The notes below the pieces were generated by a model, which made no database searches, had not been told where the DNA came from, and was given only the letters and a program-made list of their open reading frames with translations. The position numbers and the translations under genes are program-made. 27,605 nucleotides of DNA, taken from positions 1-27,605 of the forward strand of contig DASQRT010000324.1 of assembly GCA_035642795.1 (NCBI GenBank), in the 5' to 3' direction. Source of the DNA: Nitrospirales bacterium. GTDB lineage: Bacteria; Nitrospirota; Nitrospiria; Nitrospirales; NS-4. Shown here in pieces: positions 1 to 27,605 of the stretch; within the stretch, counting starts at the first letter, position 1, and each line of letters opens with the position of its first letter.

Positions 1-2
1 CC

Positions 3-2258
3 ACCGTGGGGACCGTCACCGAGATCTACGACTATCTTCGCCTGCTGTTCGCCCGCATCGGCCGCCCGCACTGCCCGCAGTGCGGCGATCCGATCGCCGC
101 GCAGACGGTCCAGCAGATGGTGGATGCACTCATGGCGCTGCCGCCTGGTGCGAAGCTCTCCGTGCTGGCACCCATCGTGCGGGACGGCAAGGGCGAATAC
201 CGGAAAGAACTCCAAGATTCCCGCCGCGCGGGATTCATCCGGGCGCGGATTGACGGGAAGCCGCACGATCTCGCAGACGAGATCGCGCTCGACAAGCAGA
301 AGAAGCACACCATCGAGATCGTGGTGGACCGCGTGGTCCTCAAGCACGATGACCCAACGATGCAGCGGCTGGCGGACTCATTGGAGATCGCGCTCAAGCA
401 AGCCCACGGGCTGGTCGTGATTGATCTGGATGGAAAGAAGGACTTGATTTACAGCGAGAAGCTGGCCTGCGTCCGCTGCGGGTTCAGCTACTCGGAGCTG
501 ACCCCCCGCCTCTTCTCCTTCAACAGCCCGCATGGGGCCTGTCCCGCCTGCGATGGTCTAGGCCACGAGCCGCCAAGGGGCTGCCCCGTGTTCAGCGAAG
601 ACGATGAATACGAGGAAGAGGATTACGGCTCGCTGACGCTCTGCCCGATCTGCAAGGGCGACCGGCTGAAACCCGAGAGCCTCTCGGTCCTCATCGACCG
701 GAAGTCCATCGCCGCGGTCACGCGCCTCTCGATCCGGGACGCGGCCGAGTTCTTCCAGCGATTGAAGCTGACCGAGCGCGAGCAGTTTATCGCCCACCGC
801 ATCCTCAAAGAGATCCGCGAGCGGCTGGGTTTTCTCATCAACGTCGGGCTGGACTACCTGACATTGGATCGGGCCGCGGCAACGCTCTCCGGCGGGGAGG
901 GCCAGCGCATCCGGCTTGCCACGCAGATCGGCTCCGGCCTGGTTGGCGTGCTCTACATCCTGGACGAGCCGTCCATCGGCTTGCACCAGCGGGACAACCA
1001 GCGGCTGCTGGACACGCTGCTCCGGCTGCGGGATCTCGGCAATACCGTGATCGTGGTCGAGCACGACGCCGAGACGATGCGGCGCGCGGACTACATTCTG
1101 GACCTGGGTCCCGGCCCCGGCGTGCATGGGGGATCCGTTGTAGCGAAGGGCTCACCGGCCGATGTTATGGCCAACAAGGATTCCCTAACCGGGCAATACC
1201 TGCGCGGAGACATGAACATCACGCTCCCGCATCGGGCTCGCCAGGCGGGACGCTACCTCATCGTCGTCAGCGCCAGGGAGCACAATCTCAAGAACATCAC
1301 GGTGAAGGTCCCGCTGGGGCTGCTCACGTGCGTGACGGGCGTGTCAGGGTCCGGCAAGAGCACGCTGCTCTTCGACGTCCTGTACCGGAGCCTGCGGGAG
1401 TTGCTCTATGGAGAGAAAGAGCGCGGCGTGCCCAAGAGGCCGTGGATTGCCGGATGTTCGGATATCAAGGGCATCGAGCACATCGACAAGATCGTCAACA
1501 TCGACCAGTCGCCGATCGGGCGCACGCCACGGTCCAATCCGGCGACCTACACCGGCCTGTTCACGTACATCCGGGAGTTCTTCGCGAACCTGCCCGAGTC
1601 GCGGGTGCGCGGCTACAAGTTAGGCCGCTACTCATTCAACGTGAAGGGCGGGCGGTGCGAGGCGTGCCAGGGCGGCGGGCTCATCAAGATCGAGATGCAC
1701 CTCCTGCCGGACGTCTATGTGACCTGCGAGGTCTGCAAGGGCCGGCGGTACAATCGGGAGACTCTGGAGGTCCGCCACAAGGAGAAGAGCATCGCCGACG
1801 TCCTCGATATGACCGTCGAGGAAGCGCTGGCGTTTTTCCAGCACCTCCCCCTCATCAAGGGCAAGCTGCAGACGCTCTTCGACGTGGGGCTGGGCTACAT
1901 CAAGCTCGGTCAGTCGGCCACCACACTCTCGGGCGGCGAAGCGCAGCGAGTGAAGCTCTCCCGCGAGCTTTCCAAGCGGGCGACCGGGCGGACCCTCTAC
2001 ATTCTGGACGAGCCCACCACTGGCCTGCATTTCGCGGACATCCAGATGCTCCTCGAGGTCCTCAACCGTCTGGTGGAGTCTGGCAACACCGTCGTGGTGA
2101 TCGAGCACAACCTCGACGTCGTCCGTAACGCCGACTGGATCATCGACCTGGGGCCGGAAGGCGGCGATCGCGGCGGCGAAGTCGTCGCCGCGGGCACGCC
2201 CAAGGAAGTCGCGGGTGTGAAGGCTTCCCACACGGGGCGGGTTCTGCGCGGGGTGTGA
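3..2258 (+). CDS. uvrA: Excinuclease ABC subunit A, 5'-truncated by the window edge; lacks the insertion domain
   Basis: [18 protein letters not shown], UvrB-binding domain, Zn-binding CxxC pairs, [12 protein letters not shown] and [11 protein letters not shown] signatures, Walker [10 protein letters not shown], two LDEP Walker B motifs. Confidence 0.97.
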
Positions 2259-2262
2259 ATGC

Positions 2263-2281
2263 GGGCGGCTCGTAGCCGCCC
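2263..2281. terminator. GC-rich hairpin between convergent uvrA and luxR-HTH genes, possible bidirectional terminator
   Basis: Perfect inverted repeat GGGCGGCT-cgt-AGCCGCCC; no clear U-tract on either strand. Confidence 0.45.
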
Positions 2282-2289
2282 TGGCTCTC

Positions 2290-2553
2290 TCAGAGTTTGT
2301 TTTCGATGGCGTAGCGCACCATCTGCGCCACGTTCCGGATGCCGAGTCGGCGCCCGATGTTCACACGGTGCGTTTCGGCTGTGCGCGGGCTGATGCCCAA
2401 CTTCTCGCCGATCTGCTTGCTGGTATACCCGTGGGCCACCAGGCTTAGCACTTGACGCTCGCGCGGCGTGAGGCGCGGGGTCACTCGGCGTGAGTTCTTC
2501 ATGTCTAGGGCGGGGTCTTTGCGTTTCGTTTTAGCGGTCAAGCGTAGAGTCAT
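2290..2553 (-). CDS. Stand-alone LuxR/NarL-type HTH protein (GerE-like, 87 aa)
   Basis: LTPRERQVLSLVAHGYTSKQIGEKLGISPRTAETHRVNIGRRLG; ATG at 2553 downstream of AGGAGGAGG; no receiver or ligand-binding domain. Confidence 0.85.
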   Translation of the reverse strand: MTLRLTAKTKRKDPALDMKNSRRVTPRLTPRERQVLSLVAHGYTSKQIGEKLGISPRTAETHRVNIGRRLGIRNVAQMVRYAIENKL

Positions 2554-2592
2554 GATGTGCAGAAACCTCCTCCTTGAGCATGGATGCACAGC

Positions 2593-2622
2593 ATCATAGC
2601 CTGATCGCAAGCCGAAAGACAA
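2593..2622 (-). promoter_or_regulatory. Putative sigma70 promoter of the luxR-HTH gene
   Basis: Minus strand TTGTCT-N18-TATGAT, about 40 nt upstream of ATG 2553. Confidence 0.5.
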
Positions 2623-2695
2623 TCGGGGAAACCTAGGAATGAACAACAGGAACCGGGTCGACCAGGGAGGTGCCGCATTTTTCCTGGTTTTTCCG

Positions 2696-2722
2696 TGTCA
2701 CCTTTGCCGAAATGGCGTGTCT
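2696..2722 (+). promoter_or_regulatory. Candidate ECF-type (autoregulatory) promoter of the sigma factor operon
   Basis: TGTCACC-N16-GTCT just upstream of the sigma gene, resembling ECF -35/-10 layouts; pattern match only. Confidence 0.25.
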
Positions 2723-2737
2723 CACGGAGTATAGGAG

Positions 2738-3292
2738 ATGAATGCGGGCGGGATGGCGGCGTCGGACTACCAACTATTGGACCGCTACGCGACCGGCGAC
2801 GAGTCGGCCTTCGAGGAGCTGGTCACGCGCCATCAGAAGACCGTCTATGACCTGGCGTACCGAATGCTGGGGAACCATGCCGACGCGGCCGACTTGGCGC
2901 AGAAGACGTTCGTACAAGCCTTCCTCCATCATCGGTCCTTCAAGCGCGAGTCCAGCTTTCGGACCTGGCTCTATCAGATCTGCCTTAACCAATGCCGCAA
3001 CGCGCTCCGTGATCGGGCCCGGCTGGCGCATGAGGATGTGGACGAGCTGGCGCTTGCGGCCCCGCAGGATACCTTTGCGGAGGCCGCCAAGTCCGAGCTA
3101 CGGGACCGTCTGGGGCAGGCGATCCGGACCCTGCCGGCGAGACAGCGGGAGGCTCTGGTGCTGCGCGTGTATCACAACCATGCCTTCGCGGATATCGGGG
3201 TGATCATGAGCTGTTCCGAAGGGACCGCGAAGGCCAATTACCATCATGCGGTGGACAAACTCCGCCGTGTCCTGATGGCGGGTGAGGGATGA
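2738..3292 (+). CDS. ECF RNA polymerase sigma factor (sigma-24 family)
   Basis: Region 2 (DLAQKTFVQAF, SFRTWLYQICLNQCRN) and region 4 (LPARQREALVLR...SEGTAKANYHHA); alternative start at Met 2753. Confidence 0.95.
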   Translation: MNAGGMAASDYQLLDRYATGDESAFEELVTRHQKTVYDLAYRMLGNHADAADLAQKTFVQAFLHHRSFKRESSFRTWLYQICLNQCRNALRDRARLAHEDVDELALAAPQDTFAEAAKSELRDRLGQAIRTLPARQREALVLRVYHNHAFADIGVIMSCSEGTAKANYHHAVDKLRRVLMAGEG

Positions 3293-3816
3293 ACATGACC
3301 TGCAATGAGATCAAGGAATTGACCGTACCGTACCTGGAACTGGACTTGGAGCCGCCCCGCGTCCGGGACGTCACTACCCACCTGAACGGGTGCGCTGGCT
3401 GTCGTGCCGAGATGGAAGCGGTCCGCCAGGTCCTCGTCCGAGTGAAGGGGATGGCGGTGCCGGACCCGGGCGACCGATTTTGGACGGAATTCCCGGAAAA
3501 AGTTCGCCGTGGACTGGCCCGCGAAAGGCCAACTGGCCGCTCTGTTGGGAACGCAACCTGGATGCCAAGGTGGCCGCTGGCCCTCGCGGCGTCGCTGTTG
3601 CTCGTCGTCGGCGCCTGGTCCCTGAAAGGCCTGCTCGATAGAGGACTAGTGCCGCCCGGGCAATCCGTGACGCAGGGTACTATCACTGCGGACCTGCCGA
3701 GCCTCGGCGATGCGGACTGGGAGGCATACTGGGAGGATGATCCCGACACGGTCCTGGTCGAGATGGCGACGCAACTGGATCGCCAGACCATGGACCGGTT
3801 GCTTGCGGATATTTGA
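3289..3816 (+). CDS. Zinc-binding anti-sigma factor (zf-HC2/ZAS) with one TM helix
   Basis: ATGA overlap with the sigma gene; HLNGCAGC (HxxxCxxC); TM WPLALAASLLLVVGAWSL; short acidic C-terminal tail. Confidence 0.85.
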   Translation: MNMTCNEIKELTVPYLELDLEPPRVRDVTTHLNGCAGCRAEMEAVRQVLVRVKGMAVPDPGDRFWTEFPEKVRRGLARERPTGRSVGNATWMPRWPLALAASLLLVVGAWSLKGLLDRGLVPPGQSVTQGTITADLPSLGDADWEAYWEDDPDTVLVEMATQLDRQTMDRLLADI

Positions 3817-3830
3817 AAGAAAGGAGCGTT

Positions 3831-4478
3831 ATGTACCCGATCACGCGTACAATCCAGGCCGTCTTTACCGTCGCGTTGGTAGGAGTTCTGGTCTCACCCT
3901 CCGGGGCCCAGGAGACGGGCAGACCGGGCGGTCCGTCCTCGACTCCACCGGTGATGCAAGAACCCGAGCGCATGACGCCGCCGGAGCGCGGCGGCAAGGA
4001 CATGGAGGAACGCATCCGGCACTTCGAAGCCAAGAGGAGGGAGAAACTGCTGCAGGCCTTGCAACTGGACGAGGCCACCCGTACCAGGCTTACCCAGCGA
4101 CTTGAGCAACTGGACCAGAAAGCGCAAGACTTGCGCCGCCAGCGGCAGGAAGCCGTGCAAGCCTTGCGTGAGCAAGCCAAGGGGCTGCGCAAGGAGATAC
4201 GGCGAGGGCAGCGCAACGGCGGTGGGCGCGGCCCGGAGGGGACTCCGCCTGCGGGAGGCAGCCCGGCCGATAACAGCTCCTTGCGGCAGACGTTAGAACG
4301 AGTCTATGCGGTGGAGGACGCCATGACGGGCTTGCGGCGGGAACGCCTGCAGGTAGCGCGCGACTTGCTGACGCCCGAGCAGCAAGTCAAGTTCCTCCTT
4401 TTCACCGTTAGGTTTCAGAAGGAGATGCATGAACGGCTGCTGCGGGAACAAGGTGGACAGGAAGGCGGGCGGCGGTAA
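3831..4478 (+). CDS. Secreted helical protein, Spy/CpxP/periplasmic heavy-metal-sensor-like
   Basis: SD AAGGAG before ATG 3831; signal peptide ending SPSGA-QE; coiled-coil body; C-terminal LLTPEQQVKF (LTxxQ motif). Confidence 0.7.
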   Translation: MYPITRTIQAVFTVALVGVLVSPSGAQETGRPGGPSSTPPVMQEPERMTPPERGGKDMEERIRHFEAKRREKLLQALQLDEATRTRLTQRLEQLDQKAQDLRRQRQEAVQALREQAKGLRKEIRRGQRNGGGRGPEGTPPAGGSPADNSSLRQTLERVYAVEDAMTGLRRERLQVARDLLTPEQQVKFLLFTVRFQKEMHERLLREQGGQEGGRR

Positions 4479-4506
4479 ACCTCGTTTGACCACTCTTCTT
4501 CGGTTT

Positions 4507-4515
4507 TGATACGCT
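4507..4515 (+). promoter_or_regulatory. Extended -10 element directly before the YHS gene start (leaderless candidate)
   Basis: TG-a-TACGCT then 6 nt then ATG 4522; no SD. Confidence 0.5.
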
Positions 4516-4521
4516 TCCGTC

Positions 4522-4791
4522 ATGTTATGGCGTTTCATCGTCCTCGGGGTCCTGCTCGTCATCGTATATTTCATGGTGAAGAGCGCCCTGCGGGGTCTTT
4601 TCGGCAAGGGCCAGGACGTGACGCGATCCGTGGGGACGTCGGGCAAGCCTTCCGAGATGGTCCAGGATCCGGTCTGCGGGATGTTTATACCGAGGGAAGG
4701 AGCGTACTTCCTCGAACAGGGCAGGCAGACGGTCTTCTTTTGCAGCGAGACCTGCCGCGCCAGCTACCAGAAGAAGCTCAGCTCCGCGTAA
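4522..4791 (+). CDS. Membrane-anchored YHS/TRASH domain protein
   Basis: N-terminal TM helix; DPVCGM...FFCSETC metal-binding motif. Confidence 0.85.
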   Translation: MLWRFIVLGVLLVIVYFMVKSALRGLFGKGQDVTRSVGTSGKPSEMVQDPVCGMFIPREGAYFLEQGRQTVFFCSETCRASYQKKLSSA

Positions 4792-4792
4792 G

Positions 4793-5101
4793 TCAGCAGC
4801 CCGACGAGTAGCTGTAGTCGTCCAGCTTGCCTTCCTTGTCGAACTTCAACGTGATCTCACACTCGTGGGGATTGATCCCGCCCAGGATGCGTTGCGTGCC
4901 GCCGGCGATCCTGTAGTAGGTCCAGCTTTCGCCACCGAAAAAGCGTTTGGACGTACCGGAGGGCTTGCCCCACTCCTTCTCGAACCATTCCTTCGACTCG
5001 TGCCGCTGGGCCGCCGGTTTGAGGGACTGTTCCAGGTAGGGATTGCTGGCGCATCCGGCGAACAGCAACAGACTCACCAAAACGATTACCGACCGAGACA
5101 T
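4793..5101 (-). CDS. Small lipoprotein, possibly SmpA/OmlA (BamE)-like fold
   Basis: Lipobox LFAG-C; WGKPS...WTYY...ITLKFDKEGKLDDY pattern; GGGG SD-like element before ATG. Confidence 0.78.
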   Translation of the reverse strand: MSRSVIVLVSLLLFAGCASNPYLEQSLKPAAQRHESKEWFEKEWGKPSGTSKRFFGGESWTYYRIAGGTQRILGGINPHECEITLKFDKEGKLDDYSYSSGC

Positions 5102-5124
5102 ATGGACCCCCTTGGTTCAGGACG

Positions 5125-5133
5125 AAGCTAGCA
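5125..5133 (-). promoter_or_regulatory. Extended -10 element for the lipoprotein gene
   Basis: Minus strand TG-c-TAGCTT about 24 nt upstream of ATG 5101. Confidence 0.4.
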
Positions 5134-5143
5134 TGGTTCTTGT

Positions 5144-5172
5144 TTGCAAAGCCCGAGGTGTTCTCCTAGAAT
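5144..5172 (+). promoter_or_regulatory. sigma70 promoter of the tal-mla operon
   Basis: TTGCAA-N17-TAGAAT; SD GGAGG near 5211. Confidence 0.7.
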
Positions 5173-5221
5173 ACCATACAAGTCCCGCGCAAACCCGGTT
5201 CCCTTCACCCGGAGGTTCCCT

Positions 5222-5875
5222 ATGATGATCTTTTTGGATACCGGCAACACGAAAGAGATTAAGGAAGCGGCCAGCTGGGGCATCCTGGACGGCGTGACCA
5301 CCAATCCATCGCTGGTGGCCAAGGAAGGACGCAGCTTTAAGGACCTCCTCCAGGAAGTCTGCTCGATCGTGGACGGCCCGATCAGCGCCGAGGTCGTCAG
5401 CGTCGAAGCCGACGCGATGATCAAAGAGGGCAAGGACCTTGCCAAGATCCATAAGAACATCGTGGTCAAGGTCCCGCTGATCCCAGAAGGCTTGAAGGCC
5501 TGTAAGGCACTGGCCTCCGAGGGAATCAAGGTCAACGTCACCCTCTGCTTCTCGCCGAACCAAGCCCTGCTGGCCGCCAAGGCCGGCGCTTGGTGCGTCA
5601 GTCCCTTCATCGGCCGGCTGGACGACATCAGCGAGGATGGGATGGGGCTCATCCGAGACATCGTGACCATCTACCGGAACTACCACTTCAAGACGAAGGT
5701 GCTGGTGGCCAGCGTGCGGCATCCCCGGCACGTGGTCGAGGCCGCCAAGATTGGAGGCGACATCTGCACCATGCCGTTCGCCGTCTTCAAGCAACTCGTC
5801 CAGCATCCACTGACCGACGTCGGCTTGAAGAAATTCCTGGCGGACTGGGAGAAGCAGAATGTCCCGAGAGGGTAA
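5222..5875 (+). CDS. tal: Transaldolase (short Tal/Fsa family)
   Basis: FLDT, GVTTNPS, catalytic Lys in [14 protein letters not shown]; SAEV (Glu) and SPFIGR (Phe) indicate transaldolase rather than FSA. Confidence 0.95.
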
Positions 5876-5893
5876 GCCCTCTCCGCGCCCGGT

Positions 5894-6673
5894 GTGATTG
5901 CCTGGACCGGCAGGAAGACGGTCGAGGGCCTCGAGTTCGCGGCGGCGGTCCTCGACCTTGGTCTGCGTGCCTTCCGAGAGCTCTTCTCGCCCGCGCGGCG
6001 CGGACGTGGCGAGGTCTTCCGGGTCGTCACCCGCCAGATCCTGTTCACCGGAGTCGACGCGCTTCCGGTCGTTGGGGCGATCGCGTTGATGCTGGGCCTC
6101 ATCATCATCATCCAGGCCGGGACCACGCTGCCACAGGTTGGGGCGGGCGCCTTTCTGGCCAAGATCATCGAGCTGACGGTGGTTCACGAGCTGGGCCCGC
6201 TCCTCACGGCCTTCATCGTGATCTGGCGGTCGGGGACCGCCATCTGCACGGAGTTGGGCAACATGCAGGTCGGCCAGGAGATCGCCGCGCTCGATGCGAT
6301 GGGGATCAGCCTGATCCGCTTTCTGGTGATGCCGCGCGTGGCCGGGGTGATCGTGGCCATGGTCTGCTTGACGATCTACTTCGATCTCATCGCAATCGTG
6401 GGCGGTTTCCTGGTAGCCAAGATCCACCTCACCATTCCCATCCAGGTCTACCTGGCGGAGATCGAGGAAGTGCTCTCGGCCTCGGACATCTTGATCACCG
6501 TCATCAAGAGCGTCCTGTTTGGATTCACCATCGCCGTCATCTGCTGCCATCACGGGCTTTCCGTCGTGGGCGCCACCACCGAGGTGCCCCAGCAGACGAC
6601 GTGGGCGATGCTCAACACGGTCACGGCCTGCCTGGTCCTCGACATCATCGTGTCAGTCGGGTTTTACCTCTGA
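5894..6673 (+). CDS. mlaE: MlaE-family ABC permease of an Mce transport system
   Basis: RQILFTGVDALP, ELGPLLTAFIV, ELGNMQVGQEIAALDAMGIS...PRV motifs; GTG start uncertain (no SD). Confidence 0.92.
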   Translation: MIAWTGRKTVEGLEFAAAVLDLGLRAFRELFSPARRGRGEVFRVVTRQILFTGVDALPVVGAIALMLGLIIIIQAGTTLPQVGAGAFLAKIIELTVVHELGPLLTAFIVIWRSGTAICTELGNMQVGQEIAALDAMGISLIRFLVMPRVAGVIVAMVCLTIYFDLIAIVGGFLVAKIHLTIPIQVYLAEIEEVLSASDILITVIKSVLFGFTIAVICCHHGLSVVGATTEVPQQTTWAMLNTVTACLVLDIIVSVGFYL

Positions 6674-6675
6674 CC

Positions 6676-7410
6676 ATGTCGGAGGCGGTGATCACATTGG
6701 ACCGCGTCTCGGCGAGCGAAAGGGATCAGACGCTCGTCGAGGACATCAGCTTCACCGTGCACCGGGGCGAGGCCGTCGCCCTGGTGGGGTCCAATGCGTC
6801 CGGCAAGGGCCTCGTGCTCAGGCTCTGCGCTGGATTGGAGGCGCCCGCGTCAGGGACGGTACGGGTGCTGGGCGCGGATCCGGCCCGCGCGACGGAGGAG
6901 CAGCTCTTGGCGCTGCGCCAGCGGGTGGGGTTCGTCTTCGCCAAACCCGCGCTGATCAGCAACATGACCGTCTTCAACAACGTCGCGCTCCCGCTTCGCT
7001 ATCACACTGTTTTTCCGGAGACCGAGATCCGGGAGCGGGTGCTGGCACGCCTGACGGAATGTGGCGTGGACGCTTTTCGCGACCGGATGCCGGCCGACCT
7101 GATGTTGGGGGATGCGCGCCAGGCGGCGCTCGCGCGGGCCATGGTGATGGACCCGGACATTCTGTGCGTGGACGAGGTGCTGCTCGGGTTGGACGCCGAT
7201 GAACTCGTCCGGCTCCGGAAGATCCTGGAGCGGTACCGAAGGGCGGGCCGGCCGACGATCGTCGCCACTGTCAATGCGCCCACCAGTCTGTTACGCGCGA
7301 TGGACCGCCTGATCCTGCTCCAGGACGGTCGCCTTGTGGCCGCCTGTCCGCCGGCCGAGGCTCCGCTGTTGGATGATCCGATGGTGCAAGTTTTTTTTGG
7401 ATCCCAGTAA
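6676..7410 (+). CDS. MlaF-like ABC ATP-binding protein with degenerate catalytic motifs
   Basis: Real start ATG 6676, 2 nt after the mlaE stop; ABC fold recognisable (GSNASGKG, RQRVGFVF, NVALPL, ILCVDE..GLD). Confidence 0.9.
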   Translation: MSEAVITLDRVSASERDQTLVEDISFTVHRGEAVALVGSNASGKGLVLRLCAGLEAPASGTVRVLGADPARATEEQLLALRQRVGFVFAKPALISNMTVFNNVALPLRYHTVFPETEIRERVLARLTECGVDAFRDRMPADLMLGDARQAALARAMVMDPDILCVDEVLLGLDADELVRLRKILERYRRAGRPTIVATVNAPTSLLRAMDRLILLQDGRLVAACPPAEAPLLDDPMVQVFFGSQ

Positions 7411-7423
7411 AGGAGAAACAGCC

Positions 7424-8401
7424 ATGCACTACTCGCACCGCCTGTCGCAGACCCGTCTCCACCAAATCGTCGGATGGTTTGTGCTGGTGCCGATCCTCGT
7501 CCTCGTCGGCGTTCTGGTGCTGGTGGCCCAAAGCGAAAACCTGTTTGAAGAGAAGTACCACATCACTACGGTGTTCAGTGAAGGCTACGGCTTGAAGCCC
7601 GGCAAACAGGTGATGCTCTTGGGAATTCAGATCGGCGAGGTCACCAAGATCGAGGTTACCGAGCAGAACGACGCCAGGGTGACCATGGAGATTCTCAAGA
7701 AGTACCGGGACAAGATCCGGCAGAACTCGGTCGCCAAGATCGGTAAATCCGGCGGTCTCGTAGGCGAGCCGCAGATCGAGATCACCGTGGGCCATAGGAG
7801 CAGGCCCGTGGTCGCGGATGGCGGCCACATCGAGTCGGAAGAGCCCTTCAACATCGCGGATGTGATCGCCGAGGTCAAGCCCCTCGTGGAGACTTTCAAG
7901 AAGACGCTGGTCCGGGTCGAGGAGATCACGGAGGATGTGCGGGCGACGGTGCAGACCGGCCACGAGGCGCTCAATCATGTGCGGGAAGCTTCGACGCTGC
8001 TGCCGGCCATTTTGCAGAACGTCAAGGAGACCACGGCGGCGGTCCGCGAGGCCACGCTCTCTACCACTGAACAGCTCCCCGCCATTGCGGCCAGCGTCCG
8101 CGCCAGCGTAGATCGTGCCGCAGACGCGATGCGGGATGTGAAGGTGGCAACCGGCAAACTTCCGGGGATGGTGGACTCGTTGCAGGGCGCTGTGGACAAC
8201 GTGAAGGCCGTCACGGAGGACATCCCGCCCCTCCTGCGGTCGGTGGAGGGGACGCTGGAGGACGTGGACGAGATCGTGACGGGGGCGAAACAGACCTTCC
8301 CGATCAGCACTTTCGCAGCCAAGGGACGAGCAGCCCGTGCGGAAGAACGGGCCGTTCCTGTCCCGAGGAGCCTGCGCCGCGACGACCTGGTCAGGGAATG
8401 A
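7424..8401 (+). CDS. mlaD: MlaD/MCE-domain protein with long helical C-terminal extension
   Basis: SD AGGAG; N-terminal TM; GLKPGKQVMLLGIQIGEV MCE motif; GGLVGEPQIEI; amphipathic repeats afterwards. Confidence 0.9.
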   Translation: MHYSHRLSQTRLHQIVGWFVLVPILVLVGVLVLVAQSENLFEEKYHITTVFSEGYGLKPGKQVMLLGIQIGEVTKIEVTEQNDARVTMEILKKYRDKIRQNSVAKIGKSGGLVGEPQIEITVGHRSRPVVADGGHIESEEPFNIADVIAEVKPLVETFKKTLVRVEEITEDVRATVQTGHEALNHVREASTLLPAILQNVKETTAAVREATLSTTEQLPAIAASVRASVDRAADAMRDVKVATGKLPGMVDSLQGAVDNVKAVTEDIPPLLRSVEGTLEDVDEIVTGAKQTFPISTFAAKGRAARAEERAVPVPRSLRRDDLVRE

Positions 8402-9321
8402 CCATCGCCCGCCTCAGCATCCTGCTGTTGGTGCTCGTGGCCGGAGGCTGCTTTGGCGGGGCCGCCGGGCCTGAACGCCCTCCGTTAGCTGCCCAGGAAC
8501 AGGACTTCCGTGACAAGGGACACCGCGCGCTGTCGCGTGGCGACGTCGCGCGGGCTGGCCTGTTCTTCGACGAGGCGCGCCGCCTGGCTGAGAGCATCGA
8601 CGACCGATCGGGGCTCGTCGGCGCGCTGAACGACCTGGGCGCGGTCGCCGGTCTCCAGGGCGACCCTGGCAAGGCCGCCGAATTCCATCGTCAGGCACAC
8701 GGGATCGCGCTGGAACTGGGCGATCGGGTGCTCATCGCCGACAGTCTGAGCTACCGAGGGCAGGCGTCGCACCTGCTGGGCGATCACGCCGCCGCCCTCG
8801 CCTTCTATACTCAGGCGCTGGCTCTCGCCCGGGTGGTCAACGATCGCCGGGGGGAGGCTGCCGTCCTGAACAACCTGGGCCTGCTCCAGCAGGCGAAAGG
8901 CGAGACGGACCAGGCGGAGCAGAGCTTCCAGCGGGCGCTCGCGCTTAACACCGAGGTGGGCGAACGGCGAGCTATGGCCAGCAATCTGAGCAATCTCGGC
9001 GCCTTGTCGGAGAAACGCGGCCGCTGGGCAGAGGCGCGCAGTCTCTACGAGCAGGCGCTCGCCCTCGACAAGGAGACAGAACAGCGGCCCGCGATTGAGG
9101 CCGACCTTGTGAATCTGGGACAGCTCTCCGAGGTGGAACACCGGCTGGAGGAAGCGATCGGCTACTATGACCGGGCCTACCGGGGCTACCGCGTGCTCAA
9201 TCAGGTACCGAAGGCCGTCGACGTGTTGACCCGCCTGATCCGGGTCGTCAAGGCGGCCGGCCAGGAATCCCTTGCCGCCACCTACCAGGCTGAGTTGAAC
9301 ACGCTGACCACGAAACCGTAA
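8398..9321 (+). CDS. Tetratricopeptide-repeat lipoprotein
   Basis: ATGA overlap with mlaD; lipobox VAGG-C; repeated ALNDLG, VLNNLG, NLSNLG, DLVNLG TPR helices. Confidence 0.88.
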   Translation: MTIARLSILLLVLVAGGCFGGAAGPERPPLAAQEQDFRDKGHRALSRGDVARAGLFFDEARRLAESIDDRSGLVGALNDLGAVAGLQGDPGKAAEFHRQAHGIALELGDRVLIADSLSYRGQASHLLGDHAAALAFYTQALALARVVNDRRGEAAVLNNLGLLQQAKGETDQAEQSFQRALALNTEVGERRAMASNLSNLGALSEKRGRWAEARSLYEQALALDKETEQRPAIEADLVNLGQLSEVEHRLEEAIGYYDRAYRGYRVLNQVPKAVDVLTRLIRVVKAAGQESLAATYQAELNTLTTKP

Positions 9322-9363
9322 ATCCCAACACCAAGTAATCTCGTCGGGCGCTCCTTAGCTAGA

Positions 9364-9480
9364 ACATTTCCGTTCATTTTCGAACAATTACGAGGGTCTG
9401 CCAGCCCAACTTTCACATCGGTCGCCCCGCTTCCGCCGCCCGAAAGACACCGCCAAATGTTTCCATTCTGGTCGAAATGT
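9364..9480. repeat. Phased ACATTT/AAATGT hexamer array in an AT-richer intergenic region
   Basis: ACATTT 9364, TCATTT 9374, ACAATT 9384; AAATGT 9455 and 9475. Confidence 0.5.
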
Positions 9481-9495
9481 GGACAGGTTTGAGTA

Positions 9496-9511
9496 TGGCA
9501 CCAGGCTTGGT
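9496..9511 (+). promoter_or_regulatory. sigma54-like -24/-12 element with variant -12
   Basis: TGGCAC-CAGGC-TTGGT versus consensus TGGCAC-N5-TTGCW; one mismatch at the conserved -12 C. Confidence 0.35.
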
Positions 9512-9594
9512 AAGAGTTGGTAGGGAACGGATGACCCAAGCCTTGTCTTACGGCCGAGAAAAGCGACAGCAGGGTCACGAAAAGGTGGAGACAC

Positions 9595-9801
9595 ATGGGA
9601 CTCTTAGGTGACGGACTTCAGCTTGTGGGCTTTTTGGCGGTGACCGTCGCGATCCTAGCATCGTTAGTGGCAGTCGCTATCGGCATCACGGTCTTCTTGT
9701 ACATGGCCGACCGGAGGATCCAGATTGACAAAAGAGAGCGATGCCATCGCGAATCCAACATTCCGGCTGAGGCCCAATCGTCAGGGTGTGTGGAAGCGTA
9801 G
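9595..9801 (+). CDS. Small single-pass membrane protein (68 aa), unknown function
   Basis: SD GGAG; long hydrophobic N-terminal stretch followed by a basic tail. Confidence 0.6.
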   Translation: MGLLGDGLQLVGFLAVTVAILASLVAVAIGITVFLYMADRRIQIDKRERCHRESNIPAEAQSSGCVEA

Positions 9802-9810
9802 AGGCGTTGC

Positions 9811-9975
9811 ATGCAGGAGGTAGGCGCATTCTTAATCGTCTCGCTTCTCGTGGGCCTCGTCCTTCGCTTGCGCAGCGAACGGGGGCGCGCGAGGCGACGG
9901 AGTGTCAGAACACCTGCCCGCTTCGTCGAAATCACCGGCAGGCGGCTCACGATTTCCGCTCGAAGCGATGAGTAA
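9811..9975 (+). CDS. Small membrane protein (54 aa), absent from the supplied ORF track
   Basis: Hand translation MQEVGAFLIVSLLVGLVLRLRSERGRARRRSVRTPARFVEITGRRLTISARSDE; AGAGG 6 nt before ATG; fills the gap between neighbours. Confidence 0.5.
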   Translation: MQEVGAFLIVSLLVGLVLRLRSERGRARRRSVRTPARFVEITGRRLTISARSDE

Positions 9976-10004
9976 GCGCGAGGAGACTGAAAAGCAGGTA
10001 AGCA

Positions 10005-10379
10005 ATGGAGCCAACACCTAAGTCTGTCGGGACGATGGTCGGAGAGCGACGGCGGATGCCGCGCTACCACCTCTTGACGCGCGTCGATATCCTGGTGGGC
10101 GGTGACCCGTACTGGGGGAGCATGCGCAACTTGAGCCGCAGCGGCATAGCGGTCACTGTGCGGCATCATTTGAAGACGCATCAGAGAGTCACGGTCCGCT
10201 TCCATCTCCAGAGTCCTGACGGGAGGGAAGTCATCGAGGATCTGGCTGCCAAGGAGATCTGGCAGTGCGGAGACGACGCGGGGCTGGAATTTGATCCTCC
10301 GCTCACGGCCGGCTCGCCTGCATTACAGAGGGCGCGGTATCTGATGTGGCACCTCGTCGAAAGGGAGGCAGGGCGGTGA
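10005..10379 (+). CDS. Stand-alone PilZ domain protein (c-di-GMP receptor candidate)
   Basis: RRRMPR (RxxxR) and NLSRSG (D/NxSxxG) both intact; terminal GLEF. Confidence 0.9.
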   Translation: MEPTPKSVGTMVGERRRMPRYHLLTRVDILVGGDPYWGSMRNLSRSGIAVTVRHHLKTHQRVTVRFHLQSPDGREVIEDLAAKEIWQCGDDAGLEFDPPLTAGSPALQRARYLMWHLVEREAGR

Positions 10380-10386
10380 GGGTTTG

Positions 10387-10395
10387 TGGCATAAT
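10387..10395 (+). promoter_or_regulatory. Extended -10-like element directly before ATG 10402 (leaderless candidate)
   Basis: TG-g-CATAAT then 6 nt then ATG; the same bases also read GG-N10-GC. Confidence 0.45.
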
Positions 10396-10401
10396 ACGGG
10401 C

Positions 10402-10659
10402 ATGGGAAGCTTGGCCATTCGGTTCTGTGGTGTGATGATCGCAGCAGCTTTGGTTTGCCTTCCTGCCCTGGCTCCAACCGTGGTATCCCACGCCGCGGAG
10501 CAGAAAAAAGAGGAGAAGGGTGACTCGAAGAAGAATTTCGAGGAGGCAAAGCGCGAGCTGAAGAAAGTCAGCGAGAATATCGAGAAGGCGATCTCGGAAG
10601 GGGCCAGCACCGCGGCGCAAAAGATCAAGAAAGCGTTCGAACGGGACGAGAAAAAATAA
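10402..10659 (+). CDS. Small secreted Lys/Glu-rich helical protein (85 aa)
   Basis: Signal peptide ending SHA-AE; amphipathic charged helix. Confidence 0.75.
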   Translation: MGSLAIRFCGVMIAAALVCLPALAPTVVSHAAEQKKEEKGDSKKNFEEAKRELKKVSENIEKAISEGASTAAQKIKKAFERDEKK

Positions 10660-11126
10660 TTCCTGCTGCCCGCTTCATCGCGCTTGCGTTTCTCCTGTTT
10701 GCGCAGACCGCCTGCACACCGAATTATCGCGCCTTCACGAAGCAAGCAGACTCGCTAGGCGCCGCCTGCAACCAAGCCGCCGCGCAGTTCGCCGTCACGC
10801 CGACCACGGAGGCGCGCCAGGAGGTGCTCAGCAAACTCAAAGACCTGAACGACGCACTGATCAAAATGGCCGGGTACGAGCGCGAGGCCCGGCAGACCAA
10901 CTCCGTGGACCTCATCGACGCCAACCGCGCCTTCCTGGAGACGGGACGAGCGTGGGGGAGCTGCTCGCTCGAATACAACCGGGTGCTCGTCGCGATGGGG
11001 GAGCGAGACATCGCAAGGCACAACTACCAGGGTCTGCTGTCCCGGCTCACCGCTCCCCAATTCGCGGCCGAGCGCCGCCAGATCCAGCAGGCGCTCGACG
11101 AACTGGACGGTACGAAGAGTCGTTAG
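10656..11126 (+). CDS. Helical lipoprotein of unknown function with inferred non-canonical ATA start (156 aa)
   Basis: Frame upstream of GTG 10824 encodes IIPAARFIALAFLLFAQTA-CTPNY, a lipoprotein signal; no ATG/GTG/TTG in frame between stop 10521 and 10824. Confidence 0.72.
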   Translation: MIPAARFIALAFLLFAQTACTPNYRAFTKQADSLGAACNQAAAQFAVTPTTEARQEVLSKLKDLNDALIKMAGYEREARQTNSVDLIDANRAFLETGRAWGSCSLEYNRVLVAMGERDIARHNYQGLLSRLTAPQFAAERRQIQQALDELDGTKSR

Positions 11127-11823
11127 CGAGCCCTGCAGTCGTTTTCGTCAGCACCCTCCTGGCCGTCGCAAATATCGAGGCGAACATCGGTCCCGTCAGT
11201 TTTCCCGTAAAGGTGTTCTGCTGGGACGGATGGTAGGACCCGATCAGCGTGACGCCCCACGGGAACTGGTAGACCCGCCCGTGCCCGAAGGCAGGGAACG
11301 GGCGGGGCAACGCATGGCCGAGCTCACGGCAGGCCTTGAGATAGCCATCGAACGCGATCTTGCCCAGGGCTACCACGACGCGGACGGGGGTGAGCAGCCG
11401 CAGCTCGTCCACGAGGAAGGGCCGGCACAGGTCGAATTCCGCGGGCAGCGGTTTGTTGCCCGGGGGCGCGCAGCGGACCGTGGCCGTGATGTAACAGTCA
11501 ATCAGACGCATCCCGTCGTCCCGAGAAACCGACTCGGCTTGGCTGGCAAAGCCGAACCGGTGCAAGGCGCTGTAGAGCCAGTCGCCGCTGCGGTCTCCGG
11601 TGAACACCCGTCCCGTGCGGTTCCCACCGTGCGCCGCCGGCGCGAGGCCCACGATCAACAGACGGGCCTTGACGTCCCCGAAGCCGGGGACGGGTTTCCC
11701 CCAATACGTCCAGTCGTGGAAACGACGCGTTTTGCGATGTGCGATCTCCTCGCGGTACGTCACGAGGCGGGGGCATTGGCGGCAGGCGATAATGGAGTCG
11801 TGCAGGACGCTCAGGCGGGACAT
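11047..11823 (-). CDS. udgB: Family-5 uracil-DNA glycosylase with [4Fe-4S] cluster
   Basis: CRQCPRL, GLAPAAHGGNRTGRVFTGD, VRCAPP, DLCRPF, SYHPSQQN. Confidence 0.93.
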   Translation of the reverse strand: MSRLSVLHDSIIACRQCPRLVTYREEIAHRKTRRFHDWTYWGKPVPGFGDVKARLLIVGLAPAAHGGNRTGRVFTGDRSGDWLYSALHRFGFASQAESVSRDDGMRLIDCYITATVRCAPPGNKPLPAEFDLCRPFLVDELRLLTPVRVVVALGKIAFDGYLKACRELGHALPRPFPAFGHGRVYQFPWGVTLIGSYHPSQQNTFTGKLTGPMFASIFATARRVLTKTTAGLANDSSYRPVRRAPAGSGGARPRIGER

Positions 11824-11830
11824 ACGCGGG

Positions 11831-11839
11831 ATTCTACCA
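11831..11839 (-). promoter_or_regulatory. Extended -10 element 7 nt before the udgB start (leaderless candidate)
   Basis: Minus strand TG-g-TAGAAT-cccgcgt-ATG; no SD. Confidence 0.55.
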
Positions 11840-11847
11840 GATTTACC

Positions 11848-11876
11848 TTGCTGATGGGGGAAACCCTTGCTAGAAT
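11848..11876 (+). promoter_or_regulatory. sigma70 promoter of the transglycosylase-glycerate kinase unit
   Basis: TTGCTG-N17-TAGAAT with extended TG; SD GGAGG before ATG 11902. Confidence 0.65.
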
Positions 11877-11901
11877 TTCATAGCATAGGGGGAGGGCGTG
11901 T

Positions 11902-12921
11902 ATGAGCCGAATGGAATGGATCGCGCGGTCTCGATCCCTGCTTGCGGCCGTCGTGCTCTTGGCCGTGCCGTTGGCGACCGATACCATGAGTGATCAAGAT
12001 CAACCGGTCCTGGCAGCGCCTGCGGCCGGGGCGCCGGTGCCGTTGCCGCCGGAGCTCGCGCGCTACGGCGAGGCGCGGTCGAAGCCGTTCCTCAGTTCCT
12101 ACCGCCTGCCGGACACCATCACGTTCGCCGACTCTCCGGTGCCGCTCAACGTCTGGCAGGTGCGGGAACGGATCGAGTACGAGTTCTACCGCTTTCTGGA
12201 GGATGAGGGGGACAGCATCATCCTGGCGAAGCGCACCGGCCGCTGCTTTCCGCCAGCCGAGCGCCAGTTGGCCGAAGCCGGGCTGCCTGACGATCTGAAG
12301 TTCATCCTGCTCGTCGAGAGCAAATGCATCTCGGCTGCCTATTCGCGGGCCAGAGCGTCCGGGCCCTGGCAGTTCGTCCCCGCGACCGGGCGGCTCTTCT
12401 CGCTGCAGAATAATCACTGGAAGGACGACCGCCGTAGCCTCGAGCTCTCGACCGAGGCCGCCGTCAAGTACCTGAAGAAGCTGCACGACATTTTCGGTGA
12501 CTGGTTCCTGGTCATGGCGGCCTATAACACCGGCGAGGTCCACATCCGGAAGGCCATGCGCGAGCAGCGAGTCGACGACTATTGGAAGCTGCACTACAAA
12601 TCTACAGAGACCATGCGCTACGTGCCCCGCATCATCGTGAGCAAGGAGATATTCTCCCAGCCTGAGAAATACCTGGGCGTGGCCAAGGCCGATCTCTACC
12701 CACCGCTGGACACCGAAGTGGTGACGGTGAACGTCAAGGAAGACCGGCGCCATCTGGCCGCCGTGGCTGAGCAGTTCGGCAGCTATTTCCTCGAACTGAA
12801 GCTCCTCAACCCCGAGATCCGCAAGGACTACCTGCCGCGCGGGACGCATCAGATCAAGATCCCGCGGCGTCCTGACAATGGCTGTCCGATGTCTTGCGAA
12901 AAGACGGACGAGCCTCGCTGA
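11902..12921 (+). CDS. Lytic murein transglycosylase (MltD-like SLT domain, degenerate LysM-like C-terminus)
   Basis: LLVES catalytic Glu, ASGPWQF, DDRRS, LVMAAYNTGE, ETMRYVPRI; N-terminal hydrophobic segment. Confidence 0.9.
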   Translation: MSRMEWIARSRSLLAAVVLLAVPLATDTMSDQDQPVLAAPAAGAPVPLPPELARYGEARSKPFLSSYRLPDTITFADSPVPLNVWQVRERIEYEFYRFLEDEGDSIILAKRTGRCFPPAERQLAEAGLPDDLKFILLVESKCISAAYSRARASGPWQFVPATGRLFSLQNNHWKDDRRSLELSTEAAVKYLKKLHDIFGDWFLVMAAYNTGEVHIRKAMREQRVDDYWKLHYKSTETMRYVPRIIVSKEIFSQPEKYLGVAKADLYPPLDTEVVTVNVKEDRRHLAAVAEQFGSYFLELKLLNPEIRKDYLPRGTHQIKIPRRPDNGCPMSCEKTDEPR

Positions 12922-14255
12922 TCCTTCCGTCCTCACCCATCAGAGAAGCGTTGCGTCGCATCCTGTTGGCCGCGCTCGACGCGGCCAACCCCGCCCTCGC
13001 CGTTCGGCGGGCGTTGACGCTTCGGCGTCAGACCCTACGCGTGGACGGCCGTCGTTATGACTTGCGCCGTATTGGACGGGTGGTCGCCATCGGCGCGGGC
13101 AAGGCCTCCGTCACTATGGTGAGCGCCGTGCGCGAGGCCCTCCGTGGACGGCTCGATGCCGTGTTCGTCGTGGCGCCGTCGCCCGTGTCCGGGCGGGCGA
13201 AGTCGGGGATTACGATTGCCGAAGCCGGCCATCCGATCCCGGACCGGAGGGGCATGCAGGCGGCGCGTCACGTGCTGCAGCTCGCCTCCTCTCTCGACAG
13301 AGACGACCTGTTAATCGTGCTCCTGTCCGGCGGCGCGTCCAGTCTCCTGCCCTTGCCAGTTGAAGGGCTGGCGCTGGCGGACAAGCAGCGGTCCACACAA
13401 CTGCTCCTGCGCTCCGGCGCGACGATTGCTGAGGTCAACACGGTCCGCAAGCACCTCTCCGCGATCAAGGGCGGGCGGCTGGCGGCGGCGACTTCTGCCT
13501 CGGTGCTCACGCTCATCCTTTCCGACGTCGGCGGGGACGATCTCGGCGTGATTGGGTCCGGTCCGACCGCGCCGGACCGCACCACTTTCCTAGATGCAGT
13601 ACGCATCGTTCGCCGCTATGATCTCTGGGAGCGACTACCGGTCGCGGTGCGCATCCATCTGGTGGAGGGGCTGGCCGGCCGTCGGGACGAGACACCGAAA
13701 CCGCGGAGCCTGATCTTCCGGAGGGTCCAGCACGTCGTCGTTGGCAACAACCGGCTGGCGGTCGAGGCTGCCACAAAGGCTGCGCACAAGGAGGGCTACG
13801 AGAGTGTCCTTCTCGGCACGTTCGTGACGGGAGAGGCCGGCCAGTTCGGGCGGTGGATGGGCGAACTCGGGAAGGAGCTGGCCAGGCGGACGACGCTACC
13901 TGGACCGGTGTGCGTGCTGGCGGGCGGCGAGTTGACCGTCACCGTGCGCGGCTCAGGAACAGGCGGACGGGCGCAGGAGTTTGCGCTCGCGGCTGCGCTG
14001 GCGATCCAAGACACACCGGGTGTATGGGTGTCGGGATTTGGCACGGACGGGCGCGACGGGCCGACTGATGCGGCCGGCGCGGTCGCCGATGGCAAGACCG
14101 TCGCGCGCGGCAGGCGCAAGAGAATGGATGCGGCGAGTTTTCTCCGAAAGCACGACAGCTATACGTTCTTCAAGAAAGTCGGCGGCCACATCAAGGCCGG
14201 CCTCACCGGCACCAACGTCAACGACTTGTACATACTCTTGGTCCATCCTATTTAA
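12894..14255 (+). CDS. gckA: Glycerate 2-kinase (GckA/TtuD, MOFRL family); start uncertain
   Basis: [71 protein letters not shown]. Confidence 0.92.
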
Positions 14256-14308
14256 ATCGTCCCGTGACTTGTTCATAATACGGCGTTACCTCACAGGGAG
14301 GCCTCGGC

Positions 14309-14485
14309 GTGGCGGAGACCGAAGACACGGCAAAGACAGAGACGTCGGCAGAGACAGCGGGCGTGAAGGAACATGACCCGACCGAAAGCTCGGGTGACAA
14401 GTGGTGGTGGGTGATCACGGTCGGCATCCTGCTGTGGATCGGATTCTGCAGCGTCGCCGTGCTCGTGTATCTATGGCGCCATTAG
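14309..14485 (+). CDS. Small tail-anchored membrane protein (58 aa), absent from the supplied ORF track
   Basis: SD GGGAGG then GTG; MAETEDTAKTETSAETAGVKEHDPTESSGDKWWWVITVGILLWIGFCSVAVLVYLWRH; CATAAT at 14274. Confidence 0.65.
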   Translation: MAETEDTAKTETSAETAGVKEHDPTESSGDKWWWVITVGILLWIGFCSVAVLVYLWRH

Positions 14486-14574
14486 GTAGTCAATCCGCTC
14501 CACCTAATGCGCAACCACGGCACCGGCTTCCGCTGCGCCAAGGATCCTAACTAACTACATTCTGCGAGAACCTG

Positions 14575-15585
14575 CTACAGCTTTCCTTCGCCTTTGAGGT
14601 ACTTGCGGAAGCGGTCCATCAGTTCCGCGCCGAGCGTCCCGCCTTCGGGCTTCTTCGTATGGGGGTCCTTGAAGTGCTGGCGGATCTCCTCTAGACGCTT
14701 CACGGCCTGGGGGTTGCCCTGAAGGCGCTTCGTCTTCTCGAGGGCCATGTCGAAGGCGTCGAAGGTCAGCTCGTCGTAGCCGAACGACCGGATGCGCTTG
14801 ACGGCTTTCATCATCGCCTCGTTGCGGAACACCGTCAGGTGCTCCGAGTCGATCTCCTTGAGGCCCAGCTTGCGTGCGCGGCGCTCGGCGGCCTTGCGGA
14901 TGCCGCTGCGGACGAAGTCGGGCGCGGTGAGCAAGCGCTTCCAAGCTTCGTCGCTCCACGCGACGGGCGAGAGCGGCGCGTCCCAGATGGCGGTCAGGGC
15001 CGCCTCGTCGATGGCGGTCAGGTCCAACTCGCGCGCTCGTTCTTCCGTGTCCCGCTTAACCATGTCCGCCACAAAGTCCATGGCGATGGCGGGCGATTGC
15101 GCGATCTTCTGCTGGAGCCGGGCCTGCGCGGCCTCGGTCCAGGGCAGGGGCGGCGCCTCCTGCAGTTTTTCATCGCCCAGCGCTTCCACTTTCTGGAAGA
15201 GCTCGACGTTGACTTCCATGTGGCCGCGCTCGCTCGCGACGTCCTCGGCGATCTGCTGAATCATGTGTCGCATGAACTCGGGCACGGTCTCCAGCCGAGC
15301 CTTGGCTTCGGCGGTCCAGGGCATCCGTCCGGCGGCCATGTCGCTCGCGGCCGCGTGCATGCCGGCCTCGCCGCCCATGCGACCCATCATCTGCTGTTTG
15401 AATTCGGTGAGAATGTCTTCGGTAATCTCGCGGTACCCAAGCTCGCGAGCCTTCTTTTCCGCCAGGCGCTTGACCATGCCACGAAGGAACACAGGGGCCC
15501 GCTCCATGCGCTTGAGCGCGCCGTCGGTCCACACGATCTCGGAGGCCCCCTTCGCCTCGTGGGTCTTGGTCTCTGGTTCCGCCAC
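14575..15585 (-). CDS. Protein of four tandem PCP_red-like (BchB/ChlB C-terminal domain) repeats
   Basis: Four W[TS]xxAxxR...P.F.R.......E..A...G...I units starting at aa 19, 90, 149 and 210. Confidence 0.85.
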   Translation of the reverse strand: MAEPETKTHEAKGASEIVWTDGALKRMERAPVFLRGMVKRLAEKKARELGYREITEDILTEFKQQMMGRMGGEAGMHAAASDMAAGRMPWTAEAKARLETVPEFMRHMIQQIAEDVASERGHMEVNVELFQKVEALGDEKLQEAPPLPWTEAAQARLQQKIAQSPAIAMDFVADMVKRDTEERARELDLTAIDEAALTAIWDAPLSPVAWSDEAWKRLLTAPDFVRSGIRKAAERRARKLGLKEIDSEHLTVFRNEAMMKAVKRIRSFGYDELTFDAFDMALEKTKRLQGNPQAVKRLEEIRQHFKDPHTKKPEGGTLGAELMDRFRKYLKGEGKL

Positions 15586-15594
15586 CTGGAGGCC

Positions 15595-15873
15595 CTATTT
15601 GTTGACGATTTCCTTGAGTTCCTTGCCGGCCTTGAAGAAGGGTACGCGCTTGGCCGGCACGGCGACCGTCGCGCCGGTTTTCGGGTTGCGCCCTTCCTTC
15701 ATGCGGCGGTTGCGCAGACGAAAGCTGCCGAAGCCGCGTATCTCGATCTTATCCCCTTTGGCCAGGGCCGTGCGGATGCCGTTGAAGATCGTGTTGACCA
15801 CGACTTCAGCCTGCCGTTTGGTCAGCGTCGGGACCTGCTCGGACAACTTCTCGATGAGCTGCACTTTCGTCAT
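15595..15873 (-). CDS. ihfB: Integration host factor beta / HU-family DNA-binding protein
   Basis: IEIRGFGSF, GRNPKTG, VPFFKAGKELKE; canonical position after rpsA; SD GGAGG. Confidence 0.93.
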   Translation of the reverse strand: MTKVQLIEKLSEQVPTLTKRQAEVVVNTIFNGIRTALAKGDKIEIRGFGSFRLRNRRMKEGRNPKTGATVAVPAKRVPFFKAGKELKEIVNK

Positions 15874-15884
15874 GGGTGTGCCTC

Positions 15885-16763
15885 CTAGAGCGCCAGCAGA
15901 TACTTTATGTTGATGTGTGATGGTGTGAGCGGGGATCCCCTCCCAAGAAACGAGTTCTCGAGGAGGTCGCGGAGCGAGAACCGCTTCCGAGGCTCGACCA
16001 CGCGCGGCTCTCCCGCAATCCCGACCAGGCGCGCCGCCAGTTTGATCGCGTCCTGGAGATCACCCAACTCGTCCACGAGCTTGGCCGTGCGGGCCTGCCG
16101 CCCCGTGAAGATCCGTCCGTCGGCCAGAGGGCGGACCTGCTCCACCTTTAGGGCTCGCCCTGTGGCCACGGCCTGGATGAACTGGTCGTGCACGTCGTCC
16201 AGGACGCTCTGGAGGAGCGCCCTGTCCTCTTCGGACATGGCCCGGAACGGGGAGGCCAGGTCCTTGTAGCGCCCGCTCTTGATGACGACGCTCTGCACGC
16301 CGACTTTCTCCAGCAGGCCCTGCACGTTGGCCAGTTCCATGATCACGCCGATGCTGCCCGTCAGCGTGCCCGGGTTGGCGACTATCTTGTCGGTCGCCGC
16401 GGCGATGTAGTACCCGCCTGACGCGGCAAGGTTGCCCATCGAGGAGACCACTTTAAGCCGCCCCTCAGTGCGCGCTTTCAGCACCTCCTTGTGGATCTCC
16501 TGGGAGGGCACGACGCCCCCGCCGGGACTGTCGATGCGCAGCACCACGGCCTTGACGCTGGGGTTGTCCCGGAACCGGCGCAATTCCTCGATGGTCTCCC
16601 GGGAATCAGTGATCACGCCTTCGATGCGGATGACCGCGATTTTCTCGCCTCCGAGCCAGCCGCTGTCCAGCGCCAGCGAGGTGAGCAGGGAAACGCCGAT
16701 GACGGCGAGGACCAGGAGGCCCAGCAGAGCCAGCGCGGTCCGGACTGTCCGCTTCTTCTCCAT
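15885..16763 (-). CDS. sppA: Signal peptide peptidase SppA, short type (S49)
   Basis: LRIDSPGG, SMGNLAASGGYY, TLTGSIGV, IKSGRYKD, DGRIFTG. Confidence 0.95.
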   Translation of the reverse strand: MEKKRTVRTALALLGLLVLAVIGVSLLTSLALDSGWLGGEKIAVIRIEGVITDSRETIEELRRFRDNPSVKAVVLRIDSPGGGVVPSQEIHKEVLKARTEGRLKVVSSMGNLAASGGYYIAAATDKIVANPGTLTGSIGVIMELANVQGLLEKVGVQSVVIKSGRYKDLASPFRAMSEEDRALLQSVLDDVHDQFIQAVATGRALKVEQVRPLADGRIFTGRQARTAKLVDELGDLQDAIKLAARLVGIAGEPRVVEPRKRFSLRDLLENSFLGRGSPLTPSHINIKYLLAL

Positions 16764-16774
16764 AGGGTAGAACG

Positions 16775-18505
16775 CTACTGACCGTTCTCCTCCTCACCCG
16801 CGTGACGCTTGTTCTTCCGGGCGGTGCGGCCCAGGGACTGGTCTACTTTGCCCTGGTTGGCGTGAAAGTCGTGCACCTGCTGGCGCTCGCTGTCGCGGTG
16901 GTGCTCCCTCAGGCTCAATGCGATCTTACGCTCCTCGCAGTCCACTTTGATGATCTTGGTTTCGAGCTCTTCGCCGATCCTGAACCGGTCCTCCAACCGG
17001 CTGGAGGCGTCCAGTCCCGTCTCGCTGATGTGGATGAGTCCTTCCACGCTGCCGTCCAGCTCCACGAAGATGCCGAAGTCGGTCAGCTTCGTCACCTTGC
17101 CGCGCGTGGGGTTGCCGACCTGGAGCTTCTCGGGGATCTCGCGCTCCCAGGGATCGGACGTGAGCTGCTTGTACCCCAACGACAGGCGCTCCTTTTCCTT
17201 ATCGATCTTGAGGACCACGGCTTCCACCTTCTGGCCCTTCTTGAAGATCTCGGAGGGATGCTTCACGTGTTTGGTCCAGGACATGTCGGAGATGTGGATC
17301 AAGCCGTCCACGCCTTCATCCAGCCCGACGAACGCGCCGAAATCCGTGAGGCTCTTGACCTTGCCCTCGATCTTGGTACCGATCGGGTACTTCGTCTCCA
17401 CAAGGTCCCAGGGATTCGGCGCCACCTGCTTCATCCCGAGGGAGATCTTGCGGGCGGCTTCGTCCACATTGAACACCTGCGCTTCCACTTGCGCGCTGAC
17501 GGAGACGATCTTGGATGGGTGCCGGACTTCGTGTGACCAGCTCATCTCGGAGACGTGGATGAGGCCCTCCACACCTGGTTCCAGCTCGATGAAGGCGCCG
17601 TAATCGGTCAAGCTGACGACCCGGCCCTTGATCCGGGTGCCGACCGGATACTTGGCGGCGACGCCCATCCAGGGATCGGCGCTCTTCTGCTTCAGGCCAA
17701 GCGAGACGCGGCCGGTATCGCGGTCATGCTTGAGGATCATCACCTCGACGCGGTCGCCGACCATGTAGATCTCCGACGGATGGCCGATGCGGCCCCACGA
17801 CATATCGGTAATGTGGAGGAGCCCGTCGATCCCACCGAGGTCCACGAAGGCGCCGTAATCCGTGATGTTCTTGATGGTGCCATTCACGAGCTGGCCTTCG
17901 GTGAGGTTCGCCAGGGTCCGCTGCCGGCGCTGATCGCGTGACTCCTCGAGCAGGAGCCGGCGGGACACGACCACGTTGCCGCGCCGCTGGTTGATCTTGA
18001 TGATCTTCATGGGGAAGGTCTTGCCGATGAGCTGTTCGGGGTCCCGCACCGGATGCAGGTCGATCTGGGAGCCTGGCAGGAAGGCTTTCACGCCGATGTC
18101 TACCATCATCCCGCCCTTGATGCGGTTGATGATCCGGCCTTCGACGATGGCCTCCTCCTTGTAAATCCGCTCCAGATCTTCCCAGACCTTCATCTTGTCC
18201 GCTTTCTCCTTGGACAGGATGAGGTTGCCTTCGCTGTCCTCGCGTTCTTCGATGTAGACCGGAATCCGGGTGCTAGGCGTGAGGGCGGCCAGCTCTTGGG
18301 GCGTGAATTCCTCGGCGGAAATGATCCCCTCGGATTTATAGCCGATGTCCACGATCACCGCGTCCTTCTTGACCGCCACGACGGTGCCTTCGATGACCGA
18401 TCCTTCCTCGAAGTTTTGGAAGGTCTGTTCGTACATCGAGGCCATCGCGGCCTTCTCCGGTGATCCCGTTTTCAACTGTTCAAGCGTTTCCATTCGCCGT
18501 ATCAC
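16775..18505 (-). CDS. rpsA: 30S ribosomal protein S1
   Basis: Six S1 repeats (e.g. ITDYGAFVDLGGIDGLLHITDMSW); start GTG 18505 or ATG 18493. Confidence 0.97.
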   Translation of the reverse strand: MIRRMETLEQLKTGSPEKAAMASMYEQTFQNFEEGSVIEGTVVAVKKDAVIVDIGYKSEGIISAEEFTPQELAALTPSTRIPVYIEEREDSEGNLILSKEKADKMKVWEDLERIYKEEAIVEGRIINRIKGGMMVDIGVKAFLPGSQIDLHPVRDPEQLIGKTFPMKIIKINQRRGNVVVSRRLLLEESRDQRRQRTLANLTEGQLVNGTIKNITDYGAFVDLGGIDGLLHITDMSWGRIGHPSEIYMVGDRVEVMILKHDRDTGRVSLGLKQKSADPWMGVAAKYPVGTRIKGRVVSLTDYGAFIELEPGVEGLIHVSEMSWSHEVRHPSKIVSVSAQVEAQVFNVDEAARKISLGMKQVAPNPWDLVETKYPIGTKIEGKVKSLTDFGAFVGLDEGVDGLIHISDMSWTKHVKHPSEIFKKGQKVEAVVLKIDKEKERLSLGYKQLTSDPWEREIPEKLQVGNPTRGKVTKLTDFGIFVELDGSVEGLIHISETGLDASSRLEDRFRIGEELETKIIKVDCEERKIALSLREHHRDSERQQVHDFHANQGKVDQSLGRTARKNKRHAGEEENGQ

Positions 18506-18547
18506 GCCTCCCCATACACGACCTGATGTAACACCCAGGGTTAAAGA

Positions 18548-19204
18548 TTAACTGCTTGCGGACCGGTCGGTGGCATAGGGGGTCTGGACCCCGCCGAGTT
18601 CCGCGATGCGGTCCATGATCTCCTGACTGATCCGCTGATACACTTCCTTCTTCTTGCTCTCGCTGTCCATCTCCTTCACCAGCGCCGAAAAATCCATTGG
18701 CGCACCGTAGGTCACCCGAATCGGTCGCAGCCGGATCCACCTAGCCCCCGGCGGGAGCGCGTCGTACGTGCCCCCCAGGTAGACGGGCACCACCGGACAG
18801 CCCGTCGCGGCCACGATGATCCCGACGCCTGGCTTGCCGGGTTGGAGCTGTCCATCCTCCGAGCGGCCTCCTTCCGGGTAAATGACTACCGCCTCACGGG
18901 CTTTCACGCGGCGGATGGCCTCCTCAAAGCCAGTGCGGTCCACGCGCTCTCTCCGGATCGGAATCCAGCCCATGTGCCGCATCACCCAGGCTGCCGGTCC
19001 GGAGAAAAGGTCCATCCGGCCCATGAACCATGCCCGCCGGGGCATCCCGCATCCCAGGATCGGGATGTCCAGGTAGCTGGCATGGTTCGCGGCGATCAGC
19101 ACCCCGCCGGTCTTTGGCACGTTGTGCGCGCCGGAGACCCGGAGCCTGAACAACACCGTCGCCAGCAGCCGGACTGCCACCCACGCCAGCCAGTAGAGCA
19201 CCAT
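18548..19204 (-). CDS. plsC: 1-acyl-sn-glycerol-3-phosphate acyltransferase
   Basis: NHASYLD (HxxxxD), IYPEGGRS; real start ATG 19204 in a TAATG overlap with cmk. Confidence 0.93.
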   Translation of the reverse strand: MVLYWLAWVAVRLLATVLFRLRVSGAHNVPKTGGVLIAANHASYLDIPILGCGMPRRAWFMGRMDLFSGPAAWVMRHMGWIPIRRERVDRTGFEEAIRRVKAREAVVIYPEGGRSEDGQLQPGKPGVGIIVAATGCPVVPVYLGGTYDALPPGARWIRLRPIRVTYGAPMDFSALVKEMDSESKKKEVYQRISQEIMDRIAELGGVQTPYATDRSASS

Positions 19205-19950
19205 TACCGGAGGGCAGCCGTCTTGCGCTCGATCATCCGCAACATGCGCTCGACGACTTCCTCGATCGTGAGCCGGCTGGTGTCGATGATCACCGCGTCC
19301 GGAGCCGCCGCCAGCGGGGCGCTCTCCCGCGTCCGATCGCGTCCGTCGCGGGCTTCCAGTTCGCGTTGCGTCTTCGCCAAGTCCGCCGCCTGCCCCGCGC
19401 CCACGAACTCTGCATGCCGTCGGCGCGCACGCTCCGCCGACGAGGCCTCCAGAAAGAACTTCACGGGCGCCTGAGGGAAGACCCGAGTCCCCATGTCCCG
19501 GCCTTCCGCGACGATGCCTCGGATGCCTGCCTGGCGTCCGAATTTCTGCTGGACCGGCAGCAACCAGGCCCGCACATCGGGCAAGGCGGCCACCTGCGAG
19601 GCCACGCTGCCAATCTCCGGCGTCCGCAACTCGTCCCCCAGGGCTTGGCCGTCGACTTCGACGACCATCCCGCCGCCGACGGTGGACGACACCTTCAACT
19701 TCGTCGTCGCACAGAGCCCGCGTATCGCATCCGAAGACGCTGGGTCGGTGCCAGTGGTCAAGGCCTTCCACGCGACGGCGCGATAGAGGGCGCCGGAATC
19801 CAGGTACGTGTAGCCGAGTCGTGCGGCGATCAGCTTGGCAACGGTACTCTTGCCAACCCCGGACGGGCCGTCAATGGCGACGATCATCGGCGGGGTTCTG
19901 TCAGCCCCTGTAGGGGGCTTTGCGTCCCACGAGCCCGGTATTGTATTCAC
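19204..19950 (-). CDS. cmk: Cytidylate kinase
   Basis: AIDGPSGVGKST, YLDSGALYRA, AEGRDMGT, RDGRDRTRESAPL; GTGA overlap with aroA. Confidence 0.96.
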   Translation of the reverse strand: MNTIPGSWDAKPPTGADRTPPMIVAIDGPSGVGKSTVAKLIAARLGYTYLDSGALYRAVAWKALTTGTDPASSDAIRGLCATTKLKVSSTVGGGMVVEVDGQALGDELRTPEIGSVASQVAALPDVRAWLLPVQQKFGRQAGIRGIVAEGRDMGTRVFPQAPVKFFLEASSAERARRRHAEFVGAGQAADLAKTQRELEARDGRDRTRESAPLAAAPDAVIIDTSRLTIEEVVERMLRMIERKTAALR

Positions 19951-21221
19951 CCTTGCCCCGAAGGTGTCAATAACCCTCTCAATTTCTTATCAAATCCGGG
20001 AAATGAGGTCGCCACGCAGGCGGTGTCCTCAACCCGCGTCTCGCCCCGCGCCACCAGCCCCGCGACCATCATGGACATGGCCACACGATGGTCCCCGTGA
20101 CTCTGGCAGATGGCTCCTTTCAAGGGGCGGCCACCCACGATGCGCAGGCCGTCGGGCCGTTCCTCAACAAAGGCGCCCAGGCACCGCAACTCCGTCGCCA
20201 TGGTGGCGATCCGGTCGCTCTCCTTCACGCGCAGTTCTTCCGCACCGCTGACGATGGTCTCACCCTGGGCGCAGGCCGCCGCCACGCAGAGGATCGGAAA
20301 CTCGTCGATCGTCTTGGGTATACGCTCGGGCCCGATCGTTACCCCGCACAGGGGCGCCGAGCGGACGCGCAGGTCCGCGACCGGCTCCCCGGCCTGCACG
20401 CGGCGATTCAGAAGCTCGATGTGCGCGCCCATCTCCTGCAGGATTTCGAGGACGCCTGTCCGTGTGAGATTGACGCCCACCCCCGTGATCGTCACGTCTG
20501 ACTCGGGGACCAGCGAGGCGGCCACGAGAAAGAAGGCGGCCGCCGAGAGGTCGCCCGCCACGACGATGTCCTTGGCTGTGAACGCACGCTGGCCGGTGAG
20601 GCTCACCGTGAGGCCGTTCCGCGTCACCGGAATGCCGAGGTAGTCGAACAAGCGCTCCGTGTGGTCGCGCGACAGGGCCGGCTCGGTCACGCTCGTGGTC
20701 CCCTCGGCGAAGAGGCCGGCCAGCAGGACGGACGACTTCACCTGCGCGCTGGCGATCGGAGAGCTGTAGGCAATGCCCCGCAGGCGCGCACCGGCGAGGG
20801 CGAGCGGCGCGAGTTCCCCGCCGCGGCGGCCGGCGATCACCGCGCCCATCTCGCGGAGCGGCCCGACGACGCGGCCCATGGGTCGCCGCCTGATCGAAGC
20901 GTCGCCTGTCAAGACGGAGAAGAAGTCCTGTCCGGCCAGCACGCCGGCGAGCAGACGGATGCCCGTGCCGGAGTTCCCGCAGTCTACGATCGAATCCGGT
21001 TCACGCAGCCCCCACAGGCCTTTGCCAGCCACCCGCAGGCGATCGGGCGCGATCTCGATGGGCACGCCCATCGCTTGGAACGCCGCCGCCGTGTGCAGGC
21101 AGTCCTCGCCGGGGCAGTAGTTGGTGATCGCGGCCTCGCCGTCCGCCAGCGCGCTGAGAATGATCGCGCGGTGGGTGATGGATTTGTCTCCCGGGACGGT
21201 GAGGGTGCCGCGCAATGGCAT
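19947..21221 (-). CDS. aroA: 3-phosphoshikimate 1-carboxyvinyltransferase (EPSP synthase, class II)
   Basis: PGDKSITHR, GNSGTGIRL, RRPMGRV, SAQVKS, LRVKESDR, DHRVAM; start ATG 21221 in a TGATG overlap. Confidence 0.97.
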   Translation of the reverse strand: MPLRGTLTVPGDKSITHRAIILSALADGEAAITNYCPGEDCLHTAAAFQAMGVPIEIAPDRLRVAGKGLWGLREPDSIVDCGNSGTGIRLLAGVLAGQDFFSVLTGDASIRRRPMGRVVGPLREMGAVIAGRRGGELAPLALAGARLRGIAYSSPIASAQVKSSVLLAGLFAEGTTSVTEPALSRDHTERLFDYLGIPVTRNGLTVSLTGQRAFTAKDIVVAGDLSAAAFFLVAASLVPESDVTITGVGVNLTRTGVLEILQEMGAHIELLNRRVQAGEPVADLRVRSAPLCGVTIGPERIPKTIDEFPILCVAAACAQGETIVSGAEELRVKESDRIATMATELRCLGAFVEERPDGLRIVGGRPLKGAICQSHGDHRVAMSMMVAGLVARGETRVEDTACVATSFPGFDKKLRGLLTPSGQG

Positions 21222-22138
21222 CAGGTGATCTTCTCCCGCAGTTGCTTCGCCAGTGTGAACTCCCGGGTGAGCCCCTCGGCATCGCCGGCTTTGAGCAGCG
21301 CCTTGATGTGATTGAGGCGGGCCTCGTACAGCTCGATCTGGCGTAAAAGATTGTCTCGGTTCCACAGACAGATGTCCCGCCACATCTCGGGCGACGAGGC
21401 CGCGATGCGGGTGGTGTCCTTGTACCCACTGCCGGCGAACGCTTGGAGGTCGAGGCCGGGCACATACCGTTCCTGGAGTATAGCGATGGTGTTCACGAGC
21501 GCGAAGGCCAGCACGTGCGGCAAGTGGCTGACGGCGCCCAGGACTAGGTCGTGCAGAATGGGATCCATCTCACGTACCCGCGCGCCGCAGGCTTCCCAGA
21601 GGTGGCGCACCTTCGCCAGGGCGTCTGGGTCCGTCTGCGAGGTCGGCGTCAGGATACAGAGAGCGTCGCGGAACAAGTCGGGGCTCGCCGCCTCCACTCC
21701 GGTCTTCTCCTTGCCGGCGATGGGGTGCGCGCCGACGACCCGGATGCCGGCCGGCACGAGCGCCTCCATGCGCTCGACCAGCGGGCCTTTGACGCTCCCC
21801 ACGTCCGTCACGATGGCGCCAGGAGCGAGCCGCGTGGCGCACGCGCGGAGCGCGGCTTCGTAGGTGTCCACCGGCGTGGCGAGCACGAACAGATCGGATC
21901 CCGCCGCCGTTTCCGCCAGGTCCGTGACGTAGCGGTCAATGGCCTTCCGCTCGACGGCCCTCTTGAGGTTCTCGACCCGTCGGCCGGCGCCAACGATGGT
22001 TTTGACGAGCCCCTGCTGCTTGCAGATCATCCCGAGCGAGCCCCCGATGAGGCCCACGCCGACGATGGTCATCTGCTGGAACAACGGGAGAGGCCGCGTC
22101 TGAGCACGACTGGGGTGGGTGGGTGCGACGGGTGCCAT
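21221..22138 (-). CDS. tyrA: Prephenate/arogenate dehydrogenase (TyrA family)
   Basis: GVGLIGGS, TDVGSVK, GAHPIAG, HDLVLGAVSHLPH, DTTRIAAS. Confidence 0.95.
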   Translation of the reverse strand: MAPVAPTHPSRAQTRPLPLFQQMTIVGVGLIGGSLGMICKQQGLVKTIVGAGRRVENLKRAVERKAIDRYVTDLAETAAGSDLFVLATPVDTYEAALRACATRLAPGAIVTDVGSVKGPLVERMEALVPAGIRVVGAHPIAGKEKTGVEAASPDLFRDALCILTPTSQTDPDALAKVRHLWEACGARVREMDPILHDLVLGAVSHLPHVLAFALVNTIAILQERYVPGLDLQAFAGSGYKDTTRIAASSPEMWRDICLWNRDNLLRQIELYEARLNHIKALLKAGDAEGLTREFTLAKQLREKIT

Positions 22139-23151
22139 TAGATCTCGCGGTCCACCGCTTCCGCGATCTTCTTGAGGTCCTTCATCAGCTCTTTGAACTT
22201 GGCGGGCTTGAGCGACTCCTCGCCGTCACAGAGGGCGCATTCCGGGTTGGAGTGCACTTCGATCAGCAGGCCGTCCGCGCCGGCCGCGATGGCGGCCTTG
22301 GCCATGGGCGCCACCAATTCCCACTTGCCGGTGGCGTGGCTGGGATCCACGATGATCGGCAGGTGCGAGAGGGCTTTCAGCGCGGGGACGGCCGAGAGGT
22401 CCAGCGTGTTGCGGTACTGGGCCTCGAAGGTGCGGATGCCGCGTTCGCAGAGCATCACGTTCTTGTTGCCGCGCGACATGATGTATTCGGCGGAGAGCAG
22501 CCACTCCTTGATGGTCGCCGAGAGGCCGCGCTTGAGGAGCACCGGCTTGTCGTAGGCGCCGACCTCCTTCAGGAGCTCGAAGTTCTGCATGTTGCGGGCG
22601 CCAATCTGGATGATGTCCGTCTTCTCGAGGAAGTACTCGATGTCGCGCGGGTCCAGGATCTCGCTGACGACCGGCAGGCCCGTCTGCCGCTTGGCTTCGG
22701 CCAGGAAATCCAGCCCCTCGTTGCCAAGCCCCTGGAAACTGTATGGCGAGGTGCGGGGCTTGTAGGCGCCCCCGCGCAAAATGCTGGCCCCGGCGGCCTT
22801 CACTTCCTGGGCGATCCCGAGCGTCAGTTCCTTCTTCTCCACAGCGCAGGGTCCGGCCATGATCGCCAGCTTCCTGCTGCCGACCTTCACGCCACTCACG
22901 TCGATGATCGTGTCGTCTTTCTTGAACTCGCGCCCCGCCAGCTTCCAGGGCGCCAGAATCGGGACCACCTCTTCGACGCCGGGGATGGCCCGAAGCGGGT
23001 GGTTGGCGAGCAGCCGGTCGTCGCCGATCACGCCGATGATGGTCCGCTCCTGTCCCTTCGAGAGGTGGGGGCTGAGGCCGAGCTCCCGCACGCGGTCCAT
23101 CACATGCTCGATCTCTTTTTCAGTGGCGTCGGGTTTCAGCACGATAATCAT
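22138..23151 (-). CDS. aroF: DAHP synthase, type I-beta with N-terminal regulatory domain
   Basis: MAGPCAVE, RGGAYKPRTSPYSFQG, IGARNMQNF, KRG, CERGIRTF, DPSHATG, EVH. Confidence 0.96.
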   Translation of the reverse strand: MIIVLKPDATEKEIEHVMDRVRELGLSPHLSKGQERTIIGVIGDDRLLANHPLRAIPGVEEVVPILAPWKLAGREFKKDDTIIDVSGVKVGSRKLAIMAGPCAVEKKELTLGIAQEVKAAGASILRGGAYKPRTSPYSFQGLGNEGLDFLAEAKRQTGLPVVSEILDPRDIEYFLEKTDIIQIGARNMQNFELLKEVGAYDKPVLLKRGLSATIKEWLLSAEYIMSRGNKNVMLCERGIRTFEAQYRNTLDLSAVPALKALSHLPIIVDPSHATGKWELVAPMAKAAIAAGADGLLIEVHSNPECALCDGEESLKPAKFKELMKDLKKIAEAVDREI

Positions 23152-23169
23152 AAGGAAAGGCGCTCCTTA
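23152..23169 (-). promoter_or_regulatory. Hairpin that could mask the aroF Shine-Dalgarno
   Basis: mRNA UAAGGAG-CGCCU-UUCCUU-AUG. Confidence 0.4.
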
Positions 23170-23172
23170 ATC

Positions 23173-24252
23173 TTATTTGCTCAGCACTGTCTGTAGTGCG
23201 GTGATAAACCGTTCATTCTCATGGGGCAAGCCGATCGTGACCCGGAGGAACGGACCACCCAGGTGCCGCACGATGACGCCCCGGCGGAGCAGGGCCTCGA
23301 ACACGACCTTGCCGTCTTGCTTCACATCGCAGTACAGGAAATTGGCCTGGCTGGGCCCGACCGTGAGCCCCAAGGCTCTGAGCCGCTCCGTCAGGTAGGC
23401 CATCCCCTCGGTGTTGAGCTGGCGGCTTTCGCGGACGTGCTCTTCATCCGCGAGGGCGGCCAGCGCGGCCTTCTGCGCGAGACTGTTCGTGTTGAATGGC
23501 GGTCGGATGCGGTTCAAGTGCTGCACGATCTCCGGTGTCGTCAGGCCGTAGCCTATCCGCAGTCCCGCGAGCCCGTAAATTTTAGAGAAGGTCCGCAGCA
23601 ACACGACGTTGCGGCCGGCCTTGAGCAGCGCCATCGTGTCGGGATAGTCGGCCGCCGTTACATACTCGTAGTAGGCCTCGTCGAAGACGACGAGGACATC
23701 CGGAGGGATCGCCTGCATGAACGCCGTGACCTCGGCGGTAGTGACGTACGTGCCGGTCGGATTGTTCGGGTTGCAGATGAACGCCAGCCGCGTCTTTGGG
23801 GTGACGGCTTTGGCCATGGCGGGCAGGTTGTGGCGGTGATCCTTCAACGGTACTAGAACCGGTTTGGCGTGCACGGCGGTCACGTCGATCTTGTAGACGA
23901 CGAAGCTAGGATCGGCCATTACCGCTTCGTCCCCCGGTTCCAGGAAGGCCTTGGTCAACAGCGTGATGACTTCGTCTGACCCATTGCCGAGGATGATCTG
24001 GTCAGGCGTCACCTTCCACCGCTCCGCCAGGGCGTCGCGCAGGTAGTAGCCCCCGCCGTCGGGATAGCGATTCACCGCCTTCGCAGCCTCGCTCAGGACG
24101 GCGAGCGCCTTAGGCGACGGCCCGCGCGGGTTCTCGTTGGAGGCCAGCTTGATCGAGCCGGTGATGCCAAGCTCGCGCTCCACTTCCTCGATAGGCTTGC
24201 CCGGCGAGTAGGGAACGATGCCGGCGATGTCGGGGCTGATGCGAATGGCCAT
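23173..24252 (-). CDS. hisC: Histidinol-phosphate / aromatic aminotransferase
   Basis: KLASNENP, RYPD, GNGSDE, CNPNNPTG, DEAY, RTFSKIYGLAGLRIGY. Confidence 0.95.
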   Translation of the reverse strand: MAIRISPDIAGIVPYSPGKPIEEVERELGITGSIKLASNENPRGPSPKALAVLSEAAKAVNRYPDGGGYYLRDALAERWKVTPDQIILGNGSDEVITLLTKAFLEPGDEAVMADPSFVVYKIDVTAVHAKPVLVPLKDHRHNLPAMAKAVTPKTRLAFICNPNNPTGTYVTTAEVTAFMQAIPPDVLVVFDEAYYEYVTAADYPDTMALLKAGRNVVLLRTFSKIYGLAGLRIGYGLTTPEIVQHLNRIRPPFNTNSLAQKAALAALADEEHVRESRQLNTEGMAYLTERLRALGLTVGPSQANFLYCDVKQDGKVVFEALLRRGVIVRHLGGPFLRVTIGLPHENERFITALQTVLSK

Positions 24253-24260
24253 GGCAGTCC

Positions 24261-25343
24261 TTAGCTGTGTGCGGGATAGGAACCGAGGATCTTGAGGAAC
24301 AGGCAGCGGGACTTGAGTTCAGCGATGGCCTTCTTCACTCGCTCTTCGTCCATGTGTCCCTCGATGTCGATGAAGAAGATGTACTCCCAGGCCTTGCGTC
24401 TCGACGGCCGTGACTCGATCTTCGTCAGGTTCACGCCGCTGGACGCGAAGGGCCGGAGTAGTTCGTAGAGGGCGCCGACCTTGTCCTTGACCGACAGCAT
24501 GATGGAGGTCTTGTCCTTGCCGGTCCGCTCCGCCGGCTTCTGGGAGAGTACCAGGAACCGCGTGTAGTTGTTGATGTTGTCCTCGATGCGGGCCTTCAGG
24601 ACCTTCAACCCATAAAGTTGCCCGGCCAGTTCGGACGCGATGGCCGCGGTCGTGGGATCTTCGGCCGCGATCTCGGCGGCGCGGGCCGTGCTGTGCACTT
24701 CCGACACGGGCACGCCCGGCAGGTTCGTCTCTAGCCAGTTGCGGCACTGGGCGATCGCGTGCGGGTGCGAGTAGATCTTCTTGATGGCGCCCAACGAGTC
24801 GGCCTTCGACAGCAGGTGGTGGGAGACTTCCTGCTGCACCTCGCCGTAGATCAGGAGATTGGAGTCAATGAACATGTCGAGCGTGTGGTTGACCACGCCT
24901 TCGGTGGAGTTCTCGATCGGGACTACGCCGAAGTCCGACCGCCCCCGCTCGACCTCGTTGAAGACTTCCTTGATGGAGGTCAGCGGGACATACTGGGCCG
25001 AGGAGCCGAACTTCTGGATGCAGGCGAGGTGCGTGAACGTGGCGGAGGGGCCCAGGTAGGCCACTTTCAAGGGCCCTTCCAGGGCCAGGGAGCCGGACAT
25101 GACCTCGCGGTACACGGCGCGCAAGGCGTCGGTGGGAAAGGGGCCGGGGTTGTTCTTGCAGATCCGATCCAGGATCTCCGCTTCGCGGGCCGGGGTGTGA
25201 AGGTTAGCCTGGGAATCTTGTGCCTTCTTCAGCTTCCCGATCTCGATGACATGGCGGGCGCGTTCGTTGAGCAGACGAATGATCTCGTCATCGATCTTGT
25301 CGATTTCTTTACGAAAGGCTTGGAGTGACTTAGGGTCTTTCAT
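24261..25343 (-). CDS. pheA: Bifunctional chorismate mutase / prephenate dehydratase
   Basis: N-terminal AroQ domain, VAYLGPSATF, VPIENSTEG, SHPHAIAQC, NYTRF, ACT domain NLTKIESRP. Confidence 0.97.
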   Translation of the reverse strand: MKDPKSLQAFRKEIDKIDDEIIRLLNERARHVIEIGKLKKAQDSQANLHTPAREAEILDRICKNNPGPFPTDALRAVYREVMSGSLALEGPLKVAYLGPSATFTHLACIQKFGSSAQYVPLTSIKEVFNEVERGRSDFGVVPIENSTEGVVNHTLDMFIDSNLLIYGEVQQEVSHHLLSKADSLGAIKKIYSHPHAIAQCRNWLETNLPGVPVSEVHSTARAAEIAAEDPTTAAIASELAGQLYGLKVLKARIEDNINNYTRFLVLSQKPAERTGKDKTSIMLSVKDKVGALYELLRPFASSGVNLTKIESRPSRRKAWEYIFFIDIEGHMDEERVKKAIAELKSRCLFLKILGSYPAHS

Positions 25344-25371
25344 GGGAATCTTCGCCTAAAAGGGAAACGTC

Positions 25372-25400
25372 ACTATAGCCAACATCAGCCTGATTTGCAA
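25372..25400 (-). promoter_or_regulatory. sigma70 promoter of the pheA...ihfB operon
   Basis: Minus strand TTGCAA-N17-TATAGT, about 29 nt upstream of the pheA ATG. Confidence 0.72.
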
Positions 25401-25460
25401 GGAATTTCAACGGAATGTCGTGAGTAGGCGAGCCTGCGAAGGCGATCGGCGATCCGCGGT

Positions 25461-26465
25461 TCAGGGCAAGAGATCTTTTTGTTTTCCAAAGTGTTGGAAC
25501 GTAAGGCGCGAGGCGACGCGGCCGCGGGAAGTCCGCTCTAGGTAACCGGCCTGGATCAGGTACGGTTCGTACACATCCTCCACGGTCTCGCGTTCTTCGC
25601 CGAGGGCGGCGGCCAGGGAGTCCACGCCCACTGGTCCCCCGCCGAATTTCTCGATGATGGTGAGCAGCAACTTGCGATCCATCTCGTCGAAGCCCGCCGA
25701 GTCCACGCCGATCCAGGCCAGGGCCGCGTCGGCGACTTCCCGGGTCACGCGCCCGTCGGATTTGATCTGCGCGTAGTCGCGCACACGGCGGAGCAGGCGG
25801 TTGGCGATGCGAGGCGTACCGCGGGCACGGCGCGCGATCTCGGCCGCGCCGTCTTTCTCGATCGTCATCTTCAGGATGCCGGCTGACCGCAGGACGATGG
25901 CCTCCAACTCCTCCGGGGTGTAGAAGTCCAGTCGCTGGACCAGGCCGAACCGTTCCCGCAGCGGTGAGGTCAGCGACCCGACGCGTGTGGTCGCGCCGAT
26001 CAGCGTGAACCGCGGCAGGTCGAGCTTGATCGTGCGGGTGGACGGGCCCTGACCGATGATGAGGTCGAGTTGGAAGTCTTCCATCGCCGGATACAACGCT
26101 TCCTCCACGGGAGCCGGCAGGCGATGTATCTCGTCGATGAACAGGATATCGCCCTCCTGCAGCGTGGTGAGGATGGCGGCGAGGTCACCGGCGTGGCTCA
26201 GCACGATACCGGAGGTGGAACGAATGGCAACGCCCATCTCCCGGGCGATGATGTGAGCGATCGTGGTCTTGCCGACGCCCGGCGGGCCGTAGAAGATGCA
26301 GTGGTCCAGCGCTTCCTTGCGCTGCTTGGCTGCGTCCATGCAGATGCGCAGCGACTCCTTCATGCGCGCCTGTCCGATGTACTCCGCCAGCGTCTGCGGT
26401 CGCAGCGCGGTTTCGACGGCCTTCTCATCGTCGCTCGGCTGCGTAGTCACAATGCGCTCATTCAT
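25461..26465 (-). CDS. ruvB: Holliday junction branch migration ATPase RuvB
   Basis: [53 protein letters not shown]. Confidence 0.98.
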
Positions 26466-26477
26466 GGAAGGGATGTC

Positions 26478-27083
26478 TCATTTCGCCAGCTCCTTCAGCG
26501 CCTCGCGGATGATATTGGGAAGGTGCGTCTCGCCGTTGCGGCTTGCCAGCACCTGTTTCACGACTTCTTTCGCTTCGGCCGCTTTGTAGCCGAGGTTGGT
26601 AAGGGCCGAAAGCGCATCGTCCATGAGCCGACTGGAGGGTTCGGCGGCCTTGGAGGCGCGGTGCTCCACGAGGCCTGCCAGCTTTTCGATCTTGTCCTTG
26701 AGTTCCAGCGCCAAGCGTCCGGCCGACTTCTTGCCGATGCCCGGCACTGACGCCAGCGTCCGGTGATCGTCGTTGCGGACGGCCGACGCGAGGTCATCCA
26801 CGCTCAAGGTGGAGATCACGCTCAGCGCCAGCTTGGGCCCGATGCCGGACACGCCCAGCAGGAGCAGGAACGCCTCCTTCTCGCGCTGCGTGAGGAAGCC
26901 GAATAGTTGAATGGCGTCGTCGCGGACATGCGTATGGATGACGAGGGTAATGGATAGGTTGAGATCGGGGAGCTGATAGTACGTGCTCAGTGGAATGAGG
27001 ACGTCGTACCCCACTCCCTGCACATCGATGATGACTCCTCCCGGATGCTTCAATGCGAGGCGGCCGGTGAGCGAGGCAATCAT
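26478..27083 (-). CDS. ruvA: Holliday junction branch migration protein RuvA
   Basis: MIASLTG, GVGY, HTHVRDDAIQLFGF, VSGIGPK, VPGIGKKSA. Confidence 0.97.
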   Translation of the reverse strand: MIASLTGRLALKHPGGVIIDVQGVGYDVLIPLSTYYQLPDLNLSITLVIHTHVRDDAIQLFGFLTQREKEAFLLLLGVSGIGPKLALSVISTLSVDDLASAVRNDDHRTLASVPGIGKKSAGRLALELKDKIEKLAGLVEHRASKAAEPSSRLMDDALSALTNLGYKAAEAKEVVKQVLASRNGETHLPNIIREALKELAK

Positions 27084-27604
27084 CCTGCCGCTGCGACCTT
27101 CTCCATGATCTCTTCTGGAATGTCGAAGTTGGCGTGGACCTTCTGGACGTCGTCGTGGTCCTCCAGGGCGTCCATCAGCTTCAGCACATGCTCCGCATTC
27201 TTTGCGTCCAGCTTGATGTAGTTTTCTGGGATGAAGGTGATCTCGGCCAGAGAAGTCTCGACCTTGGCGTCGGCGAGGGCTTTCTTCACCTTTTCGAAGT
27301 CGTGGGGGTCGGTGATGACCTCGTAGGTTTTCTCATCCACCTTCATGTCCTCGGCGCCGGCGTCGAGGGCCAGGCTCATGATCTTGTCCTCTTCCACCTT
27401 GCCCTTCTCCACGACCAGCAGGCCCTTTTTGTGGAACTGCCAGGAGACGGATCCGGCCTCGGCGAGGTTGCAGTTCTGCTTGGTGAAGATGTTGCGGATC
27501 TCGGCCACGGTCCGGTTCCGGTTGTCGCTGGTGAGATCAATCAGCAGGGCGCAGCCGCCCGGCCCGTAGCCTTCCAACTGGAACTCTTCGAAGTGGACGC
27601 CCGG
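27080..27604 (-). CDS. yebC: YebC/PmpR family protein, 5'-truncated by the window edge
   Basis: EGYGPGG, TSDNRNRT, GSVSWQF, LEDHDDVQKVHANF; frame stays open to the window edge. Confidence 0.95.
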   Translation of the reverse strand, partial: PGVHFEEFQLEGYGPGGCALLIDLTSDNRNRTVAEIRNIFTKQNCNLAEAGSVSWQFHKKGLLVVEKGKVEEDKIMSLALDAGAEDMKVDEKTYEVITDPHDFEKVKKALADAKVETSLAEITFIPENYIKLDAKNAEHVLKLMDALEDHDDVQKVHANFDIPEEIMEKVAAAG

Positions 27605-27605
27605 G

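Follow-up and report, generated by a model that had tools for sequence, protein, structure and literature searches.

The closest described relatives of the protein analyzed here are the class I UvrA proteins, known from E. coli and from solved structures of the Geobacillus (2r6f/3uwx), T. maritima (3pih), M. tuberculosis (3zqj/9ga2-5), and C. thermocellum (9gxk) proteins. These UvrAs have two ABC ATPase modules, three zinc modules, a UvrB-binding domain, a DNA-contact surface made of signature domain II and zinc module 3 (Zn3), and an insertion domain (ID) of about 110 to 125 residues (Pfam PF17755). The ID is listed in reviews among the elements unique to UvrA (PMC7835731). In M. tuberculosis, cryo-EM work from 2025 placed the IDs at the center of DNA clamping and melting, base flip-out, and lesion hand-off to UvrB, and these structures showed an asymmetric pair consisting of a "recognition" ID and a "support" ID (PMC11985968). 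Removal of the ID has been studied in engineered proteins. E. coli UvrA Δ290-400 incised a damaged 50-mer normally and supported Mfd-coupled repair, and it discriminated poorly between damaged and undamaged DNA on plasmids; a Geobacillus ΔID protein still incised short damaged substrates and had no defect in vitro (PMC3025350). Ecm16-ΔID lost DNA binding altogether (PMC10192343). In the open-access full-text literature, we found only engineered ID deletions described and no natural ID-less UvrA.

Two other types of UvrA bear on the comparison. Class II UvrAs (D. radiodurans UvrA2, 2vf7; Ecm16, 7sh1; DrrC) have no UvrB-binding domain or zinc module 1 and keep the ID, on which they depend (PMC10192343). 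Fused double UvrAs (NF001885-type, about 1800 aa) often have a second unit that is ID-less and carries a short linker.

The window analyzed here is a stretch of 27,605 nucleotides that makes up one whole contig of a Nitrospirales MAG (1.89 Mb, 352 contigs, 93% complete). A uvrA gene in frame +3 is open from base 3 and ends in a stop codon at 2256-2258, and its translation gives a 751-aa UvrA fragment (Table 1). Because the contig begins there, the 5′ end of the gene is open and about 99 N-terminal codons are missing; the full-length orthologues are 832 to 867 aa long (n = 28). The gene stands alone. In a congener, uvrA is flanked upstream by a divergent glyoxalase/UbiE-type methyltransferase pair and on the other side by a convergent LuxR gene. 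Downstream of uvrA in the window lie a convergent LuxR/GerE regulator (2290-2646, minus strand), an ECF sigma factor (2738-3292), a putative zf-HC2 anti-sigma factor (3289-3816), and a 221-aa open reading frame without a Pfam match (3813-4478), and the order of these genes (2290-4478) is kept in a congener.

Table 1. Features of the window uvrA gene (positions in the window) and coordinates of the type C paralogue loci (positions in their own loci).
Feature	Position	Strand	Evidence or remark
uvrA, partial CDS	3..2258	+	751 codons + stop
Zinc module 1, first CxxC (CPQC)	72..83	+	Cys invariant in ortholog alignment
UvrB-binding domain (PF17760), residues 34-141	102..425	+	Pfam E 2.5e-35
R...E pair in RLADSLE (= E. 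coli R216/E222)	inside 102..425	+	Motif conserved
Zinc module 1, second CxxC (CVRC)	468..479	+	Ligand columns invariant
Zinc module 2, first CxxC (CPAC of CPACDGLG, starts nt 540)	540..551	+	Ligand columns invariant
Acidic linker, 26 residues, in place of the ID	564..641	+	Spacing, alignment, composition
Zinc module 2, second CxxC (CPIC of CPICKGDRL)	642..653	+	Ligand columns invariant
ABC signature I (LSGGE)	885..899	+	Motif
Walker A of second ATPase module (GVSGSGKST)	1338..1364	+	Motif
Signature-domain-II DNA-contact region and zinc module 3 with hairpin (CEAC ... CEVC)	1503..1760	+	Essentially identical to canonical UvrA
ABC signature II (LSGGE)	1926..1940	+	Motif
Type C loci	L119:642-3458(-), L120:1008-3899(+), L121:1064-3853(+), L122:505-3312(-), L142-L146		

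The window protein shares the two ATPase modules, the three zinc modules, the UvrB-binding domain, and the signature-II/Zn3 surface with class I UvrA, and it is 52 to 60% identical to the solved UvrAs (Foldseek). It differs from them at the ID, where it has a predicted-disordered acidic linker of 26 residues. A sequence-only reading of this DNA had described a 26-residue acidic stretch between CPACDGLG and CPIC that contained the run EDDEYEEED and an extra Cys, and our translation confirmed this description. The linker (HEPPRG...SLTL) has nine D/E and one K/R, for a net charge of -8; eight of the nine residues of the EDDEYEEED run are D/E. That reading had also held that the UvrB-binding domain was kept and the ID lost, and both parts stood up. 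UvrA_inter (PF17760) was found in the window protein at an E value of 2.5e-35, and a Pfam search with the ID-domain HMM, UvrA_DNA-bind (PF17755), gave no match there. When the window protein was aligned with Geobacillus UvrA (2r6f) by phmmer, query residues 1-190 matched chain residues 117-304 and query residues 205-749 matched chain residues 415-953. Because the alignment comes in two such blocks, about 110 residues of 2r6f, which are the ID, are left unmatched. TIGR00630 likewise matched in two stretches, of which the second begins at model position 396, so that the ID part of the model was skipped; in the relatives, the matches skip model positions of about 289 to 398. The distance between the two halves of zinc module 2, measured uniformly in about 130 UvrA genes, was bimodal, at 16 to 32 residues (ID-less) or 106 to 138 residues. 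It is 107 to 138 in canonical UvrA and 26 in the window protein.

It is probable that the window protein is a working damage sensor of excision repair, a class I UvrA from which the ID was cleanly excised and in which the rest was kept. Even in its truncated form, the protein scored above the cut-offs of both class I models (1170.4 bits against 1147 for NF001503; 1121.4 bits against 729.8 for TIGR00630). The Walker A motif of ATPase module II and both LSGGE signatures lie within the window. The Walker A motif of module I falls beyond the contig end; because the first ~99 residues are missing, the N-terminal ATPase site of the window protein is seen only in its orthologues, and in the 28 full-length ones it is invariant (G34-S41). 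All six CxxC pairs of the three zinc modules are present. Their 12 Cys ligands are invariant in the alignment, and the Walker and signature columns are invariant as well in the same 28 orthologues. The predicted UvrB-binding domain has a conserved RLADSLE motif, and the R...E pair within it, which in E. coli (R216/E222) has been named as the UvrB-contact pair (PMC3025350), is kept in the Nitrospirales ID-less proteins. The signature-II/Zn3 region of these proteins is almost letter-for-letter canonical. We also found uvrB, uvrC, and mfd encoded in the same MAG. Each of five closed g8 genomes has a single UvrA gene, which matches TIGR00630 at positions 2-288 and 399-923 only, and all five have uvrB. 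Thus, since these closed genomes have uvrB and no other UvrA, an ID-less protein can be the only UvrA of a genome whose excision-repair genes are otherwise normal. We infer that the window protein is active in repair.

A mechanism can be proposed on this basis. An ID-less UvrA would most likely still dimerise and use two ATPase sites; signature domain II and the Zn3 hairpin would most likely form its DNA-binding surface, and the well-conserved UvrB-binding domain would recruit UvrB. Zinc module 2 keeps its four Cys, which would be bridged by the acidic, predicted-disordered linker. Damage would be sensed without the ID clamp, as in those laboratory ΔID mutants in which incision persists, and in most ID-less lineages the ID-bearing paralogue would presumably share the repair work. 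The deletion boundaries of the laboratory proteins (E. coli Δ290-400, Geobacillus ΔID) are nearly identical to those of the natural form, and they too retain the UvrB-binding domain. Unlike them, the natural form is fixed and is conserved through a phylum, has a linker whose negative charge is conserved, and usually occurs with an ID-bearing paralogue. Some published results speak against a working sensor, namely, the poor discrimination of the E. coli ΔID protein, the behavior of Ecm16-ΔID, and the role of the IDs in M. tuberculosis. Furthermore, an ID-bearing paralogue is retained in most ID-less lineages, so repair there may not rest on the ID-less protein by itself. Wagner and colleagues reportedly described, in 2011, a dependence of ΔID E. 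coli on photolyase. For this reason, we looked for a photolyase as a compensating partner; there was no FAD_binding_7 (photolyase/cryptochrome) match in the 93%-complete MAG, which gives such a partner no support here.

The sequence-only reading had proposed a distinct UvrA architecture, and this proved to be a conserved form, the converse of class II, rather than a single case. The short form was present in 40/40 relatives sampled in the same order, which cover four families and include many single-contig genomes, with linkers of 17 to 26 residues. We mapped it across the phylum by scanning 301 Nitrospirota genomes with a 130-aa probe that covers zinc module 2. When the probe was tested locally, ID-less proteins gave contiguous alignments of at least 97 bits and ID-bearing proteins gave split alignments of at most 80 bits. 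The ID-less form was found in 195 of the 301 genomes, many of them closed. ID-less matches occurred in families f1, f2, f3, f14, f19, and f21-f38, and this probe gave none in f6-f9, f12, f13, f15, f16 (0/54), f17, f18, and f20 (0/13). The probe also matched weakly in f5, f10, and f11, where it probably picked up fused double UvrAs, whose second unit is ID-less; this was seen in one genome each of f5 (G122) and f11 (G308). Nitrospira-type nitrite oxidisers are among the lineages whose canonical UvrA has no ID. In a search of a representative library with the 130-aa zinc-module-2 segment, fused double UvrAs dominated the matches. At the 50% identity used for clustering that library, canonical clusters probably conceal the ID-less Nitrospirota proteins.

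Several observations on individual relatives were made along with this survey. Extra insertions that the window protein does not share occur in some ID-less orthologues: one of 17 aa inside the UvrB-binding domain, and one between zinc modules 2 and 3 that is about 14 aa long and reaches about 29 aa in L029. The insertion-carrying orthologues are L011, L012, and L015, from the same genus, and L017, L019-L023, and L029. One Nitrospirales genome (G318; family f3, genus g24) is listed at 16 Mb in 20 contigs, compared with 2 to 5 Mb for its relatives, and could be a composite bin or otherwise unusual.

Three types of UvrA occur in the phylum: type A, which is canonical and has the ID; the ID-less form; and type C, a divergent paralogue. 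Type A proteins are 942 to 976 aa long; they align with the window protein in one block on each side of the ID, at 62 to 72% identity. Maximum-likelihood analysis joined the ID-less proteins and type A in one Nitrospirota clade (SH-aLRT 96), in which the window protein was nested with ID-bearing UvrAs, and type C formed a separate long-branch clade (SH-aLRT 100). By its position in this tree, the window protein is orthologous to the ordinary class I UvrAs of the phylum. The ID-less proteins fell into three subclades, consisting of Nitrospirales, of f19 with one MAG, and of f21/f25/f26/f37 with one MAG. The pattern did not change when the ID columns were dropped. Forcing the ID-less proteins together cost 39.7 log-likelihood units, and a single origin of the ID loss was thereby marginally rejected (AU p = 0.041, for a group that was named after a first tree was seen and with outgroups picked by similarity to the query). 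From this rejection, two or three independent losses of the ID would be marginally favored. The linkers of the three ID-less clades do not align with one another.

Although their sequences differ, the linkers resemble each other in charge. The linker was net acidic in 21/21 ID-less proteins examined and in the ID-less unit of two fused doubles, and it contained 4 to 10 D/E and 0 to 2 K/R in all of these. Its net charge was -3 to -8 in every ID-less protein examined and its length was 12 to 28 residues; canonical IDs, unlike these linkers, are charge-balanced. In the 28 orthologues, D/E made up 30.5% and K/R 3.0% of the linker, compared with 11.9% and 13.2% of the rest of the protein. Identity between families was 0 to 27% in the linker and 56 to 76% elsewhere. 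Structure modeling, which the sequence-only reading had suggested, was done with AlphaFold2 on a full-length congener 95% identical to the window protein. It returned a confident UvrA fold (pLDDT 83, pTM 0.73; TM 0.81 to both 3uwx and 2r6f by Foldseek), in which pLDDT fell below 50 only at residues 292-306, the linker, and in several short loops. The linker is thus predicted by the model to be disordered. Since its composition is conserved and its sequence is not, it would be a disordered segment whose charge may matter, and a charge-dependent role is plausible. The persistent negative charge may lower non-productive binding to undamaged DNA, which is the defect of the E. coli ΔID protein.

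A stronger claim, made in outline in the sequence-only reading, would be that the acidic loop is a functional module that replaces the ID, acting as a DNA mimic, as an autoinhibitory plug of the DNA groove, or as a docking site for a partner. The net charge found in all linkers examined, the excess of D/E over the remainder of the protein, and the recurrence of acidity in three clades and in the fused doubles despite such low linker identity all fit this idea. However, the predicted disorder and the variable length do not favor a module, and we found no motif common to the linkers across clades and no candidate partner. A flexible acidic connector may merely be the cheapest closure of a solvent-exposed zinc knuckle. 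We consider a dedicated module unlikely.

The other proposal that deserves weight concerns the type C paralogue. Type C proteins are 900 to 990 aa long, have both PF17760 and PF17755, and are 46 to 55% identical to the window protein. The insert between the halves of their zinc module 2 is exactly 102 aa, which corresponds to 106 residues in the uniform spacing measurement; their residues in the signature-II/Zn3 DNA-contact region are different, and they score slightly below the NF001503 cut-off. At least 176 of the 301 Nitrospirota genomes have type C; the counts are lower bounds, as the scan under-detects in f19, where at least 4/6 genomes have a second UvrA match. The distribution of type C over the families mirrors that of the ID-less form, and all three ID-less clades carry it. 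There are exceptions in both directions. The g8, g19, and g9 genomes have the ID-less form only, with type C in 0/20 g8 genomes, all of which are closed or near-closed. Type A occurs together with type C in 8/54 f16 genomes; ID-bearing lineages are mostly without type C, and f16 is the only one in which it was found. Whether a second full-length uvrA accompanies the window gene, a question raised in the sequence-only reading, had a split answer. None was found in the 93%-complete MAG by searches with the window protein and a same-genus type C, and one is present in 6/6 genomes of the same genus, as type C, and in most ID-less lineages. Because the MAG is incomplete and all six congeners have type C, its absence here may reflect incompleteness. 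In two Nitrospiraceae genomes, type C has an in-frame stop (G243:C8:73284-74576 and G116:C4:190474-191691; one TGA, one TAG), perhaps through decay of the copy or through a sequencing error.

This pattern suggests the hypothesis that the ID could be lost safely once a second UvrA carried one, or that the two proteins work together. The clade of f21 and f26 counts against a working sensor there, in that the R...E UvrB-contact pair of its ID-less proteins is altered. In this third ID-less clade, L139 (f21) and L141 (f26) have Q or K for R and D or N for E, and the co-resident type C proteins (L144, L145) keep R...E. UvrB docking may have moved to the type C paralogue in this clade.

Under a division of labor, the ID-less UvrA would be specialised, for example, for Mfd-coupled repair, in which recognition of the damage by UvrA is less important, or would be half of an asymmetric heterodimer with type C that has one ID per dimer, like the fused double UvrAs. 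The family-by-family co-occurrence with type C, the scarcity of type C in ID-bearing lineages, and the presence of mfd in the window genome agree with this. So do the fused double UvrAs, in the same phylum and elsewhere, whose ID-less second unit has a similar acidic linker. In published work, the E. coli ΔID protein is biased towards transcription-coupled repair (PMC3025350), and the "recognition" and "support" IDs of M. tuberculosis are asymmetric (PMC11985968). However, the ID-less protein is the sole UvrA, alongside uvrB, in g8 and g9 genomes; therefore, a homodimer must suffice there. Type C was also not found in the window MAG at its 93% completeness, and with three independent origins at most, the co-occurrence is beyond statistical testing. 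Overall, we find a division of labor unlikely. A more specific version, in which the ID-less UvrA and type C form an asymmetric system equivalent to a split fused double, the linker occupies or shields the DNA groove or the ID docking site of the ID-less protomer, and this asymmetry explains why ID loss is tolerated and recurs, is quite unlikely.

The fused doubles themselves are not the group to which the window protein belongs. The window protein is a single unit that scores 571 bits against the NF001885 cut-off of 3054, and its orthologues of 832 to 867 aa exclude membership. Fused doubles of 1845 to 1862 aa were seen in sister orders (f5 and f11), at L133 (G122:C36) and L132 (G308:C17), and their second unit is ID-less with a 27-residue Trp-rich acidic linker. 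Contiguous ID-less matches to zinc module 2, at about residues 1200 to 1340, were common among the fused double representatives.

A class II-like UvrA with a role other than excision repair, such as tolerance of DNA-binding drugs, is very improbable. The window protein does resemble class II in that one accessory domain has been removed and in its length (about 840 aa). However, it has the UvrB-binding domain and zinc module 1 and lacks the ID, which is the reverse of class II and contradicts membership by domain content. It also lies inside the class I clade, scores above the class I equivalog cut-offs, and occurs without any other UvrA in some closed genomes that have uvrB. Finally, the idea that the short form is an assembly deletion or a pseudogene, which might be raised because the gene is cut by the contig end in a MAG of 352 contigs, is almost certainly wrong and is ruled out by conservation in the relatives and across the phylum, with the architecture in 195/301 genomes (many single-contig), open frames, identities of 56 to 95%, and invariant catalytic and zinc residues.

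The window protein is thus a real and conserved natural variant of a known protein, and probably a recurrent one. A large part of the phylum has a canonical UvrA without the domain that structural models make central. That domain has probably been discarded more than once, and the rest of the protein is under strong conservation. In current annotation, the ID-less and ID-bearing forms are both named "excinuclease ABC subunit A." The ID-less proteins make up a natural ΔID series with which the need for the ID can be examined, and the convergent acidic linker would have a role open to simple mutagenesis. The ID-less/type C pair may reveal a functional asymmetry in the UvrA dimer. If the asymmetric pairing were true, bacterial damage sensing would be intrinsically asymmetric and would need at most one ID.

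Follow-up and report, generated by a model that had tools for sequence, protein, structure and literature searches.

Organization of the MlaE-NBD-MlaD-TPR cassette

The window, that is, the whole stretch of 27,605 nucleotides that was analysed from a Nitrospirales bacterium, carries a cassette of four genes which encode, in this order, an MlaE-type permease, an MlaF-like nucleotide-binding domain protein (NBD), a long MlaD/MCE protein and a TPR lipoprotein (Table 1). The stop codon of mlaE (TGA, 6671-6673) is followed 2 nt downstream by the ATG of the NBD gene, mlaD starts 13 nt past the NBD stop codon with an AGGAG motif 9 nt upstream of its ATG (7424), and the start of the TPR gene overlaps the mlaD stop. 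The MlaD protein is built from an N-terminal TM helix, an MCE domain and a helical C-terminal region of about 170 aa, and the TPR protein has an N-terminal signal peptide which ends in ...LVAGGC. A signal peptide followed by Cys was also present in most of 55 TPR homologues from several phyla (39 of the 55 by a regular expression, the remainder mostly by eye). Within the cassette, neither a second NBD gene nor, in a look at cassette level, a STAS gene, MlaB or MlaC was found.

Table 1. Features of the cassette, with positions in the window.
Feature	Position	Strand	Evidence
MlaE-type permease, 259 aa, first gene of the cassette	5894..6673	+	PF02405, 209 bits
Degenerate MlaF-like NBD (probable pseudo-ATPase, 244 aa, P0001)	6676..7410	+	PF00005, NF008809, AF2, Foldseek, dN/dS
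Walker A remnant G38-S-N-A-S-G43-K44-G45 (GSNASGKG), Gly for the Mg-binding Ser/Thr	6787..6810	+	alignments
Q-loop site, Ala89 for Gln	6940..6942	+	HMMER alignment
Invariant block N102-VALPLRY-H110, predicted groove for the MlaE coupling helix	6979..7005	+	conservation over 118 members, complex model
Degenerate signature L142-M-L-G145-D146 (canonical LSGGM/Q)	7099..7113	+	alignments
Walker B ILCV-D166-E167, then Val168 for Pro; D-loop G171-L-D173 intact	7159..7194	+	alignments
Switch (H-loop) site V199-N200, without His	7270..7275	+	alignments
Long MlaD/MCE protein, 325 aa	7424..8401	+	PF02470, 60.9 bits; TIGR00996, 80.8 bits
TPR lipoprotein, 307 aa, last gene of the cassette	8398..9321	+	TPR_12, 99 bits

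The order mlaE-NBD-mlaD is kept in the window and at every orthologous locus. The cassette of MlaE, degenerate NBD, long MlaD and TPR lipoprotein was found in MAGs of Nitrospirota, Nitrospinota, Desulfobacterota-type, Planctomycetota and Spirochaetota, all the genomes compared being MAGs. The flanking ECF sigma/anti-sigma pair, small ORFs, transaldolase, PilZ and UDG genes were also considered as members of the cassette and rejected, given that their conservation is family-wide only and does not cross phyla.

In two soil RNA libraries, contigs about 90-95% identical to the window jointly cover the cassette, and one RNA-library contig of 968 nt spans positions 6739-7706, which comprise most of the NBD gene. 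These contigs give neither strand nor level and may stem from DNA carry-over, and we do not take them as evidence that the cassette is transcribed.

The NBD is an MlaF-like protein with degenerate ATP-site motifs

The NBD gene is an uninterrupted ORF from its ATG to a TAA at 7408-7410, and its GC content per codon position (0.71/0.45/0.83) matches what coding sequence typically shows in this genome (62% GC). The same reading frame is open already from position 5506, and an alternative ORF on the opposite strand (6850-7290) was dismissed by means of codon-position GC and homology.

In HMMER comparisons, the protein matched MlaF from A. baumannii (7d06) with an E value of 2.7e-33 and about 30% identity. 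Its score against PF00005 (ABC_tran) was 82.7 bits, above the cut-off of 25 and low for a real NBD. The score against the MlaF equivalog NF008809 was 119.3 bits, below the cut-off of 441; since canonical paralogues encoded in the same genome reached only 182-214 bits and no Nitrospirales paralogue attained that cut-off (best, 214 bits), this sub-threshold score is by itself little informative.

The ATP-site motifs were read from the HMMER alignment to 7d06 as well as from alignments with three canonical MlaF paralogues encoded elsewhere in this genome, and five of seven canonical elements are lost. The A-loop aromatic residue is missing in the alignments to MlaF. Compared with the GxxGxGK[ST] motif of catalytic ABC proteins, the Walker A remnant has the Lys, with Gly in place of Ser/Thr; neither the Q-loop Gln, nor an LSGGQ/M signature, nor the switch His is present (A89, LMLGD and V199/N200, respectively). 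What is kept are the Gly and Lys residues of the P-loop, the Asp-Glu pair of a Walker B motif of the hhhhDE type, and the D-loop.

These alignments bear out the lesions and the open ORF that an initial annotation of this DNA had described, with two corrections of detail. That annotation had reported a D-loop without Pro; a Pro is indeed missing, but the residue concerned follows Walker B and the D-loop itself is intact. It had also read the switch His as changed to Asn; the His is absent, but the aligned residue is ambiguous, being V199 in the HMMER alignment to 7d06 and N200 according to MAFFT.

E. coli MlaF depends on the ATP-site elements that are lost in the window NBD. Among the structural entries of MlaF, 7cgn is an E170Q trap mutant. 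Judged from its sequence, the window NBD is probably an MlaF look-alike without the residues for ATP splitting and thus hydrolysis-dead, in agreement with the initial reading of a pseudo-ATPase whose homodimer would have two dead sites.

The degeneracy is old and the gene is under purifying selection

Within the Nitrospirales family to which the window belongs, 18 of 20 genomes encode orthologues of the NBD, with identities from 93% down to 51%, and all of these orthologues are degenerate; more remote orthologues (38-46% identity) are present in two other families of the same order. Both within the family and beyond, the orthologues are full-length proteins of 242-247 aa. At E<=1e-20, 329 related proteins were retrieved, and the few of them named in their source are all Nitrospirae/Nitrospirales MAG records. 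A search of representative sequences was dominated by two-domain ABC proteins, for which two matches are summed, and its approximately 24 usable single-domain matches added little. The NBDs of the cassettes fall inside one clade apart from canonical MlaF (SH-aLRT 97).

Median dN/dS in the same loci amounted to 0.26 (NBD), 0.21 (MlaE) and 0.23 (MlaD), and across the same nine genomes the degenerate NBD had a dN/dS of 0.24 and a canonical MlaF paralogue one of 0.095. The degeneracy is therefore old, with the gene under purifying selection, and does not result from recent decay. The possibility that canonical orthologues would expose a recent pseudogene, which had been raised in the initial annotation, fails as every orthologue shares the degeneracy, and the selection test proposed there gave a value of about 0.25, close to those of MlaE and MlaD.

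The same data bear on whether the ORF might be a decaying gene, or an annotation artefact, without function. Such a reading could draw on the low Pfam and NCBIfam scores and on the upstream extension of the open frame, as might be produced by a chance ORF in GC-rich DNA. Against it stand the purifying selection, which is similar to that on the neighbouring genes, the full-length orthologues, the coding-typical codon-position GC, the conserved gene order and the confident fold prediction described below, and we regard it as hardly credible.

Catalytic positions drift while other ATP-site residues are kept

Conservation was scored over 118 family members, and motifs were counted more widely over 55 TPR-linked cassettes. 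In the family, the catalytic columns scored 0.31-0.61, whereas the two Gly and the Lys of the P-loop, D166 and D173 scored at least 0.90 (identities of 100% for G38, 97% for G43, 97% for K44, 90% for D166 and 98% for D173). Residue 45 of Walker A is G in 72 of the 118 members and S in 41. The Q-loop column is among the least conserved of the family (A36/Q26/V22/D21, conservation of 0.31), and the signature columns for Ser and for the first Gly scored 0.36 and 0.33; G145 is conserved in 99% of members, and residue 146 is D or E in 105/118. E167 is found in 69%, being otherwise D (34/118). Any His near the switch was observed in seven members, and the N200 column holds His in six distant ones. 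Some orthologues are less affected, with GKS retained in many of them and the Q-loop Gln in the more distant tier.

Among the 55 TPR-linked NBDs, neither the first Gly of the signature nor an intact signature was kept in any, while the Walker A Lys was kept in 47, Ser/Thr in 39, the Q-loop Gln in 40, the catalytic Glu in 30 and the switch His in nine. In the eight cassettes that have lost the Walker A Lys it is replaced by R, T, L, Q or S. This lineage-specific patchwork of motif loss is the pattern expected if catalysis is dispensable.

A slow, non-canonical ATPase that operates through K44, D166 and E167 with substitute residues, and suffices for transport, would require the catalytic Glu, which is Asp in about a third of the family and absent in 25 of the 55 cassettes. 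Deviant ABC proteins sometimes retain slow hydrolysis, and the Lys of Walker A and the Asp-Glu pair of Walker B, with its well-conserved Asp, are in place in the window protein. However, the losses comprise the Q-loop Gln, the switch His, the Ser and first Gly of the signature and the Ser/Thr that binds Mg, the corresponding columns are among the least conserved, and no alternative conserved residue has appeared at the lost sites except for the acidic residue 146, which makes residual catalysis of this kind highly improbable.

The pattern also bears on a second alternative, namely that the pseudo-NBD senses nucleotides and gates the transporter, binding ATP or ADP without hydrolysis so that closure of the dimer, or the ATP/ADP state of the cell, controls the MlaE portal. 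The degenerate sites of CFTR and SUR bind ATP stably. The near-invariance of the P-loop Gly/Lys and the D-loop beside drifting catalytic columns indicates that a nucleotide or phosphate ligand perhaps still matters and that a purely passive scaffold may be too simple; the GKS of many orthologues and the Gln of the remoter tier point the same way, and the conserved acidic residue at signature position 5 resembles a new constraint more than plain decay. On the other hand, the A-loop aromatic is gone, the Mg-binding residue is Gly in most of the family, the replacements of the Walker A Lys mean that nucleotide binding is no general requirement of the cassette, and the Lys-Asp pair is perhaps kept for fold stability alone. 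Weighing both sides, we consider a sensor or gate as the principal role to be unlikely, although it deserves serious attention.

Predicted fold and docking on MlaE

The AF2 model of the NBD has a pLDDT of 93, and its top match in Foldseek was MlaF (6xbd) with a TM score of 0.90 and an rmsd of 2.0 A, MlaF chains overall giving TM scores of 0.84-0.91. By its PF00005 score and its predicted RecA-like and helical subdomains, the protein retains the ABC NBD fold.

The N102-H110 block is invariant or nearly so across the 118 members, and in a model of the MlaE-NBD complex its residues 105-110 touch MlaE residues 136-138, the predicted interface on the permease being the coupling-helix residues 120-143. 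The 24 predicted MlaE-contact residues of the NBD average 0.79 in conservation, a value that 12 of 10,000 random sets attain, versus 0.64 elsewhere, and no part of the pseudo-NBD is better conserved than the surface predicted to dock on MlaE. The complex model itself scored 0.79, a mark that was attained in 58 of 80 solved complexes and in 2 of 110 mismatched pairs, whereas the best of three controls scored 0.00; the runs concurred in 96% or more of the contacts, with a partner pLDDT of 82 or higher. The model thus supports docking of the NBD on the MlaE coupling helix, which would also take place in vivo, with the reservation that, solved MlaFE complexes being available, its success may reflect likeness or memory only.

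The NVALPLRYH block, which served as the pattern for retrieving related loci, is no marker of degeneracy, given that eight loci which carry it (L110, L114-L116, L122, L123, L127 and L128) are fully canonical and have no TPR or long-MlaD neighbour.

Other MlaF copies as a possible source of ATPase activity

The initial annotation had suggested that the system borrows an active ATPase from elsewhere, in the manner of MceG, or works as an asymmetric heterodimer, i.e., that a canonical MlaF replaces the pseudo-NBD on MlaE or pairs with it. Candidates for such a motor do exist, since the genome of the window encodes three canonical MlaF-like paralogues. Moreover, one of these, of the C53 type, has no neighbouring MlaE in two genomes of the same genus (G003 and G005) and is flanked there by genes for a soluble protein and a VTT/DedA-rhodanese protein, so that within this genus it could in principle serve as a free ATPase to be borrowed.

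Several observations speak against this. The orphan C53-type copy was seen in only three genomes, all from a single genus, while the cassette extends over several phyla. A relative assembled in one contig (G038, 99% complete) encodes three MlaE proteins, two canonical MlaF proteins, each adjoining its own MlaE, and the pseudo-NBD, and no unpaired MlaF was found in it. In a distant relative (G023, 98% complete) with a single MlaE, the sole MlaF-like protein found is a degenerate NBD; no MlaD or TPR gene adjoins this pair, and as the genome has 43% GC and its NBD is 38% identical and of uncertain orthology, it informs only on the absence of an MlaF that could be borrowed. Furthermore, a heterodimer with one consensus site is impossible because the pseudo-NBD is degenerate on both its P-loop/Q/H face and its signature face, and known asymmetric ABC dimers keep one such site. 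Finally, a borrowed MlaF would need a dock whose conservation implies that it is already occupied, by a protein whose gene is tightly placed between mlaE and mlaD. We therefore judge a borrowed motor or an asymmetric heterodimer to be quite improbable. Of the four mechanisms put forward in the initial annotation, transport without hydrolysis and a nucleotide-sensing or scaffold module remain live, whereas the other two lose ground for the reasons just given.

A proposed role for the non-catalytic subunit

The explanation that we favour, and hold to be probable though by no means secure, is that the NBD is a folded descendant of MlaF which is docked on MlaE as a hydrolysis-dead subunit, in a transporter that is not driven by ATP hydrolysis at its own NBD. 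The pseudo-NBD would be a resident cytoplasmic subunit, presumably in two copies per MlaE dimer, of a four-part system in the envelope, together with MlaE, a long needle-type MCE protein and the TPR lipoprotein. Selection would retain its fold and docking groove along with the Gly/Lys of the P-loop, the Asp of Walker B and the D-loop, and leave the catalytic sites to drift; that catalytic positions drift freely while fold and dock are kept argues that the transporter is not powered by its own NBDs. Most likely, the pseudo-NBD would act as a scaffold or clamp which fixes MlaE in a portal conformation, and lipid would follow its own gradient through the MCE tunnel, by analogy with PqiAB and LetAB. 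Binding of nucleotide without hydrolysis may still gate such a system.

On a broader scale, a widespread MlaE/MCE subfamily may have turned its ABC motor into a non-catalytic part, forming a passive or nucleotide-gated lipid portal in which flux between membranes is not driven by ATP; for this generalization we see the balance as even. The role of ATP in MCE lipid movement, and the direction of that movement, are still debated for Mla. Here, an MlaE/MCE machine has apparently kept its NBD for docking or assembly and dropped catalysis in many lineages, one of them being the genus Nitrospira, of which some members are in culture. The system thereby offers a handle on what an NBD contributes besides energy and poses the question of whether MCE tunnels work passively; if our reading is true, an ABC-transporter architecture is in use as a passive or nucleotide-gated lipid portal. 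The names given to these proteins in the source annotations ('phospholipid/cholesterol/gamma-HCH transport system ATP-binding protein', 'ABC-type transporter Mla ... ATPase subunit MlaF' and 'ATP-binding cassette domain-containing protein') probably overstate their role.

Comparison with known systems

Neither a degenerate MlaF nor a TPR lipoprotein within an Mla cassette turned up as the subject of a paper in the open-access text that was searched. The best match of the NBD in both sequence and structure is MlaF of MlaFEDB (E. coli 6xbd/6xgy, A. baumannii 7d06/6z5u and P. aeruginosa 7ch8), with which it shares the placement of its gene after mlaE and before mlaD as well as the predicted docking on the coupling helix. 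Unlike MlaF, it has no A-loop aromatic, Walker A Ser/Thr, Q-loop Gln, signature Ser and first Gly, Pro after Walker B or switch His. The partners also differ from those of MlaFEDB, in that the cassette lacks MlaB and MlaC and has a TPR lipoprotein next to a long MlaD. In MlaF, a C-terminal extension serves the 'handshake' of the dimer and the binding of MlaB. The window NBD stops at about MlaF residue 247, its last residue, 244, aligning to about residue 249 of the 273-residue 7d06 chain, and is devoid of this extension.

The ATPase MceG is shared by several mycobacterial Mce systems and shows that the gene for the ATPase can lie apart from those for the permease. As in the window, these systems (Mce1, 8fed) combine MlaE-type permeases, the YrbE proteins, with MCE needle proteins, and chain G of 8fed matches the NBD with a TM score of 0.89. 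However, MceG is canonical in its catalytic residues and no NBD gene forms part of the Mce operons, whereas the operon in the window has its own, probably dead, NBD.

Alike in operon logic are two four-gene trans-envelope MCE systems, MpcEFDA from Brucella abortus (PMC12436622) and PA3211-PA3214 from P. aeruginosa (PMC13631591), in which a permease resembling MlaE and an NBD resembling MlaF are combined with an MCE protein that is about 310-330 aa long and carries a helical needle; the last gene encodes an outer membrane lipoprotein. The domains and lengths of the window cassette fit this permease-NBD-long MCE layout, with a putative needle in its MlaD. They differ in that the lipoprotein of those systems is PqiC-like and octameric while that of the window is a TPR protein without a PqiC-like Pfam match, in that MpcE has an N-terminal STAS domain, of which none was seen in the window MlaE, and in that MpcF and PA3212 are treated as ATPases in those papers (PMC12436622, PMC13631591).

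Non-consensus catalytic Glu, switch His or signature residues are also known from TM287/288, TAP1/2, CFTR and MsRv1273c/72c (PMC7756269, PMC12038006), in which, as here, a degenerate site may serve to bind ATP without hydrolysing it. Those heterodimers split their lesions over two NBDs and are left with one consensus site, whereas the single NBD gene of the window, hit on both faces, would give a homodimer without any. Finally, PqiAB(C) and LetAB (PMC13017536, PMC10897342) are likewise MCE tunnel or needle systems, and Pqi also ends in an outer membrane lipoprotein. PqiA and LetA are unrelated to MlaE, and both systems are without any NBD-like subunit; they operate without an ABC ATPase (PMC12436622), from which it follows that MCE lipid traffic need not be ATP-driven.

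Motif loss in the MlaF-like ABC domain

The cassette lies in a soil MAG (1.89 Mb, 62% GC, 93% complete), in which the window makes up the whole of the 27.6-kb contig C324, and its four closely spaced genes are all encoded on the + strand. Upstream of it (window 2738-5875), genes for an ECF sigma factor, a zf-HC2 anti-sigma factor, three small ORFs of unknown family and a transaldolase are syntenic throughout the family and not outside it. Only 18 nt separate the end of the transaldolase gene from mlaE, so co-transcription of the two is possible.

Genes of the cassette in the window
Gene	Position	Strand	Features
MlaE permease	5894-6673	+	PF02405, 209 bits
ABC domain (NBD), 244 aa	6676-7410	+	ATG 2 nt past the MlaE stop
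MlaD/MCE protein, 325 aa	7424-8401	+	AGGAG 9 nt upstream; N-terminal TM helix, MCE domain, long helical tail
TPR protein, 307 aa	8398-9321	+	N-terminus resembles a lipoprotein signal (...LVAGGC)

The initial annotation had read the NBD as a pseudo-ATPase, and alignment with Acinetobacter baumannii MlaF (7d06, E 2.7e-33) and with the genome's own three canonical MlaF paralogues confirmed the lesions in Walker A (GSNASGKG vs. GxxGxGK[ST]), Q-loop (Ala89 in place of Gln), signature (LMLGD vs. LSGGM) and switch. The A-loop aromatic residue is also absent. Retained elements are the Walker A Lys, Walker B Asp-Glu and the GLD of the D-loop. The Pro that had been reported missing from the D-loop is indeed missing, but its place is after Walker B (DEV instead of DEP) and the D-loop is intact. 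Likewise, the switch His, described as replaced by Asn, is gone, its position being V199 by HMMER or N200 by MAFFT, with His in the MAFFT column of six distant relatives.

The frame is a real gene, as indicated by its codon-position GC (0.71/0.45/0.83), an AF2 model with a pLDDT of 93, and top structural matches that are MlaF chains (TM 0.90, 2.0 A). It is stop-free for 1.17 kb upstream of the ATG (window 5506-7410), crossing mlaE in a different frame, owing to which the ORF listing gives a 606-aa ORF at 5590-7410; this extension is a GC-rich artefact.

Conservation of the degenerate NBD and its predicted docking on MlaE

One NBD orthologue, with 51-93% identity and the mlaE-NBD-mlaD gene order preserved, was present in each of 18 of the 20 other genomes of the family, and all 18 were degenerate in signature, switch, Q-loop and Pro. 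In weaker matches from two other families of the order (38-46% identity), GKS and the Q-loop Gln are still present, the signature and the His are already gone, and DD stands for DE. Median dN/dS values (Nei-Gojobori) at the same loci were 0.26 for the NBD, 0.21 for MlaE and 0.23 for MlaD; over nine shared genomes, the NBD gave 0.24 vs. 0.095 for the canonical MlaF of the type found on contig C108. The NBD gene is therefore maintained under purifying selection, with a constraint about equal to that of its operon partners and about 2.5-fold weaker than that of a working MlaF.

A two-chain model of MlaE and the NBD scored 0.79; 58 of 80 solved complexes reached this mark, as did 2 of 110 mismatched pairs. 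The highest-scoring of three controls had 0.00. Contact agreement between runs was at least 96% and partner pLDDT at least 82. The model supports binding of the NBD to MlaE; because MlaFE complexes have been solved, the pass may reflect mere likeness to them. The predicted interface places MlaE 120-143 (coupling helix) against NBD residues 81-96, 105-110 and 151-158. Conservation of the 24 NBD contact residues was 0.79 vs. 0.64 for the rest; only 12 of 10,000 random residue sets attained 0.79.

Over 118 family members, the catalytic columns ranked among the least conserved: 0.31 for the Q-loop Gln, 0.36 and 0.33 for the Ser and the first Gly of the signature, 0.37 for the switch, 0.46 for the A-loop and 0.61 for the Walker A Ser/Thr (72 members with G, 41 with S). 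G38, G43 and K44 were conserved at 97-100%, D166 at 90%, the second signature Gly at 99% and D173 at 98%, and the block N102-VALPLRY-H110 was invariant. Together with the conservation of the MlaE contacts, this shows that selection keeps the fold, MlaE docking, the P-loop and the D-loop, and not catalysis; residual slow hydrolysis by the pseudo-NBD appears highly improbable. The near-invariance of the P-loop Lys, the Walker B Asp and the D-loop leaves room for nucleotide binding, and a role of such binding as a gate is conceivable, although rather unlikely.

At the fifth signature position, D146 (window 7111-7113), 105 of the 118 members have an acidic residue, D or E; this column adjoins the 99%-conserved G145, and R148. 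The acidic residue looks newly fixed where the gamma-phosphate would sit, more like the acquisition of a constraint than simple decay.

Distribution of the cassette across phyla

Scanning one genome per species for the NVALPLRYH pattern retrieved 248 relatives with this block, 80 of which were examined with 4-kb flanks. The four-gene cassette occurred at examined loci in MAGs labelled Nitrospirota (including Nitrospira), Nitrospinota, Desulfobacterales and 'Deltaproteobacteria', Planctomycetota and Spirochaetota. In a quick ML tree, TPR-linked NBDs all fell within one clade (54 rows, SH-aLRT 97; 15 rows without a TPR match) distinct from canonical MlaFs, including the paralogues of the window's own genome.

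The first signature Gly is missing from all 55 TPR-linked NBDs, and the other elements are retained as a patchwork (Lys in 47, Ser/Thr in 39, Gln in 40, catalytic Glu in 30, His in 9) that differs among cassette lineages. Some MAGs (Nitrospiraceae, Planctomycetota and unclassified) have R, T, L, Q or S where the Walker A Lys would be; these NBDs are separate routes to one dead state. Patchwork and lineage-specific losses are the signature of a hydrolysis that, judging from these sequences, would have become dispensable early and then decayed independently, and the series has its most degenerate end in the window's family. Lys-replaced Walker A variants read SGRGL, CGSAT, SGTST, SGLTS and NGQTL (L061, L062, L064, L068, L073, L101, L104, L105 and L108; NBD genes at about 4001-4750 of each locus), and the L104 NBD retains LSGGQ with Lys and His lost.

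Most of the 55 TPR homologues, across five phyla (L049-L126), carry a signal peptide followed by Cys (39 by regular expression, most others by eye).

Other ATPases in the genome

The search for canonical mlaF paralogues found three, in a classic mlaE-F-D-C locus (C108), in an mlaE-F-long mlaD locus (C71) and at a contig start (C53:1-714, L048). The C53-type protein is fully canonical and 65-67% identical to the C71 MlaF. At L146:1369-2205 and L145:1396-2088 in the genus-mates G003 and G005, it has no adjoining MlaE or MlaD and is flanked upstream by a soluble protein without a Pfam family and downstream by a VTT/DedA-rhodanese membrane protein. The DedA family is implicated in lipid flipping, and this orphan MlaF may merit separate attention.

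At the canonical MlaF locus C108:17195-17995, dS between the window's genome and genus-mates was about 0.7-0.95 (window NBD, about 0.10-0.14); among G003, G005 and the genus-mate G006 it was 0.15-0.23. Contig C108 may come from another population in a mixed bin, or have been replaced by transfer.

As a conceivable free ATPase, the C53-type MlaF could supply the cassette with the borrowed motor that had been proposed. However, it was seen only in three genomes of one genus; in one relative (G038, one contig, 99% complete) two canonical MlaFs each lie by their own MlaE, and a third MlaE has the pseudo-NBD only; in another (G023, 98% complete) a degenerate NBD accompanies the sole MlaE, and none of the MlaF-like proteins scores higher than generic ABC level. 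The conserved docking groove further indicates that the MlaE site is occupied by the pseudo-NBD itself, and a borrowed motor is very unlikely. The suggested asymmetric heterodimer with another NBD is also unlikely: described asymmetric ABC dimers all retain one consensus site (reviewed in PMC7756269), which is impossible here because the pseudo-NBD is defective on both ATP-sandwich faces.

The G023 pair (43% GC genome; L143, G023:C1:314500-322500, genes 4378-5127 and 5124-5948, - strand) lies between recG and a DUF423 gene, with no MlaD or TPR gene adjoining; the NBD motifs are GREESGKEV, LSGYH and IDD, without His.

Proposed mechanism and comparison with known systems

The pseudo-ATPase reading of the initial annotation is upheld. 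We infer that the pseudo-NBD most likely acts as a non-catalytic scaffold. Two copies would clamp the MlaE dimer on the cytoplasmic side, MlaE would serve as a static or ligand-gated portal feeding a hexameric MCE needle that extends to the TPR lipoprotein, and lipid would move without ATP hydrolysis by the pseudo-NBD. PqiAB and LetAB, MCE systems devoid of an ABC ATPase, must also function without such a motor (PMC13017536). The finding matters to research on MCE and ABC mechanisms, and can be tested by standard biochemistry.

In the open-access literature, we found no account of a degenerate MlaF, nor of an Mla cassette that includes a TPR lipoprotein. MlaF is the closest relative of the NBD, which fails its catalytic definition and lacks its C-terminal extension. 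In gene content, the cassette resembles MpcEFDA of Brucella abortus (PMC12436622) and PA3211-PA3214 of Pseudomonas aeruginosa (PMC13631591), which combine a permease and an NBD with a needle-type MCE protein, to which the long MlaD would correspond, and with a lipoprotein of the outer membrane. The NBD of those systems is treated as an ATPase in the respective papers, and their lipoprotein is PqiC-like, a place that, from its sequence, the TPR protein probably fills here as a lipoprotein.

Follow-up and report, generated by a model that had tools for sequence, protein, structure and literature searches.

A protein with four PCP_red domains, here called PCP4, is encoded at the end of a conserved operon in the Nitrospirales, and our analysis showed that it is genetically linked to an AhbD-like radical SAM/SPASM enzyme by gene fusion, gene neighbourhood and co-distribution. 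On balance we lean towards the view that PCP4 is a trans-acting, non-catalytic accessory or scaffold subunit of an AhbD-like radical SAM/SPASM haem synthase system, a view in which we infer both the reaction of the enzyme and the molecular role of the PCP_red domain.

The window, i.e. the whole stretch of 27,605 nucleotides that was analyzed, belongs to a genome assembly of 1.89 Mb in 352 contigs with an estimated completeness of 93%. The features of the locus are as follows:

16775..18505, minus strand: rpsA, the gene for ribosomal protein S1, upstream of sppA
15885..16763, minus strand: gene for an sppA-like signal peptide peptidase, upstream of ihfB
15595..15873, minus strand: ihfB/HU-family gene, 92 aa, directly upstream of PCP4, with 79–84% identity in 19 of 19 Nitrospirales loci
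15586..15594, minus strand: spacer of 9 nt that separates ihfB from PCP4
14575..15585, minus strand: PCP4 gene, which closes the array; GTG start, 336 aa, with a conserved C-terminal tail behind the four PCP_red domains
15397..15531, minus strand: PCP_red repeat 1, aa 19-63, net basic, 53.5 bits
15319..15396, minus strand: flexible linker rich in Met, Gly and Ala, aa 64-89, modelled with low pLDDT; outside the order little of it is conserved save for an 'MMG' motif
15190..15318, minus strand: PCP_red repeat 2, aa 90-132, net acidic, 50.4 bits
14992..15141, minus strand: PCP_red repeat 3, aa 149-198, a diverged copy in which an insertion separates helix 1 from helix 2, 23.3 bits and on its own below the cut-off
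14833..14958, minus strand: PCP_red repeat 4, aa 210-251, net basic, best conserved of the repeats and with invariant columns, 46.4 bits
14578..14832, minus strand: conserved helical C-terminal tail, aa 252-336 (85 aa), with R254, N255, M258 and M259 invariant

The original prediction of four tandem PCP_red domains was borne out by Pfam, in which PF08369 matched four stretches of the protein with a total of 145.1 bits (E 6e-43), and in a six-frame scan three of the four repeats individually passed the gathering threshold of this family (32.5 bits). The repeat starts that had been read from the sequence (aa 19, 90, 149 with an insertion, and 210) coincide with the Trp positions of the repeats as mapped on the DNA; all of W90, W149 and W210 are invariant in an alignment of 17 orthologues, with W19 almost so. 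The additional half repeat fared less well: it does lie within the strongly conserved tail, but its similarity to repeat 1 is weak (15 of 39 positions identical, low alignment score), and it was dropped as a true repeat for want of statistical support.

The most conserved region of PCP4 is formed by repeat 4 together with the tail, with R226, G228, K231, R254, N255, M258 and M259 invariant, and fusion proteins of the radical SAM and USP types end in this module as well. Of the repeats, 1 and 4 are basic, with a strongly basic helix 2, and 2 and 3 are acidic. The protein as a whole has a pI of 6.7, 18 Met and no Cys. Since it has neither a Cys nor a conserved His, there is no obvious haem ligand except for two invariant Met. 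The linker at 15319-15396 (minus strand, aa 64-89), which is rich in Met, Gly and His, resembles the 'Mets' motifs that bind Cu(I); as it is conserved only within the order, this reading was abandoned.

The AlphaFold model of the whole protein (mean pLDDT 75) consists of four small strand-helix-helix-strand-helix units which are joined by flexible linkers and followed by a helical tail. In the fold comparisons PCP4 superimposes on the PCP_red structure 2KRU with a TM score of 0.75-0.76, an rmsd of 1.2 A over 52 columns and a Z-score of 9.2, and on residues 479-528 of ChlB (2ynm_D) with an rmsd of 1.2 A, a Z-score of 6.8 and 34% identity. PCP4 thus has the PCP_red fold, and a different known fold, which would have spoken against the original prediction, was not found among the structure matches. 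2YNM, an ADP-AlF3 complex with the L-protein in which the PCP_red domain is resolved, was the sole DPOR structure that matched the model; 2xdq_B, the best match by sequence, was absent among the fold matches. In a Foldseek search the whole-protein model matched 2KRU and 2L09 only. The tail found no fold match, either in the whole-protein model or in a model of repeat 4 plus tail, the matches covering model residues ~1-60. No catalytic domain had been expected in PCP4, and the data agree with this: no such domain was found, Cys is lacking and the model is a helical beads-on-a-string arrangement, which is in keeping with a non-catalytic adaptor.

The PCP4 gene belongs to the rpsA-ihfB operon, as had been proposed, the order rpsA-sppA-ihfB-PCP4 being found in all of the 19 Nitrospirales loci that were compared. 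The short distance to ihfB was likewise confirmed, as the TAG stop of ihfB (15595-15597) and the GTG start of PCP4 (15583-15585) leave exactly 9 nt between them. Within the window the operon closes a long same-strand array comprising ruvA, ruvB, pheA and the genes for an aminotransferase and DAHP synthase, followed by tyrA, aroA and an acyltransferase gene. The latter, just upstream of rpsA (18548-19771, minus strand), encodes a protein of 407 aa of which only residues 209-332 match the Acyltransferase family (PlsC-type) and whose N-terminal 200 residues gave no Pfam match at E < 1e-4. On the other side of PCP4, and convergent with its stop, lies an ORF of 58 aa (14309-14485, plus strand) that is missing from the 60-aa ORF list. 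A Shine-Dalgarno-like site, GGGAGG, precedes its GTG by 7 nt; the product is acidic at its N-terminus and has one clear transmembrane helix, and no homologue of it was detectable downstream of PCP4 in the 19 Nitrospirales loci.

A consensus scan found no promoter from rpsA to PCP4; terminator-like hits were no more frequent than expected from shuffled sequence, and none was seen on the PCP4 strand just past the PCP4 stop. A soil metatranscriptome contig of 6 kb from a relative with ~92% identity spans 14396-16852, from PCP4 through ihfB and sppA into rpsA, and short contigs from the RNA libraries of two other studies fall within PCP4. As such contigs cannot prove co-transcription and carry-over of DNA is possible, they are taken as a weak hint only, and the expression at housekeeping level that had been supposed is a conjecture.

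PCP4 was found in 40 of 40 sampled Nitrospirales genomes (28 of 28 in one family and 12 of 12 in the other) with 68-76% identity, and a search of 201 Nitrospirota genomes found it also in the three remaining sampled genomes of the class. Close homologues bear the labels Nitrospirae or Nitrospirales. Its constant place behind rpsA and ihfB might point to a nucleic-acid, nucleoid or ribosome-associated protein. Beside the operon order and the 9-nt spacer, the strongly basic helix 2 in the first and fourth repeats, a weak likeness in fold to PDCD5-type dsDNA-binding proteins and AAA+ lids (Z 4-7) and a dsDNA_bind Pfam hit in one relative would agree with such a role. However, the AAA+ lid domains of RuvB, RuvBL, MCM and DnaA reach Z 5-7 over ~53 residues, values regarded as common for small helical units, the overall pI is 6.7, and none of the fusions found involves a nucleic-acid enzyme. 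Above all, the linkage to ihfB is lost outside the order, where PCP4 is not beside rpsA or ihfB (G124, G006 and the fused forms); in G006 the neighbouring genes, for a cNMP-binding protein and glutamate dehydrogenase, are uninformative. As the linkage to ihfB is specific to one order, we consider this role the least likely, and indeed very improbable.

PCP_red is known from the BchB/ChlB subunit of DPOR, and an absence of chlorophyll genes nearby had been noted for this locus. This observation extends to the genome, in which neither an Oxidored_nitro gene (PF00148) nor a true NifH or BchL was found at 93% completeness; PF00142 hit only P-loop stretches of ~40 residues with 20-26 bits. The possibility that the genome encodes a DPOR with PCP4 as its accessory was thereby answered as well, the searches with PF00148 and PF00142 having found no BchN or BchL partner. 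The NCBIfam models of BchB/ChlB (TIGR01278 / NF002789) match PCP4 only at profile positions ~455-535, with 60-94 bits against cut-offs of 490-912, and the Oxidored_nitro domains are absent, so that PCP4 is not a BchB. Most likely, PCP4 is not a photosynthesis protein. Our literature search found no functional study of PCP_red/PF08369 or of the four-domain architecture, in line with the earlier statement that a function outside DPOR is not established; nor did the literature searched state a function for PCP_red within DPOR, and no functional study was found on Nitrospira and protochlorophyllide reductase.

The main evidence for a link to the radical SAM enzyme comes from the fused forms of PCP4. 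In Nitrospirota of other classes, all of PCP4 makes up the C-terminal half of an AhbD/NirJ2-like radical SAM/SPASM enzyme. An exhaustive search of representative sequences with PCP4 retrieved few full-length clusters and, in addition, longer proteins. In two of these, P0130 (713 aa) and P0138 (696 aa), three to four PCP_red hits come after the Radical_SAM and SPASM domains, residues 14-331 of PCP4 aligning with residues 363-678 of P0138. In loci of three other lineages (G017, G041 and G064) a radical SAM part with 51-54% identity to the enzyme of our genome continues straight into a full PCP4, and the fused gene is preceded by a USP-PCP_red gene; the radical SAM-PCP4 fusion is found in a fourth locus, G058, too. 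In G124 PCP4 is separate from the radical SAM gene but encoded on the same strand, which represents an intermediate state. Only an MNT/HepT toxin-antitoxin pair lies between them: this nucleotidyltransferase/HepT-like pair (locus L034, 8909-9708, minus strand) is placed exactly between the AhbD-like gene and PCP4. Taken together, an orthologue of PCP4 is fused to a PCP_red-type AhbD-like enzyme in P0130, P0138 and these four loci and neighbours it in G124.

The co-distribution agrees with this. The clade of PCP_red-type enzymes has an identity of at least 48% and reading frames of 430-735 aa. In the 201 Nitrospirota genomes sampled, PCP4 of full length, whether free or fused, is present only in lineages that have an enzyme of this clade and is absent from those with a short canonical AhbD only (35-43% identity, ~350-410 aa) or with none, although these counts represent related genomes, not independent ones, and the linkage is trivial in the fused lineages. 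In Nitrospira G189 PCP4 lies ~58 kb from the enzyme. A complex prediction for enzyme and PCP4 gave a score of 0.01, which speaks neither for nor against binding.

In our genome the enzyme is encoded on contig C259 by the second of three genes in a row, an apparent operon which is also present in Nitrospira G189. The first gene encodes a protein of 681 aa with the architecture USP-USP-PCP_red-rubredoxin-PCP_red-PCP_red, the second the radical SAM/SPASM enzyme of 453 aa with a single C-terminal PCP_red domain and the third a CopD-like membrane protein of 171 aa. The translation of the enzyme contains the CX3CX2C motif, and Pfam detects Radical_SAM and SPASM. Its best family matches are NirJ2 (323.8 bits) and AhbD (TIGR04545, 317.6 bits); as both scores are below the equivalog cut-offs of 500 bits, we call the enzyme AhbD-like only. 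Some sources name the PCP_red-type enzyme an AdoMet-dependent heme synthase.

The inventory of haem genes suggests which step the enzyme might catalyze. hemE, hemH and hemY are adjacent on contig C349, no siroheme decarboxylase domain was hit in the 93%-complete genome, and only one sub-threshold gene is HemN-like. Two proteins of the Chlor_dismutase family (contigs C79 and C268) score 126 and 74 bits, far below the ChdC/HemQ equivalog cut-off of 235, so that there is no confidently identified aerobic coproheme decarboxylase in the genome. Because hemE-hemH-hemY are present and neither a siroheme decarboxylase hit nor a confident ChdC was obtained, the PCP_red-type AhbD-like enzyme is probably an oxygen-independent coproheme decarboxylase that catalyzes the last haem step here, as judged from gene content and family scores.

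In the accessory-subunit reading, PCP4 would be a detached form of the C-terminal extension of the AhbD-like enzyme. The enzyme would convert coproheme, supplied by the coproporphyrin-dependent route of hemE-hemH-hemY, to haem b without oxygen, and PCP4 would act on it in trans by means of its PCP_red domains and the repeat-4-plus-tail module. PCP4 might keep hold of the tetrapyrrole or pass it on; alternatively, it might dock the enzyme to redox partners that bear PCP_red domains themselves. The catalytic proteins that were seen to carry PCP_red, namely BchB, BchZ (weakly) and the AhbD-like enzyme, all act on tetrapyrroles, and this common type of substrate favours the handling of substrate or product. 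Several observations stand against the accessory role, however: the Nitrospirales PCP4 is fixed in a ribosomal and nucleoid operon and not near the enzyme, PCP4 has no obvious haem ligand apart from the two invariant Met, PCP_red occurs in fusions with USP and rubredoxin-like domains as well, which are no tetrapyrrole enzymes, and the substrate of the AhbD-like enzyme, with its scores below the 500-bit cut-offs, is assigned by sequence only. We consider it possible, if rather doubtful, that PCP_red is a general, hitherto unrecognized handling module of Fe-S tetrapyrrole enzymes of the DPOR, COR and AhbD type, and that PCP4 is a four-valent haem or coproheme chaperone or scaffold of a multi-protein, oxygen-independent terminal haem synthase on which all Nitrospirales depend.

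PCP4 is not the only protein of its kind in these bacteria. When the PCP_red proteins were listed, about five with 11-12 domain hits were counted in each Nitrospirales genome examined, and among the nearest relatives fusions to USP are the commonest architecture (13 of 34 in one set, more in another), some of the USP-PCP_red proteins having rubredoxin-like inserts. These many USP and rubredoxin fusions favour an assembly mediated by PCP_red, and PCP4 might accordingly be a redox, stress or regulatory adaptor in a network of USP, PCP_red and rubredoxin proteins whose PCP_red domains bind each other and for which the haem synthase is one client. The charges of the basic repeats 1 and 4 and the acidic repeats 2 and 3 would allow such a pairing of domains, whereas we know of no self-association of PCP_red. 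In addition, the USP-PCP_red gene always adjoins the AhbD-like gene in the loci examined; a network of this kind therefore overlaps with the accessory role more than it competes with it, and as an explanation separate from that role it seems unlikely to us.

Two further gene groups contain PCP_red proteins. On contig C23 a same-strand run of four genes encodes an O-methyltransferase, a DUF420 membrane protein, a protein of 160 aa whose N-terminus is Cys-rich and which has two PCP_red domains, and a multi-pass membrane protein of 338 aa that gave no family match. The order of these four genes is kept in G189, where a protein of 241 aa with two PCP_red domains heads the same-strand array that ends in PCP4; its counterpart would lie just past the contig end in our assembly. 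In G108 (locus L035, 2640-9304, plus strand) the order is thioredoxin-like protein, DUF420 protein, HU, Mrp-type ATPase (MrpORP/ApbC-like), two-PCP_red protein, haem-oxygenase-like diiron protein (CADD/BesC-type), PCP4 and NikR, which may represent an older arrangement of the PCP_red gene set.

The ATPase in this cluster bears on the partner that had been guessed for PCP4, namely a P-loop ATPase or an Fe-S/tetrapyrrole protein. The second half of this guess was supported by the AhbD-like fusions, while the first is only circumstantial, relying on Mrp in one lineage and on 2YNM. If it were correct, PCP_red would serve generally for the docking of NifH/Mrp-type (SIMIBI) ATPase dimers or Fe-S carrier proteins, and PCP4 would be a multivalent Mrp/ApbC adaptor that is not specific for haem. 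The match to the L-protein-bound 2ynm_D alone among the DPOR structures and the Mrp neighbour, which in G108 lies directly upstream of the two-PCP_red gene and two genes ahead of PCP4, do favour protein docking; the C-terminal domain of ChlB is reportedly in contact with ChlL in 2YNM, and our genome contains one gene of the Mrp/ApbC type. However, the Mrp neighbourhood is confined to one lineage and is not seen in Nitrospira G189, and BchL and NifH are lacking from the genome. Moreover, proteins of the NifDK type use NifH without a PCP_red domain, and the radical SAM and USP fusion partners are, to our knowledge, not users of such ATPases. An adaptor for these ATPases is therefore improbable in our judgement, and the role as an accessory of the AhbD-like enzyme is retained.

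The haem-pathway inventory and the finding that the genome lacks a confident ChdC are new in the present analysis, as are the co-distribution of PCP4 and the enzyme clade, the intermediate found in G124 and the repeat-4-plus-tail module. The Nitrospirales include the main nitrite oxidizers and the comammox bacteria, and haem proteins are of great importance for their energy metabolism. Should an AhbD-like radical SAM enzyme together with a set of PCP_red proteins carry out their final haem step, a central pathway would here take a new form, for the biochemistry of which the naturally fused enzymes are ready-made constructs.

When compared to known systems, the likeness to AhbD (TIGR04545) is that of the partner enzyme, which shares the CX3CX2C motif and the SPASM domain and finds its best family matches in AhbD and NirJ2. 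AhbD occurs in organisms with the coproporphyrin-dependent pathway. In contrast to the partner enzyme, canonical AhbD in the sampled genomes has ~350-410 aa and no PCP_red extension, and neither we nor the reviews consulted know of an accessory subunit described for it. Asr4154 from Nostoc PCC 7120 (2L09; Z 7.1, 62 residues aligned) is, like PCP4, a stand-alone PCP_red protein with no catalytic domain, but it has a single domain in 62 aa, lacks the tail module and comes from a phototroph; our literature search found no functional study of Asr4154, 2L09 or 2KRU, and Asr4154 is named there only in papers on structure-prediction methods. A small non-catalytic domain has been described that occurs as part of a radical SAM cofactor enzyme in some cases and as separate proteins in several copies in others (PMC13474568). 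The likeness of this system to PCP4 is one of analogy, a non-catalytic domain occurring fused to or separate beside a radical SAM enzyme; the two domains are related neither in sequence nor in fold, and cargo binding by PCP_red would be a suggestion by analogy.

A close relation also exists to the PCP_red domain of BchB/ChlB in DPOR (PF08369; NMR structure 2KRU; ChlB 479-528 in 2YNM), which is of the same Pfam family and fold as each repeat of PCP4 and forms an appendage of an Fe-S enzyme with a tetrapyrrole substrate. PCP4 differs from it in its four copies of the domain, in its conserved tail, in the lack of nitrogenase-like catalytic domains and in its occurrence in a genome without DPOR. 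The finding provides a testable handle on the PCP_red domain of the chlorophyll-making DPOR, and if PCP_red is indeed a handling module, the same reading would also explain the C-terminal domain of BchB/ChlB.
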